Source: Dehalococcoidia bacterium (GTDB lineage Bacteria > Chloroflexota > Dehalococcoidia > Lucifugimonadales > UBA1123). Taken from it: DNA of 64,000 bases. Shown here in pieces: positions 1-64,000 of this stretch; position 1 is the first letter of the stretch; every line of letters begins with the position of its first letter. The stretch covers positions 2,280,293 through 2,344,292 of the forward strand of contig OY762210.1 in assembly GCA_963665255.1 (NCBI GenBank), given 5' to 3'. Under the pieces are notes generated by a model that was given only the letters and a program-made list of their open reading frames with translations, searched no databases and was not told the DNA's origin. A program made the position numbers and the translations under genes.

Positions 1-683
1 GCGCCGGACTCGTGTGCGATGATCTCAGCCTCGATGTCACGTGGCGGGTAGTCGAACTCAATCGAGATGAACCGCTGCCTCGTGCTGTGCTTGAGGTCCT
101 TCAGTGCGCTCTGATAGCCCGGGTTGTAGGAGAGGATCAGCAGGAAACCGTCAGCGGCTTCCAGCAGTTCTCCCTTCTTCTCCACTGGCAGTATCCGACG
201 GTGGTCAGTCAAAGGGTGAATCAGGACGGTGGTGTCCTTGCGTGCCTCAACGATTTCGTCCAGGTAGCAGATGCCCCCGGCCTTCACGGCACGTGTCAGG
301 GGGCCGTCTATCCAGACCGTCTCATCGCCTTCGAGCAGGTAGCGACCTACCAGGTCGCTGGCTGTGAGGTCCTCGTGGCAGGCGATCGTAACCAACGGCA
401 GGTGGTCGCGATCATCGGCGGTCGCATTTCCGTTGCCGGACGCGCCGGGAGACGGCTGTTGCCTGACCTTGGTAAGGGGCTGGCCGAGCCTGTAGGACAT
501 ATACTCAACGAATCGGGTCTTGCCGCAGCCGGTCGGGCCCTTGAAGATTACGGGGATCTTCTGAGCGTATGCGGCCTCGAACAGCTCGATCTCATCTCCA
601 ACGGGAACGTAGTACGGTTCCTCAGTGAGGTGATACTCCTCGATAATGTAGCTCCGAAACAGGGTCCGCGTTGGTGATGTCAT
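1..683 (-). CDS. CbbQ/NirQ/NorQ-family AAA+ ATPase (partial, 3' end runs off the window)
   Basis: Manual minus-strand translation from ATG at 683: MTSPTRTLF...[17 protein letters not shown]...[15 protein letters not shown] (Walker A)...[18 protein letters not shown]...DGPLTRAV...[25 protein letters not shown]...SYNPGYQ...LKHSTRQRF. Not in the ORF track. Confidence 0.92.
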
Positions 684-688
684 CTGGC

Positions 689-1300
689 TTACCGGTCTCC
701 TTGTACTTTCGATGAGACCCGCTGGTCCCAATGTTCCTTGACTGCACTCTTCATCTCTGCCTCGCCGCCATCATTAGCGATAACGATGTCGGCGTGGGTT
801 ACTCGCTCTTCCTGTGGCATCTGCGATTCGACCCTGGCACGTGCCTGCTCCGGCGACATACCCCTACCCGTCAACCTCGAATACACCTGCTCAATTGGCG
901 ATGTCAGTACCCATATGTCGTCTACGAGGAGAGTCCACCCTGCCTCGATCAGCAATGCGGCCTCGACGACAACGGCGGTAATACCCTCAGCCTTGAGACC
1001 CTCGATACGGTCGCTGATCATAGCATAGATGCGAGGATGAACGATGGAGTTGAGCTGCTCCAGCTTGGACGGATCACTGAAGACGATCGCTCCAAGCTTA
1101 GGTCGCACAATCTGACCTTCGTCGTCGAGTATGTCCGTCCCGAAGGCGTCAACCACCGCCTGCCAAGTCTCGGTGTGAGGGAGGTAGGCTTCGTGCCCCA
1201 CAAGGTCAGCATTTATAATTGTCGCCCCGAACTCGCGGAGCGTTTCCGACACCAGCGTCTTGCCCGTGGCAATTCCGCCCGTGAGGCCGATAACGAACAT
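689..1300 (-). CDS. coaE: Dephospho-CoA kinase
   Basis: [16 protein letters not shown]-loop, ADLVGH, LNSIVHP, EAALLIE; ATG at 1300. Confidence 0.95.
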
Positions 1301-1441
1301 ACACCTGACCGTCAATTGGGAAAGTCATCACATTCTACTAAAGCCACAGAAATAGGGTCAACTTTGGGTGCCGATGAGGCGTGGCCCAGCCCGTCAGCCG
1401 TCGGTATATAATTCACACACATACAGAGCTGCGGAGTTCCT

Positions 1442-2812
1442 ATGGTCTCAAGATTTCGAGCGTTGCCGTCCGTAAATGACGTGCTGAGTGATCCCCGAAT
1501 TACCGAGCTTGTCGAGAAGTACTCGCACGAGGCAATAGTGGACATTGTGCGGGAGGAGCTGGACGGAGCCAGAAGTTCGATCAGCTCCGGCGGTGATCCC
1601 CCTGATGCGGACGCACTGACCGAGTCCGTGGCAGCCGAGGCAGAGTCCAGGTGGCGGCCATGGCCACAGGGCGTGATAAACGCCACGGGGGTCGTACTGC
1701 ACACAAACCTCGGAAGGGCCCCGCTAAGCAGCAGCAGTTTCGAGGCCATGAGAGTCGCGGCTGCCGGATATAGCGACCTCGAATTCGACCTTGCGGCAGG
1801 CAAGCGGGGTTCTAGGCAGCAGCACGTCTCGAACCTGATCTGCCAGGCGACCGGTGCCCAGGCTGCGTTGGCGGTCAATAACAATGCGTCGGCCGTGATG
1901 CTCGGACTTGCAGCAATTGCCACCGGTAAGGAGGTGATCGTTTCGAGGGGTGAGGCCGTCGAGATCGGCGGCGGATTCAGGATTCCTGACGTACTGAGCC
2001 AGAGTGGGGCGACTCTTGTTGAAGTTGGAACCACCAACCGTACGTATGCCTCTGACTTCGCCTCTGCCATCAACGAACGAACAGGTGCGATCCTGTCCGT
2101 CCACGCCTCTAACTTCAGGGTCATGGGATTTACGCATGCGCCGACGACAGCGGAACTCGTGAACGTTGGGGAGAGTTCGGGCGTGCCGGTGCTTCACGAT
2201 CTGGGGAGTGGATGTCTGCTGGATTCGAGTAAGTATGGGCTTGCGCACGAGCCGATGCCGCAGGAGAGCGTCACAGCAGGCGTCGCGCTTAGCTTCTTCT
2301 CCGGAGACAAACTGCTGGGCGGTCCTCAAGCAGGAATTATTGCCGGTCAGAGCGACTACGTTGCCACAGTGTCGCGACACCCATTGGCCAGGGCAGTCAG
2401 GATTGACAAGCTGAGCATGGCGGCCCTGTCAGCAACTCTTCTCCACTACATCAATGGAGACCCCGAATCTCAGGTCCCCATATGGCGGATGATCTCGGCC
2501 ACGATAGCCGAACTGACAGCACGCGCCGATCGATGGAAGTCGGTTGCCGGTCCGTGGGCAAGTGTCGTCAGTGCAAGATCGGCCATAGGCGGGGGCAGTC
2601 TGCCGGGGGAGACACTGGAATCCGTCGCGCTTCGCATCGACTGCAACGAGTTGGGTACTACCCCTGACGTCGTTCTCAGCGAGCTAAGGAAGGGAACGCC
2701 GCCGGTCATTGGGAGGATCGAGGATGACGGTGTCATGCTGGATCCCAGGACTGTACTGCCTGAACAGGACGAGGCGGTTGCCGGCTCCATACAGCGCCTC
2801 ATGAGTGTGTGA
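1442..2812 (+). CDS. selA: L-seryl-tRNA(Sec) selenium transferase
   Basis: INATGVVLHTNLGRAP, VNNNA, SRGEAVEIGGGFRIP, EVGTTN, PLP-lysine motif SGDKLLGGPQAG. Confidence 0.97.
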   Translation: MVSRFRALPSVNDVLSDPRITELVEKYSHEAIVDIVREELDGARSSISSGGDPPDADALTESVAAEAESRWRPWPQGVINATGVVLHTNLGRAPLSSSSFEAMRVAAAGYSDLEFDLAAGKRGSRQQHVSNLICQATGAQAALAVNNNASAVMLGLAAIATGKEVIVSRGEAVEIGGGFRIPDVLSQSGATLVEVGTTNRTYASDFASAINERTGAILSVHASNFRVMGFTHAPTTAELVNVGESSGVPVLHDLGSGCLLDSSKYGLAHEPMPQESVTAGVALSFFSGDKLLGGPQAGIIAGQSDYVATVSRHPLARAVRIDKLSMAALSATLLHYINGDPESQVPIWRMISATIAELTARADRWKSVAGPWASVVSARSAIGGGSLPGETLESVALRIDCNELGTTPDVVLSELRKGTPPVIGRIEDDGVMLDPRTVLPEQDEAVAGSIQRLMSV

Positions 2813-2821
2813 CACGCCCAC

Positions 2822-4153
2822 ATGACCCTCTTCGATCACAGGCGGCGAGAACAGTTGCAAAGTGTAGCGCCGCTCGCCGAACGTATGCGCCCCCGCAGCC
2901 TCGATGAGTTCGTCGGACAGGAGCACATTGTTGGCAGGGATAGCGTTCTCGCGAGGTCCATTGCCTCAGGCCATGTGCCCTCGATGGTGCTATGGGGTCC
3001 ACCAGGATCCGGCAAGACCACACTTGCTCAACTGATTGCGTCGCAGATCGAAGGGCACTTCGACCGTGTTAGCGCGGTGACCTCCGGAGTGGCCGACCTG
3101 CGAAAGATCGTATCTGAGTCTCGTGATCGGCTGGGGATGAACGGAACTAGAAGCATCCTGTTCATTGACGAAATACACAGATTCAGCAAGTCGCAGCAGG
3201 ACGTCATCCTCCCACACGTCGAAGATGGCTCGGTAATCCTGATCGGCGCTACCACTGAGAACCCATCCTTCGAAGTGATATCTCCCCTGCTCTCCAGGGC
3301 CAGGGTTTACGTGCTCAAGCAACTGAATGGAGAGCAGGTCTCCGACATTCTCGACAGCGCAATGGCAGACGCTGACAGGGGCATCGGAGAACTCAGGCCT
3401 TGCCTCGATTTAGATGCCCGCAACGCGCTCATATCGCTCAGCAATGGCGACGCCCGCTCCGCGCTCAACACACTTGAGCTGGCTGTTCATGCAACGATCC
3501 CCGATGAGAGTGGCGACCGTACCGTTTCACTGGAGACCGTAGAAGACGCAATCCAGCGTCGAGCATCCATCTACGATCGTTCCGGAGACCAGCACTACGA
3601 CACCATCTCCGCCTTCATAAAGTCAGTACGGGCGTCAGACCCGGATGCAGCAATCTACTGGCTGGCACGAATGGTGGTTTCGGGTGAGGATCCGGTCTTC
3701 ATTGCCCGGCGACTGGTCATCCTGGCGGCAGAGGACATAGGTCTGGCCGATCCAGGAGCACTGTCCATAGCCGTGGCAGCCCAGCAGGCCGTGAGCCTGG
3801 TCGGTATGCCGGAAGGAAGAATCCCGCTGGCTGAGGCGACTGTTTACCTGGCAACGGCTCCGAAGAGTAACCGCGCCTACGCCGCCATTGGAGAAGCTGT
3901 CAAAGACGCTGAGCGAACGACTAATGAACCCGTACCCCTGCATCTGCGCAACGCTGTCACCGGGCTAATGCGAGACTTGGACTACGGAAAGGGCTACGAG
4001 TACGCCCACGACCACGAGGGCGGCTTCACCCCCACGCACAACCTCCCGGACAATCTAAAGGGCCGCCGGTACTACCTGCCTTCAGACCTGGGGTACGAGT
4101 CAGAGGTTGGCGACAGGATGAAACTCTGGTGGGGAGACAGGGCCGGTGAATGA
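2822..4153 (+). CDS. rarA: Replication-associated recombination protein A (MgsA)
   Basis: PLAERMRP, WGPPGSGKTT, FIDEIHRF, GATTENPSF, SAFIKSVR.SDPDAA, EDIGLADP. Confidence 0.95.
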   Translation: MTLFDHRRREQLQSVAPLAERMRPRSLDEFVGQEHIVGRDSVLARSIASGHVPSMVLWGPPGSGKTTLAQLIASQIEGHFDRVSAVTSGVADLRKIVSESRDRLGMNGTRSILFIDEIHRFSKSQQDVILPHVEDGSVILIGATTENPSFEVISPLLSRARVYVLKQLNGEQVSDILDSAMADADRGIGELRPCLDLDARNALISLSNGDARSALNTLELAVHATIPDESGDRTVSLETVEDAIQRRASIYDRSGDQHYDTISAFIKSVRASDPDAAIYWLARMVVSGEDPVFIARRLVILAAEDIGLADPGALSIAVAAQQAVSLVGMPEGRIPLAEATVYLATAPKSNRAYAAIGEAVKDAERTTNEPVPLHLRNAVTGLMRDLDYGKGYEYAHDHEGGFTPTHNLPDNLKGRRYYLPSDLGYESEVGDRMKLWWGDRAGE

Positions 4154-4186
4154 GAGAGCGCTGAGGAACGCTAAGCTCCGGACTCT

Positions 4187-5419
4187 CTAGCTGCTTTCCG
4201 CCGGCGCGTGTGTCGACCGGTACTCCACAGGGCGATCGAGACCTGGGGCGAACTTGGCAAGGACCAGGCCTGCGACCATAACAACAACCGCTCCAATTCC
4301 TATAGCGAGCGGCGCCCCAAACCTGCTGGCGAGGGCGCCGGAATGGAATCCTGACATACCGGATACGCCCCACATCATCGCCTGAAAGCTCAGCACTCTT
4401 CCCCTCATTCGTCTGTCGACGCCCGACTGCATTATCGTGTCGCCAGCGGTCTCGTACAGCGTCGTCGACGCCCCAGCAAGACCAAACACTACCAGCGATA
4501 GCGGCAGTGATCTGGAGAGCGAGAAACAGAGCAGAAAGCAGCCGAACCCGAAAATCCCGCCAACCATGAGCCAGCCTTTGTGCCGGACGTTCCCAACGGA
4601 AGACAGCGTCAATGCCGTAATAGCAGCCCCTGCACTGGCCGCAGCGAATAGCAACCCGAGTCCCGTTGCGCCTCCCCCTAGAACGTCCCTAACCACCACG
4701 GGCAGCATCGGCTCGGCCGACCAGCCGAACAGCTCAGTGACCAGGATCACCCCCAGGATAGTTCGGACCAGCGGATGGCGCAGCGAATAGCTGATTCCAG
4801 ATTTCAGTTCGGCCAGGGGCGACCGACGTTCAGGTGACTCGGCCGGCTCCGGAAGACGGACCATGCTCATCACTGCGACGCTGGTAAAGTCTCCGAGGGC
4901 AATGACCACGTACGCCCATTCGATGCCAATAACGTCCACGGCTGGGCCGATCAACAGGGGTACCACCACACCCACGACTGTCATCGACGCCATGCGAGCC
5001 GCCATTGCCGCGAGAAGGTGCTCCCCACCCGCAATGTCCATGGCAAGGGTCTTCATACCCGGCATACGTGTTGCCCCTGTAGCGGCGGTCGCAACAGCGA
5101 AGGCAAGCACGTGCCAGAGTTCCACCGAGTCAGTGAACGCCAACACGGCGAGAGCTGCGGCTGACACACCCCTTATCAGGGACGCAATCCGGATCACATC
5201 GATCTTGCGGAATCGGTCGATCAACACGCCACCCCAGGGCGCGAAGACAGTCATGCCGATACCACCCACTCCTGCGGTTGCACCTACCCAGAAGGGAGAG
5301 TCTGTCACAAGCAGTGCCAGCCAGCCGTGCACCGTGAAGTACGTGATGAGGCTTACGTCGCCAAAGAGTCCCGCTGTCCAGAAGAGACGAAAGCGCGGGT
5401 TGCGGAAGATCAGATGCAT
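4187..5419 (-). CDS. MFS transporter (DUF894/EntS-like)
   Basis: About 12 hydrophobic segments, GGVLIDRFRK motif A, MRGRVLS. Confidence 0.88.
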   Translation of the reverse strand: MHLIFRNPRFRLFWTAGLFGDVSLITYFTVHGWLALLVTDSPFWVGATAGVGGIGMTVFAPWGGVLIDRFRKIDVIRIASLIRGVSAAALAVLAFTDSVELWHVLAFAVATAATGATRMPGMKTLAMDIAGGEHLLAAMAARMASMTVVGVVVPLLIGPAVDVIGIEWAYVVIALGDFTSVAVMSMVRLPEPAESPERRSPLAELKSGISYSLRHPLVRTILGVILVTELFGWSAEPMLPVVVRDVLGGGATGLGLLFAAASAGAAITALTLSSVGNVRHKGWLMVGGIFGFGCFLLCFSLSRSLPLSLVVFGLAGASTTLYETAGDTIMQSGVDRRMRGRVLSFQAMMWGVSGMSGFHSGALASRFGAPLAIGIGAVVVMVAGLVLAKFAPGLDRPVEYRSTHAPAESS

Positions 5420-5448
5420 AGGACAACCATGCGATAGTCCATCAAATG

Positions 5449-5482
5449 AAAAGGGGCGGGTCGTTCAATCGGCGACCCGCCC
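5449..5482 (-). terminator. Intrinsic terminator after ltaE
   Basis: 10-bp stem GGGCGGGTCG/CGACCCGCCC followed by a short T-run on the minus strand. Confidence 0.65.
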
Positions 5483-5513
5483 AGTGTAACTGTAACTCGG
5501 ATTCAGGTCCGAC

Positions 5514-6545
5514 TCAGTCGCCGGAGAACACGTCTCTGACGGTCTCCAGGGTGTAATCTATGTCTTCCTCGGTGATGCCATAGTGGGTGACGTACCGCCA
5601 GCGTCTGCCGCCACCGCCGCCCTTGACGCCACGCTCGACCAGTTTTCTGTGAAGGTCAGACCAGTCTGCCCGCTCGATTTCGAAGAAGACGAGGTTTGTA
5701 GGCAGCGCATCAGGGTCGATGTCGATGCCATCTATCTCGGCAAGGCCTTCGGAAAGTTTCCTGGCGTTAGCGTGGTCTTCGGCAAGCCTGTCGACCATAG
5801 AGTCGAGCGCTACGACTCCGGCAGCAGCCAGCACACCGGCCTGCCTCATGCTGCCACCGACCATCTTGCGCCAGCGGCGCGCCTCCTGGATGTAGTCCTC
5901 TGAACCAACGATCACAGAACCCACAGGGCAGCTCAGACCTTTTGAGAGACAGAACGTGACCGAGTCTGCTTCACGGGTCAGTTCAGATACCGGCGCCTCA
6001 AGGGCGACGGCCGAATTGAAGATACGGGCACCATCTACGTGTACATTAAGGCCATGCTCGTGAGCAACGGAGGCTACTGAGTGCATGTCGTCCTGTGTCA
6101 GGGTCGCCCCACCGCAGGCGTTCTGGGTGTTTTCGAGGCACACCAATGCGGTGCGTGGCATGTGAGGGTCGCTTGGTCGAATGGCTGCGCGCACGTCATC
6201 TGGATCCAGCATCCCGCGCTCATCATTGGGGATCGTGTGGAACGAGATGCCACCCAAAACCGACGAACCCCCCGCCTCGCTGCGGAAGATATGGGCCTGG
6301 TTGCCCAGAATGATCTCATCACCTCGCTGAGCGTGGGCCAGCACGGAAACAAGGTTGCCCATGGTGCCACTGGCTACGAAAACTGCGGCCTCTTTGCCGA
6401 ACCTTTCAGCCGCCATGGCCTCCAGCCGGTTCAAGGTAGGGTCTTCTCCGTAGACATCGTCACCCAGCTCAGCTTCGTACATAGCCTGCCTCATTTCGGG
6501 CGACGGCATGGTGACCGTATCGCTCCGCAGGTCGACAACACGCAT
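5514..6545 (-). CDS. ltaE: Low-specificity L-threonine aldolase
   Basis: DLRSDTVT, GDDVYGED, SGTMGN, HVDGARIFN, CLSKGLSCPVGS; GGAGG RBS before ATG at 6545. Confidence 0.94.
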   Translation of the reverse strand: MRVVDLRSDTVTMPSPEMRQAMYEAELGDDVYGEDPTLNRLEAMAAERFGKEAAVFVASGTMGNLVSVLAHAQRGDEIILGNQAHIFRSEAGGSSVLGGISFHTIPNDERGMLDPDDVRAAIRPSDPHMPRTALVCLENTQNACGGATLTQDDMHSVASVAHEHGLNVHVDGARIFNSAVALEAPVSELTREADSVTFCLSKGLSCPVGSVIVGSEDYIQEARRWRKMVGGSMRQAGVLAAAGVVALDSMVDRLAEDHANARKLSEGLAEIDGIDIDPDALPTNLVFFEIERADWSDLHRKLVERGVKGGGGGRRWRYVTHYGITEEDIDYTLETVRDVFSGD

Positions 6546-6655
6546 TCTCAAATTCCTCCGGCTGAAAGGTGACGTACGGTAGCCCCGAGACGCTCGGCCC
6601 ATTCTAGCAACCTGCCTTGTCAAACGCTACATCGTGACCTTAACATGATCCTGTT

Positions 6656-7306
6656 TTGACCACGATTGCAGAACCACTGACCATATCCAGCGGCGACCTT
6701 CAACTGGAAGCCCTGCTCGAACGTCCCAGCGGTCACTCAGACCCGGTCCCCGGCGTGGTGATCTGTCACCCCCATCCGCGGCAGAGTGGCAACATGTACT
6801 CTAACGTGGTCATCGGAGTTGCAGACCGCCTGACAGCCAATGGTTTCGCTGTGCTCAGGTTCAACTTCCGTGGTGTCGGAGAGAGCGAGGGGGCATTCGA
6901 CTGGGGTTCGGGTGAAACTGACGACGCCGAAGCCGCTCTGGAAGAGCTGTCACTAGCCGAAGGTGTCGACGCTAGTCGAATTGGACTGGCCGGTTACAGT
7001 TTTGGAGCCGCGGTCGCCCTACAGGCCGCCATGAGTTCTCCAACTATCCAGGCAGTCGCGACGATAGCCTGTCCAGCAGCGCAGGTACGGGCTTTCAGCG
7101 GGCTCGAGATACTCCAGCCCAAGCTCTTCGTCCTGGGGGACCACGACCACAACTTCCCAATCGACCAGTTCAGGTTTCTAACCAGGCGCTACGCCGACCC
7201 GTGCGACGCCGAGGTCATCAAGGGGGCGGACCACTTCTTCAGGGGGTCAGAATCCGAGGTGGGAGACATTGCGTCACGCTTCTTCACAACCTGGCTGAAA
7301 CGGTAG
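6656..7306 (+). CDS. Alpha/beta-fold hydrolase (COG2945-like), copy 1
   Basis: CHPHP, RFNFRGVG, nucleophile GYSFG, ADHFF. Confidence 0.88.
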   Translation: MTTIAEPLTISSGDLQLEALLERPSGHSDPVPGVVICHPHPRQSGNMYSNVVIGVADRLTANGFAVLRFNFRGVGESEGAFDWGSGETDDAEAALEELSLAEGVDASRIGLAGYSFGAAVALQAAMSSPTIQAVATIACPAAQVRAFSGLEILQPKLFVLGDHDHNFPIDQFRFLTRRYADPCDAEVIKGADHFFRGSESEVGDIASRFFTTWLKR

Positions 7307-7308
7307 CC

Positions 7309-7950
7309 ATGAGACAGTCTGCCATAGGCTTCTACAGCAAAAAGCTCGAACTCGAGGGGATAATCGGAGCGCCGCAGGACCCTGGAGCGAAAGGGATTCC
7401 CGCTGTAGTCGCGTGCCATTCTCACCCGATGCTGGGCGGGAACATGAACGATCCGGTAGTGACAGCGGTGTGCCAATCGGCGGTCCGCGAAGGGATGGCT
7501 GCCCTCAGGTTCAACTTTCGGGGCGTTGGGGACAGCGAGGGCGAGTTCACCAGTGGCAAAGAGGAACACAACGACATCAAGTCGGCCCTTAACGTGATGC
7601 GGAATTGGCCCGCCGTCCACGGAGGCAGAGTCGCGCTGGTGGGCTACTCAACCGGTGCAACGATAATCCTGGATGGACTCCGTCACCTGAAGCGTGCCTC
7701 CGCAATTGTGCTAATCGCGCCGACACTTGGCGCCCTCCGGAACAGGAGATTCAACCGGGACAAGCGTCCTCGCCTGGTGGTGGCGGGTTCCGACGATCGC
7801 GTCGCTCCGTCGCTGGAGATACAGCGTATCCTCGACGAGTGCAGAGGTCCCGTTCAATTCCATGAAGTTGTGGGAGCCGACCACTCAATGCGAGGTTTCC
7901 ACGCTGAGACTGCAGAGGTGTCGGCCGACTTCCTCAAGCGTCATCTGTGA
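7309..7950 (+). CDS. Alpha/beta-fold hydrolase (COG2945-like), copy 2
   Basis: CHSHP, RFNFRGVG, GYSTG, DDR, ADHSM; ATG at 7309 just after the copy-1 stop. Confidence 0.86.
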   Translation: MRQSAIGFYSKKLELEGIIGAPQDPGAKGIPAVVACHSHPMLGGNMNDPVVTAVCQSAVREGMAALRFNFRGVGDSEGEFTSGKEEHNDIKSALNVMRNWPAVHGGRVALVGYSTGATIILDGLRHLKRASAIVLIAPTLGALRNRRFNRDKRPRLVVAGSDDRVAPSLEIQRILDECRGPVQFHEVVGADHSMRGFHAETAEVSADFLKRHL

Positions 7951-8011
7951 CTTTAACTAGCAAACCGAAACGAAAACTACAACGGTAAACCAAACAAACG
8001 AGGAGTTGACA

Positions 8012-9433
8012 GTGTCAGAATCGCAGCAGTTCAGATCGGAGAGAGACTCGATGGGAGAGTTCAGCGTTCCCGTCGATGCCTATTACGGCGCCAATACCAT
8101 GCGCGCCGTATTGAACTTTCCCATCAGCGATCTTCGGTTCAACCGGTCCTTCATCGAGGCCATTGCCTCCATCAAGCTGGCTGCCAGTCAAGTCAACCAC
8201 GAACTCGACTTGCTGGAGGCCAACACAGCAGATGCCATCGCAACAGCGGCACAGGAAGTCGCCCAGGGCGGGTTCGACGACCAGTTCGTCGTCGACATCT
8301 TCCAGACCGGATCGGGGACGTCCACTAACATGAACGCCAACGAGGTCATCTCGAACCGCGCGATAGAAAACCTTGGTGGTGTGAAGGGGTCCCGGGACCC
8401 AGTGCACCCGAATGACCACGTGAACATGGGACAATCGTCCAATGACGTAATCCCAACTGCAATTCACATAGCTGCACTCAAAGCCATCCACAACGACCTG
8501 ATCCCTGCCCTTCAGGAACTACAGGCTGAACTTGAAAAGAAGGGCGAGGAGTTCATGCCGATCCTGAAGACCGGCAGGACACACCTCCAGGACGCCACTC
8601 CTGTCCGGCTTGGACAGGAGTTCGTTGGCCATGCTGGCCAAGTAGAACGCGGAATATCCCGGCTTCGGGGAGCTGAGAACGAGCTCTCCGAGGTGGCGCT
8701 CGGTGGGACGGCTGTCGGCACCGGCGTGAACGTGCACCCCGAGTTCTCCGCCAGGGTCTGCGGGAGACTGTCAGACATGCTGGGAGTCCCAGTTCGTGAG
8801 ACGTCCAACCACTTCCAGGCGCAGAGCACGCTCGACAACATCGTCGCTGCCAGCGGGGCGCTGAAGACCGTTGCCGTCAGCTTGATGAAGATCAGCAATG
8901 ACATCAGGTGGTTGGGATCGGGCCCACGCGCCGGCCTGGGCGAGATCATGCTGCCTGAGGTCCAGCCTGGTAGCTCGATAATGCCCGGCAAGGTCAACCC
9001 TGTTATCCCAGAGTCCGTATGCCAGGTCGCAGCTCACGTGATTGGAAACGACGCTGCCGTCGCAGTAGCCGGCCAGTCGGGCAACTTCGAAATCAATGTC
9101 ATGATGCCAGTTGCTGCGTACAACCTGCTCCAGTCGATAGACCTGTTAGCGGCATCATCACGCAACCTTGCGCGGCAGTGCGTCAGCGGACTCGAGGCGA
9201 CATCTGCAGGTCCTGACATGGTCGACCGGGGACTGGCAATTGTCACCACACTCGTCCCTCACATCGGGTACGACACAGCTGCTGACATCGCCAAGGAGGC
9301 TCAGGCTAGCGGGCAGACCGTCAAGGAGGTCGCGCTGGTCAGGACTGAATTCTCCTCGGAGGAGTTGGACGAGATCCTGGACCCGTCCGGTATGACGGAA
9401 CCTGGGCTGGGCTCCGGAGTCGCGCTCGGTTAA
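8012..9433 (+). CDS. fumC: Class II fumarate hydratase
   Basis: QTGSGTSTNMNANE, HPNDHVN, KTGRTHLQDA, GSSIMPGKVNP; AGGAG RBS fits GTG at 8012 (TTG at 8006 is an alternative). Confidence 0.93.
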   Translation: MSESQQFRSERDSMGEFSVPVDAYYGANTMRAVLNFPISDLRFNRSFIEAIASIKLAASQVNHELDLLEANTADAIATAAQEVAQGGFDDQFVVDIFQTGSGTSTNMNANEVISNRAIENLGGVKGSRDPVHPNDHVNMGQSSNDVIPTAIHIAALKAIHNDLIPALQELQAELEKKGEEFMPILKTGRTHLQDATPVRLGQEFVGHAGQVERGISRLRGAENELSEVALGGTAVGTGVNVHPEFSARVCGRLSDMLGVPVRETSNHFQAQSTLDNIVAASGALKTVAVSLMKISNDIRWLGSGPRAGLGEIMLPEVQPGSSIMPGKVNPVIPESVCQVAAHVIGNDAAVAVAGQSGNFEINVMMPVAAYNLLQSIDLLAASSRNLARQCVSGLEATSAGPDMVDRGLAIVTTLVPHIGYDTAADIAKEAQASGQTVKEVALVRTEFSSEELDEILDPSGMTEPGLGSGVALG

Positions 9434-10695
9434 CTTTCGGCGACTTCGACTGCCAGTTCTTCAGCAAGGGCCCACTCCTCACTGGCGGTTGAGACCTCGC
9501 CGTCCATCCATGCGTTTCTCAATCGCTTGAGGATTCTGCCGACACTCGGTCCCCTTGGCACACCCATTTCTATAAGGGAATCGCCAGTCAGGTGAGGCCT
9601 GAGGCCCCTGTGTGAGCGCACGTACTGGGAGATTCTGCAACCGAGTTTGCCGCCCTTGGCCATACCAACGCCCAACACGGCTGACTCAGCCAGGGGATCG
9701 AGAACTCTGGCAAGACTGCTGTTAGAGAAACTCACGAGTTCAGTGGCCGATATGCGGCCAAGCGTGGCCGAGTCCTCAATCGACCTGCGCTCGGAAGCTC
9801 GCGGATTTAGCCTGACGATGAGCCCGTTGACGTCCGCCTCGGAAGTGCCGCAGGCCAGGATCGCATATCCAAGCGAGGTCCGGGCATGAGGCGGGAGCGC
9901 TGTCGCCCCGGCGGCGAATCGGTCCCAGTTGCTGGCATGGAATTCAAGGCAGGGATGTATGCTCCGCAGCACGGTCCACCCTGACAGCAGCTTGAAGGCG
10001 CCTGAAGGGTCCCTTTCTAGGAAAACGCGGTCCAGTTCATTTCGTAATCTGGCAGGCGAAACGCTGTACATGAATCTGACGGACTGCAACAGGGAGTCAA
10101 GCGTGTCGGGCGTCGGAGCGAGTTCGAGCCTGGATGAGTATCGGGCTGCCCTCAGAAGACGGGTGGGATCATCTCGAAAGCTATTTTCGTGCAGGACCCT
10201 GAGACGTCCTTGCTTCAGATCGGCGAGTCCATCGTGTAGGTCTATGAGGTCTCCCCAGGATTCTGAGCGCAGCGATACGGCCATCGCACTCACCGAAAAA
10301 TCTCGCCTGGAAAGATCTTCTTCCAACGTTCCCGGGCGAACAACAGGCAGACTTCCCGGCTTAGGATAGTCCTCTGCCCTCGCCATCGCGAGATCGATTT
10401 CGAGCGAATCAAGCTGGAACTTTGCTGTCCCGAACTGGGAACGGCTGGAAATCTGCCCGCCGGTAAGCTCAGCGATACGAGCGAACGTGGCATCGTCGGC
10501 GCCGACGAGCGCGATGTCGAGGTCAATGGTGGCCTGGTCGTCCGCCAAGGCATCGCGCACCGATCCCCCGACCAGGAACGGCACTGCACCGGCGGCTTCG
10601 GCCGCCGCACCGATGGCGCGCATTGCACGAACCGACTCCGCTGTCAGGCGCGACGTCAGCAGGTCGGCAACGTTGTCCACCACCCTATCTCCCAC
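9430..10695 (-). CDS. Class II tRNA nucleotidyltransferase (CCA- or A-adding type)
   Basis: VGGSVRD, DLDIA, FGTA, EDLSRRDFS, FRDDPTRLLRAARY. Confidence 0.88.
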   Translation of the reverse strand: MGDRVVDNVADLLTSRLTAESVRAMRAIGAAAEAAGAVPFLVGGSVRDALADDQATIDLDIALVGADDATFARIAELTGGQISSRSQFGTAKFQLDSLEIDLAMARAEDYPKPGSLPVVRPGTLEEDLSRRDFSVSAMAVSLRSESWGDLIDLHDGLADLKQGRLRVLHENSFRDDPTRLLRAARYSSRLELAPTPDTLDSLLQSVRFMYSVSPARLRNELDRVFLERDPSGAFKLLSGWTVLRSIHPCLEFHASNWDRFAAGATALPPHARTSLGYAILACGTSEADVNGLIVRLNPRASERRSIEDSATLGRISATELVSFSNSSLARVLDPLAESAVLGVGMAKGGKLGCRISQYVRSHRGLRPHLTGDSLIEMGVPRGPSVGRILKRLRNAWMDGEVSTASEEWALAEELAVEVAES

Positions 10696-10708
10696 AGGCG
10701 CCGGTCGA

Positions 10709-11467
10709 TTATGAAAGCGCGTTGGCTACCTTGGCCTGGAATGCTCGTCCGCCAGAGGCGACCCATGGCTGCCAACCGGTCATCATGAACTTGACACCCA
10801 TTTCGACGTAGGCCTCGACATTGTCGTCCGAAGCCAGCGAGCCAGGATTGCGGCCTGCCGAGGCGATCTTCTCGATTGCCCCTGCAATGGTGCCTGTTAC
10901 TTCAGGGTGGCTGAGCTGGCCTATCAGACCCATGGACTGCGCAAGGTCGCTCGGGGCGACGAAGAATACGTCGATGTTATCGACCGTCAGGATCTCGTCC
11001 AGGTTATTCACGGCCACTATGTCCTCGATCAGGACAACTAACAGACTTTGATCGTTGGCCTCGGCAAAGTAGTTGTCAACGCCGTAGCTCTGACGACTTC
11101 CGAACATGCCTCGCTCGCCGATCGGGGCGAACTTACCCGCACTTACGACTGCCTCGGCCTCGGCTTTGTTGTTCACGTGAGGAACTACTATCCCCTGCGC
11201 GCCAACATCGAGGGTCCGGTAAATCACACCCGGGACGTTCTGGTTGACCCTTACCACCGAGGTCATTCCCCAGAGGTCAGCCGCCCTGGTGAGGTCCGGG
11301 ATGTCCTTGTAGTCGACCGGCCCGTGCTCTGTCTCTATCCAGACGCCGTCGAAACCAAGCGGACCGAGAGAGTCCACAATATCCGGCGTCATGTGCCCTG
11401 ACAGCACGACGGACACTTCACCACTGTTCAACTTTGCCTTGACTCTGTTCTCACGCATGGACGCCAA
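10709..11467 (-). CDS. HpcH/HpaI aldolase-family protein
   Basis: WIETEHG, LDVGAQGIVVPHV, P.GERG, LIED, APSDLAQS; probable TTG start after AAGGGG. Confidence 0.88.
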   Translation of the reverse strand: MASMRENRVKAKLNSGEVSVVLSGHMTPDIVDSLGPLGFDGVWIETEHGPVDYKDIPDLTRAADLWGMTSVVRVNQNVPGVIYRTLDVGAQGIVVPHVNNKAEAEAVVSAGKFAPIGERGMFGSRQSYGVDNYFAEANDQSLLVVLIEDIVAVNNLDEILTVDNIDVFFVAPSDLAQSMGLIGQLSHPEVTGTIAGAIEKIASAGRNPGSLASDDNVEAYVEMGVKFMMTGWQPWVASGGRAFQAKVANALS

Positions 11468-11608
11468 TTGGACACCCCTTTTCGATTCTGGCCTGGAACC
11501 TCGGCCACACCGAGGCAGCGCCATTATAGGTTTGGGCTATTTCATGGTCAAACGATGTGTCTGGGGTATAATTCAGGCCGATAGAAGCTGTCACAGGTCG
11601 GACTTCAT

Positions 11609-12100
11609 ATGCCGTCAGACAACACATACTGCCACCGTTGCGGTGAGATTCTAGGCGAGGAGCGCATAGCAGGAGCGCTCAGGCCTAATTGCGGTTCGTG
11701 CGGAGCGGTCGTATTTCTCGACCCCAAGCTTGCAGTGGTCGTGGTCGCGTCCCAGGGGTCACGGATACTGATGGTGAAGCGGGACATCGAGCCCATGATG
11801 GGGCGCTGGAGTTTCCCCTCTGGATACGTCGACCGTGGTGAGGTGGTTGAAGATGCGGCGGTCCGTGAGGTCCGTGAGGAGACAAACGTGGAAGTCTCCC
11901 TCGATGGACTTCTCGGCGTCTACTCTCGTAAGGGAGCTCCGGTAGTGCTGGTAGCATTCGCAGCCAGTATAGTTGGCGGCAGCCTAAGCGCCGGTGACGA
12001 GGCCCAGGCAGTCCAGATGTTTGCTGCCGACGACCTGCCGCCCCTGCCCTTCCCGAATGACCCTGAGATCATCGCAGACTGGCGACGGCACATCGCCTAG
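11609..12100 (+). CDS. NUDIX hydrolase with N-terminal zinc ribbon
   Basis: CHRCG...CGSCG and Nudix box GYVDRGEVVEDAAVREVREET. Confidence 0.9.
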   Translation: MPSDNTYCHRCGEILGEERIAGALRPNCGSCGAVVFLDPKLAVVVVASQGSRILMVKRDIEPMMGRWSFPSGYVDRGEVVEDAAVREVREETNVEVSLDGLLGVYSRKGAPVVLVAFAASIVGGSLSAGDEAQAVQMFAADDLPPLPFPNDPEIIADWRRHIA

Positions 12101-12780
12101 ATCCCAAGCATCGGACGCACGTCCCATACGTTGTCCACAATGTGATCCGGCCTGTATGAGTCGATCATCCACGATCGTCCATGACTCATCCATGCAGTCC
12201 GCATCCCTATTCCGCTGGCGCCGCCGATGTCCGCAACTGTGTTGTCTCCGACAAACAGGGTCTCCGAAGAGTTGGCCCCAATGAGACTTAAAGCATGATT
12301 GAAGATTCCAGGGTCCGGTTTGTTCGCGCCAAACTCCTCCGATACGACCACTGCTCTAACCAGGTCTGCCACACCTGCGTTCCGGACCTTAGCCCACTGC
12401 ATTTCGGTGGGCCCATTTGTGACAACGCCCACTGGAACTCCGGCGACCTTCAGGTCACGCAACATGGCTTCTGTTCTCCTGTCGACAGAGACGCAGTCTG
12501 GCACCGCAACACTATGGGCTTCGAGTGCTGCCTCCACACTCTGGAAACATCCGGGCCAGGTCTCCAGCATCCTGACGTAGAAATCCCACAGGCTCAGCTG
12601 CTCCGAGTTGGTAACCTGAAGTCCGGCTATGAACTCCTCTACTGTTGGAGGTCGGTTCTCCCGGGGCCGGGTAGTGTACCAGTGCTCGCTCACCCTGGTG
12701 AGTGCTTCCCTTGTATCGATGAGCGTGTCATCGAAATCGAACAGGACTGCCCTATACGGCCGGATATTCCCTGGTTTCAC
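12097..12780 (-). CDS. HAD-superfamily hydrolase
   Basis: FDFDDTL, VTNG, KPDP, VGDNTVADI; GAGGA RBS before GTG at 12780. Confidence 0.9.
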   Translation of the reverse strand: MKPGNIRPYRAVLFDFDDTLIDTREALTRVSEHWYTTRPRENRPPTVEEFIAGLQVTNSEQLSLWDFYVRMLETWPGCFQSVEAALEAHSVAVPDCVSVDRRTEAMLRDLKVAGVPVGVVTNGPTEMQWAKVRNAGVADLVRAVVVSEEFGANKPDPGIFNHALSLIGANSSETLFVGDNTVADIGGASGIGMRTAWMSHGRSWMIDSYRPDHIVDNVWDVRPMLGI

Positions 12781-12790
12781 AGATATCCTC

Positions 12791-14044
12791 TCATGATGAA
12801 ACGGCCCTGGTCTGGTGCCGCACTCCGTACAGCGTAACCACGGCCGGAATCGAGAGTAAAGCAACAGCAGTAAACCCGACCTGCCACTGCATATCGTCAG
12901 GCACGAGGTCAAGAACGGCCCCTATGAATATGGGGCCAACAACGCCCCCCATAAACCCCAGAAACGCCTGTACTGCCATGGTCGAACCGAGCAGGCCGGC
13001 AGGGGCTGACTCCGTTATGGCCGTTGTGTAAATTGACGAGTCCGCCGAGATTGCCCATCCTAGAAAACACGACACCGCAACAACCAGGGGCCAGGGGGCA
13101 GCGTACATCCACCCTATGGCAAGGCAGAGCAGTCCGCTCAAAGCGAAGATCCCCGCGGCACTCTTGACTCGGCCCAACCTGTCTGAGATGGCGCCTCCTG
13201 CTACGGGACCAAGTCCCCCGGCGGCGAGGGCGATACCACCGATCGTCGCGGCTGTAATGGCAGCCGTGGACACGTCTCCTCCCCTTCCAACCAGGATCGC
13301 TGCAAGCAGTGCGGGAAGCCACACGCGCACTGCATACAGTTCCATCGCGTGGAGCGAGTAGCCGATTATGTATGCAGTTGTGATGCGATTTCGGAGCACA
13401 TCGAGTCGCAGCCTCCCGGAGCTCTGTGACGACTGTGGAGCGGTCCTGTCCCGGACGAGGACCAGTGCCAGCGGCACACTGAGCGCAGCCAAGGCTGACA
13501 GCACCAGATAGGCGTCGCGCCAGTCCATGCTGTTCATCAGGACTCCGGTCAGAGCGAGGGAAACTGCATTGGCGCTGTAGAACGCCGTAACGTACAGTCC
13601 CATCGCGGCTCCCCGATTCTTCGGCGAGAACGTGGCCGAGATTATCCGGAGCCCGGGCATGTAGATCCCCACCAGCCCCACTCCTGCGGCCAACCTCAAT
13701 ACGCAGGCCATAACCACGTCGTAGGCGACCAGGGGGAAGAGCATATTCCCCACAACGGAAACGACAGCAGATGTAAGAAATACCCACCGTGTGGGAAGCC
13801 TGTCCGTCAGAGGAAGAACAAGCAACGCGGCAATCGCATAGCCAGCCAGGTAGCAGGAGAAGACCAGGCCTGCTGTGGTGTTGCTGATCCCCCACTCAGA
13901 TTTGATGAATGGAAGTGCGGCAACGTAGCTCGAAAACGTGGACAGTGCCAGGAGTAGAGTCAGGCACATCGCCAGAAGCCAGGCCACCCTCCGTAGAGGC
14001 GACCCAGCTTCCAATGTGGAACTTCCTTGACTTGGCGACAGCAT
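12791..14044 (-). CDS. MFS transporter
   Basis: About 12 TM segments, LTDRL and GAISDRLGR motifs; the start may instead be TTG at 14014. Confidence 0.87.
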   Translation of the reverse strand: MLSPSQGSSTLEAGSPLRRVAWLLAMCLTLLLALSTFSSYVAALPFIKSEWGISNTTAGLVFSCYLAGYAIAALLVLPLTDRLPTRWVFLTSAVVSVVGNMLFPLVAYDVVMACVLRLAAGVGLVGIYMPGLRIISATFSPKNRGAAMGLYVTAFYSANAVSLALTGVLMNSMDWRDAYLVLSALAALSVPLALVLVRDRTAPQSSQSSGRLRLDVLRNRITTAYIIGYSLHAMELYAVRVWLPALLAAILVGRGGDVSTAAITAATIGGIALAAGGLGPVAGGAISDRLGRVKSAAGIFALSGLLCLAIGWMYAAPWPLVVAVSCFLGWAISADSSIYTTAITESAPAGLLGSTMAVQAFLGFMGGVVGPIFIGAVLDLVPDDMQWQVGFTAVALLSIPAVVTLYGVRHQTRAVSS

Positions 14045-14122
14045 ATTTCGGGAGTCAGGATACAGTGATTACAGACAGTGCGTAGCCCGTGTGTTACCTG
14101 ACTCAAGACCCGGGCTGGGCGC

Positions 14123-14809
14123 TCAGGGCAACGAGGCCAGTATCTGCCTCGCAGCCGATACCAACCTCGGCTCGTCCGTAAGCTCAATGACCTGGAGTAG
14201 ATCTGCTTCCGCCCGTCCAAGGTCACCAGTCATCAGATACACCTGGCCTCTAACGAGGAACAGCTCTGCGTTTTCCGGCTCCAGTCTTCCCGCAGCGCTG
14301 AGATCATCCACCGCGGACTCCGCGTCTCCAATCTCCAGGTACACACTGGCGCGCCTAATGTGTGCGTCAGACATGGTCGGCTCAAGCTCGATGGCACGCG
14401 TAAACTCGAGAATCGCCTCATCATGGTTATCGATCACATCGTAGATCAACCCTCGATGCAATGAGGTCAATGGGAGGTCGGGATCGAGTTTCTCGGCAAG
14501 TCGCAGATCAGCAGCGGCGCTTGTAAGGTCGTCCATCACGATGTAGAGGTAAGCTCGTCTGACGTACGCCTCGGCATTCCTGGGATCGGCTTCGATCGCC
14601 GCATTGTACGCTCCGAATGCCTGCTCGATGTGACCGTCCTCCTGCAGTTCAATTCCGCGCCTGAGGTCGGCGTTCTCGGGGATACCACCTTCAGAGCCGC
14701 CACAAGCGAGACCGGCTGCAAAGATCAACACAACGCAGAGCCACAGAAGTATCTGCAGCGCGAACATTTCAATAGCGGGCCGCTCTATCGTGTAGTGTTC
14801 CGGTTTCAA
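14123..14809 (-). CDS. TPR-repeat protein, probable lipoprotein
   Basis: Hydrophobic stretch ending GLAC (lipobox-like), followed by repeated AI..DP/EP TPR units. Confidence 0.8.
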   Translation of the reverse strand: MKPEHYTIERPAIEMFALQILLWLCVVLIFAAGLACGGSEGGIPENADLRRGIELQEDGHIEQAFGAYNAAIEADPRNAEAYVRRAYLYIVMDDLTSAAADLRLAEKLDPDLPLTSLHRGLIYDVIDNHDEAILEFTRAIELEPTMSDAHIRRASVYLEIGDAESAVDDLSAAGRLEPENAELFLVRGQVYLMTGDLGRAEADLLQVIELTDEPRLVSAARQILASLP

Positions 14810-15300
14810 CGGTCGGACCCTGGCTGAACCAATCCAGCATTGTCTGAATCACCACCCTGCTTCCACGAAGTCATATCACCCCAGGATGTGACTCGTCTGG
14901 GCCTGAGCCTGATTACAGTGGCCTCATCAGAGAGCAGAGTGCGGTACTGGTCATACTTGTTCCTCAAGGCATCAATTGCGTTGGCCCTCTCGCAATTGTC
15001 AGACACGAGACTGGCATCTGCAGTTATGAGTACGTAGCCCAGTCGGCTCCAGTCTTCAGAGTACCGGTCGACGATGAATGCCGTCTGCGGGTTGGAGACG
15101 ATGTTCCGAACACGTCGAAGCTTCAGCACGTCCACGGTCTTCGGCTTGGCGTCCAGACCAATGTAGACTGAATCACCCAGCAACTCGAAACAGACTGGAA
15201 TTACATGAGGCAGGCCTTCAGGAGTGGCAGTCGATAGCCGCCCTACCCTCGCGCTCGCAACGAACCGTCGAGCGTCGCCCGCAAGCACCTGACAGCTCAC
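14806..15300 (-). CDS. PPOX-class, probably F420-dependent, oxidoreductase (Rv0121-like)
   Basis: RVGRLST, PHVIPVCF, D.KPK, LRRVRNI..NP, VDRYSEDWSRL. Confidence 0.82.
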   Translation of the reverse strand: MSCQVLAGDARRFVASARVGRLSTATPEGLPHVIPVCFELLGDSVYIGLDAKPKTVDVLKLRRVRNIVSNPQTAFIVDRYSEDWSRLGYVLITADASLVSDNCERANAIDALRNKYDQYRTLLSDEATVIRLRPRRVTSWGDMTSWKQGGDSDNAGLVQPGSDR

Positions 15301-15306
15301 GTCAGA

Positions 15307-16110
15307 TCACGCCGGCTGCCAGACGCGCCTGTCCCCAGACCTGACAAATCTCCCGTATCCAGGCTCCGGGAAGTGTCCCGAGGCGACCAGGGTGCCGTCG
15401 CTCTCAAGCCTGTCCAGGACGAAGTGACGAGTCTCCCGGGCGAGGTCGGGGTCGGTATCGAATCCAGGACTCCAGTCCGTGTACTGCGCCTGGGCAGGAC
15501 TGTGCGCCACGTCCCCTAGTATGAACGCGCTCTCACCTGCTGACGTGATCACGAGTGATATGTGACCAGGCGTGTGGCCGGGCGTCGGCAGAGTCTTGAC
15601 CTCGTCTGTCACGTTGTACTCGCCGTCGATCAGGTCGAGAACATTCAGGCCTTCCAGTGGAATCATCTGGGCATCCACATGTGGGGCTTGCTCGCGCATT
15701 TCGGGCTGCGTCCAGTGGTCCCAGTCTACTTGTGTGACGATGTACCTGGCATTTGGAAACGTAGGACTACCGTCCGACATATTCCATCCCACATGATCAG
15801 GATGTATGTGGGTCAGGACAACGAGGTCGACCGCATCCCTGTCCACGCCGCTCTCGCTGAGCTGGGTTAGCAGCGTGCCATCCGGGCCTCCGAGGCCCGT
15901 GTCAACCAGCACCAGCTTGCCGCCCGAGTTGAATGCGAACGACCCGAACCTTGGATGAATCAGGCCCGCATCGTCCAGGAGGTCGCCGTACTCGGACCTC
16001 CAGATGTCCATCTCGCTCGCCGGGAAGACGTCCGTGGGCACCATGTCGCCCTGCCCGTCTGAGACCGACACAATCTCGATATTGCCTACTGTGACCTTCG
16101 CACCTGCCAC
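15307..16110 (-). CDS. MBL-fold metallo-hydrolase (lactonase/MPH-like)
   Basis: VDTG, THIHPDHVG, GHTPGH, GDVAH, GHF. Confidence 0.9.
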   Translation of the reverse strand: MAGAKVTVGNIEIVSVSDGQGDMVPTDVFPASEMDIWRSEYGDLLDDAGLIHPRFGSFAFNSGGKLVLVDTGLGGPDGTLLTQLSESGVDRDAVDLVVLTHIHPDHVGWNMSDGSPTFPNARYIVTQVDWDHWTQPEMREQAPHVDAQMIPLEGLNVLDLIDGEYNVTDEVKTLPTPGHTPGHISLVITSAGESAFILGDVAHSPAQAQYTDWSPGFDTDPDLARETRHFVLDRLESDGTLVASGHFPEPGYGRFVRSGDRRVWQPA

Positions 16111-16203
16111 GATTCTCCTCCCTAACGCGGAATGTGGATGAAGTCAGAACTTTCGCAGCGCGTATTCTATATGTCGTCATAAAGAGGGGCAAACGCAGCC
16201 AGC

Positions 16204-16231
16204 TTGACACCCCAATCTGCGCAGATATGAT
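16204..16231 (+). promoter_or_regulatory. Sigma70-like promoter for the cyclic amidohydrolase gene
   Basis: TTGACA-N16-TATGAT upstream of the GGAGG RBS. Confidence 0.55.
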
Positions 16232-16263
16232 AGCGAGCGAGACCAACAGGGAGGATGTGACCC

Positions 16264-17694
16264 ATGGCAGGCAGAGGAGCTGACTACATGATCCGGGGCG
16301 GCCTCGTCGTCCGTGGAAGCGGCATCATGCGCGAGGACATTGTCGTCGCGGACGGCAAGATCGTCGAAAACGACGGAAGCTATTCCGATCCCGATATAGG
16401 GAGAATCATCGATGCCTCAGGGCAGTTCGTACTCCCCGGGATTGTCGACGCGCACAACCACCCGGTCAACGCCGACCGTATCGAGACATTCTCGCTGAGC
16501 GCAGCACACGGGGGCGTGACGACGGTCGTTCCATTCATTCAGAACATGCGTCGACAGGGCATCGAGGGCACCGTCGTCGACATGATTGACGAGTTCATGG
16601 ACGAGGCAGCGGCGGACTCGTACCTCGACTACGCCATCCACGCGATCCTGCTTGGAGACGACGACGTTGAAGACCAGGTGCCGCAGCTTATGGATATGGG
16701 CGTCATCTCGTTCAAGATGTACATGACCTACCCCAGGCGCGGCATGATGATGCCCGACGACCGGATGCTCAGGGCGATGGAGATGGCTGCAGCGGACGGT
16801 GGGATCGCGATGGTCCATGCGGAGAACGGCTACTGCATCGATCACCTCGTTGAGCGGTCGATCGACGCCGGGCACGTTGGCCGGGAACACTACGCGCCTT
16901 CACAGCCCAGGATACTTGAGATCGAGGCCGCAAACCGCGCGGCGACCTACGCCAAGGTAACCGGCTGTCCCCTGTACATCGTCCACCTGTCAGCCCGCGA
17001 GATCCTGAGCGTCCTGGAAGAGTTCCGAGGCGAGGATATGCACCTCTTCGGTGAGACGTGTCCCCAGTACCTCGACCTCACGAACCAGGCCATGCTCGAC
17101 CACGGATCACTTGCCAAGATTGGCCCTCCCCTCAGGGAACGAGAAGACAACGAGGCGATGTGGCGTGGGCTGGACTCACACCTCATCGACACCATAGCGA
17201 GCGACTTCTGCGGCTTCATGAAGTCGCAGAAGGGCTCGTACGACACAGAGGCCGACCCTGACGCAGAGGGTTCCATCTTCGACGCCACGTTCGGCGGGAA
17301 CTGGGTGGAGCAGATGCTGTGTGTCGTCTACCAGGAGGGAGTAAACGCGGGCAGGATTACCCTCCCACGTCTGGTGCAGGTCATGTGCGAGAACCCCGCC
17401 AAGATCTTCGGACTGTATCCGCAGAAAGGGTCGCTTGATCCGGGCGCAGACGCCGACATCGTGCTATTCGACCCGACCGTAGAACACACTCTCAGCGCTG
17501 AGTCCCAGCACTGCAACGCCGACTTCACGATGTTCGAAGGCAAGCAGATAACGGGCAAGCCGGTGCTGACGATGCAGCGAGGTGAGATTCTGGTTGAGAA
17601 CGGTGTAATGCAGCGTCCCAAGGGCCGCGCGAGGTATCTACCCGGAAACAGGGAGTTGACCGCCTACGCTGAGTCCGGCTACGGCGTTTCATAA
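16264..17694 (+). CDS. Dihydropyrimidinase/hydantoinase-like cyclic amidohydrolase
   Basis: DAHNH, SFKMYM (carbamylated Lys), HAEN, VHLS, ETCPQYL, NPAKIFGL, GADADIV. Confidence 0.88.
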   Translation: MAGRGADYMIRGGLVVRGSGIMREDIVVADGKIVENDGSYSDPDIGRIIDASGQFVLPGIVDAHNHPVNADRIETFSLSAAHGGVTTVVPFIQNMRRQGIEGTVVDMIDEFMDEAAADSYLDYAIHAILLGDDDVEDQVPQLMDMGVISFKMYMTYPRRGMMMPDDRMLRAMEMAAADGGIAMVHAENGYCIDHLVERSIDAGHVGREHYAPSQPRILEIEAANRAATYAKVTGCPLYIVHLSAREILSVLEEFRGEDMHLFGETCPQYLDLTNQAMLDHGSLAKIGPPLREREDNEAMWRGLDSHLIDTIASDFCGFMKSQKGSYDTEADPDAEGSIFDATFGGNWVEQMLCVVYQEGVNAGRITLPRLVQVMCENPAKIFGLYPQKGSLDPGADADIVLFDPTVEHTLSAESQHCNADFTMFEGKQITGKPVLTMQRGEILVENGVMQRPKGRARYLPGNRELTAYAESGYGVS

Positions 17695-17726
17695 GACCCT
17701 TCGCAGCCGGGCATAAACAGAGGTTA

Positions 17727-17735
17727 TGCTATACT
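17727..17735 (+). promoter_or_regulatory. Extended -10 promoter for selD-argS
   Basis: TGcTATACT upstream of the GGGAGG RBS. Confidence 0.5.
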
Positions 17736-17776
17736 TACGTGGCTTCTCCAGCACGTCTAATTAGGGAGGAATTCAC

Positions 17777-18838
17777 GTGGTTGACACCAGCGAACAGATC
17801 AGATTGACGAGCCTTGCCAGCTGTGCGGGTTGAGCCTCTAAATTCAGCCCAGAGGATCTGGGCCAAATCCTGAGTCAGCTCCCACCCGTCTCGGACGAGA
17901 ACCTGCTCGTCGGAGTGAACACCGGCGACGATGCCGCTGTGTATCGGATGAGCGACGACACCGCTCTCATTCAGACAGTGGACTTCTTCCCGCCGATTGT
18001 GGACGACCCCTACGCATTCGGGCAGATTGCGGTCGCCAACGCGCTCAGTGACGTCTACGCCATGGGCGGTGAGCCCCTCATCGCATTGAACATAGTTGGA
18101 TTCCCTGTTGCCCTGCCCAAGGACATACTTGGGTCGATTCTCATCGGTGGCGCGCACAAGGCACAGGAGGCCGGCGTGCTGATAGTCGGTGGGCACACCG
18201 TAGACGATGAAGAGCCCAAGTACGGCCTATCCGTAACTGGAGTTGTGAAGCCTGGTGACGAGGTCACGAACGCAGGGGCGCAGCCCGGCGACAAGCTTGT
18301 TCTCACCAAGCCTATCGGCACTGGAATCATAACAACGGCAGGCAAGCAGGGTGTGGCTGGCCACGACATCATAGCGTCCGCAGTCGAGATTATGAGCACC
18401 CTCAACCGGGATGCTGCCCACGCCATGACTTCAGTCGGAGTAAACGGCTGCGTCGACGTGACTGGGTTCGGTCTGCTGGGTCACCTGCGCGGAATGACGC
18501 GTGCCAGTGGCGTTTCGGCTACCGTCGAGCTCGGCGCAATCCCCTTCATCCCCGGAGCCCAGGCTCTGGCGGAAGAGGGAGTTGCCCCTGGCGGTACTCA
18601 CCGGAACCTCGAGTCGCTCGAGCCTGACGTCACATGGGACGACTCAGTTACTGACATCCAGAAGCTGCTTCTAGCTGACGCTCAGACATCCGGTGGGCTG
18701 CTAATCTCAGTCCCTGACGACTCCACGGGCGCGCTCATCGAAGCCCTGGAGCACCACGGTGTTCAGACGCATGCGGTAATCGGTACGATAGGTGCATCGG
18801 GCCAAAACGGCGGCCCTACGATTCACGTATCCGCCTGA
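17777..18838 (+). CDS. selD: Selenide, water dikinase; selenocysteine-containing (UGA at 17831-17833)
   Basis: GGGAGG RBS and GTG at 17777 give MVDTSEQIRLTSLASCAG-U-ASKFSPEDL, in frame with the ORF at 17915 (DDAAV, TVDFFPPIVDDP, SDVYAMGG, GGHT, DVTGFGLLGH, DAQTSGGLL). Confidence 0.95.
17847..17863 (+). promoter_or_regulatory. Putative bacterial SECIS hairpin of selD
   Basis: GCCCAGA-GGA-TCTGGGC, a perfect 7-bp stem with a G-containing loop, starting 13 nt after the UGA. Confidence 0.7.
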
Positions 18839-18879
18839 GGATTGACTCACTAAGTCCCAATCAGACTGGTTTCTAACTC

Positions 18880-20556
18880 ATGACTACTTCTCTACGCTCA
18901 GAGGTGGCGCAGCTTGTCAGTAGCGCGCTCGACTCCGCAATTAGCTCCGGTGCGCTTCCCGACGTCGACGTTCAGGACCTGTCCATTGAACGTCCGCAAA
19001 AGGCAGAAAACGGCGACTTCTCCTGCAGCCTCGCCATGAAACTCGCGAGGCCAATGAGAATGAACCCCCGGGCGATTGGCCAGGCTCTCGTCGACTCCCT
19101 GCCCAACTCCCCCCTCGTGGGGAGCGCATGGCTTGCCGGCCCTGGATTCGTGAATTTCAGCTTCAACAACGACTGGCTACAGTCGCAGGTAGACGTTGTA
19201 ATCGATTCGGGCGCCAAATATGGCGAATCCGCCACACCGAAAGGGGTTACTGTCCAGGTCGAGTTCGTCAGCGTTAATCCTACCGGCCCGGTCCACGTCG
19301 GACACGCAAGGGGCGCCGTGCTGGGCAGCGCACTCGCAAACGTGCTGGCTGCCGCTGGCTACGACGTGCAGCGCGAGTACTACGTCAACGATGCAGGCCG
19401 CCAGATGGAGCTGTTCTACGAGACTGCATACGTTCGCTACCTCCAGGCGTGGGACAGGACTGCCGAGGTGCCAGAAGATGGCTACCAGGGCGAGTACATG
19501 GTGGACCTGGGGCGACAGATCAGGTCAGACCATGACGACGAATACCTGGCTATGAGCAGGGACGATGCCGTAGCAGCGATTGGAGAGGTTGGCCTGGAAG
19601 CGATGGTCGCCTCGATTCAAGAGTCCCTTCAAAGAATCGGCGTGTCATACGACAACTGGTTCAGGGAGCGGGACCTGTACACCCAGGGCGATTACGAACG
19701 GGTCATGGACCTGATCGCGCAGCGCGGATACAGGACATCGGCAGACGGCGCCGAATGGTTCGCCGCAACCAAGCTGGGCGAGGAGAAGGATGCTGTCCTG
19801 ATTCGGTCGAACGGAGACCCCACTTACTTCGCTTCAGACGTCGCGTACCACTACGACAAGTTTGTCGGGCGCAAGTTCGACCGGGTCATCAATATCTGGG
19901 GGGCAGACCACCAGGGACACGTCACCAGGATGAAGGCTGCCGTTTCGGCGATGGACGTCGACCCCGACCGCCTCACCCTGATGATCTACCAGATGGTCAC
20001 CTTCAAGCAGGGCGAAGAGCTGGTCCGGCTGTCCAAGCGATCCGGGGACATCATCACGGTCGATGACCTCGTGGCCCAGGTCGGCGCCGATGCGTGCAGG
20101 TTCTTCTTTCTGTCGAGAGCTGCCGAGACGCAGATGGAGTTCGACCTCGAGCTGGCTACCCGACAGTCGTCGGACAACCCGGTCTACTACGTCCAATATG
20201 CTCACGCCCGCATTGCCGGGATCATCGCCAACGCTCAGGAACGGGGCATAGACCTCGACGGCGGCGATCTGTCGCTGCTAGCCGACGACGCAGAGCTCGA
20301 TCTCATCCGCAAGATTGTGCAGCTCCCCGAGCTGGTCGAGCTGATGGCGAACAGCCTTGCCGTCCACCACCTGCCCCACTTCGCACAGGAACTGGCCACG
20401 GCGTTCCACTGGTTCTACCAGCAGTGCCGCGTCATCTCCACCGTCGAGGGAGAGGAAGAACTCACGCGAGCACGTCTCCGCCTCTGCCAGGCTGCCAGGG
20501 TGGCCCTCGCGAAGTGCCTCGACCTCATGGGTGTGACCGCGCCAGACAAGATGTGA
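18880..20556 (+). CDS. argS: Arginine--tRNA ligase
   Basis: VEFVSVNPTGPVHVGH, REYYVND.G.Q, WGADHQG, LSKRSG, YYVQYAHARI. Confidence 0.96.
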   Translation: MTTSLRSEVAQLVSSALDSAISSGALPDVDVQDLSIERPQKAENGDFSCSLAMKLARPMRMNPRAIGQALVDSLPNSPLVGSAWLAGPGFVNFSFNNDWLQSQVDVVIDSGAKYGESATPKGVTVQVEFVSVNPTGPVHVGHARGAVLGSALANVLAAAGYDVQREYYVNDAGRQMELFYETAYVRYLQAWDRTAEVPEDGYQGEYMVDLGRQIRSDHDDEYLAMSRDDAVAAIGEVGLEAMVASIQESLQRIGVSYDNWFRERDLYTQGDYERVMDLIAQRGYRTSADGAEWFAATKLGEEKDAVLIRSNGDPTYFASDVAYHYDKFVGRKFDRVINIWGADHQGHVTRMKAAVSAMDVDPDRLTLMIYQMVTFKQGEELVRLSKRSGDIITVDDLVAQVGADACRFFFLSRAAETQMEFDLELATRQSSDNPVYYVQYAHARIAGIIANAQERGIDLDGGDLSLLADDAELDLIRKIVQLPELVELMANSLAVHHLPHFAQELATAFHWFYQQCRVISTVEGEEELTRARLRLCQAARVALAKCLDLMGVTAPDKM

Positions 20557-20580
20557 GACGGCGCAGGTCGCAGCGCCTAA

Positions 20581-21096
20581 TCAGGAGCCGAGGCCGCCGT
20601 TTCTAAGGTATCGCTGCGTCTTCAGGACGTAAACGCCGCTGAAGTAGTCTCCAAGCTCCAGGTGTCTGTCCTGCACCTCTCCCCTGACTCGTCCGGGGAC
20701 CCCCACGACAATTGACCTCTCCGGCACCTGCATGTCGTCAAGAACCACAGCACCCGAAGCAATAACGCACTCGTCTCCGATCGAAACGCCGTCGTTGACG
20801 ACTGATCCGTTGCCCAGGAGCGTCCGTGAGCCAACGTTCCTGGCATGGCAAACGACCCTGTGACCGATCACAACGTAGTCGCCAATAGTCGCATCGGTGT
20901 CGCAGTGGACTACAGAGTTGTCCTGCACACAGGTGTATTTTCCAATGGTGATGCGTCCCATGTCGCCGCGAACAACGGAACCGGGCCAAACACTGGAACC
21001 CTCACCTATGACGACGTCGCCAATTACATAAGCCGCCTCGCTCACGAAGGCGGTGGGGTGAATTCTGGGGGCTATCCCGTCAAGAGACCTGATCAC
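20581..21096 (-). CDS. Gamma carbonic anhydrase-family protein
   Basis: IGDVVIG, VRGD, VQDNSVVH, IGHRVVCH hexapeptide repeats. Confidence 0.9.
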   Translation of the reverse strand: MIRSLDGIAPRIHPTAFVSEAAYVIGDVVIGEGSSVWPGSVVRGDMGRITIGKYTCVQDNSVVHCDTDATIGDYVVIGHRVVCHARNVGSRTLLGNGSVVNDGVSIGDECVIASGAVVLDDMQVPERSIVVGVPGRVRGEVQDRHLELGDYFSGVYVLKTQRYLRNGGLGS

Positions 21097-21283
21097 ATTC
21101 CCTCCTTGTACCGGCCGGTTGCCGGGCCCGATTACTGTATTTCATCGCCCTCTCGAATGGAACTCCCAACCCCGGCGCCTGCTGGGCGTTTAACAAAATA
21201 AGCGGCCTGCCGGATGTCGGGCCCCAGACACGGGCTATGCTATTCTGTTATCGCAATATCGCAAATTTCTACAGGCTGGATTC

Positions 21284-21850
21284 ATGCTAAAACTCGGGTT
21301 AACCGTCATTCTCCTGGTGGCGTTCATCTTCGCGATCAGTTGCAGTTCTCCACCCCCTGAGCCGACCCCCACTCCAGAACCAACACCCACACCCCAACCG
21401 ACGCCCACGCCGGAGCCGACTGCGACCCCAGAGCCGACGCCCACGCCGACTCCGGAGGTAGACCCCACAGCCACTCCCCAGATTGCGGCGCTGTTCGAGT
21501 ACATGCGTGCGGTAAGGCTACTTCAGGTGCAGGAGTTCGACGACGCCGTCACGGCGTTCGACCTGGTCATCAGGAAGCTGCCCGATTTTGGTCGCGCGTA
21601 CTATGGCAGGGGCAAGGCCTTCTACGGAGATGAGCGCTTTGAGCTGGCACTGGAGGACTTCGAGACATCCATCAGGCTGGAGCCGGACCATCCAGGAGCG
21701 TACATAGAGAGAGCGAGGCTCTACCTCGACAGGGAACAGCGCGAAGACGCCATAGAGGACCTGAGGAAGGCGCTCGAAGTGGCCAATCCGATCAGGGACT
21801 GGCAGCATATTGCAGAGGCGGAGCAGATCATCGCCGACCTAGGCGGCTGA
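21284..21850 (+). CDS. TPR lipoprotein with Pro/Thr-rich linker
   Basis: Signal peptide ending FAISC, PEPTPT repeats, about 3 TPR units. Confidence 0.82.
   Translation: MLKLGLTVILLVAFIFAISCSSPPPEPTPTPEPTPTPQPTPTPEPTATPEPTPTPTPEVDPTATPQIAALFEYMRAVRLLQVQEFDDAVTAFDLVIRKLPDFGRAYYGRGKAFYGDERFELALEDFETSIRLEPDHPGAYIERARLYLDREQREDAIEDLRKALEVANPIRDWQHIAEAEQIIADLGG
21356..21479 (+). repeat. Degenerate coding repeat (PEPTPT)n
   Basis: About 5-6 imperfect 18-nt units encoding a Pro/Thr linker. Confidence 0.8.
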
Positions 21851-23080
21851 CACTCCTGAGCCAGGCCACGACTTCGATCTGGCCAGCGCGTGTAGGCCGA
21901 AGTGCTGGCTCGCCAACTTTGGGCGGACGTCCAGCCCCAGGACAGAACTCACGCCCCTGGTTACGGCGTCCTGAGGGGGAGAAGGCATCTCCCTGAACGC
22001 CCTTTCTATCCTCTGCTGCTCACCTGCGTTGTGGGGAGGAGAGAAAGCGTGGAGAGCAGGCACCACTACGTTTGCCACCACGGTGACCGCAAAACCTCGG
22101 CCAATGTACGGCCGGCTCTCCACCTCACGAATCAGGCCACGCACTCCCTCAAGTTCGAACACGGCCTTGAGAGCGCTGACGAGCCCTGCCCCGGTACTTC
22201 GCGCTATCAGGGGCGCAATTCCCCTCAATCGGGAGGCAGGAGCGTTAGTCGGCCTCACCCGGAACCGGTTCCAGGAACTGGGACTTAAGCAGCTCCTGAC
22301 ACCCATTTGGCGAGCTAACCTGCGCACCTGAACCTGTTTAAGCTGGTCCAAGTCCGTTACCAGGCCTCCGCCCACTATCAGCGCCGAAAAGATGGAGAAC
22401 TCCGCGGTAGAGACCGGCTCTCCAGACAGGCTCGAGAACGTTGCACACGGGACACCTCTGGCAAGAGCTCGAAACGGCTTCCGGTTGCGGGCGTAGCCCA
22501 TAGCGTCCAGGAGAGCCTCGTACAGTACCTGGTCTGAGTTCGACTCCGATTCCAGCTCAAGCCTGAACCCCGCGCTCTTGGCCAGAAACCGTCTGAGTCC
22601 AAGTTCTTCGAGGTCTGGCGCCTCTTCTGAGGGCAACGAGTTCGGACGGCTGTCGCCGTCCAGCTCAAATCTCGCCTCTGCCGTCGGCGGGGCCGGAGCG
22701 CCGCCACGAAAGGGTCGAGACTTCAGGACTACCTGTAAGACTACTCCGCTATACCTGGAGTCCTTATGGTGCCCGTGAGCCCTCCAGCCGCTGGAGTCGA
22801 GGTGAAGCTCAATGTCGCCTCCGACGGTACTTCCGTCACGCCTCAACACCGCGCCTTTGAAGTCAGGACCCGCCCCCTGGTTCCGTACACCTGGAAAGAT
22901 GACCTCGTAGGTCTCCCCATCGCGCCCTGTGAGCTGCGGCCTGAGCTCCAGTGAGCGCTCCCACAGGTCGGAGAACGCCTTTTCTGAGGTGATTGATGCT
23001 TCGCGCCCGGCTGCGTAGGGGCGTTTGCGCTCGGCGACGCACTTGCCGCGCAGTAGGACGCCTGAGACCACTGAAGTCAC
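21839..23080 (-). CDS. DUF2851-family protein
   Basis: PG.RN..AGPDF, GDIELH, W.AHGHH.D..Y..VVLQVV, GYARN, RP.N.P..RL; start uncertain. Confidence 0.75.
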   Translation of the reverse strand: MTSVVSGVLLRGKCVAERKRPYAAGREASITSEKAFSDLWERSLELRPQLTGRDGETYEVIFPGVRNQGAGPDFKGAVLRRDGSTVGGDIELHLDSSGWRAHGHHKDSRYSGVVLQVVLKSRPFRGGAPAPPTAEARFELDGDSRPNSLPSEEAPDLEELGLRRFLAKSAGFRLELESESNSDQVLYEALLDAMGYARNRKPFRALARGVPCATFSSLSGEPVSTAEFSIFSALIVGGGLVTDLDQLKQVQVRRLARQMGVRSCLSPSSWNRFRVRPTNAPASRLRGIAPLIARSTGAGLVSALKAVFELEGVRGLIREVESRPYIGRGFAVTVVANVVVPALHAFSPPHNAGEQQRIERAFREMPSPPQDAVTRGVSSVLGLDVRPKLASQHFGLHALARSKSWPGSGVSAA

Positions 23081-24471
23081 ACCACCGGCCAGCGAGGGCC
23101 GAAGTCGACCCCTGCCCGCTTCATCATGTCAGCGCCGAAGCCCTGGACTTCCTGGATCAGTTCCCATTCGTCAACGAAGTTAGGCTCATGGTCGCGGACG
23201 ACGACCCGGCCGTCCACTATCACCGTGTGAACACTACGACCATCTGCGGAATAGACGAGGTTGTTGACCGGATTGAACAGCGTACGCCATTCAGGACGCC
23301 TCGTATCGAACAGGACGAGGTCTGCCCTCTTCCCCGCCTCGATCGATCCGATCATGTCGTCCATACCCAGCGCCTTTGCTCCCGTAATCGTGGCCAGTTC
23401 AACTGCAGTCTCGGCGGGAATAACGTTCACGTCCTCTCTGCCATCCTTGTAGAGGATCGCGGCCAGGTACATCGACCTCATCGTTTCAACCAGGTTCGAG
23501 TTGTTGGCAGCATCAGTTCCAAGGCCGACGGCCACGCCGGCATCCACCAGTTCGGGAAGCAGCGCTGTCCTGGTCATCCCGGAGCCGCCCTTGGCCGCTG
23601 CCGTGGGGCACATCGCTACTGTAGCGCCCGACCTGGCGATGATGCCCACGTCGTCCCTGGTTATGCCGAGCGCGTGAGCCAGGAGCATGTCTTCATCCAG
23701 GATACCGATCTGGTCAAGGAACGCTGTCGGCGTTCTGCCAGTCCGGTCGAGCCAGCCGCTGCGTGAAGAGGTCGTATAGCTGTGGTGCAGCGTCGATCGC
23801 GTACCCAGGTCACGGGCGATCTGCGCCGTACCAGCGAGAAGTTCAGCCGAGGCGAAGTCCGGAGAGAACGGCATCGCCCACGCGCTAACCATCCCATCGA
23901 GCTCGCCGTCGAACCTGCCAATCGTCTCCCGGGTGATCTCCAGGGCCTCTGCAGTCTCGTAGACCGGCACGTTGAGCGGGTTTTCCCTGTCCGTGACCTG
24001 GGTGCCAGTCACGATTCTGCACCCGGACTGCCTGTACGCATCGAGGCATGACTCAATGTACTTCGTAGACCCCGGATCTACGAACGTGGTGGTGCCGTAC
24101 TTCAGCAGTTCAGTGATTCCGAGAAGCGAGGTCAGCCGCTCTTCGTCAGGTGTCATCACTCCCTGAAGGGCGAACACGTTGGGCAGATAAGCAGGCCCTA
24201 GGTCGTCGGGAAAGATTCCGCGAGTGGCGTGGGCGTAACTTATGTGCATGTGCCCGCTGACGAAACCTGGAGTCACTACGAAGTGGCGTCCATCGATGGT
24301 CTCGTCTGCCTGAATGTCGTGAAGTTCTCTGGGCTTTCCGACCGCGGTTATCGTGTTCCCGGTAATGACTATCGAAGCCTCGGTCATGATGCGCCGATCG
24401 TCGTCCATCGTCAGGACAAAGTCGCAGTTGTCGATCTTCAGGGTCGCTGTTTCAGTATCTGAGGCAGCCAA
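23077..24471 (-). CDS. Amidohydrolase (Atz/Trz/SsnA deaminase-like)
   Basis: PGFVSGHMH, LAHA, GLGTD, GSIEAGKRADLV; probable TTG start after GGAG. Confidence 0.87.
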   Translation of the reverse strand: MAASDTETATLKIDNCDFVLTMDDDRRIMTEASIVITGNTITAVGKPRELHDIQADETIDGRHFVVTPGFVSGHMHISYAHATRGIFPDDLGPAYLPNVFALQGVMTPDEERLTSLLGITELLKYGTTTFVDPGSTKYIESCLDAYRQSGCRIVTGTQVTDRENPLNVPVYETAEALEITRETIGRFDGELDGMVSAWAMPFSPDFASAELLAGTAQIARDLGTRSTLHHSYTTSSRSGWLDRTGRTPTAFLDQIGILDEDMLLAHALGITRDDVGIIARSGATVAMCPTAAAKGGSGMTRTALLPELVDAGVAVGLGTDAANNSNLVETMRSMYLAAILYKDGREDVNVIPAETAVELATITGAKALGMDDMIGSIEAGKRADLVLFDTRRPEWRTLFNPVNNLVYSADGRSVHTVIVDGRVVVRDHEPNFVDEWELIQEVQGFGADMMKRAGVDFGPRWPVV

Positions 24472-24476
24472 GTGTG

Positions 24477-25391
24477 TTATCTCCAATGAGCCGGGACTAT
24501 GGGTTCGTCGAAGCCCAGTTTCGACGCTATCCACTGTTCCTGGTACAGCCCGTCCTTGTAGCTGGACTGCTGGGAGGCATAGATATCCGCACCGCCAGGG
24601 ATCGACGACGCCAGCTCACCCAGCGCCTCCGGTCCAAGCGCGGAGCCTGCCGGTCCGGCCATGACGAGCGTGCTGGCATTCACCAGTGGCGCAAAACTCC
24701 TCAGGTCAAGGTACGACAGCGTCTGGGCCACCTGTTCTTTGCGGGATGGATGGAGGCGCAGGTAGTCGTTGAGCTCCTCCATGGGGTACGACTCGGTTCG
24801 CGCCGCCGATGCCAGAGTCTCGAAGAACAGCGCCAGTGTACTGACCACGTGGGATGCTTTTCCGACTAGAGCAACTGCCTGCAAGGCGACGTCGTTACCG
24901 ATGGCGACGATCGACGATGAGTCTACCTCCGGAACAGTGCTTAAGAACTCGAGCCCGCGTGTCGCGTCGGCAACAATCCCCCTGAAGACGTAGCTGTCCT
25001 TCGAGTCAATGTTCACCGTGAGAAGGCCAGGAAACATGGCAGCGAATGGCTGGTCGGAGTTCCGCTGCCCACGCCCGGCGAGCGAGAAAGTCACAAACCT
25101 GCTCCTAACGGCGTTTTCCGTGCCCTGAGGGATGATCTCCAGCACGCTGCCGTACTTCGGAGTCCAGTAGATTGCGGGAAAGGGCCCCCTACCCTTGGGA
25201 ATGCTGAGATAGCCGTACAGCCTGTAGGGGCCTATGCTGCTCAGTCGCACCCCGTAGAGAGTCGCAAAGTCCGTCTTCCTGATGGGAATCGCTTCGATCT
25301 CCGGACTCGCCGGAGTCGAAGCCAACTCCTCAGTAACAGCCGCCCAGTAGTCATTGAAGTCTTCTGGCCTGGAAACGGTCAGTTCAGTCAT
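24477..25391 (-). CDS. Acetylxylan esterase (CE7)-like protein lacking catalytic motifs
   Basis: RPEDFNDYW, GRGQRNS, FPGLL, YVFRG..AD, YP.EELNDY align with the upstream paralogue, but GxSxG is absent (AIGNDVA). Confidence 0.8.
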   Translation of the reverse strand: MTELTVSRPEDFNDYWAAVTEELASTPASPEIEAIPIRKTDFATLYGVRLSSIGPYRLYGYLSIPKGRGPFPAIYWTPKYGSVLEIIPQGTENAVRSRFVTFSLAGRGQRNSDQPFAAMFPGLLTVNIDSKDSYVFRGIVADATRGLEFLSTVPEVDSSSIVAIGNDVALQAVALVGKASHVVSTLALFFETLASAARTESYPMEELNDYLRLHPSRKEQVAQTLSYLDLRSFAPLVNASTLVMAGPAGSALGPEALGELASSIPGGADIYASQQSSYKDGLYQEQWIASKLGFDEPIVPAHWR

Positions 25392-26325
25392 GTGACGCCT
25401 CCCCCTTGAGGTGGCGGTCGAAGAAGGACGCGATGATTGGCTCGTGCTCGTGCCTTCCGGCGCTGTGACCTTGCCCGTCGTATGCGTACAGGCGCTTATC
25501 CTCACTCGCTATGTGGTGGTAGAGAGCGTATCCGGTCTCAGGCGGGCAAACGTTGTCCTGGAGACCGATGTTCACGATGATTGGGCAGTCTATCCGGTCG
25601 GCAAAGTTTATGCAGTCGAAATAGCTTACCGTCTCTTCTACCAGTCCTCGGCTCTCAGGATGCAGCCTCAGGTAGTCGTTGATTTCCTCGTAGGGGTAGG
25701 TGTGTGTAAGCTCGATCGAGTCCATGAACCCCGTGAGGTATGGACACCCGGCAGCGGCGGCGACCACCTCCTTGCGCATAGCCGCAGTGCACAGGGTCAG
25801 GCCGCCGCCCTGGCTGCTGCCTGTGACACCAATGCTGGCGCTATCAACCTCGTCTCTCGACAGCAGGACGTCCACCGCCCTCCAGGCATCCACGTAGAAG
25901 CCCCTGTAGGAGTAGATGTTGCGGTCCGTGATGCCGTAGGTCAGCAGTCCCGGATAGCCTGGATTGAACTGGGAATTGGACCGCAGCTTTCCCCTGGGCG
26001 CCACCGCCAGGGCCGCGTAGCCCCTTCTCGCCCACTCCTTAGGTATCCCGGGGTCGCTCTGGTAGCCGGGTACTACAAGCACCGCGGGCAGTGGCCCTTC
26101 GCGATCCCTCGGCAGGCAGTACCATCCTGCGATGCGAACGCCATCGATACTTGTGTGATAGGTCTGGAAGACCTCTATTTCGTCCGAAGTCCGCAGGGGG
26201 TCCGGCACGACTTCAGGTTCAAGGTCCAGCCTCTCAACCTGCGTGACCACATCAGCCCAGAATTCGTCGAAGTCGTCGGGCTTGCGGGCCTTGGTCTGGT
26301 AGTTGGGGTCGACGAAATACGCCAC
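25384..26325 (-). CDS. Acetylxylan esterase / cephalosporin-C deacetylase (CE7)
   Basis: PDDFDEFW, GSSQGGG nucleophile, QDNVCPP (Asp), GH (His); GAGGAGG RBS before GTG at 26325. Confidence 0.9.
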   Translation of the reverse strand: MAYFVDPNYQTKARKPDDFDEFWADVVTQVERLDLEPEVVPDPLRTSDEIEVFQTYHTSIDGVRIAGWYCLPRDREGPLPAVLVVPGYQSDPGIPKEWARRGYAALAVAPRGKLRSNSQFNPGYPGLLTYGITDRNIYSYRGFYVDAWRAVDVLLSRDEVDSASIGVTGSSQGGGLTLCTAAMRKEVVAAAAGCPYLTGFMDSIELTHTYPYEEINDYLRLHPESRGLVEETVSYFDCINFADRIDCPIIVNIGLQDNVCPPETGYALYHHIASEDKRLYAYDGQGHSAGRHEHEPIIASFFDRHLKGEASHD

Positions 26326-26402
26326 TGTTCCCTCCTCGACAGTCGGAGCGATTGTATGAACGGCTCCCCAGTGTGTCAATTCGATGGTCGAGTCAAGAAC
26401 TA

Positions 26403-29400
26403 TCAGACGTAGCCGTTCTTCGCGTCCCAGGCTGCGGTCTCGGAAGACCGCTGGGCGGGGTCACCATATCCCCCACCGCCGGATGACAGGGCGACGATAC
26501 GGTCGCCAGGCCTCACGACCACGCCCGTCTGCTTGGTCGGTAGAACAGTTTCCGTCCCATTTGAGACGATGGAGTACCTGTGAGGAAGCCCTGGTTCGCC
26601 GCCAAGAACACCGAACGGAGGCACAACAGCGCCATCCCCTGCAGTGTTCAGCGAAGCGTCCCCTTCACCCTCGTAGACGATTTCGCAGACGGCCCCCAGG
26701 CCACCTCTCCACTCGCCCTCACCTGCGGAGCCGGGCCTGAGCTCGTGGTTCACTACGAACAGGGGGAAGCGCTCCTCGGTAACCTCAACGCTGTTGGCCC
26801 GAATGCCGCCGGCAACGTTCACTTCACCTACGCAGCTCCAGCCGTCGTGTCCGTGCGACGCTCCGCCTCCGCCCCTCGCCATGAAGAAGTGCCACAGGAA
26901 CGACTCGCCGGTCCTCGGATCAATCCCAGTGATTGCGTACCTCAGACGACGGGAGAAGCCGGCGTTCACTGCCTCTGGGACCGCCTGAGAGAGGGCCTTG
27001 AAGATCGCTTCGACAATCTCCTCGGCACAGTGGTTGGTGCTCATGCAAACAGGGGCGGGAGCGTTGGCGTTGACTATCAGACCCTTGGGCGCGATGACCT
27101 CGAGGGGGCCCATGGAACCCTCGTTCTTGGGCACGTCATACGGGGCCACGTACATGATGGCGGCGTGAGCCAGGGACCTGGTATTCGCGTATGCGCTGTT
27201 GATGAATCCAGTAACCTGGGACGCGGACTCACTCAGATCAATAGTCATCGTGTCGCCAGCGATGGTGATCGCGGCCCTGATCGGGATGAGTTCCGAGTCG
27301 AAACCATCGTCGTCAACTAGCGATTCGCCGTAGTAGACTCCGTCAGGCCATTCGGAGATGAAGCTCCTGACCTGCGCCTCCGTCGCCTCCAAAAGCCCTT
27401 CCACTATGCGAGTGAGGTTGTCGACACCGTAGTGATTGACAAGTTCTCGTATCCGGCGCTCGGCGGTAAGTACCGATCCAATCTGCGCATTGAGGTCGCC
27501 AAGAAAGTTCTTAGGGGTCCTGACATTTGCCGCCATCATCTGCAGCAGGTCATCACGAGGGACGTCACGGTCATATATCCTGAGCGGCGGAATGCGCAGA
27601 CCCTCGTGGAAGATCTCGCTCGCGGACGGATTGTAGCCCCCGTGGGTGCCTCCACCGACATCTGTGTGGTGCGCCCTGTTGACGGTCATGAACACAAGGT
27701 CACCGTCGACGAACACTGGCCTGATCACGGTCAGGTCCGGCAGATGTGAGCCTCCGAAGTACGGATCGTTCAGGAGGAACACATCACCTGGGGCAATGTC
27801 GTCTCCGAAGTAGTCCAACACGGCACGCCCGGCAACCGGGAGCGCGCTCATGTGTACGGGGATGCCCTCCCCCTGCGCGACCATTCTGCTCTGACTGTCG
27901 AGGATGGCCGTCGAAAAGTCCCTGCTCGCGTTCAGGATCTGCGAGAGAGCCGTGCGGAGCATCACGTCCATCATCTCGATCGCGATGGACTCCAGCCGGT
28001 TTCCAACCACGGACAGGGTGACGGAGTCTGCCGCCGTATCTTCAGGAGCCTGTGTGTCAATCTGGACGTCGATGTGCATGACGCCGCGCGAGTCGAGTCT
28101 CGCAGAGCACCCCTCACCGACTACCACTGTGTTGTAATCGGTGTTGATCACTGATGGACCTTGTGTCGCCGGGTGGGAAGAACTCGGCTTGCTTTCCGTG
28201 GCTTCTGTTGAGTCTGAGTCCAAACCTGAGCCCGCTGGAAGTCTCCCGACCGCGCTTGCCCGCAGGGTGACGATCCTGATGTCCTGTTCCTGCTGACGAT
28301 ACGCGTAGAGACGCTCGAACCGGATGTGCATGTTTTCCGCCCAGCGAAGCCGCAACTCCTCATCGGGTAAGTTCAAGTCTGGAACCTCGACCGACACCTC
28401 GTAAATCTGGTCGAGGTAGCGCATGTCAGCCGAGAAGGTCACGGTAATGTCGGAATCAGTGGCACCGGCTGAAAGAAGCCGATTACGGCCGGCCTGGGCC
28501 AGGTCGCTGAATGCAGATCGCAGGCTATCGAGATCCACAGTACTGAGGCTCGATGGATGGGAGAAAGCAAGATCGTACTTCAGGTCTGACGCCATCATCC
28601 CGAACGCGGAGAGCACCGGGCCGGCAGGCGGAATCAGGGCGCGGCTGATACCGATCTCCCTTGCGACCCTCGTAGCCACGAGCCCTGCGGCGCCACCAAA
28701 TCCCATCAGAACAAACTCGCGGGGGTCGAGGCCACGACTCACAGAAGCAAGTCGGATTCCCTCCGCGATCGAGCTGGACACGACCCTGAGTATGCCCTCC
28801 GCCGCAGACTCGACGTCCAGTCCCAGAGGTTCAGCGACCTGGCTGCGTATCGCCTCGATCGCCAGCACTTCGTCAAGCTGAACGGCTCCTCCAAGGAACC
28901 TGTCGGTGTCGAGCAACCCAAGAACAAGAGCAGCGTCAGTTACCGTGGGTTGGGTTCCGCCCTTCCCATAGCAAGCGGGACCCGGGTCTGCGCCTGCGCT
29001 GGTAGGACCGACACGCAGCACTCCGCCTTCATCGACGCGTGCAATACTCCCGCCGCCTGCACCGAGGGTGTGTATGTCGACTGTGGGTACAGCAATCTTC
29101 CAGCCCGCTTCGAACTTCTCACCCGTCACATGTGGCGTGCCGTCCTCTATGAGCGTGATGTCGGTGCTCGTGCCGCCCATGTCGAGGGCAATAACGCGCT
29201 CTTCTCCCAACTGCCGGGCCACATGTGCTGCTCCGGCTGCCCCTCCCGCAGGGCCGGAGAGTATCGACCTCACGGCCTGCTCAGAGCTGTCCGAGACCGG
29301 CGCGATCCCTCCGTTTGACTGGATAACGAAGACGGGCACAGTCCCGCCAGCTTCAGTTATTCGATCCTCGAGCCGCCGGAGGTAACTGGCCAGTGACGGG

Positions 29401-30050
29401 CCGACATACGCGTTCAACGCCGTCGTCGAAAGGCGGTCGAACTCCTTGATCTGGGGCAAGATGACGTGAGACGAGGATACGTAGGAGTCGGGCATCATCT
29501 CCCTGACTATACGCTCCGCCTCTCTTTCGTGATCGGGGTTCAGGAACGAGAAGAGGAAACAGACTGCGACCGAGTCAACGCCCTCCGATTGGAGATATTC
29601 GACCTGGCGTTTCAGCTCCTCTACGTCAAGCTCACGCCTTACCGTCCCGCTGGAGTCCACACGCTCGGGCACTCCTACCCTCAGGTACCTCGGAGCGAGC
29701 GGTTCGACCTGGTCCATTCGCAGATTGTACCTGTCTTCCTTCAACCCTTCGCGTATCTCAAGCAGGTCGCGAAACCCTTCCGTCGTGATCAGGCCTACCC
29801 TGGCTCCCTTCCTCTCGACCAGCGTGTTCGTTGCCACAGTGGTCCCGTGTATTAGCACCTCCGCGCTGCCAAGCAGATCTTGCGACGTCATCTCCATTGC
29901 CGCTGCAAGTCCCTCAATGCCATCGACGACGCCACGTGAAGGGTCGTCAGGTGTCGTTGGGGTCTTGAAAACGACTGGATCTGAGTCGCCCTCGCGCATC
30001 GCGACCAGGTCTGTGAAGGTTCCGCCGACGTCAATGCCGATTCTCAACAA
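26403..30050 (-). CDS. Fused hydantoinase A/B (5-oxoprolinase-like ATP-dependent lactamase)
   Basis: A part: IGIDVGGTFTD, HGTTVATN, SGPAGG, DMGGTSTD. B part: RTALS...DFSTAI, NDPYFGGSHLPD, HHTDVGG, GGGGYGDP. AAGGA RBS before TTG at 30050. Confidence 0.9.
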   Translation of the reverse strand: MLRIGIDVGGTFTDLVAMREGDSDPVVFKTPTTPDDPSRGVVDGIEGLAAAMEMTSQDLLGSAEVLIHGTTVATNTLVERKGARVGLITTEGFRDLLEIREGLKEDRYNLRMDQVEPLAPRYLRVGVPERVDSSGTVRRELDVEELKRQVEYLQSEGVDSVAVCFLFSFLNPDHEREAERIVREMMPDSYVSSSHVILPQIKEFDRLSTTALNAYVGPSLASYLRRLEDRITEAGGTVPVFVIQSNGGIAPVSDSSEQAVRSILSGPAGGAAGAAHVARQLGEERVIALDMGGTSTDITLIEDGTPHVTGEKFEAGWKIAVPTVDIHTLGAGGGSIARVDEGGVLRVGPTSAGADPGPACYGKGGTQPTVTDAALVLGLLDTDRFLGGAVQLDEVLAIEAIRSQVAEPLGLDVESAAEGILRVVSSSIAEGIRLASVSRGLDPREFVLMGFGGAAGLVATRVAREIGISRALIPPAGPVLSAFGMMASDLKYDLAFSHPSSLSTVDLDSLRSAFSDLAQAGRNRLLSAGATDSDITVTFSADMRYLDQIYEVSVEVPDLNLPDEELRLRWAENMHIRFERLYAYRQQEQDIRIVTLRASAVGRLPAGSGLDSDSTEATESKPSSSHPATQGPSVINTDYNTVVVGEGCSARLDSRGVMHIDVQIDTQAPEDTAADSVTLSVVGNRLESIAIEMMDVMLRTALSQILNASRDFSTAILDSQSRMVAQGEGIPVHMSALPVAGRAVLDYFGDDIAPGDVFLLNDPYFGGSHLPDLTVIRPVFVDGDLVFMTVNRAHHTDVGGGTHGGYNPSASEIFHEGLRIPPLRIYDRDVPRDDLLQMMAANVRTPKNFLGDLNAQIGSVLTAERRIRELVNHYGVDNLTRIVEGLLEATEAQVRSFISEWPDGVYYGESLVDDDGFDSELIPIRAAITIAGDTMTIDLSESASQVTGFINSAYANTRSLAHAAIMYVAPYDVPKNEGSMGPLEVIAPKGLIVNANAPAPVCMSTNHCAEEIVEAIFKALSQAVPEAVNAGFSRRLRYAITGIDPRTGESFLWHFFMARGGGGASHGHDGWSCVGEVNVAGGIRANSVEVTEERFPLFVVNHELRPGSAGEGEWRGGLGAVCEIVYEGEGDASLNTAGDGAVVPPFGVLGGEPGLPHRYSIVSNGTETVLPTKQTGVVVRPGDRIVALSSGGGGYGDPAQRSSETAAWDAKNGYV

Positions 30051-30188
30051 TCTGTCCTTTCGATCAAGAGCGATGACCACTGGCCATTCAGTCCGAGGCG
30101 CTGCGTAGAATACTACAACTGACTGCGAGTCAGCAGATGGACACGTGGCCTCACGTTTGCGGAATCCTCTAAGATGATGGCTGAGGTA

Positions 30189-32036
30189 ATGAATTTGAAC
30201 GACTATTGGAACAACGACATCCGCAACCTGGCCATCGTAGCCCACGTCGACCACGGTAAGACCACCCTGGTGGACGAACTGTTGAAACAGGGCCAGGTAT
30301 TCGCTGCTCACCAGCAGGTGGGCGCCCTGATCATGGACACCAACCCCCTCGAGCGGGAGCGCGGCATCACCATCCTGGCCAAGAACGCCTCCGTCTCCTA
30401 CCGGGGAACAAGGATCAACATCATCGATACGCCGGGCCACGCCGATTTTGGTGGCGAGGTGGAGCGCGTCATGAACATGGCAGACGGCTGTCTGTTACTT
30501 GTAGACGCCGTCGACGGCCCCATGCCGCAGACCACATACGTACTGCGCCAGGCACTTCAGCAGAACGTCAACCCAATGGTGGTCGTCAATAAGATTGACC
30601 GCCCCGATGCCAGGGTGGCTGAGGTAGTAGAGATGGTCCAGGACCTGTTCCTGGACGTGGCCACGGATGCAGCGCAGCTTGATTTTCCCGTTGTATACGC
30701 ATCTGCCCGCGACGGTTACGCCACATTGGATATGGGTGAACCTGCATCGAATATGGGACCACTCTTCGAGGCTATTCTGGACTCCGTGCCGCCACCGAAG
30801 GGAAACCCTGACGCCCCTCTGCAAATGCTTGTAGCGGCACTCGACTACGACAACTACCTGGGACAGATTGCCATCGGCCGCGTCACCAACGGCACACTCA
30901 GACAACGGGACGAAGTGGCCCTGCTGAGCAGCAGCGCCGAGCCCACTCACCACCTCGTCGAGCGCATCTTTGTATTTCAGGGGATGGAACGCGTCGAGGT
31001 CGAAGAGGCTCATGCCGGAAACATTGTGGCGATCTCCGGTCCTGAGGGAATGTCTATTGGCGACACCATTGCTTCTCTCGAAGACCCGATGGCTCTACCC
31101 GCAATTGACATTAACGAGCCGACAGTGCGGATGACGTTTGGTGTCAATACCTCCCCCTTCATGGGCAAGGAGGGGGACTACTGCACTTCCCGCAATCTCC
31201 ACGAACGATTGAAAAGGGAGCTGCGCACGAATGTCAGCCTGAGGGTAGAGACGACGAACAGCCCGGACGTTTTCGTGGTTGCGGGGCGCGGCGAGCTGCA
31301 CCTATCCATCCTGGTTGAGACCATGCGCCGTGAACAGTTCGAATTCCAGGTTTCACGCCCTGTGCCTATCACCAAGGTGATCGAAGGCAAGGTGCACGAA
31401 CCCTATGAAATCCTGAATGTCACTACCCGCGAAGAGTATGTGGGCACGCTGACGGAATACCTGTCGGCACACCTGGGCCAGCTTCGGGACATGCGGTACG
31501 GTGAGGACGGTTACGTGTACCTAGAGTACAAGGTTCCTACCCGGGGGCTCATCGGATTCAACGCCTTCTTTCTGCGCACCACCCGTGGGGATGGTGTCAA
31601 GAGCAGTGTCTTCTCGTCGTATGAACCGATGGAGGGTGAAATCCAGTCCCGGCGCGGTGGCGCACTCGTGGCGTCCGAGGGCGGCGTAGCAGTCACCTAT
31701 GGGCTGCTCAACGCCCAGGGAAGGGGCGATACGTTCATCGACCCCGGCACCAGGGTCTACTCCGGCATGATTGTAGGCTCCCAGCGCCGCGAGGGAGACA
31801 TCGACATCAACGTCTGCAAGGAAAAGAAGCTGACCAACATCCGCTCGTCGACGGCCGACGTTGCAAAGCGCCTGAAGGCCACTACGACCATGAGCCTGGA
31901 GGAAGCGCTGGCGTTCATCTCCGATGACGAACTCGTGGAGGTCACTCCGCAGAACCTTCGGTTACGCAAGATGTCTCTCTCCGCAGTTGACCGCAAACGG
32001 CAGCGCCGCGTGGTCGCCCGTGCGCGGACAGAGTAG
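30189..32036 (+). CDS. typA: Translational GTPase TypA/BipA
   Basis: [57 protein letters not shown]. Confidence 0.97.
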
Positions 32037-32070
32037 AAGTCCTCGGGGAATCGGCGCGTAATACGTGAAG

Positions 32071-32155
32071 TGGTGGGGAAGGGGAGACTCGAACTCCCAC
32101 GCCTTTCGGCACATGATCCTAAATCATGCTCGTCTACCAATTCCGACACTTCCCC
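32071..32155 (-). tRNA. tRNA-Leu (anticodon TAG), CCA encoded
   Basis: GGGGAAG acceptor stem, TGGTAGAC D-loop, CATGA-TTTAGGA-TCATG anticodon arm, long variable arm GCCGAAAGGC, GTTCGAG T-loop, 3' ACCA. Confidence 0.97.
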
Positions 32156-32346
32156 AGACGTGCTGGCGACGCTCGCGAATTATAGTTGGCCCATAGCTCG
32201 CGTGTCGAACGATTACCGTGTAATCGACACCTCGAAAATGCTAAAATACTGTCGGCGGAAATGCTCGGCGGTACGGTTGCTCTGATGTGGAGCAATTGTT
32301 CCTGAGATGAACGCAATTCAAGCACTAAAATAGAGGTGAGGGATAG

Positions 32347-33948
<1,602 letters not shown>

Positions 33949-33949
33949 G

Positions 33950-34036
33950 AGATGGTCGTAAGTGACCGTCTAATCTTGTGCACTCTGTGAGAATCGGCTG
34001 GCGATGGCAGTCCTGTAAAGACCCAGCCATCGCCAG
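33950..34036 (+). other. Two stem-loops between groEL and the ABC operon
   Basis: AGATGGTC/GACCGTCT (33950-33971) and a perfect 11-bp inverted repeat CTGGCGATGGC/GCCATCGCCAG (33998-34036). Confidence 0.55.
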
Positions 34037-34081
34037 ACTCCAGACAGCGGACCACTCTGCATCGCTACAGGGCAACATCGA

Positions 34082-35086
34082 ATGACTGACCAGATAGAAG
34101 AGGTCTCAACCGCCGAGCAGCCTTCGGATCCAGACGCCACGATCCAGGTGAAGGGTGTTACGAAGAGGTTTGGCTCCCATGTTGCAGTCGACAACCTTTC
34201 GTTCGATGTAAAGCGCGGCGAGATCGTTGGATTCCTTGGCCCAAACGGCTCAGGCAAAACGACGACCATGCGAATGTTGACGTCGTTCTACACGCCTGAC
34301 CTGGGATCCATATCCATCAATGGCACCGACACCCAGGAGAGCGATCTCGTCACACGAGGGTCCATCGGCTACCTGCCAGAGAACAATCCTCTCTACGAAG
34401 ACATGCTGGTGGCAGAGTACCTCGCCTTCGTTGCCGAGCTACGCGGCCTGAACGGCGCCGAACGCAAGTCCAACATGGACCTGACCGTCGAGGAGACTGG
34501 CATCCAGGAAGTCTTCTACCGGCCAATCCATGAGCTTTCAAAGGGTTACCACCAGAGGGTGGGCCTCGCCCAGGCCATTCTCCACAGACCATCGATTCTG
34601 GTCCTCGACGAACCGACTGAGGGTCTCGACCCCAACCAGCGAATTACCATTCGCGACCTGATCAGGCACCTGGGAGGCGAGCGAACAGTTCTGTTGAGCA
34701 CGCACGTCATGCAGGAGGTCGAGAACACCTGCGAGCGCGTCCTTGTGATCAGGAGAGGCAAGCTGGTGGCCAATAGCCCGGTCCAGGACCTTCTGCACCA
34801 GACACTCGAGCTCAGGACCGTTCATCTCGAGGTGGACGGCAACAACGTCGAGGCCGGACTCGCAGAGATTGACGGAATCACGTCTGTCGAGAGCATGGGC
34901 ATCGAAGCCGGCCGGAAGCGCTACAGGCTCTCTGTGTCGGCAGAGGGGGACCCCAGGGGCGACATATTTGCGCTTGCCAAGTCAAGAGACTGGACCCTGT
35001 GGGAACTGCATGAGGAACGGCCCAGGCTGGAAGACGTGTTCCATCACTTGACCGCTGAAGGCGAGCGGACGGGAGGCGAGTCCTAG
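34082..35086 (+). CDS. ABC transporter ATP-binding protein (GldA-like)
   Basis: GPNGSGKTT, GYLPENNPLY, LSKGYHQR, LDEPT, STH. Confidence 0.92.
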   Translation: MTDQIEEVSTAEQPSDPDATIQVKGVTKRFGSHVAVDNLSFDVKRGEIVGFLGPNGSGKTTTMRMLTSFYTPDLGSISINGTDTQESDLVTRGSIGYLPENNPLYEDMLVAEYLAFVAELRGLNGAERKSNMDLTVEETGIQEVFYRPIHELSKGYHQRVGLAQAILHRPSILVLDEPTEGLDPNQRITIRDLIRHLGGERTVLLSTHVMQEVENTCERVLVIRRGKLVANSPVQDLLHQTLELRTVHLEVDGNNVEAGLAEIDGITSVESMGIEAGRKRYRLSVSAEGDPRGDIFALAKSRDWTLWELHEERPRLEDVFHHLTAEGERTGGES

Positions 35087-35090
35087 ACAC

Positions 35091-37412
35091 ATGCGCTCAC
35101 CACTGTTCGCACTGGTCAAGAAGGACGTCAAGAGCTACTTCGATCAGCCAACCGCGTATATTCTGATCGTCCCGTTTGTTGCGGTTCTGGCCTATGTGTT
35201 CTTCAGCCAGGCACTTTTGACGGCCGAGGCTTCCCTCAGGCCGATGTTTACGGTCGACTTCCAGATTGACAGCCCTTCCCTACCCTGGCTGCTTGCGATA
35301 TTCGTACCCGCTGCCACCATGAGGCTACTGGCTGAGGAGAACCGCGACGGGACCCTGGAGCTGCTGCTGACGCATCCTGTCAGGGGATGGATAGTTCTAC
35401 TGTCGAAGTTCCTTGCGGGTTTCATGTTCGTGGCGTTCGCCATACTGGCTACAGTGGGCATACCCATCGCTGTAACCACGGCTGGCAATCTCGACATCGG
35501 CGCAGCAGTGGGACAGTACGTCAGCAGCCTTTTCCTGGCTGCCGCGTTCGTCTCCATCGGGCTGTTCACGTCCAGTCTGACCCGCAACCAGATCGTGGCG
35601 TTCATCCTGGGTCTCTCGCTCACGATGATGCTGATGATCATGGGTCTGGACATTGTCGCTGTAACTCTGCCGCCCCGACTGGCATCGCTGCTGCAGGACC
35701 TGAGCCCGGTGACTCATTTTTCGAGCATAGCGAGGGGGGTCATTCACCTGCGGGACGTGCTCTACTTCGCTGCACTGATCTCGACCTTCCTGAGCGCGAC
35801 CTTCCTGGTCATTAGAGGCCGAACGCTCAGCCACTCGTCGGCCCAATACCGAAACCTGCAACTGGGTACGGTTGGCCTCATCGTTGTAAGCCTCCTGGTC
35901 GGATGGTCTGGCAACTCAATTGGCGGGCGAGTAGACCTTACACAAGACCAGCTGTTCACCCTCAGCCCCGCCACTGCAGACATTCTCGATGGCCTTGATG
36001 ACATCCTGACGCTGGAGCTCTTCGAGTCCAGGGAACCTCCCGTGCAGGTGGCTATAACCGCCCGTGACGTTGGAGACTTCCTGGAGGACTTCGCGGCAGG
36101 ATCAGGCGGGGACGTAAAGCTCGTTCGTCGATTCCCTGCGGACGATGAAGACGAGGCTCGAAAGGCACAGTTGGCTGGCATTCCGCCTGTCCAGTTCAAT
36201 GTTCAGAGCCAGGGCGAACTCCAGATCAAAACAGGCTACCTCGGTCTCGCAATGACCTACGTCGACAAGCGGCAGGTCATCCCGTACATCACTAACTTCG
36301 ATGGCTTCGAGTACCAGCTGGCGTCGATTGCCAACCGGATGCTTCAGGAAGATAAGAAGACCGTGGCATTCCTCACCGGTCACGGAGAGGCTGGTCCGTC
36401 AGCTGGATACAACACGTTCGCAGGACTGCTACTCGACTCATATCGAGTCAGGGAAGTCGACGCCACGGAGGACCCGAATATAGATCTGTCGGACGTGGAC
36501 GTACTTATAATCGGCGGTCCGACCAGTTCCATTCGCGATGAGACGGCCGACGCCATCAGGCAGTATCTGCTCGGTGGCGGCAAGGCTATGATCATGGTGA
36601 ACTCCGTCGTCATCGACCAGAGTCGCCTGCTCGCAAACCAGAACCGCAACAGCTTCTCATATCTGCCCGAGGAGTTCGGCGTGATCGTCGAAGACGATCT
36701 CGTATTCGATCTACAGTCGAATGAGACTTTGTCGTTCAACACTGGGGTCGGGAGCGTATTCCTGCCCTACCCGTACTGGATGCGCGTACCGGTAATTGAT
36801 AAGAAAGTTGCTGGAAACGTGGGCTCAGTGCTGCTGCCGTGGGCCAGTTCTGTAGGAATCACTGAATCTGGTAGGGGCCGCATCGAGGTTATACCGCTGC
36901 TGGAGACGACAGAGTTTGCGGCGATCGACTTCAACTACGGAGACGTTCGGCCAAACTCCCCGGTCTTCGAGGATGTAACCCAGGGCAACTTCATTCAGGC
37001 GCTGATGGGAGCCGCGGTCGTTCAACGAGATGTTCCTGCCGGTCAGGAAGCGTTTAGGTTTGTTGTATTCGGCGATTCGGAATGGCTGGCAGACAGCGTT
37101 CTGCCTAGGTCACAGGAGAACATCGCGCTGGGACTAAACCTCGTAGACTGGCTGGCCCAGGAAGATACACTGGCTGCCGTTCGCTCGAAAATAGTCACTT
37201 CACGTGACCTCCTATTCACTTCCACCACTCACAAGAACATTGCCCAGTGGGCAAATGTTGCCGGTGTTCCGCTGCTTATTGTTGTGGTCGGGCTTTTCAG
37301 CTCAATCAGAAGACGCAGGTTCGGTTTCACCTTGTACGGCCAGGCCAGGACCGGAGGTTTCAGACTCGGTCGCAGACGCCGGAGTGATCAGGGTCAGGAG
37401 GACGACGAATGA
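35091..37412 (+). CDS. ABC-2 permease fused to a GldG-like auxiliary domain (GldF-GldG-like)
   Basis: YF..PTAY, MRLLAEE.R.GTLELLLT, then DLT...FTLS, AFLTGHGE, N..L.LN.VDWL and a C-terminal TM. Confidence 0.88.
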   Translation: MRSPLFALVKKDVKSYFDQPTAYILIVPFVAVLAYVFFSQALLTAEASLRPMFTVDFQIDSPSLPWLLAIFVPAATMRLLAEENRDGTLELLLTHPVRGWIVLLSKFLAGFMFVAFAILATVGIPIAVTTAGNLDIGAAVGQYVSSLFLAAAFVSIGLFTSSLTRNQIVAFILGLSLTMMLMIMGLDIVAVTLPPRLASLLQDLSPVTHFSSIARGVIHLRDVLYFAALISTFLSATFLVIRGRTLSHSSAQYRNLQLGTVGLIVVSLLVGWSGNSIGGRVDLTQDQLFTLSPATADILDGLDDILTLELFESREPPVQVAITARDVGDFLEDFAAGSGGDVKLVRRFPADDEDEARKAQLAGIPPVQFNVQSQGELQIKTGYLGLAMTYVDKRQVIPYITNFDGFEYQLASIANRMLQEDKKTVAFLTGHGEAGPSAGYNTFAGLLLDSYRVREVDATEDPNIDLSDVDVLIIGGPTSSIRDETADAIRQYLLGGGKAMIMVNSVVIDQSRLLANQNRNSFSYLPEEFGVIVEDDLVFDLQSNETLSFNTGVGSVFLPYPYWMRVPVIDKKVAGNVGSVLLPWASSVGITESGRGRIEVIPLLETTEFAAIDFNYGDVRPNSPVFEDVTQGNFIQALMGAAVVQRDVPAGQEAFRFVVFGDSEWLADSVLPRSQENIALGLNLVDWLAQEDTLAAVRSKIVTSRDLLFTSTTHKNIAQWANVAGVPLLIVVVGLFSSIRRRRFGFTLYGQARTGGFRLGRRRRSDQGQEDDE

Positions 37413-38362
37413 AGAGCAGGCAGCTCGGCTTCGTCCTGATGGCGCTGATCGCAGTCGGCGTGGCAGGCCTGATTTTCCGGGTATTCTCTGCCGGATCGGA
37501 CGAGATAATTCTGGAGGGACTGGTCCAAGTCTCGCGGGAGGCCAGCGACCGCGTCCTGATTGACGACGCCGAGAAACAGACTGAGTTGGTAAGATTAGGC
37601 GACGCTGAGCAGGCGACATGGTTTGTCGACGACCAGGCCGTGTTTCAGCCGAGGCTTGAGCAGTTCTGGCAGGCGGTGGACGACCTGTACGATGCCCAGC
37701 TTGTATCCATAAATCCTGTTAATCACCCTCCCCTGGGCGTGGTTGACGGCCAGTCCATCGAAGTGTCGTTCTTCATAGGGGGAAGGTCGTTGCAGGAGAA
37801 ATTCCTGGTCGGCGAGTGGCAGCCCGACGTACGACTTTGTTACGTCAGAAGGGCCGGGCACGAGGAGACCTACGGAGTCCCTTGTCCTGGGGGCAACATC
37901 TTCGAACCCGACCCGGACAGGTGGAAGAACCCGGTAGTGGCCTCGATACCTCCTAACGAGATTCTGGAGATCCAGTTCACCTACCCAGACGAGGCCTTCA
38001 TACTTCGTCCCGACGATGAAGGCGAGTGGTACGCCCATGGACCTGGCGGTTCCGAAGACCCGATCAGCCCATTGGCCCTGAATTCCATCATAGGCACTCT
38101 GCAACTGGTCGTAGCCTCAGGGTTTGCCGAAGAAGAAGAGGCGGACAAGCTCAACTTCGCCGTCCCGGATGCGATGGTTCGTGTCATAACACACGAGGAT
38201 GCCTCTACTCCGTCGACCCGGCTCAGGTTCCTGCGACGCGACGATCTGAGCTCGTACCTGTCGATCCCCACAACGGGAACGGTATACATAGTCGACAACC
38301 AGGCGGTTGGTGGGCTGCTCCTTCGTTTGGAGCAGATGATAGAAGCTCAGGACGGAGGATAA
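37409..38362 (+). CDS. DUF4340-like membrane-anchored protein
   Basis: N-terminal TM, two internally repeated units, ATGA-coupled to the GldFG gene in the usual position. Confidence 0.65.
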   Translation: MKSRQLGFVLMALIAVGVAGLIFRVFSAGSDEIILEGLVQVSREASDRVLIDDAEKQTELVRLGDAEQATWFVDDQAVFQPRLEQFWQAVDDLYDAQLVSINPVNHPPLGVVDGQSIEVSFFIGGRSLQEKFLVGEWQPDVRLCYVRRAGHEETYGVPCPGGNIFEPDPDRWKNPVVASIPPNEILEIQFTYPDEAFILRPDDEGEWYAHGPGGSEDPISPLALNSIIGTLQLVVASGFAEEEEADKLNFAVPDAMVRVITHEDASTPSTRLRFLRRDDLSSYLSIPTTGTVYIVDNQAVGGLLLRLEQMIEAQDGG

Positions 38363-38380
38363 GAGCGTACCGGGAAGCAG

Positions 38381-39046
38381 CTACCCGAGCTCTGGGCTGT
38401 CTGCCAGGTCAGCGCCCGCTAATTCGTCTGACAGCCGCCGTCGCTTGGCATGACCAAACACCGCATGTCCAAATACAACGAGCGCCAGCGCGCCCATCAC
38501 CAAAGCGGTGTCAAGGTCTTCCACCCGATTCTGCATGAACAGGAGTATGATCACTGCGTATCCGGCGATAATGCAGAACAGTGATGAGTATGGGAGTTTC
38601 TGCCCTCCAAGCGCCACAGCTACACCCACCAGAACTGCGATGATGCTCTCGTAGTACCCCTGGTAGATGGGGAACACCGCCAGCGTAATGCCGCCGAGGG
38701 TGACAAGGCCGTCACCACCCCTGAATCCAGTAAAGATCGAATTCCAGTGACCAACTATCGCGGCGCCGGCAGGAACGACGATCCAGATACCCTCCACACC
38801 GAGGGCCTGGGCGACAAGGATTGCGAGAATGCCCTTGGCCGCGTCCCCAAGTACCACCAGGCTTGCCGCGATCAGCCCTACGCTCCTGCGGACGTTCGTG
38901 GCCCCCGCAAGACCTGTGCCGGAACTGAAGACATTTACTCCCCGCCTCTTGCTCAAACGATCCGCCAGTGGCAATGCACCAAAGATGTATGCGATAACAG
39001 CCGCTAGGATCAGGTTGAGAATCTCAGGTGCATCATACGGGAGCAT
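38381..39046 (-). CDS. plsY: PlsY-like glycerol-3-phosphate acyltransferase (degenerate motifs)
   Basis: AY.FGALP, G.G..GATNV.R, D.AKG, GH..S.F..F.GG.G; hydrophobic. Confidence 0.72.
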   Translation of the reverse strand: MLPYDAPEILNLILAAVIAYIFGALPLADRLSKRRGVNVFSSGTGLAGATNVRRSVGLIAASLVVLGDAAKGILAILVAQALGVEGIWIVVPAGAAIVGHWNSIFTGFRGGDGLVTLGGITLAVFPIYQGYYESIIAVLVGVAVALGGQKLPYSSLFCIIAGYAVIILLFMQNRVEDLDTALVMGALALVVFGHAVFGHAKRRRLSDELAGADLADSPELG

Positions 39047-39126
39047 ATAGGATCGTCCACTCTATTTATCGTTTGTGAAATGATTGTATCACCCGTCAAG
39101 ATTTCTGAACATATCTGGACTTTGGT

Positions 39127-40158
39127 GTGAATTCCGTTCAATTGAATGACAAAGACAAGAGCCCGCATCGTGACCTGGAACGATTCCAACTCGGGGGTCT
39201 CCTGGGCGAGGGAGCAGACATGCAGGTGTTTGCGGCGATCGATGTCGAGTCGGTGCTGCCATGCGTGGTAAAGCGCCCCCACCCTTCCCTCATTTCTCGG
39301 AACATCCACGACGATGTGGAACGACGGATGTCCCTTCAGGCCGAACTAAGGTCAGAAGGGGGTGTATGCGCTGGTCTGCCCGGCCTGGTGACGGTTACCG
39401 ACCCGGACGCATTCGGCTGGTACTTCGGGGACGATCTCGGCAACTCATACGCGGTGCAGGTTGAAGAACGCGCGGTAGGGATACCGCTCCTTGGCAGCGT
39501 TGCAGATCAGGTAAAGGGACATCCAGTCGGGCTGCCACTCAACCTGTTCATACTGCACCCCTCGACCATGCAAATCGAAAGAGGCATCGAGAACCCGGCG
39601 CTGACGGTACTGGGAATCATCGAACAGTGCCTGGAACTGGGTTACCTGGCGGGCGACCTGGGACCTCGAAACTTGTTCTACTCTCCTGGGACCGGCCGGG
39701 CTACCGTGATCGATCTCGGGGCGCTCAGGAGGCCTCAGCCGAAGACCTCACGTTCGCCATCATTCGACCTAAACAACATACTCTTCGAATTCTTCCAGTT
39801 CTACACCACACCGGCTGAACATCCCACCTCGTCAGATGATTACACCCAGGTGAGTGAACAGAGACTCGTTGGGTCACTGGAGAGAATGGTTCAGTCGATG
39901 GTTGAAAAGTACTCAGAACTGGCGAATTCCCAGCAGAGAGATTCTGCCCAGACCATATTGACGGGTCTGGCAGAACGCCATTATCAATCGGTCGGGGAAT
40001 TCCGTACTGATTTTGAAGTGTACCTGGAGGAAGCTGTACGGGAGCCCCCCAGTGAGTACGTCAATGGCGCCTGGTCAACGGCCGTGGAACGCCTGCGTGA
40101 ACCCTACTGGACCAAGTACCTCTTCGACGCTGATTCTGAACTTGCTAACTACGTCTGA
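39127..40158 (+). CDS. Atypical protein-kinase-fold protein
   Basis: LGEGADMQV glycine loop, VVK, GDLGPRN catalytic-loop-like segment, IDLG. Confidence 0.6.
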   Translation: MNSVQLNDKDKSPHRDLERFQLGGLLGEGADMQVFAAIDVESVLPCVVKRPHPSLISRNIHDDVERRMSLQAELRSEGGVCAGLPGLVTVTDPDAFGWYFGDDLGNSYAVQVEERAVGIPLLGSVADQVKGHPVGLPLNLFILHPSTMQIERGIENPALTVLGIIEQCLELGYLAGDLGPRNLFYSPGTGRATVIDLGALRRPQPKTSRSPSFDLNNILFEFFQFYTTPAEHPTSSDDYTQVSEQRLVGSLERMVQSMVEKYSELANSQQRDSAQTILTGLAERHYQSVGEFRTDFEVYLEEAVREPPSEYVNGAWSTAVERLREPYWTKYLFDADSELANYV

Positions 40159-40190
40159 ACAGCCGAGCGACCCAGCGTTGCATCCTGCCT

Positions 40191-41297
40191 TTACACGAAT
40201 ATGTCCTCGGGAAGGAACGCTGAGACCGTGACGTTTGGCAGATCGACGATGTTGCTTATCTTCAGATCAACGGCCACAGAGCAGATTACGTATGCTTGTT
40301 CGCGAGTGTATCCACGCTCCCCAAGGAGGTCGATCATATTCAGCAGCGCGCCTTTTGCCGCGAGAGTAACGTCCTCGTCCTCCTGGGTGCCGTCTTCTCG
40401 AATTGGGTAGCCGACGGTTGCGGTGAAGTTCCCTGGTATGGCGAACTGTGGCGGCAGGAAATAGCCCGGGTGGGAAAACCGTGGCATGGTTATCCCTCGA
40501 CTTGCAGCAGCCCCCTTATGGACTGTAAACCGGACCGATACGGTGGCCCCCATTTCGATAGCGGTGATGCACACCTCTCCGTCGCCCTGAGCGAAGTGTC
40601 CGTCGCCCACGGAGAAGAGTCCGCCTTCGACGGCGACCGGTATGTACAGCCTTGACCCACGTGTGAGCTGCTTGACGTCCATGTTGCCGGCGTTTTCGCG
40701 CGGTGGCCCAGTCCTCAGTCCTTCTTCCGCAATCTGCCCCCCCGGAACAGCGTCCTGAGCATCTGGGGGCGGGACATTGCCTCCCCGTTCCAACAGGTCA
40801 GCTTCCCTGGCGGTCCATGCCGCAAGCTGCTCGTGGGAGGGAGCCAGCCCTGCCGTACCCATAAACGACCCGTCTGGTATACGTACACCGGGGACCTGTT
40901 CAGAAGTAGCGTAACCATGTTCGATGTCCCAGTGTGCAATAAACGGTTCAGTGAAGACGTCCCTGAGAAACCCGGCTCCGGGGCGGAAGCGTGTGAAGCC
41001 ATAGGGCTGCGGAAAGATATCGACGTACTCGATCTCAAGAAGGTCGCCAGGTTCAGCGCCATTCACGTAGATCGGCCCGGTAAGCGGGTGGCTCACCTTC
41101 TGGTCCATGGCCTCCAGGTCCTCGACGACCGTCGAGCGTGTCATCTGACCGTCACTCGCGTCCCGGGTGTCGATTACGATGTTCTCGTTCTCTCCGACCT
41201 CGATTATCGGTGGCACGTCCGGGTGCCAGCGATTGTGGCCGGTCTCCGGCTGCTCCTTGAGCCTCTTGTTCCTGTCGATTCTGATGAACTGAGTCAA
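40191..41297 (-). CDS. Acetamidase/formamidase-family protein
   Basis: HNRWHPD, HPLTGPIYV.GAEPGD, GNMD, GDGHFAQGDGEVC.TAIE. Confidence 0.92.
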   Translation of the reverse strand: MTQFIRIDRNKRLKEQPETGHNRWHPDVPPIIEVGENENIVIDTRDASDGQMTRSTVVEDLEAMDQKVSHPLTGPIYVNGAEPGDLLEIEYVDIFPQPYGFTRFRPGAGFLRDVFTEPFIAHWDIEHGYATSEQVPGVRIPDGSFMGTAGLAPSHEQLAAWTAREADLLERGGNVPPPDAQDAVPGGQIAEEGLRTGPPRENAGNMDVKQLTRGSRLYIPVAVEGGLFSVGDGHFAQGDGEVCITAIEMGATVSVRFTVHKGAAASRGITMPRFSHPGYFLPPQFAIPGNFTATVGYPIREDGTQEDEDVTLAAKGALLNMIDLLGERGYTREQAYVICSVAVDLKISNIVDLPNVTVSAFLPEDIFV

Positions 41298-41318
41298 GGT
41301 GAGTGTCTCCTGGTTGTC

Positions 41319-42083
41319 TTAACCGGTGAAGAGCCTGTCGTCCACTGTGTCCTGAGGCTCCCAACCGAGTACTTCCTTCGGATGTGAGAGGTCCCGGTAG
41401 TTCCAGCGGTTGTTCGATACCGCGAAGAATGTGTCGCACTTCAGGTCCTCCGGGGCATCGATGCACGCCTTGAGGTGGGTGGCGACGTCCCTGTGGCTCA
41501 GATAGATCGCATTCTCGCGGATTGTCCTGGGACGGTTCTCACTTGTGACTGAACCTATCCTCACGCATATCATGCTCATGCCGTAGTCATCGGAGAAGTG
41601 CCTGGCGAGGGCCTCTCCCCAGATTTTAGCGGCGCCATAGAGCGCCTCGGGCCTGACGTCGAGATGAGTGAGCTTTCTGAAGTCTGAAGGCACCTTATCG
41701 TATTCACCGGCAGCTATGTGAGAGTATGGGGGAACAAATTCGAACCCTCTGATAGCATTGCCACTGGAAGCGAAGATCACCCTTTTGACCCCTGCCCTGC
41801 GCGACGCCTCGAAGACGTTATATGTTCCGACCACGTTGCCGGCATGTTGTCCCTCCCAGTCCTGTGAACCGAGATATGCAGCCAAGTGAACGACGACTTC
41901 CTGACCCTCGAACGCCGGCTGGATGGCGTCGAGGTCAGAGATGTCGGCCTGCACAGTTCGGACGCCATCGACCGGACGCCGATTCAGTGCGGTCAGCTCG
42001 TAACCTCCTGACTCAGTCAGGTGGTCCTTGAGCAGCCCTCCAATCAGCCCGCTCATTCCGGTTATCAGCACTTTCTTGGCCAT
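41319..42083 (-). CDS. NAD-dependent epimerase/dehydratase (uronate dehydrogenase-like SDR)
   Basis: ITGMSGLIG, HLAA, FASS, YGAAK, RIGS. Confidence 0.86.
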   Translation of the reverse strand: MAKKVLITGMSGLIGGLLKDHLTESGGYELTALNRRPVDGVRTVQADISDLDAIQPAFEGQEVVVHLAAYLGSQDWEGQHAGNVVGTYNVFEASRRAGVKRVIFASSGNAIRGFEFVPPYSHIAAGEYDKVPSDFRKLTHLDVRPEALYGAAKIWGEALARHFSDDYGMSMICVRIGSVTSENRPRTIRENAIYLSHRDVATHLKACIDAPEDLKCDTFFAVSNNRWNYRDLSHPKEVLGWEPQDTVDDRLFTG

Positions 42084-42142
42084 TGGTTTCCTCCATTCTG
42101 CATGCGACTTTCATCGCGAACAGCGCGAGTTCGTTTATATAG

Positions 42143-42151
42143 TGGTATACT
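42143..42151 (+). promoter_or_regulatory. Extended -10 promoter upstream of the sigma factor gene
   Basis: TGgTATACT. Confidence 0.45.
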
Positions 42152-42397
42152 AGTTGTTCGCTTGAGAGGCGAACAGGCTTGCGACAGTAAACTAGCCGAC
42201 CCTGCGGATGTCAAGTCAGGCACAGACATCGCGAACGGGGGCGCCGCTGGTAACGGCACTTTTGGCGTCCATTCAGATCGGGCGCGTCATAACCCCTGGC
42301 AACGTAGGCAAATGTAGGTAAGCGCGAAAGTCATTGAACAGCAAATAACGGTCTGATATGGTCTGCTGAGAAGCAGTCGACGGCTCAAAGTGAGAAC

Positions 42398-43822
42398 ATG
42401 GTTGAACGACAGGATAGCCTGATAGGAACGGAATCCGACTCCAACGAAGAGTGGTCTCTGCTCGGCACAAATCGCCGCAGGAGGTCCAACGAGGGCTCAA
42501 TGGACCTGCTCAAGGCCTATGAGCGCGAGCTCGGGGATGAGCCTACTGACACGGTCAGGGAGTACCTGAGATCGATCGGACAGCATGCACTGCTGACCGC
42601 CCCGGAAGAGCTTGAACTCGGCCTCGATGTCGAGCGCTGGATGCTGCTCAAGGAGACGCGGAAACAAATGACCGCTGAGCTCGAGCGTGAACCTACGACG
42701 ATTGAAGTCGCAGCTACGCTCATTGCGGCGACCGTCAGGGAGCTGCTCCTGCTCAGGACCCTCGGGGGCGAAACTGGATTGGAACTTCCCAACGAGGCTC
42801 CGATCAGCGTGCTGCTCGGGGACCAGGACGTTAGGGAGGTCCTTGACAAGCCTCCTACAGACACGCTTAAGGAGCTCCTGGCAGGTGTAAGCGGCGACAC
42901 CCCCGATGAGTCGGGCCCGCGCCTTGCTGCGCTCTCCCGCACCTCGAGTCTTATTCCTCCTGATGTGTTCGAGGTCGTCGAACGTACCCTCGGAGCGGAG
43001 CTCTACGCCGATCTGCTGGACGTTGCTGCAGTTGAAACGTCGATAGAAGGGCGCGACCGTCGCATCGAACAGTGGTGGGCGCTGATTACAGACCGGGGCC
43101 AGTCGGCCTCCGAGCGTCTGACCAACTCCAACCTGAGGCTGGTCGTAAGCGTGGCACGCCGTTACCTGCGCCGCGGACTGCCCCTGCTTGATCTAGTTCA
43201 GGAAGGCAACCTCGGCCTGATGAGGGCCGTGGAGAAGTATGACCCTCACCGGGGGTTCAAGTTCAGCACTTACGCGACCTGGTGGATACGCCAGGCGGTC
43301 ACAAGGGCTCTCGCCGACCAGGGTCGAACGATCAGGCTACCCGTGCACGTCGTCGAACGCCTGCAGCAGCTCAACACCGCAGAGCGGCACCTGATGCGCG
43401 ACAGGGACAGAGATCCGACCACGGAGGAGCTTGCCGCCGAGTTGGAGTGGACTCCCGAACAGGTCGAGACCCTGATGCGTCAGCGACAGCACACGATATC
43501 GCTCGGGACACCCGTTGGTGAAGAAGAGTCCACCCTGGAGGACTTCATCCAGGACACGAGCGGACGTACACCCGACGAGGTAGCGATGCGGCTGCTCACA
43601 CGCGAGGACGTCATCGAGGCCCTGGACGACATTCCACCCAGACTCAGAATGGTACTCGCTCTGAGGTTCGGCTTCATTGACGACCGACCGCGTACACTGG
43701 AGGAGGTAGGCCGCGAGTTGGGAGTAACCCGAGAGCGCGTGCGCCAGCTAGAAAAGCAGGCGCTGACGCTACTGCGCAGCTCAGGAAAGCTCCCCAAGAT
43801 CGAAGAGATTGAGCCAGACTAG
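42398..43822 (+). CDS. RNA polymerase sigma-70 factor, RpoD/SigB-like
   Basis: Region 1.2 DTVREYL..IG..LLT..EE; region 2 [39 protein letters not shown]; region 4 TLEEVG...[10 protein letters not shown]; alternative start ATG at 42499. Confidence 0.92.
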
Positions 43823-44514
43823 CGCCAGAGGCTAATCCGCTTAAAGGACTCTGCGAGCCCCCCTCCAATGGCCTTGCCAGTCTCGGCTGCACGCTCCCTG
43901 GATCGCTCGGAAGCCACCTCTTTGGGACGGGACATCTGGCTCACGTGGCAGTACAGCGAGTCCATCTTCTTTTCGAACGTGTCCGTTATGTCGATGAATA
44001 TGTCGGGATCTTCGGACCTGAAGAGCCACACTTCCTGCACGTTGAACGGCTCCAGGCCTTCGTCAAGCAGGTCAGGGAATGCAAGGTGGTCCCGGGCATA
44101 CGGGAAGACTGCGTCCAGGGTTACCCTGCCCGTCATGTAGTGGTCACGGTGGCGGATGTAGGGGCGGTTGGGGTCGATGGTCACGACCAGATCGGGCCGG
44201 TGCTTTCTAATCTGCCTGACCAGGGCTTTCCTGAACTCGACGCAATCCTCGAGGTTCTGGTCCGGAAAGCGCAGGAACGCCACTTCCGCAAGGTTCAGCA
44301 ACTTAGCTGAGTCGAGCTGTTCCTTCTCCCTGGTCTTCGCGAGCGCCGCTGGGTCGATGCACCTGTCACTCGTCCCCTTGTCGCCATTAGTGCAGACGAC
44401 CAGCACGACTTTTTTGCCCTCGGAGGTCCACTTTGCAATTGTGCCCCCTGCCCCGCCTTCAGCGTCGTCAGGATGAGGCGTGACTACTAGTATGGTCTGT
44501 TGGTTATCGGACAT
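43819..44514 (-). CDS. PIG-L/LmbE-family deacetylase
   Basis: PHPDDAE, TNGDKG, R..E, HRDH, HVSQ. Confidence 0.9.
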
Positions 44515-44639
44515 CGTTTCTGCTAGACTCCTGCGCCGACGTGCGGCGTGCTGTATCCTATCGAGGATCGGGACCGGCCCCGAGCCAGAAGGGTCCGGCC
44601 ACAATCAACCTATTCAGGTAAGTCAGACTCTCAGACCCA

Positions 44640-47114
44640 ATGGCAGATATTACCACACCAGAGCAGTTCCTTGGATTCAAAGTAGGCGCTGACCGTTCTC
44701 TTGCAGGCTGGCCGCAAATCGTCCAGTACCTGCAACACATTGAAGGTCAGGCTGATCGGTTAAGAGTCACCGAAATCGGCCGCTCGACCGAAGACCATCC
44801 CTTTCTGCTGTGCACGGTTAGCTCTCCCGAAAACCTCAGTCGATTGGAAGACTACCGACAGTACCAGCAGGCCCTGTCGGACCCCCGTGCACTGGACCCT
44901 GGCGAGGCACCCCACGCCATTGCAAAAGCTCGTGCTGTGGTTACGATTACCTGCAGCATTCACGCGACAGAGGTTGGCGCTACACAGATGTCGCTGGAGC
45001 TGGCTTACCTTCTGGCATCCTCAGATGAACCACGGGTGCGGTCGATTCTGGACAATGTGATCCTGCTCCTGGCCCCGAGCCTGAATCCCGATGGATTGAT
45101 ACGTGTCAAGGACTGGTACGACGCCTCAGTAGGAACACACTTCGAGGGAACGATACCCCCTTACCTGTACCACAAGTACACCGGCCACGATAACAACCGC
45201 GACTGGTTCATGTTTACTCAGCGTGAAACCAGGCTCGTTGTGGACCACATTCACAACGCGTGGCGACCACACATAACGTACGACATTCACCAGACCCGCT
45301 CGGAAGGAATGCGCATGATCCTTCCGCCCCTTGTCGATCCTGTGGGCCCGAATGTCGACCCAGTCCTGCAGAGTGAGCTTTCTGTGCTCGGAACGCACAT
45401 GGCCGCCCAGCTTACGGCTGAGGGCAAGTCTGGTGTGGCAGTGAACGTCGTGTACGATTCGTACAGTCCCAGCCGTTCATATCCTCACTACCACGGTGGC
45501 GTGCGAGTACTGTCAGAGGCGGCCAGCGTGCGTATTGCCACACCTATCGAGCTTCCCAAGTCTGCGCTAAGCGCCGATAGGGGCGAGCAGCCTCGAGTCC
45601 GTTCCTGGAACCACCCCATGCCGTGGTCCGGTGGCAGATGGACTCTCAGGGACATCGTGGAGTACGACCTGTCGGCGTCTATGGCATGTTTGGACCATGC
45701 CGCCAGGAACAGGGAGTGGTGGGTCAAAAACTCGTATGAAGTCTTGAAGCGGGCCTCCGAACACAATGGCAAGCCTTATGCCTACGTCATCCCTGAAAGT
45801 CAGCATGACGGGAGCGCGGCCGATGAGTTGACTGACATTCTTCGCGCGGCAGACGTGGACGTCGTGGAATCGATCGAGAGCGCAGAGTGCGACGATCTGA
45901 CCATTGAACAGGGCGACCGGCTTGTCATGGTCGGACAGCCCTATGGCTCATTCGCCCAGACTATGTTGGAACGTCAGCAGTACCCGGACATCAGGCAGTA
46001 CCCCGGTGGGCCACCCAGGCGGCCCTACGACGCCACTGCGCACAGTCTGCCTCTCACGATGGGCGTGACATGCCATGAGATACAGCAGCCTATTGAACTG
46101 AAGACAAGACCCCACGCCGTCAATACCGGCAGTTTCCCAAAAAACGGTCACTCGATGGACCCGGCCGCTCCTGCTTACGCGATAGGCCCTGAGTCCAACG
46201 CTGCCTCCATCCTGGTCAACAGGCTGTTGTTCGGACAGCGTGCCGTGTTCAGGGCAATGTCCCACCTCGAATGTGATGGTGTCACCCTGAAGCCTGGTAC
46301 ATGGGTTGTCCCCTCTTCAGAGGCACTTCAGGAGGCACTCGGACACTGCTCCAGGAACATAGCCGTGGAAGCCCTCTGGCACAGACCATCTGAGGGCTTG
46401 AGGCTGATGAGGCCACCGAGGATTGGACTGTACGCCAGCTACGTACCGTGCATCGAAGAGGGATGGACGCGGTTTGTTTTCGACGAGTACGGGTTCAAGT
46501 ACACGTCACTCGTGGACCACGATGTTCGGGAGGAGCGGCTTGATACCCGGTTCGACTGCATAATCGTTCCTCACCAGCTTGTGCGCCAACTCTATCGCGG
46601 ATTCAGCCGGGCCCACTACTCGTCAAAGTTCTCAGGTGGGTTGGGTGATCGCGGGGTGGCGGCGCTCAGGCAGTTTGCAGAGCGCGGTGGAACTATCGTC
46701 GCATGGGACGATTCAGCGCGCTTTCTGTCGCGCCGGCTGGAACTGCCGGTGTCCAATCCGCTGGCAAGGCTGACCCACTCGGAGTTCTTTGCACCCGGGA
46801 GCCTGCTTAGCATTGAGGTCGATACGGAACATCCGCTCGGATTCGGAATGCCGGACCGTGCCGCGGCCCTGTTCATGAATGGCCCTGGCTATCGCGTGGA
46901 CAAGGGAACGGTAGTAGCAAAGTTTTCCCCTGAGTCCACACTGTTGAGTGGGTGGCTGATCGGTGAGAAGCGCATCGGCGGTCTGTCGGCGCTGGCATCT
47001 ATCCCTCTTGGCCTTGGGAAGGTGATCCTGTTCGGATTCAGACCGCACTTCAGGGCGCAGGCTAGGGGCACGTACAAGTTCCTCTTCAATTCCATTTATC
47101 ACTCTGTGAGGTGA
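44640..47114 (+). CDS. M14-family zinc carboxypeptidase with C-terminal GATase-like domain
   Basis: GRSTE, SIHATE, NPDG, DNNRD, DIHQ; C-terminal EGWTRF, F.E.GGT, LFGFRP. Confidence 0.85.
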   Translation: MADITTPEQFLGFKVGADRSLAGWPQIVQYLQHIEGQADRLRVTEIGRSTEDHPFLLCTVSSPENLSRLEDYRQYQQALSDPRALDPGEAPHAIAKARAVVTITCSIHATEVGATQMSLELAYLLASSDEPRVRSILDNVILLLAPSLNPDGLIRVKDWYDASVGTHFEGTIPPYLYHKYTGHDNNRDWFMFTQRETRLVVDHIHNAWRPHITYDIHQTRSEGMRMILPPLVDPVGPNVDPVLQSELSVLGTHMAAQLTAEGKSGVAVNVVYDSYSPSRSYPHYHGGVRVLSEAASVRIATPIELPKSALSADRGEQPRVRSWNHPMPWSGGRWTLRDIVEYDLSASMACLDHAARNREWWVKNSYEVLKRASEHNGKPYAYVIPESQHDGSAADELTDILRAADVDVVESIESAECDDLTIEQGDRLVMVGQPYGSFAQTMLERQQYPDIRQYPGGPPRRPYDATAHSLPLTMGVTCHEIQQPIELKTRPHAVNTGSFPKNGHSMDPAAPAYAIGPESNAASILVNRLLFGQRAVFRAMSHLECDGVTLKPGTWVVPSSEALQEALGHCSRNIAVEALWHRPSEGLRLMRPPRIGLYASYVPCIEEGWTRFVFDEYGFKYTSLVDHDVREERLDTRFDCIIVPHQLVRQLYRGFSRAHYSSKFSGGLGDRGVAALRQFAERGGTIVAWDDSARFLSRRLELPVSNPLARLTHSEFFAPGSLLSIEVDTEHPLGFGMPDRAAALFMNGPGYRVDKGTVVAKFSPESTLLSGWLIGEKRIGGLSALASIPLGLGKVILFGFRPHFRAQARGTYKFLFNSIYHSVR

Positions 47115-47117
47115 CTC

Positions 47118-48647
47118 GTGGCGGTAGCACTAGTTAGAGGTCGCCACGTCGTGTGCCGAGTCACCGGAAGAAGCACTGCCGAGACAGTGGACTATGGCGC
47201 TGTCGCAGTAGATAACGGGGCGGTCGTCGAGGTTGGGCCATTCGACGATCTACGCGGAAAGTACCCTTCCGCTGAGGTGATAGGCTCGAATCGTCAGGCC
47301 GTTATACCCGGACTGATAAACGCTCATCACCACGTTGGCCTGACGCCGTTTCAACTGGGAGTGCTGGACGAACCGCTCGAGCGTTGGATCATAGCCAGGT
47401 GGGCGATCCGCGACGTCGATCCCTACCTCGATACGCTATGGTGCGCTATCCAGATGATCGAGTCCGGCATTACAACTGTCCAGCACAACCACATGGCGGC
47501 CAGACTCCCTCCAGGAGTCGAACTGTACGACGCCGCCTCAGAGATCCTCAACGGATACGAGGACAGCGGCATGAGGGTCGCCTTCTCTCTATCGACCCGC
47601 GATCAGAACCACCTCGTGTACGAGGACGACGCACGATTTCTGTCAACGCTGCCGTCAGAGCTGGCAGAGCGAGCGCGGGCGCAGATTGCGGCGCGCCCAG
47701 TCGAGCTCGAAGAGTACCTGTCGGGGTGCGGTGAGTTGCACGCGCGGCGACAAGGCCCCAGAACAAACATCTTCGTAAGCCCGCACAACGTCCACTGGTG
47801 CTCGGACGAGATGCTAGTCGCGATCAGCGACTTCGCGAGAAGGCACCAGACCGGGTTCCACATACACCTCCACGAGACCATATACCAGAGAATGTACGGC
47901 AGTCGTCATTGGAACGGTACCCCGCTATCTCACCTGTCGGAACTTGGTGTACTTGGACCGGAAGTGTCCTGCGCTCATGGTGTCTGGCTGTCTGAGTCCG
48001 ACATAGACGTACTCGCAGAGACGGATACGGCAATCTGCACCAACCCCAGCTCCAATCTCAGGCTCAAAAGCGGTATCGCACCAGTCAACCGGCTCCTCGA
48101 GAGTGAGGTCATGGTTGCCCTGGGCATCGATGAAGCCGGCATGAACGACGATAACGACATCCTCCAGGAAATGCGGATCGCGCAGAAGATCCATAGAGAA
48201 CCGGGAGTCGACGCCCCCTACCCCACATCACATGAAATCCTGGAACTCGCCACAGCAAACGGGGCCAAGGTGACGTTCTTTGACGATGTCGGGACAATCG
48301 AGCCCGGCAAGCGTGCTGACCTCGTTGTACTGAACCTAGACCGGATCGAAGACCCATACTTGCATCCCGACACTGACATCGTCGATGCAATCCTGTACAG
48401 GGGCAAGGGACTCGACGTTGATACAGTTATGGTGGATGGAGAGGTCCTGCTGAGGAACGGAGAGTTCGTCAAGGTGGACAAGTCTGAGGTCCGAGCCAGG
48501 CTACAGGAATCGCTGGCGAGAGAGCTGACTGACAGAGAGATTGGACGCGCGGCGTTATCCAAAGACCTGCTGCCGTACGTGAACAGGTGGTTCTCAGCCT
48601 GCGAGATCGAAGAGGGCCCGCAGCACTACACGTACAACCTTCTCTAG
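47118..48647 (+). CDS. Amidohydrolase (deaminase-like)
   Basis: PGLINAHHH, HIHLHE, AHGVW, NPSSNLRL.SG, GID, GKRADLV. Confidence 0.9.
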   Translation: MAVALVRGRHVVCRVTGRSTAETVDYGAVAVDNGAVVEVGPFDDLRGKYPSAEVIGSNRQAVIPGLINAHHHVGLTPFQLGVLDEPLERWIIARWAIRDVDPYLDTLWCAIQMIESGITTVQHNHMAARLPPGVELYDAASEILNGYEDSGMRVAFSLSTRDQNHLVYEDDARFLSTLPSELAERARAQIAARPVELEEYLSGCGELHARRQGPRTNIFVSPHNVHWCSDEMLVAISDFARRHQTGFHIHLHETIYQRMYGSRHWNGTPLSHLSELGVLGPEVSCAHGVWLSESDIDVLAETDTAICTNPSSNLRLKSGIAPVNRLLESEVMVALGIDEAGMNDDNDILQEMRIAQKIHREPGVDAPYPTSHEILELATANGAKVTFFDDVGTIEPGKRADLVVLNLDRIEDPYLHPDTDIVDAILYRGKGLDVDTVMVDGEVLLRNGEFVKVDKSEVRARLQESLARELTDREIGRAALSKDLLPYVNRWFSACEIEEGPQHYTYNLL

Positions 48648-49822
48648 CCAGCCTGCTCTTCCGGCGCCCTGACTTTTCGGAACATCGCGTACAGCGCACC
48701 ATTGTAGCCAAGCTTAATTACGCTGCCGACGATTATCGGGATGCCAAGCGCCGTCGTACTGGCGACAAACCCCGCGATGGCCGGCGTTATCGTCTGGGCC
48801 AGGGTCCTGCCCAGATTTGTCATTCCAGCCGTAGCCGTGCGGGCCTCGGGAGGAACTATCGCCATCGAGTAGGACTGCCGTGTCGGAATATCCATGTCGT
48901 TGATGAGTTCGCGGGCCATGAAGAACACTACGGCCAGTAGTGGGTTCCCCGTCAGTGCCATGAAGATCATCATCGAGTTGGCAAGGCCCTGGGACGCCGC
49001 CATGGTCAGTATCAGGCCTATTCGCCTGGCGGTGGGCGCGGCGAGAAGGATCGAAACCGAGTTGAGTAACTGACCGATGAAGAAGATGCCCGCAATCGTC
49101 TCCGCTCCCATGTCGAACCTGTTGGCAAAGAAGTAAGACATGAAGCTGTAGACCATGAAACCTCCGCCCAGCGAATCAAGGCTGAACAGGAGGGATAGCT
49201 GGATCATGATCGTCCTGGCACTCCGAGACATTTTCTGAGGCTCTTCGGCACCATCGACTCCTGCTCGCGGGGGCTCCGCCTGTGGGCTCAGCATCCAGTA
49301 CACGGCCAGTCCACAGAAGGCCGAGACCGCGTACACGAAGAACATCAGCTTGTAGGAAGCCACTTCATCGATCCCAAACAGGAACTGAAGTCCTGCAGGG
49401 ACTGCAATCATCAGAGAACCGACCGCCTTTGTGAGTCTCCCAGCAAGGTTGTACATGCTGAAGACCAGCGTGCGTTGATCGGGTCGCCCCGACTGCGCCA
49501 GTATCGCCATGTCAATCGACAGAAAGGCAGTCCGGTCCCCGCCCGTCGAAGTCGTCATTGCAATCAGCGAGATGGCAATCAGAAGCGCAGTCTGCTCGGT
49601 CAGGGGAAACAGCACACCGCCTATTCCCATCAGCGCGGCCATGACGATCAACATGCGCCGCCGACCGATGGCGTCACCTCGCCAACTCGCTACGACGTTG
49701 GAAAGCGTTCCGCCAGCCATGATGGCGCTGAAGACCAACCCAGCCTGGACTGGAGTGAATTCCAGCAGGTCCAGGTAGACGCCCAGAAATACGCTGAGAA
49801 AACCGTAACCCAGCGAACGCAC
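48644..49822 (-). CDS. MFS transporter (true start probably upstream, possibly non-canonical)
   Basis: GDAIGRRR motif A, DSLGGGF, MDIPTRQSY; the frame stays open up to 49933. Confidence 0.85.
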   Translation of the reverse strand: MRSLGYGFLSVFLGVYLDLLEFTPVQAGLVFSAIMAGGTLSNVVASWRGDAIGRRRMLIVMAALMGIGGVLFPLTEQTALLIAISLIAMTTSTGGDRTAFLSIDMAILAQSGRPDQRTLVFSMYNLAGRLTKAVGSLMIAVPAGLQFLFGIDEVASYKLMFFVYAVSAFCGLAVYWMLSPQAEPPRAGVDGAEEPQKMSRSARTIMIQLSLLFSLDSLGGGFMVYSFMSYFFANRFDMGAETIAGIFFIGQLLNSVSILLAAPTARRIGLILTMAASQGLANSMMIFMALTGNPLLAVVFFMARELINDMDIPTRQSYSMAIVPPEARTATAGMTNLGRTLAQTITPAIAGFVASTTALGIPIIVGSVIKLGYNGALYAMFRKVRAPEEQAG

Positions 49823-49917
49823 CGCCGCGGCGGCAATTACTACCTTGCCGTCGCGGTCAACAGTGGGAAAGGCAGAACGAAGGATTTCGGTTAGCCCTGC
49901 ACGTCTAGCGCCGTCGC

Positions 49918-52593
49918 CTATCCAGCCAGGCGATCAAGGATCTCAACAAGGCGTTCGATTCGCGCCTCGGTGCTGACCAGCCTGTCGCGTTCTCTATCGA
50001 CGACTTCTTCGGGGGCGCGATTGACGAAGTTCTCGTTCTGCAGGTTCTTGGACACCCTGACCTGGTACTTGCGGAGGTCCGCGAGTTCGCTCTTGAGGCG
50101 TTCCGTCTCTTCATCGAGGTCCACCAGGCCTTCCAATGAGACAGCCAGAGTGCCTGCGTTGAGCACCTGCACGGCCTGGTCCGCAGAGCCCTGCCCTGAA
50201 GTCTCTGAAGGAGTAACTTCGAGTGCGATCCTGGCCTGGGACTCGATGAATCCCATGGCGTCCTGGAACACCGAAGAAGTCCCGTTGGCGACTGCGAGCT
50301 GCGCCGTTAGCTGCTGGTTGTTCTCTATACGGAACTCTGCCCTGAGATTGCGGGCTGCGCGGACAATCTCGACGACAGACCCGACTTCACCCTCGGCTTC
50401 TGCGTCATACCGTGACGGATCAGCCTGTGGGTACGGAGCGAGCATGGCCGCTTCGGGCGGGTCTTCCACCTCTGGTAGAACTGCTGTCAGCCTGCTCCAG
50501 ATCTCCTCGGTAGCAAACGGTAGGAACGGGTGCAGCAGCCTGAGGGTACGCTCAAGCACGTGCGCCAAAACAGGCAACGGAGACGGTACATCTCCGGTCC
50601 TCAGCCTGATCTTGGACATCTCTATGTACCAGTCGCAATATTCGTTCCAGAGGAAGTCATGAACGACTCTCTGCGCCTCGCCGAACTGGTAGGCCTTCAT
50701 GTGTGAGTCGACCTGATCGGCTACGCGATTGAGCCTGCTGACGATCCAGCGGTCTTCTCGATGTTCGAGACTGCGAGGCTCCTGCCAATCTTCCAGACCC
50801 GTCGCGCCTTCCAGATTGGCGATCACGAACCGAGCGGCGTTCCACAACTTGTTCACGAAGTTTCGGCTGGCTTCCAGCCTCTGCTCGTTCATCCTCATGT
50901 CGTTGCCCGCGGAGGTTCCGGTGGTGAGGGCGAACCTGACGGCATCCGCCCCGTAGATGTCCACAAGCTCGAGAGGGTCGACCACGTTCCCCTTGGTCTT
51001 GCTCATCTTCACGCCTTCGGGGTCGCGAACTAGGCCGTGCAGATAGACCGTGTGGAAAGGCGATTCACCTGTGTTCTCAATTGCCATGAAGATCATCCTG
51101 GCAACCCAGAAGAACAGGATGTCGTGACCTGTCTCCATGACAGACGTCGGGTAGAAGTAGTCGAAGTCGTCAGTGTCGCCGGGCCATCCCAGCGTCGAAT
51201 GTGTCCACAGCCCTGAGCTGAACCAGGTGTCGAGCACATCAGGGTCGCGCTCCAGTTGGGTGCTGCCGCACTCAGGGCAACTTGTGGGGTCTTCCATCTC
51301 AACGATCTGGCACCCCTTCTCGCAGTACCACACAGGTATGCGGTGGCCCCACCAGAGCTGGCGGCTGATCGGCCAATCCCTGATGTTGTCCATCCAGTTG
51401 AGATACACCTTTGTGAAGCGCTCGGGAACGATGCTGATTTCGCCGTCCACGACTGCGGCGCGAGCCGGCTCGGCAAGAGGTCCCATCCTGACGTACCACT
51501 GGTCTGTGACAATCGGCTCTACGACCTCGTCGCAGCGGTCGCAGTGACCCACGGCATGGTTGAAGTCTTCTATTCCCTCGAGTATGCCCTCTTCTTCCAG
51601 TCGTGCAAGAACCCCGGTGCGCGCCTCGTCAACAGTAAGTCCCGCGAACTCACCTGCATTCTCATTGAGCGTGCCGTCCAGGTTCAGGATGTTTACGGTA
51701 TCGATGCCGTGCCGCTCGCCAATTTCGTAGTCCGTCGGATCGTGGCCCGGCGTAACCTTGAGCGCCCCAGTACCAAATCCCAGTTCCACCGCTTCGTCAG
51801 CAATGACTGGGATCGAACGTCCCATAATGGGCAGCTTCACGCTCTTACCGATGAATTGGGAATATCGTTCGTCATCAGGATTGACGGCTACAGCCGTGTC
51901 CCCAAGCATCGTCTCAGGCCTGGTGGTCGCAATCGTCAGATGACCGGAGCCGTCCTCCAGCGGGTAGCGGATGTGGTACAGCCCCGATTTCTCATCCTGG
52001 TGCTTGACCTCAAGGTCGGACAGTGCAGTACGGCACCTCGGGCACCAGTTCGTGATGCGGGTGCCCTTGTATATGAGGCCCTTCTTGTACAGGTTCACGA
52101 ACGTTGTCCTGACGGCCAGCGCGGGGCCAGCATCCAGTGTGAACGCCTTACGACTCCAGTCACAGGATGCCCCGAGTCTTTCAGTCTGGCGATAGATTCG
52201 GTCACCGTAGTCGTCAACCCAGGACCACACTCGCTCGATGAACCCGTCCCGTCCCAGGTCGTGCCTGCTAAGACCGTCGGATGCAAGCTGACGTTCCACG
52301 ACGACCTGTGTTGCTATGCCTGCATGGTCGGAACCTGGAAGGTAGAGAGCAGGCTCGCCAAGCATCCTGTGCCACCTGACCATCAGGTCTTCGACGGCAA
52401 TGGTCAGAGCGTGCCCCATGTGAAGCTCGCCGGTGACGTTTGGCGGTGGCATGATTACGACGAAGGGCTTCTTCGAGTGGTCGATCTCCGGCCTGAAGAA
52501 CCCGCTCTCGTTCCAGAACTTGTAGATCGGACCTTCAACGGAACCCGGATCGTAAGCCCTCGGCATCTCGCCTGTGGAAGCCGCCCTCGCCAT
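49918..52593 (-). CDS. valS: Valine--tRNA ligase
   Basis: PPPNVTGELHMGH, DHAGIATQ, ISRQLWWGHRIP, DTWFSS, KMSKT; AGGAGGAG RBS before ATG at 52593. Confidence 0.97.
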   Translation of the reverse strand: MARAASTGEMPRAYDPGSVEGPIYKFWNESGFFRPEIDHSKKPFVVIMPPPNVTGELHMGHALTIAVEDLMVRWHRMLGEPALYLPGSDHAGIATQVVVERQLASDGLSRHDLGRDGFIERVWSWVDDYGDRIYRQTERLGASCDWSRKAFTLDAGPALAVRTTFVNLYKKGLIYKGTRITNWCPRCRTALSDLEVKHQDEKSGLYHIRYPLEDGSGHLTIATTRPETMLGDTAVAVNPDDERYSQFIGKSVKLPIMGRSIPVIADEAVELGFGTGALKVTPGHDPTDYEIGERHGIDTVNILNLDGTLNENAGEFAGLTVDEARTGVLARLEEEGILEGIEDFNHAVGHCDRCDEVVEPIVTDQWYVRMGPLAEPARAAVVDGEISIVPERFTKVYLNWMDNIRDWPISRQLWWGHRIPVWYCEKGCQIVEMEDPTSCPECGSTQLERDPDVLDTWFSSGLWTHSTLGWPGDTDDFDYFYPTSVMETGHDILFFWVARMIFMAIENTGESPFHTVYLHGLVRDPEGVKMSKTKGNVVDPLELVDIYGADAVRFALTTGTSAGNDMRMNEQRLEASRNFVNKLWNAARFVIANLEGATGLEDWQEPRSLEHREDRWIVSRLNRVADQVDSHMKAYQFGEAQRVVHDFLWNEYCDWYIEMSKIRLRTGDVPSPLPVLAHVLERTLRLLHPFLPFATEEIWSRLTAVLPEVEDPPEAAMLAPYPQADPSRYDAEAEGEVGSVVEIVRAARNLRAEFRIENNQQLTAQLAVANGTSSVFQDAMGFIESQARIALEVTPSETSGQGSADQAVQVLNAGTLAVSLEGLVDLDEETERLKSELADLRKYQVRVSKNLQNENFVNRAPEEVVDRERDRLVSTEARIERLVEILDRLAG

Positions 52594-52694
52594 ACCACTC
52601 CTCCTGCTTTCAAATAGATGGTTCATTCTAGGTTCGGCCAAAATTCGGCGTCAAACGACAACCGTACCTTGGGACCTCACACTCAGGGCATGGG

Positions 52695-53783
52695 TTAAAC
52701 GCGCCCCGCGAGCACCGTCCCCATTCGCTCTGTGCTGACAACGTCGCCGCCGTCGGACGCGATGTCCGCGGTGCGGTAACCCTCCGCGAGTACACCTTCG
52801 ACAGCAGACTCCACTGCGCTCGCCTCTTCAACCAGTCCGAATGAGAGCCTGAGCATCATCGCCATGCTTAGCACCATGCCGATAGGGTTTGCGATTCCCT
52901 GCCCCGCTATGTCCGGGGCAGACCCGTGGATGGGCTCGTAGAGGCTTACAGAGCCGGTTGAAGACCCCGGCATCCCCGCCAGCGAAGCCGATGGCTGCAT
53001 CCCCATCGAACCAGACAGAACTGCTGCCTCGTCCGTCAGAATGTCGCCGAACATGTTCTCAGCGACTATTACGTCGTAGTGCGCAGGATTGCGGATGAGA
53101 GCCATCGCAGCCGCATCCACCAGCACATGCTCCAACTCGACGTCGGGATAGTCCTCATGGACTTCCTCAGTGACCTGGCGCCAGAGACGTGACGACTCTA
53201 ACACGTTGGCCTTATCGACGCTTGTAAGTTGGCTCCTACGGGATCTGGCCAGTTCGAAAGCGACTCTCACGATGCGCTCGATCTCGTGCTCCGTGTATCG
53301 AAGCGTGTCCACGCCCCTTCTTCCTGTCTTGGTCGTCCAGCGGCGCTTGGGCTTTGCGAAGTACAGGCCGCCTGTCAGTTCGCGAAGAACGATCATATCG
53401 ACGCCCTCAAGCAGCGACGGCTTGATGGGGCTGGAGTTGATCAGCGCGGGATATACCTTCACCGGGCGAAGGTTGGCGAACAGGCCCAGGCTTTTCCTGA
53501 TGGCGAGAATCCCATCTTCGGGCCTAACCGTGTTCTGCGGATCGTCCCACTTCGGACCGCCGACGGCGCCGAAAAGGATCGCGTCAGATCTCTTGCACAG
53601 TTCCACCGTATCATCTGGGAGAGGGGTGCCGAAGTCGTCGATCGCATTCCCTCCGACTCGTCCCTGCTCCGTGTTGAACGTGTGACCGAAGCGTCGGCCC
53701 ACTGCGTCCATCACTTTCGCGGCCTCGGCTGTTACTTCAGGTCCGATGCCATCTCCAGGCAGGACTGCAACGTTAAACTCCAT
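52695..53783 (-). CDS. leuB: 3-isopropylmalate dehydrogenase
   Basis: [51 protein letters not shown]. Confidence 0.96.
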
Positions 53784-53920
53784 AATCCTCTCCCGATTGA
53801 AGATCGTGCGCTATGGTTGGTAACCGGTCCGGGTTCGCAAAACGAAACGCGAATGGCATTCATTGTGAACGCGGCTTGGCGCGGGTATTATAGGCGAAAT
53901 CTCTCAGGAGGCGGAATCCG

Positions 53921-55096
53921 ATGGCAGTTACGGCCAGCGCTGTGGTCATAGGCGGCGGTGTCATGGGAGCCAGCATACTGTTCAACCTCGCGAATCGAGG
54001 CGTGGATAGTCCAATCCTTCTGGAGCGCGACACGCTCGGGTCAGGCTCCACGGGACGTTCCTCCGGCGCCATTCGTATGCACTACTCGACCGAGGTCAAC
54101 GCACGACTCGCATGGGAGAGCCTTCACGTCTTCCAGAACTGGAGTGACGAGGTCGGCGGTGACGGCGATCCCGGCTTCGTAAGGACCGGATACATGGTCA
54201 TCGCACCGGAACGCGAGGTCGAGGGCTTTCACCACAACATAGAGATGCAGCAGCAGGTGGGAATCGACACGAGAATTGTAAGTTGGCAGGAGGCCAAGGA
54301 ACTCGCCCCGGACTTCCACCTCGGAGAGGACGAACACTTCGCATGGGAGGACCAGTCCGGGCACGGAGACCCCTCCGGAACTGCGCTGGCCTTCACCATG
54401 CGTGCTAGAGACCTGGGGGCGAGGGTCGTTCTGGAGTCCCCCGCAACGTCCATCGAAGTCGAAAACGGACGCGTGGTGGGAGTTCGAACGGGGGAAGAGC
54501 TATACTCGACCGACACCGCCGTCATCGCCACGGGGCCGTGGTCTTCGAGATTCCTGGGGCACCTTGACATCGACCTCCCACTCCTCGCAACGAGGCACGA
54601 GGTCATCTTAATCAGGCGGTCGGAGACTGGTGTCGGCCAGCATCCGGGCGGCGGGGACATGGCCAACCTGATCTACTTCAGGCCAGAGGCTGACAACCTG
54701 ACCCTTGTCGGCAATGGGAACCGGGAAGAAGAGGCGGACCCGGACACCTACAACCAGCGCGCTAGTACAGACTACGTCCAGGATGTATGGAGTCGTCTGG
54801 CCATGCGCATCCCCGGCATTGCCGACGGCCAGCTCGCTCATGGCTACGCCGGCCTCTACACTACTACCCCTGATCTGCACCCAGTCATGGACCGCGTCGA
54901 CGGCATCAAGGGCCTGTACATCTGCACCGGATTCAGCGGCCACGGATTCAAGCTCGCACCCGCGGTTGGCGTGTGCATGGCGGAGCTAATGCTTGAAGGC
55001 GATTCGAAGCTGGTAGACATCTCGACGCTGAGAATGGGCCGATTCTCGGACGGCTCCCTCAACACCACCCAGTACGACTTCAAGGTGATTGCATAA
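53921..55096 (+). CDS. FAD-dependent amine oxidoreductase (sarcosine oxidase beta/DAO family)
   Basis: VIGGGVMG, GSTGRSSG.IR.HY, TPD.HP, GFSGHGFKLAPAVG. Confidence 0.88.
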   Translation: MAVTASAVVIGGGVMGASILFNLANRGVDSPILLERDTLGSGSTGRSSGAIRMHYSTEVNARLAWESLHVFQNWSDEVGGDGDPGFVRTGYMVIAPEREVEGFHHNIEMQQQVGIDTRIVSWQEAKELAPDFHLGEDEHFAWEDQSGHGDPSGTALAFTMRARDLGARVVLESPATSIEVENGRVVGVRTGEELYSTDTAVIATGPWSSRFLGHLDIDLPLLATRHEVILIRRSETGVGQHPGGGDMANLIYFRPEADNLTLVGNGNREEEADPDTYNQRASTDYVQDVWSRLAMRIPGIADGQLAHGYAGLYTTTPDLHPVMDRVDGIKGLYICTGFSGHGFKLAPAVGVCMAELMLEGDSKLVDISTLRMGRFSDGSLNTTQYDFKVIA

Positions 55097-55098
55097 GA

Positions 55099-55133
55099 GA
55101 AAACGAGCCGCCTGCCCCAGGGCAAGCGGCTCG
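55099..55133 (-). terminator. Intrinsic terminator after leuS (possibly bidirectional)
   Basis: CGAGCCGC...GCGGCTCG stem extended by TGCC/GGCA, with a T-run on the minus strand. Confidence 0.65.
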
Positions 55134-55161
55134 CGACAGTTTCTGTCTGTCCGGTTTCAGG

Positions 55162-57636
55162 CTAGTTGGCTACGATATTCACCAGGCGACCTGGTACGTA
55201 GATCACGCGGCGGACCTCCTTGCCCTCAGTGTGAGTCTTGGCTCTATCGGACTCCAACGCCCTTGCCTTGGCGTCTTCTTCAGAGATGTTCGCAGGCACA
55301 TCGATCCGGTCGCGCAGACGACCGTTGACCTGCACGACTAGCGTGATCGTCTCGTCGGCAGCAAGGTCTGGGTCCCACTCAGGCCAGGGCTGCTGGTGGA
55401 CGCTGAACGACTCGCCTATCTGGTCCCACATCTCCTCAGCAAGGAATGGCGTCACCGGTGACATCAATAGAGCCAGGTTCCTGACGGCATCGGTCCACGC
55501 TTCGGAGTCGACCACACCCGCGTCCCACACTTGACCAAGGGAGTTGGAAAACTCCATCATGGCCGCTATGGCGGTGTTGAACTTGAACCGCTCCACGTCC
55601 TCCGTGACCTTCTTAATTGTCTGGTGCTGAAGGCGCTGAAGGCTCTTTACCGCATCGGGATGCGTGTCCGACTGGTCAAGCAGGCTGGCGTCGCGGATAG
55701 TGAGGTCCCAGACCCGGTTGGTCCAGCGAGCCATCCCGTTTATGCCATCGTCATTCCACTCGCCTCCAGCCTCCCACGGGCCCATGAACATCATGTACGT
55801 ACGCACGACGTCGCTGCCCACGTCGGATACGTATGCATCCGGGGCGATCACGTTCCCCCTGGACTTGCTCATCTTCTGGTGGTTGAAGACGATGGTGCCT
55901 TGGTTCACCAGCCGCACGAAGGGCTCATCAAAGTTCAAATAGCCCAGATCACGCAGCGCCTTTACGAAGAAGCGCGCGTACAACAGATGCATGACAGCAT
56001 GCTCGACGCCACCAGTGTACTGGTCTACGGCGCCCCACTGTCCCAGAGCATCGGGGTCGAACGGGCCGTCCTCGAAGTGAGGGCTCGCATAGCGCAGGAA
56101 GTACCACGACGAGTCTACGAACGTGTCCATCGTATCGGTCTCCCGCTTGGCCGGGCTGCCGCAGTCAGGACAGGTCGTGTTTACGAAGCCCTCGTGAAGA
56201 GCCAACGGAGAGTCGCCTGTGGGCAGGAACTCAGCGTCCTCTGGAAGCAGCACGGGCAGATCCGAATCGGGCACCGGGGTTTCCCCACACTTCTCGCAGA
56301 ATACGATCGGAATAGGAGTCCCCCAGTAACGCTGTCGGCTGATCAGCCAGTCACGCATCCTGTAGTTGACTGACCTCTCTCCCCAACCGTTAGCCTCTAC
56401 GAAATCGGCGATCCGTTCCAGACCCTCAGCGTTGGGCATGCCATCGAACTGGCCCGAATTGACCTGCGTTCCCGGCTCAATATAGGCCTCTTCAAGGTCG
56501 GACCCATCCCAGTCCGGAGGGGCGATTACAGTACGAATTGGCAGGTTGTACTTCTGGGCGAACACGAAGTCACGCTCGTCGTGCGCCGGAACGCCCATCA
56601 CCATCCCGGTGCCATAGCTCAACAGGACGTAGTCCGCCACCAGGATTGGTACTCGCTCGTCGTTCAGCTTGTTGACTGCAAACGAGCCGGTGAATACGCC
56701 TGTCTTTTCTTTTTCGGTTGAAAGGCGCTCAATCTCAGTTTGGAGCCGCGCCTCTTCGACGTATGCCTGGACTTCTTCCCGATGCTCGCTGGTTGTCAAC
56801 TTGGAGACGAGCGGATGCTCCGGGGCCAGCACGATGAACGTGACCCCGTACACGGTGTCGATTCGCGTCGTGAACGTGCGAATCGCCTTCTCTTCCAGTC
56901 CGTACTCTGAGATGTCGAAGTCTACTTCAACACCCTCAGACCGCCCGATCCAGTTCGTCTGCATTGCGTTGATGCGGTCAGGCCAGTCCATCTTGGAATG
57001 ATCGAGCAGTTCGTCCGCATAGTCGGTGATCTTGAAGAACCACTGCTCCATGTCCCTGTGGACCACTGACGTGTCGCACCTCTCGCACAGGCCATTAACG
57101 ACCTGCTCGTTGGCCAGCACGGTCTGACAGGACGGGCACCAGTTGACAGGTGCGTCAGATCTGTAGGCGAGCCCGTTCTTGTAGAGCTGCAGGAAGAACC
57201 ACTGGTTCCACCTGTAGTAGTCCGGCGTGCACGTAACCACTTCGCGGTCCCAATCGTACATCGGCCCCATCGATCGTAGCTGACGACGCATGTTTTCGAT
57301 GTTGGACATGGTCCACTTATGCGGATGGATGCCGTTCTTGATAGCCGCGTTCTCGGCGTTCAATCCGAAGGCGTCGAAGCCCATCGGATGCAGAACGTTG
57401 TAGCCTTTCATTCGCATGAAGCGGGCATGGACATCTGCGCCAGTCATCGCGAACCAGTGACCGACATGGAGGTCCCCAGAGGGATACGGATACATGTGGA
57501 GCTCGTACCACTTGGGACGCGGATCGTCGTCCTCAACGGTGTAGATCCCGCCTTCCTCCCAGCGGTCGCTCCACCTCGTCTGCATGTCATGATGGTCGTA
57601 TGACATACGGGAACTATGCGATGCAGTAGTTGCCAT
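55162..57636 (-). CDS. leuS: Leucine--tRNA ligase
   Basis: PYPSGDLHVGH, GFDAFGL.AEN, WIGRSEG, DWLISRQRYWG, HLLYARF, KMSKS; ATG at 57636. Confidence 0.97.
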   Translation of the reverse strand: MATTASHSSRMSYDHHDMQTRWSDRWEEGGIYTVEDDDPRPKWYELHMYPYPSGDLHVGHWFAMTGADVHARFMRMKGYNVLHPMGFDAFGLNAENAAIKNGIHPHKWTMSNIENMRRQLRSMGPMYDWDREVVTCTPDYYRWNQWFFLQLYKNGLAYRSDAPVNWCPSCQTVLANEQVVNGLCERCDTSVVHRDMEQWFFKITDYADELLDHSKMDWPDRINAMQTNWIGRSEGVEVDFDISEYGLEEKAIRTFTTRIDTVYGVTFIVLAPEHPLVSKLTTSEHREEVQAYVEEARLQTEIERLSTEKEKTGVFTGSFAVNKLNDERVPILVADYVLLSYGTGMVMGVPAHDERDFVFAQKYNLPIRTVIAPPDWDGSDLEEAYIEPGTQVNSGQFDGMPNAEGLERIADFVEANGWGERSVNYRMRDWLISRQRYWGTPIPIVFCEKCGETPVPDSDLPVLLPEDAEFLPTGDSPLALHEGFVNTTCPDCGSPAKRETDTMDTFVDSSWYFLRYASPHFEDGPFDPDALGQWGAVDQYTGGVEHAVMHLLYARFFVKALRDLGYLNFDEPFVRLVNQGTIVFNHQKMSKSRGNVIAPDAYVSDVGSDVVRTYMMFMGPWEAGGEWNDDGINGMARWTNRVWDLTIRDASLLDQSDTHPDAVKSLQRLQHQTIKKVTEDVERFKFNTAIAAMMEFSNSLGQVWDAGVVDSEAWTDAVRNLALLMSPVTPFLAEEMWDQIGESFSVHQQPWPEWDPDLAADETITLVVQVNGRLRDRIDVPANISEEDAKARALESDRAKTHTEGKEVRRVIYVPGRLVNIVAN

Positions 57637-57705
57637 CTGATAACTCTCTCCAACCGTTGGCAGCCTAACGGCTGACCACTTAGCTACCCGGCTCCCAACT
57701 CTCCA

Positions 57706-57950
57706 ACAAAAAAACCCGTCCCCTGCTAGGGACGGGCCGTCGATTCGATACCCGCGGTACCACCCTGATTTCCGTCGCTTACGCAAACGGACGCTCATTG
57801 AGCTGTAACGGTGCTAACCGTCCGGCCTTACTGGTTACTTTCGGGCCGGAAGCTCGAGGGCGAGTTCAAGTCGGTCACTGCGCCGGGCTCTCACCTCTCC
57901 CCGGCTCTCTTGGGCCGATACCGACCTCTAATACTCCCTTTCGTAGCCTG
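57706..57950 (-). ncRNA. T-box riboswitch (Leu specifier CUC) with terminator, upstream of leuS
   Basis: Minus strand: GGAGTA, AGAGA, GGTGAGA, GAA-CTC specifier (57862-57867), T-box AGGGTGGTACCGCG (57753-57766), terminator CCCGTCCC...GGGACGGG-T7. Confidence 0.93.
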
Positions 57951-58015
57951 TGTCTATCTCGAAAACGCTAGCACAGCGTCAAAAGTAGAGTCAAGAAAAG
58001 TTGTCGGAATTCGTA

Positions 58016-58043
58016 TTGCCAATTCCCAAACTTCGGTTAGAAT
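58016..58043 (+). promoter_or_regulatory. Sigma70-like promoter for the DMG oxidase-like gene
   Basis: TTGCCA-N16-TAGAAT. Confidence 0.45.
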
Positions 58044-58146
58044 GCAAACACTAAGACAGACTTACATTCGCACCGACTTTCTGGCACTAGTCCACCATAG
58101 CAAACCAACACCGGTTTCGACTTAGTACATGCGAAGGACGCTTGAG

Positions 58147-60615
58147 ATGGCTGACATCAAGCTGCCAGAGAGGGCCAGAGCCGTAATCGTCGGCGCAGGC
58201 ATAGCCGGATGCAGCGTCGCCTACCACCTGGCAAAGCTGGGTTGGCGTGATGTAGTACTCGTCGATCAGGGTCCCCTATTCGAAACCGGGGGTTCCACGT
58301 CTCATGCCCCGGGTCTGGTCTTCCAGCTCAACGCGTCTAAGACCATGACCAACTTCGCGAGCTACACGGTCGATCTCTGGAAGCGGCTGGAACTGGAAGG
58401 CGTGCCCTGCGCAAATCCGGTGGGAAGCCTTGAGGTCGCCTGGAGTGACGAGAGATTCACCGACCTGAAGCGCAAGGCCGGGTACGGCATGAGTTGGGGG
58501 GTCGAGGCCCACCTGATCAGTCCCAGCGAGGCCCGCGCCATGATTCCGATGCTCTCGGACCGCATAAAAGGCGCGCTGTACGTTCCATCAGACGTCCATA
58601 CCAGAGCCACAAGGCCTGCAGAGGCGATGGCGAGGTATGCGGAGCAGAATGGCACCTCTCTCTTCGGCCATGTCGAAGTGACTGGCTTCAGCATCGAGAA
58701 CGGCCGTGTCTGCGCTGTGCAGACAACACAGGGTGACATCGAGACTGACCTGGTGGTGGCTGCAGTAGGCATCTGGGCGCCGAAGCTCGGGGGATTGGCA
58801 GGTGTCTCCATACCGCTTTCCCCGATGGAGCACCTCTACGCTGTTACTACTCCCCTTCCAGGCCTGGCCGGAGCCCAGAAGGAGGTTGATCAGCCGCTTC
58901 TCCGGCATCAGGACGCGTCCATGTACTTCCGGCAGGAAGGCGAGAGCTACGGCATCGGCTCATACAATCATGAGCCACTCCTCGTTGAGGCCAGCGACAT
59001 TCTGCCCATTGATGAGGCTCCAATTGCCCCTGCTGAGACAGAATTCACACCTGAGCATTTCGAGAAGGCGATGACGGCTGCCGGCGAACTTCTCCCTGAC
59101 CTCGAGGGAGTCGGGCTAACGCGTAAGTTCAACGGCATGTTCTCATTCACACAGGACGGATTCCCCATCCTCGGCGAGTCTCCCAGTCTCAAGGGATTCT
59201 GGTCGGCACAGGCCGTTTGGATCACTCACGCTGGTGGCGTCGGGAGAGCGGTTGCCGAGTGGATCGTCAACGGCGAACCTACGACGGACCTTCGTGAGTG
59301 CGACATCAGACGGTTCCATCCTCACGCGTTCAGTCGCCCCTACGTCAAGACAAGGTCTGCCCAGCAATACCGCGAGGTGTACGACATCATTCACCCGCGT
59401 CAGCAGATCGAGAACCCCAGGAATGTGAGGGTGACGCCGTTCTACACTCGACAGAAGGAATTGGGCGCCGTCTTCTTCGAGAACTCAGGCTGGGAGCGGC
59501 CTCAGTGGTACGACGCCAATGAGGGTCTGCTGGACTCCCTGACCGTCGCAGGAGAGTCGAGATCAGGCTGGGAGGCACGAGAATGGTCTCCCACCGTGGC
59601 AGCAGAACACGTTGCAGCTCGCGAACGCGTCGCCCTGTTCGACCTGACTCCGTTCGCCAAGTTCGAAGTCGCCGGACCGGGTGCACTCAAGGGACTTCAA
59701 CGCCTTGCTGCCAATCAGATGAACAAGCCTGTCGGATCGATTACATACACGCCGATGCTCACTCCCTCCGGAGGCATGAAATGCGACCTCACGATAACCC
59801 GACTCGCTGAGGACCGATTCATGGTGGTTACGGGTGGAGGAATGGGACTCCATGACCTGCACTGGATCGAGTCCCACATGCCGGACGACGGCTCTGTCAG
59901 AATCACCGACACCTCGTCGGGATCCTGCTGCATTGGTCTGTGGGGTCCCCGAGCGCGGGACCTGCTGAGCCGGGTGTGCGACGACGACCTATCAAACGAT
60001 GGGTTCCCGTACATGACGGCAAAGCCTGTTACCATCGCCGAAGTGCCTGCGCTTGCGCTCCGCATTTCGTATGTCGGAGAACTCGGCTGGGAGATTTACA
60101 CCCCCAGCGAACATGGCCTGAGGCTCTGGGACGTACTGTGGGAGGCAGGCCAGCCTCTGGGCGTCATCGCCGCCGGTGGAGGAGCGTTCGACTCGCTAAG
60201 GCTTGAGAAGGGCTACCGGCTGTGGGGCAACGACATCCACACCGAGTACAACCCATACGAGGCAGGGACGGGGTTCGCAGTTAGGATGCGAAAGGGTAAC
60301 TTCATCGGAAGGGACGCCCTCAGAGAAGTCCGCTCGAACGGAGTGAAGCACAAGCTCTGCTGCATCACCCTGGACGACCCCAACGCAGTCGTCACGGGCA
60401 AGGAACCGATCGTCGACGGCGACGAAGTACTCGGCTACGTAACAAGCGCAAACTACGGGCACTCAATCGGTCGCGGCATCGTGTACGGCTACTTGCCAGT
60501 GGGCCATGCCGAAGTGGGTACAAGTGTAGACGTGGTCTACTTTGGTGAACGTATGCAGGCCACGGTAGCTCAGGAACCGTTGTTCGACCCGACAGGTTCC
60601 AAGATGAAGGTGTAG
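58147..60615 (+). CDS. Dimethylglycine oxidase/dehydrogenase-like flavoprotein with GcvT (THF-binding) domain
   Basis: IVGAGIAG, GGSTSHAPGLVFQ (flavinylation His), EHLY, LRHQD..MYFR, GWERP.W, ISYVGELGWEIY, LRLEKGYR.WG. Confidence 0.9.
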   Translation: MADIKLPERARAVIVGAGIAGCSVAYHLAKLGWRDVVLVDQGPLFETGGSTSHAPGLVFQLNASKTMTNFASYTVDLWKRLELEGVPCANPVGSLEVAWSDERFTDLKRKAGYGMSWGVEAHLISPSEARAMIPMLSDRIKGALYVPSDVHTRATRPAEAMARYAEQNGTSLFGHVEVTGFSIENGRVCAVQTTQGDIETDLVVAAVGIWAPKLGGLAGVSIPLSPMEHLYAVTTPLPGLAGAQKEVDQPLLRHQDASMYFRQEGESYGIGSYNHEPLLVEASDILPIDEAPIAPAETEFTPEHFEKAMTAAGELLPDLEGVGLTRKFNGMFSFTQDGFPILGESPSLKGFWSAQAVWITHAGGVGRAVAEWIVNGEPTTDLRECDIRRFHPHAFSRPYVKTRSAQQYREVYDIIHPRQQIENPRNVRVTPFYTRQKELGAVFFENSGWERPQWYDANEGLLDSLTVAGESRSGWEAREWSPTVAAEHVAARERVALFDLTPFAKFEVAGPGALKGLQRLAANQMNKPVGSITYTPMLTPSGGMKCDLTITRLAEDRFMVVTGGGMGLHDLHWIESHMPDDGSVRITDTSSGSCCIGLWGPRARDLLSRVCDDDLSNDGFPYMTAKPVTIAEVPALALRISYVGELGWEIYTPSEHGLRLWDVLWEAGQPLGVIAAGGGAFDSLRLEKGYRLWGNDIHTEYNPYEAGTGFAVRMRKGNFIGRDALREVRSNGVKHKLCCITLDDPNAVVTGKEPIVDGDEVLGYVTSANYGHSIGRGIVYGYLPVGHAEVGTSVDVVYFGERMQATVAQEPLFDPTGSKMKV

Positions 60616-60743
60616 TTCAAATCCGAGTTGTGTCGGGTATTTGCCCGAGCAGGACGGAATCGCTCCTATCAACCCATTCGTAGAGTCAGTTAGTAGAAGC
60701 GCGTACATTCCGCGCTCAGCAGTTGTGGCAGGAGGAGGTCTCG

Positions 60744-61994
60744 GTGGTCAAGTCGATAAGCCATACGGTAACAAGGCCAGGCAGACGGTCTGGTGATCCA
60801 TGTGTCGACATACCGGTTCCCGCTGAGCTTGCCACGATACCGGGAATCCCGCAAAAACCTGTTGACGTGGCCTTCTACAGCAGAGAGCATCCGCTCGAGT
60901 CTCAGGCCGTGTACAAGTCCGCCGATCGCCAGTGGGCGGTCGTCCACCAGTCGAGCGACATCGACGACTTCAGGAAGGGCCACGACGAGCGAATGGAGCC
61001 GATGTACCAGGACGGGCTGGTGTCCGGCGACGTAGAGCCGACCGGTACGCCTGTCGCGGGCGAGGACTTGACGGATGACCTCCGAAGACTTGGCCGGGAG
61101 CTCGGATTTGGTGAAGTAGGCTTCGCCAAACACGACCGTCACTACACTTACTCGGGCAAGAAACGCTGGGCAAAGTTCGAGCACGCCATCTGTCTGGCTT
61201 ACGAGCAGGACTACCGGATGACACAGTCAGGCCCGAGTCCTGAGGCGGACCAGGCGCGATTCGAGACCTACGAGTTCGAGCAGGCTGGATGCCTGAAGCT
61301 GGCTGAATACATCAGGTCGAGAGGCTACCACGCGCAGGTCCACGATGGTTACGACTGCAGCGGCCCTTACATACCAATGTTCGTCGAGGCGGGACTGGGA
61401 CAGCTAGGCGCGAACGGTCAACTACTGTCACCACACTTCGGCTCGCGAGCGAGACTGATGCTGGTCACGACCAACGCTCCTGTCACATACGGCACGCCTG
61501 AGGACTACGGCATCCACAAGTTCTGCCAGGAGTGCCAGGTCTGCGTTAATCGCTGCCCAGGAAGGGCAATTTCACGAGACAAGGTCTGGTGGCGCGGGGT
61601 CGAGAAGAACAAGCTCATCTACGAACGCTGTCGGCCGATCATGGTTACCTATCACGGCTGTGCGGTCTGCATGATAGTCTGCCCAGTCCAGCGTTACGGG
61701 ATGAAGCCGGTGATGGAACACTACGTGGAGACTGGCGAAGTGCTGGGAAAGGGCACTGAGAACCTCGAAGGTTACCCGTTGAAGGGCAAGGGACACTTCG
61801 GCCCTGGGGAACTGCCGAGCTTCGAAAGAGGGTTCTTCGATATCCCACAGGGTCGTGAGGAAGACTGGCTCTTCGAACAGTTCAAAGAAAAGCTTCGCTC
61901 ATCTGGTGTTCCCGAAGAATCCGAATTGGTAGAATTCGCGTCCGTCGTGAAGAAAGTGCTGGATAAGGGCGAGACGACCTTCGACATCGCCTGA
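60744..61994 (+). CDS. Reductive dehalogenase/QueG-superfamily cobalamin and 2x[4Fe-4S] protein
   Basis: VGFA, AEYIRSRGY.A, AGLGQLGANGQLLSPHFGSRARL, CQECQVCVNRCP, C-x9-CAVCMIVCP; AGGAGGAGG RBS before GTG at 60744. Confidence 0.8.
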   Translation: MVKSISHTVTRPGRRSGDPCVDIPVPAELATIPGIPQKPVDVAFYSREHPLESQAVYKSADRQWAVVHQSSDIDDFRKGHDERMEPMYQDGLVSGDVEPTGTPVAGEDLTDDLRRLGRELGFGEVGFAKHDRHYTYSGKKRWAKFEHAICLAYEQDYRMTQSGPSPEADQARFETYEFEQAGCLKLAEYIRSRGYHAQVHDGYDCSGPYIPMFVEAGLGQLGANGQLLSPHFGSRARLMLVTTNAPVTYGTPEDYGIHKFCQECQVCVNRCPGRAISRDKVWWRGVEKNKLIYERCRPIMVTYHGCAVCMIVCPVQRYGMKPVMEHYVETGEVLGKGTENLEGYPLKGKGHFGPGELPSFERGFFDIPQGREEDWLFEQFKEKLRSSGVPEESELVEFASVVKKVLDKGETTFDIA

Positions 61995-62017
61995 GAAGTG
62001 GTTGAAGCCGACGGATT

Positions 62018-62902
62018 GTGGAGGCTCAGTTGCAGACGTTTTCCGAATCGCTGAAGTCCGGCAAGTTCGTAGTTACCACCGAGCTGAACCCTCCGAAGGG
62101 TACAGACCTCCGAAGGCTGTTCAGGGAGGCCGATTCCCTCAGCGGCATGGTTGACGCATTCAACCTTACGGACTCCCCTGGAGCCAACATGTCGATGGCG
62201 CCCATCGCAGCTGCGCACCTGATGCGGGACCGCAATATTGAACCCATACTGCAGGTGACCGGTCGCGACCGTAATCGTATTGCGATCGAGGGAGAGATAC
62301 TCGCGGCAGCCGCGCTGGGAGTCACCAATGTCCTGTGCATGAGTGGGGACCCCCCAGGCCGTGGCGATCACCCAGATGCGGTGGGAGTCTTCGATCTCAG
62401 GGCTGAGACGCTGCTAGAGGCCGTTTCAGCGATGAACTCAGGCACAGACATGTACGGCAACGACCTTAGGGGTACCCCGTCCATACTTGCGGGCGCCGTC
62501 GCCAATCCTGGCGCCGATGACCTGGACGTCGAGCTTGCCCGCATGGAGGAGAAGGTGCGCATGGGAGCGTCCTTCTTCCAGACCCAGGCAGTCTATGATG
62601 CCGCGACGTTCCAGACGTTCATGGAAACCGCCCGGGGATTCGGAGTGCCCGTACTTGCCGGCATGATCGTACTCAAATCGGCGCGAATGGCGAGATTCCT
62701 GGATGCAAATTTGCCCGGCGTATCTGTGCCAGACAGCATCATCGAGGAGATGGACTCAGCAGATGTGCCGGCTGAGACCAGCATCGAAATCACTTCCCGT
62801 CTCATCCGGGATGTACGCGACATGTGCGACGGTACGCACATTATGGCCATCGGTTGGGAGTCCCGCATTCCCGAGATTCTGGAGGGATCCGGCCTGGTCT
62901 GA
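62018..62902 (+). CDS. metF: Methylenetetrahydrofolate reductase
   Basis: ELNPPKG, NLTD, RDRNRIA, SGDPP..GDHP, K...GA.FFQTQAVYD, H.MAIG. Confidence 0.9.
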   Translation: MEAQLQTFSESLKSGKFVVTTELNPPKGTDLRRLFREADSLSGMVDAFNLTDSPGANMSMAPIAAAHLMRDRNIEPILQVTGRDRNRIAIEGEILAAAALGVTNVLCMSGDPPGRGDHPDAVGVFDLRAETLLEAVSAMNSGTDMYGNDLRGTPSILAGAVANPGADDLDVELARMEEKVRMGASFFQTQAVYDAATFQTFMETARGFGVPVLAGMIVLKSARMARFLDANLPGVSVPDSIIEEMDSADVPAETSIEITSRLIRDVRDMCDGTHIMAIGWESRIPEILEGSGLV

Positions 62903-63086
62903 TTGACAGCACCCAGGGTGTCTGATGAATCCCCACCTCCTGGCATTCCAGAGAACCATGGGGATGTTGCGTCTTCCACCCTGCCCCTTAGTTCTGCCCA
63001 ATAAGTGAAAGGAGGCGACTTGCACAAATCACACAGCGGAATCACTTAGCGTTGTCAGATTAAGGCTGAACAACTGGAGGAAAATA

Positions 63087-64000
63087 ATGGGGGAAACTCT
63101 GGTTATCGATGGTCTGAAGAAGAGGATCTTGCCCGTGAACCTTCGGCAGAGCGGAAACAGCGACGCGAGGATGCTTATCTCAACCCGCGTCAGGAAGTCT
63201 CCGTGGTGGCACATGTCGAAGGCCGCAGGCTGCTGGGCATACACGGTTTACAACCACCTTTATCACCCTCGAGCGTACATCAAACCCGAAGACGGTGGCC
63301 TTATGGCCGAGTACGAGACATTAACGAATCACGTGAGTATGTGGGACGTCGCCGTCGAACGTCAGATTCAGGTCAAAGGCCCTGACGCAGCCGCATTTGT
63401 GGACTATCTGATTACACGCGACGTTTACGAGCGTGTCCCAACCATGCAGGCCCGGTACGTGATCCTGTGCAACCAGCACGGTGGCATAATCAACGACCCG
63501 GTGCTCCTGCGCGTAGCCGATGACGAATTTTGGTTCAGCATCTCAGATTCGGACGTACTGCTTTGGGCGCAGGGCGTCAATTCCACTGGCAGGTTCAACG
63601 CGGAAGTTCACGAGATAGACGTGTCTCCAGTCCAGATACAGGGTCCCAAGTCAGTGGACCTACTCGAAAAGATCGTCGGTCCACATGTGAGGGAGATTCC
63701 CTATTACGGGCTGATCCACGATACTGTGAACGGCTACCCAGTGACGATTTCGCGAACCGGCTTCTCCGCGGAGGTTGGTTTCGAGATCTACCTGCACAAC
63801 GCGATGCTCTATTCGGACGAGATCTGGCCTTACATTATGGAACAGGGTGAGGAATTCAATCTGGGAGTCATTGCCCCAAGCCATATCCGGCGACTGGAAG
63901 CCGGTATTCTCTCATACGGCCAGGACATGGACATCGAGAGTAACCCCTTCGAGGTCCGACTCGGCTGGCAGGTGGACCTGCAGAAAGGTGACTACATAGG
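63087..64000 (+). CDS. GcvT-family THF-dependent aminomethyltransferase, DmdA-like (partial)
   Basis: Manual translation from GGAGG RBS and ATG at 63087: R.RKSPW, YTVYNHLYHP, MWDVAVERQIQVKGPDA, GIINDPVLLR, SISDSD, QGPKS, SRTGFS.E.GFEIY, RRLEAGILSYGQD; no stop before the window end. Confidence 0.9.
   Translation, partial: MGETLVIDGLKKRILPVNLRQSGNSDARMLISTRVRKSPWWHMSKAAGCWAYTVYNHLYHPRAYIKPEDGGLMAEYETLTNHVSMWDVAVERQIQVKGPDAAAFVDYLITRDVYERVPTMQARYVILCNQHGGIINDPVLLRVADDEFWFSISDSDVLLWAQGVNSTGRFNAEVHEIDVSPVQIQGPKSVDLLEKIVGPHVREIPYYGLIHDTVNGYPVTISRTGFSAEVGFEIYLHNAMLYSDEIWPYIMEQGEEFNLGVIAPSHIRRLEAGILSYGQDMDIESNPFEVRLGWQVDLQKGDYI

Follow-up and report, generated by a model that had tools for sequence, protein, structure and literature searches.

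The closest described counterparts of the locus studied here are two demethylation routes and one family of reductases. The demethylation of DMSP by DmdA and MetF joins GcvT-family methyl transfer to tetrahydrofolate (THF) with interconversion by MetF, and the aerobic route from glycine betaine to glycine, which runs through dimethylglycine (DMG) oxidase or dehydrogenase and sarcosine oxidase, employs a flavin-dependent oxidase that carries a THF domain. The reductases are represented by the catabolic enzyme NpRdhA of Nitratireductor pacificus (PDB 4RAS, 6ZXU), by PceA (4UQU) and, within the same superfamily, by QueG. To our knowledge, only two chemistries are established for enzymes of the RdhA fold, dehalogenation and epoxyqueuosine reduction, and we know of no such enzyme that transfers methyl groups. 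Marine RdhAs without a TAT signal are reported to debrominate 2,6-dibromophenol (PMC13101508). In the papers searched, no folate-enzyme genomic context was described for any RdhA and no description of a GcvT-type betaine demethylase was found, and the literature searches yielded nothing relevant on the gene combination reported below.

The window analysed was a stretch of 64,000 nucleotides of Dehalococcoidia DNA, for which an earlier note had proposed a folate-linked demethylation cluster with a reductive-dehalogenase-like protein at 58147-64000. The cluster is real. Its four genes, encoding a DMG oxidase-like flavoprotein (DMGO), an RdhA-like protein, MetF and a DmdA-like GcvT protein, all lie on the + strand as claimed (Table 1), and when the genome was read past position 64000 the last of them closed at 64340. 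The oxidase possibly begins at the ATG at 58147, and the GTG start of the RdhA-like gene is preceded by AGGAGGAGG. A 23-nt gap between the RdhA-like and MetF genes, also part of the proposal, holds if MetF starts at the GTG at 62018; it becomes 35 nt with the likelier start, the TTG at 62030 behind GGAGG. The stretches that separate the four genes contained no terminator-like site, and the only one on the + strand, at 63887-63904, is inside the DmdA-like gene. The promoter-like site 5' of the first gene was the sole match in 57700-64000, where 1.8 were expected by chance, and as a candidate promoter it carries little weight. An Rfam scan for a riboswitch of the cluster returned none and matched only the leuS T-box. 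The cluster contained neither a betaine transporter gene nor any electron-transfer gene other than that of the RdhA-like protein, and no genes related to it were found at 32-50 kb of the window.

Table 1. Positions of the cluster genes and neighbouring features in the window.
Feature	Position	Strand	Remarks
Sarcosine-oxidase-like DAO flavoprotein, monomeric type	53921..55096	+	DAO 222 bits
Promoter-like site 5' of first gene	58016..58043	+	TTGCCA, 16 nt, TAGAAT; 10/12 matches
N,N-dimethylglycine oxidase-like flavoprotein	58129..60615	+	DAO + FAO_M + GCV_T + GCV_T_C (Pfam)
Cytoplasmic RdhA-family protein, 416 aa	60744..61994	+	two 4Fe-4S motifs, presumed cobamide site
Divergent MetF	62018..62902	+	PF02219, 115 bits vs cut-off 24
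DmdA-like GcvT-family methyltransferase, 417 aa	63087..64000, on to 64340	+	full ORF in L002 5380-6633

The sarcosine-oxidase-like gene that had been placed at 53921 is present and belongs to the DAO family. Its product scored 138 bits against soxA_mon and 138 bits against MTOX, both under their cut-offs. leuS stands between this gene and the four-gene cluster; the gene is syntenic in the 5 closest loci, and another subclade has a different DAO gene downstream of the cluster. The flavoprotein is a possible catalyst of the last demethylation step.

RNA-library contigs from four studies map to all four genes; the parts of the stretch that they leave uncovered are no evidence of silence. One contig bridged the DMGO-RdhA junction. 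Contigs from two studies start at 62906, directly past the MetF stop, which weakly hints at a transcript of its own for the DmdA-like gene. A peak of RNA depth at 61417-61617 was rejected as a sign of expression: it covers the conserved Fe-S motif common to genes of other organisms, and has loose ends on both sides.

The oxidase matched Arthrobacter DMG oxidase 1PJ5 with 835.9 bits (E 3e-250; residues 10-820 over 5-828), and H48, H225 and Y259 of 1PJ5, which we take to be the catalytic residues of DMG oxidase, were aligned with identical residues in the window protein. Judged from its sequence, the protein has both the architecture and the full-length likeness of a DMG oxidase. The other pathway in the earlier note, in which one halogenated and methylated metabolite would be both dehalogenated and demethylated, may still apply, but this near-match to a solved DMG oxidase argues for a small substrate over a bulky halogenated one. 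MetF scored 240.1 bits against the MTHFR half of PRK08645, under the cut-off; all three NCBIfam models fell under their cut-offs, and the solved Thermus MTHFR gave only 52.6 bits. Since one of the two MTHFR genes in the genome is located elsewhere, adjoining a zinc-ribbon protein gene, the MetF of the cluster was read as dedicated.

The fourth protein is, as described, a DmdA-like GcvT protein. The GcvT fold was borne out by GCV_T and GCV_T_C domains and by the folate-binding E and Y kept in GFEIY. A true DmdA it is unlikely to be, because its full 417 aa scored 322.8 bits against the DmdA model NF009133, below the cut-off of 410, and because its motif RTGFSAEVGFEIY has F in place of the W with which DmdA contacts DMSP. 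Pelagibacter DmdA (3TFH) was matched with 230.2 bits. The locus ORFs scanned gave 30 motif matches, and every one of them had F at the W site. W171 is named as the key DMSP contact in a study that gives W for the clades of DmdA and F for a single clade outside them (PMC7487153); the site was mapped by inference, via the E-x-Y folate motif on the 3TFH alignment. The genome encodes only 4 GCV_T proteins. Alternatively, the DmdA-like protein could form the THF-binding half of a sarcosine dehydrogenase that is split in two.

The RdhA-like protein, whose homologues are 415-418 aa long, scored 99.4 bits against TIGR02486, below the cut-off of 160.35, and had no match to PF13486 in a Pfam search. The QueG model TIGR00276 gave 49.4 bits (cut-off 200). 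With its profile, the best solved relatives were NpRdhA (E 6e-30) and PceA (E 3e-20). A Foldseek search with its AlphaFold model, which is of moderate quality only (pLDDT 64.6), returned RdhAs as all top matches at E of about 1e-11, with QueG at 1e-5. The 4Fe-4S motifs are CxxCxxCxxxCP and C...CxxCxxxCP, and C268, C271, C274, C278 and C303, C313, C316, C320 were invariant in 19 sequences. Y183 and R244, likewise invariant, correspond in the alignment to Y426/K488 of NpRdhA and Y246/R305 of PceA, presumably the catalytic Tyr with its partner Arg/Lys in the dehalogenase structures. The alignments and the model point to the RdhA cobamide-binding core fold, and binding of cobamide itself is predicted from homology. 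The RdhA fold was thus borne out, and the protein is no ordinary QueG, an identity that the earlier note had named as counting against its proposal; the true QueG is encoded elsewhere in the genome (G000:C1:33954-34955; 352.5 bits against the cut-off of 200). No RRxFxK motif with a hydrophobic stretch after it was seen by eye at the N-terminus, and no gene for a small membrane protein (RdhB anchor) was found in the cluster; lacking both a TAT signal and an RdhB gene, the protein fits the cytoplasmic, catabolic type.

A search of the ESM Atlas returned only clusters named '4Fe-4S binding domain protein'. A search for fusions in the best 150 of the 2432 relatives showed none of the domain to GcvT or MetF. 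The longer forms comprised one in which the domain is attached to an Opp/Dpp ABC ATPase, which is likely a read-through, and one that resembles BhbA in its fusion with an FNR-type reductase. Of the 7996 candidates scored, 2069 matched the subfamily at E <= 0.001, and species-representative genomes yielded 546 confirmed loci. A sample of 401 genomes of the phylum contained the family in just 5 (E <= 1e-60), which shows patchy spread and not absence.

The linkage of an RdhA-like gene to folate genes is not unique to this genome and was seen in many species. A neighbourhood check on homologues of the 60744 gene, which the earlier note had called for, found at least one partner gene adjoining on the same strand in 38 of the 45 loci of the ortholog clade (SH-aLRT 100), nearly all the linked loci being from one genus and a few relatives, so that these counts are inflated by shared ancestry. 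Loci of other, paralogous clades had no partner gene at all (0/39), and the linkage therefore goes beyond chance. DMGO, MetF and the DmdA-like protein were all present in 24 loci of the ortholog clade, DMGO and the DmdA-like protein in 9 and partial sets in 5; the remaining 7 had no partners and stood in unrelated contexts. A nine-locus subclade has kept the RdhA-like gene with MetF missing. The gene flanks change between subclades, with the core unchanged. Two loci (L096, L115) place the RdhA-like gene in other families of the order too.

Three genomes of the same genus (L108, L113, L114) have DMGO, MetF and the DmdA-like protein without the RdhA gene. Their loci nest within RdhA-bearing clades, which implies two or more losses of the gene with its neighbours kept. 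Because these loci retain the other three genes, the RdhA-like protein is dispensable; it appears to be an accessory that the demethylation core does not require. A DmdA-like gene was present in 26 of 26 genomes with an RdhA ortholog, and 7 of 33 genomes with a DmdA-like gene had no RdhA ortholog. The RdhA-like and GcvT genes are far apart in three genomes (G421, G427, G456). This genome encodes four paralogues of the RdhA-like protein in four differing contexts, and the contexts of paralogues and other clades (rsmG, LPG-synthase TM protein, ilvD, ccm, DinB_2, CMD, amidohydrolase, TauE) gave no functional lead. One subclade has a haloacid dehalogenase three genes upstream (TIGR01428, 141.6 bits, over the curated cut-off of 125.4). 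Together, the module is operon-like and conserved in a sponge-associated genus of Dehalococcoidia (SAR202-type). Its constant partners are the dimethylglycine oxidase and the DmdA-like, non-DmdA GcvT methyltransferase, and between their genes there are usually a dedicated MetF and an RdhA-family B12/2x[4Fe-4S] reductase.

The best reading of the locus, to which we give an even chance, is a THF-linked demethylation core with an accessory RdhA-type reductase. The GcvT protein would demethylate an onium compound, with THF as acceptor of the methyl group; glycine betaine, tentatively the most likely substrate, would yield dimethylglycine and 5-methyl-THF. MetF would oxidise methyl-THF to methylene-THF, the oxidase would convert dimethylglycine to sarcosine and methylene-THF, and the nearby DAO-family oxidase would take the final step to glycine. 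The RdhA-like protein would be cytoplasmic and non-respiratory and would perform the two-electron reductive cleavage of RdhAs, with attack by Co(I) and the Tyr as proton donor, on a substrate that accompanies or feeds the pathway, such as an organobromine, another C-X compound, an S-oxide or an N-oxide of the sponge habitat. The genome carries B12 enzymes and CobS, in line with this reading; against it, two further proteins of the homocysteine S-methyltransferase family could already turn betaine into dimethylglycine, and the cluster has no betaine transporter gene.

Several other roles for the RdhA-like protein were weighed. It may be an ordinary debrominase, catabolic or detoxifying, for halophenol-type sponge metabolites, an unrelated neighbour inserted in an ancestor and co-inherited. 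The retained dehalogenase Tyr/Arg pair, the TAT-less marine debrominases cited above, the repeated loss of the gene with its neighbours not lost, the orthologues at other sites, the scattered paralogues and the upstream haloacid dehalogenase of one subclade are all in its favour. We nevertheless consider it unlikely, as the spot between the same two genes was kept though the subclade flanks all changed, and the gene is present in other families of the order too. The short intergenic gaps without a terminator-like site, the RNA-library contig across the oxidase-reductase junction and the GcvT gene in every ortholog-bearing genome also argue against an unrelated neighbour. The protein could alternatively be a redox partner, a wire or sink taking electrons from the FAD of MetF or of the oxidase, comparable to MetV, the Fe-S subunit of acetogen MTHFR. 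Methyl-THF can be oxidised only with an acceptor of more positive potential than NAD+, the gene is 23-35 nt upstream of MetF, and the cluster offers no other electron-transfer gene. However, the nine-locus subclade has the reductase without MetF, the three genomes above have MetF without the reductase, the oxidase resembles an O2-using oxidase, and the conserved Tyr/Arg pair in a 416-aa RdhA fold exceeds the needs of a wire, all of which makes this role quite improbable. A complex prediction for MetF with the RdhA-like protein scored 0.00 against a mark of 0.32, a result with no bearing on binding.

Quaternary amines give up their methyl groups poorly, and the known anaerobic systems for them use Co(I) corrinoid proteins. 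This favours a C1-transfer form of the new role that the earlier note suggested for the corrinoid protein, in which the cobamide of the RdhA-like protein would accept methyl groups from quaternary amines as Co(I) and pass them to THF via the GcvT protein; no MttB-family methyltransferase was found in the genome, and the Fe-S clusters could supply reductive activation within the protein itself. The suggestion fared poorly and we find it hardly credible. The core, including its GcvT gene, persists without the RdhA-like gene in the three same-genus genomes, the best 150 of 2432 relatives lacked any fusion to GcvT or MetF, methyl transfer has no precedent known to us in this fold, and the retained pair includes a proton-donor Tyr that suits reduction and not methyl transfer. 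We regard it as improbable, too, that the RdhA-family enzyme now acts on a non-halogen substrate of the pathway, by Co(I) cleavage or deoxygenation with electrons from the methyl-group oxidation of its flavoprotein neighbours. Options under this reading are a betaine-reductase-like cleavage of X-CH2-COO- compounds, and a reductive step that turns dimethylsulfoxonium propionate or an amine oxide into the onium compound or amine, which the GcvT protein and the oxidase would then demethylate. If true, it would give the RdhA/QueG superfamily a third chemistry and the catabolism of methylated osmolytes a self-contained redox loop.

One clade of a large and very conserved RdhA-like subfamily lies in a folate-linked demethylation module, and this context narrows an orphan B12 enzyme to a short, testable list of substrates. 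The module is found in abundant sponge and deep-sea Dehalococcoidia, and it suggests how these symbionts may use methylated osmolytes of their host or of algae. That the DmdA-like protein probably does not demethylate DMSP bears on metagenomic dmdA counts. Should the reductase be a debrominase only, the finding would remain of use as an instance of a catabolic RdhA in symbionts of aerobic type.

Compared with known enzymes, the RdhA-like protein has the cobamide-binding core and both 4Fe-4S motifs in common with NpRdhA and PceA, and the superfamily fold and presumed Fe-S/cobamide cofactor set in common with QueG. Like NpRdhA, it is without an export signal. In contrast to NpRdhA, which has about 700 aa and a duplicated N-terminal half, it is a single domain of 416 aa, and R552 of NpRdhA corresponds to Met. 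Relative to NpRdhA and PceA it is extended by about 100 aa at the N-terminus and about 95 aa at the C-terminus; both extensions are conserved and belong to no known family. As for the cluster, GcvT-family methyl transfer to THF and MetF are as in DMSP demethylation and the flavoprotein oxidase with its THF domain is as in the aerobic betaine route, whereas the RdhA-family gene inside the module sets it apart from both.

The neighbourhoods of RdhA-like genes were compared in species-representative genomes, where 546 of 596 pattern-matching stretches were confirmed. The best 80 of the 546 were searched with the window's own proteins, and a tree was built from these loci, three paralogues from the source genome (G000) and the window protein (n = 84), leaving out a distant homologue (L086). 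Genes counted as neighbours from 45% identity and 50% coverage upwards, if they lay on the same strand within 9 kb. The window protein fell into a clade of 45 rows (SH-aLRT 100), the ortholog clade. The dimethylglycine oxidase-like (DMGO), MetF and DmdA-like GcvT genes were all neighbours in 24 rows, DMGO and DmdA-like in 9 (one subclade), DMGO alone in 2 (one cut by a contig end), MetF and DmdA-like in 1 (contig cut upstream), DmdA-like alone in 1, DMGO and MetF in 1, and no partner gene in 7. None of the three lay near the RdhA-like gene in the 39 rows of other clades, where the commonest context was rsmG, an LPG-synthase TM protein, the RdhA-like gene, ilvD and ccm genes. Within the linked clade, the flanks varied by subclade and the core was constant. 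Since partner genes recurred in 38 of the 45 ortholog-clade rows, the linkage is not unique to G000; a linkage confined to this genome was among the findings that, according to the earlier note, would have overturned its proposed cluster. In L023, which belongs to the subclade lacking MetF, the genes ahead of the cluster encode a type II haloacid dehalogenase (TIGR01428, above cut-off), an MBL-fold hydrolase, two phosphoglycolate-phosphatase-like HAD proteins and a divergent 2-hydroxyacid oxidase dependent on FMN, enzymes whose substrates are all small alpha-substituted acids. In two other loci (L022 and L024), where the RdhA ortholog is unlinked, the next gene downstream is co-oriented and encodes a protein of about 840 aa; a Pfam scan of the L022 copy alone gave no family match.

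Features of the cluster region (window positions) and of other loci
Feature	Position	Strand	Remarks
T-box leader upstream of leuS	57725-57953	-	120.8 bits; gathering score 93
104-aa ORF	57811-58125	+	overlaps the T-box leader; no family match; probably not a real gene
Promoter-like site	58016-58043		consensus scan, weak
DMGO	58129-60615	+	828 aa; DAO, FAO_M, GCV_T, GCV_T_C domains
RNA-library contig X20	60515-60778		spans DMGO end to RdhA-like start
RdhA-like protein	60744-61994	+	416 aa; two 4Fe-4S motifs; GTG start, AGGAGGAGG just ahead
MetF	62018-62902	+	MTHFR-domain protein; TTG at 62030, GGAGG ahead of it, is the likelier start
DmdA-like GcvT protein	63087-64340, past window end	+	417 aa
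Terminator-like site	63887-63904	+	sole + strand site, within DmdA-like gene; consensus scan, weak
True QueG of G000	C1:33954-34955		352.5 bits
Second MTHFR-domain gene and zinc-ribbon protein	L117 4720-6142 (G000:C1:2060719-2062141)	-	MTHFR domain 59.8 bits
Corrinoid methyltransferase-like cluster	L118 4222-7812 (G000:C1:1574221-1577811)	-	
585-aa RdhA-like paralogue	L084 7472-9229 (G000:C1:2406471-2408228)		
Haloacid dehalogenase and other genes ahead of the cluster	L023 838-5220		MetF-less subclade
~840-aa protein after unlinked RdhA ortholog	L022 9812-12346; L024 9447-11951		
DmdA-like gene of G456	G456:C3:1200330-1201569		two pieces, internal TGA stops

G000 is a single contig of 3.71 Mb, 98% complete, that contains the window at G000:C1:2280293-2344292. 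The cluster lies downstream of divergent leuS, and its earlier description as four co-oriented genes for these proteins was right on all points checked. Past position 64000 the GcvT gene runs to its end, and a convergent MFS transporter gene comes next. GC content was uniform over the region, and a weak consensus scan found no terminator-like sites in the intergenic gaps of the cluster. RNA-library contigs from four studies, which are no proof of transcription or of one shared transcript, lay on all four genes at 88-99% identity. Contigs of two studies (X15 record 4; X19 records 22 and 23) started at 62906, 4 nt past the MetF stop, and ran into the DmdA-like gene, which hints weakly at a second 5' end.

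We further examined the dependence between reductase and core in 101 genomes (G000 and 100 relatives). The DmdA-like gene was present in 33 (26 of 30 genus members, G000 counted) and an RdhA ortholog (at least 72% identity) in 26, all 26 of which also carried the DmdA-like gene, leaving 7 genomes with the DmdA-like gene and no RdhA ortholog; these counts are not independent because the genomes are close kin. One genome, 68% complete, had an RdhA-like copy of 69% identity and lacked a match to the DmdA-like gene. In three genomes of the same genus (loci L108, L113 and L114), the cluster lacks the reductase, and MetF and the DmdA-like gene come directly after DMGO. These loci nested at two places within reductase-bearing groups of the DmdA-like protein tree, which implies that the reductase gene was lost at least twice. 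Despite the kinship there is an asymmetry: the core exists without the reductase, and the reductase ortholog always occurs with the GcvT gene in this sample. Three genomes (G421, G427 and G456) carry both genes far apart; in G456 they are 0.6 Mb apart, and the DmdA-like gene may be broken.

The earlier note had also allowed that the Fe-S protein could be an ordinary QueG. This was rejected: it scored 49.4 bits against the QueG model (cut-off 200) and 99.4 bits against the curated RdhA model (cut-off 160.35), and G000 has a separate, true QueG. For a profile of 19 family members, the best match was the cytoplasmic dehalogenase NpRdhA (E 6e-30), ahead of PceA-type enzymes; QueG was found only weakly. 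The AlphaFold model, with a moderate pLDDT of 64.6, had RdhAs alone as top structural matches (E ~1e-11; QueG ~1e-5). No TAT motif was seen by eye in the N-terminus, and the four-gene cluster has no anchor gene. Together, these results place the protein in a cytoplasmic branch of the RdhA family that is distinct and uncharacterised. G000 contains B12-dependent enzymes and CobS; a search for CbiC found none. Its three further paralogues are 61, 57 and 50% identical to the window protein. The 585-aa paralogue has an N-terminal extension without known family and adjoins an amidohydrolase, a TauE-type exporter, an enolase-superfamily protein and a GNAT/SCP2 protein.

Of the 7996 candidate family members examined, 2069 scored E <= 0.001; nearly all of the best 120 are 415-418 aa long, with identities of 65-98%. 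Searched exhaustively, 50%-identity representatives yielded 2432 matches (95 at E <= 1e-30), and only 5 of 401 genomes in a broad phylum sample had the family (E <= 1e-60). Most of the best 80 loci were Dehalococcoidia MAGs (one titled SAR202), with some Entotheonella and Rokuibacteriota and one gammaproteobacterium. Habitat hints were few: one homologue named from Geodia barretti, and one RNA run labelled sponge metagenome with pieces 95-99% alike. A paralogous clade (L047-L082) from all four of these groups shares 63-67% identity with the window protein, and its cross-phylum conservation is unusually high. It lies between rsmG and an LPG-synthase TM gene on one side and ilvD and ccm genes on the other in Dehalococcoidia, and near DinB_2 and CMD-family genes elsewhere.

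Four GCV_T proteins, MetH, two other homocysteine S-methyltransferase-family proteins and no MttB-family protein were found in G000. The cluster MetF looks dedicated to the cluster, since the second of two MTHFR genes sits elsewhere, directly beside a 144-aa double-zinc-ribbon protein, a pair that resembles the MetV-MetF pairs of acetogens. The corrinoid methyltransferase-like cluster encodes a B12-binding protein, an MtaA/MtbA-type URO-D protein, a 238-aa protein without family and a homocysteine S-methyltransferase-family protein.

The data fit best with an accessory RdhA-type reductase whose substrate would either lead into the demethylation core or occur alongside it. Because an onium-type methyltransferase is constantly paired with DMGO, and a DAO-family oxidase lies near the cluster in several lineages, the core may run from glycine betaine through dimethylglycine and sarcosine to glycine, an assignment that we regard as possible, if slightly improbable. 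A strong alternative is a debrominase unrelated to the core: marine RdhAs without TAT are documented to debrominate bromophenols (PMC13101508), and the haloacid dehalogenase of one subclade lies upstream of the cluster at curated level. Electron exchange between the RdhA-like protein and its flavoprotein neighbours is weakened as an explanation, because reductase and MetF are each found in the cluster without the other. The new C1-transfer role suggested earlier for the corrinoid protein, whose cobamide would take methyl groups for transfer via the GcvT protein, has also lost ground, since the GcvT gene does not depend on the presence of the reductase, no fusions were found among the best 150 of the 2432 relatives, and the proton-donor Tyr is conserved.

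Full-text searches, which covered the main text of papers outside subscription journals, yielded no description of an RdhA gene in a demethylation cluster, either for reductive dehalogenases together with dimethylglycine dehydrogenase, dmdA, SAR202 or the Chloroflexi of sponges, or for betaine demethylases of GcvT type. DMGO matched a solved enzyme, the N,N-dimethylglycine oxidase of Arthrobacter (1PJ5), over its full length (835.9 bits, E 3e-250), and the catalytic residues aligned to H48, H225 and Y259 are identical. The best family of the GcvT protein was DmdA (322.8 bits, under the cut-off of 410; 230.2 bits against Pelagibacter DmdA 3TFH). PMC7487153, a paper on the evolution of DmdA, gives W171 as the key DMSP contact in DmdA and reports F there in one clade that is not DmdA. 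When this position is mapped by way of the E-x-Y folate motif, it is F in the window's GcvT protein and in 30 of 30 motif matches from the scanned locus ORFs. In the RdhA-like protein, invariant Y183 and R244 align with Y426/K488 of NpRdhA and Y246/R305 of PceA; the position of NpRdhA R552 is Met.
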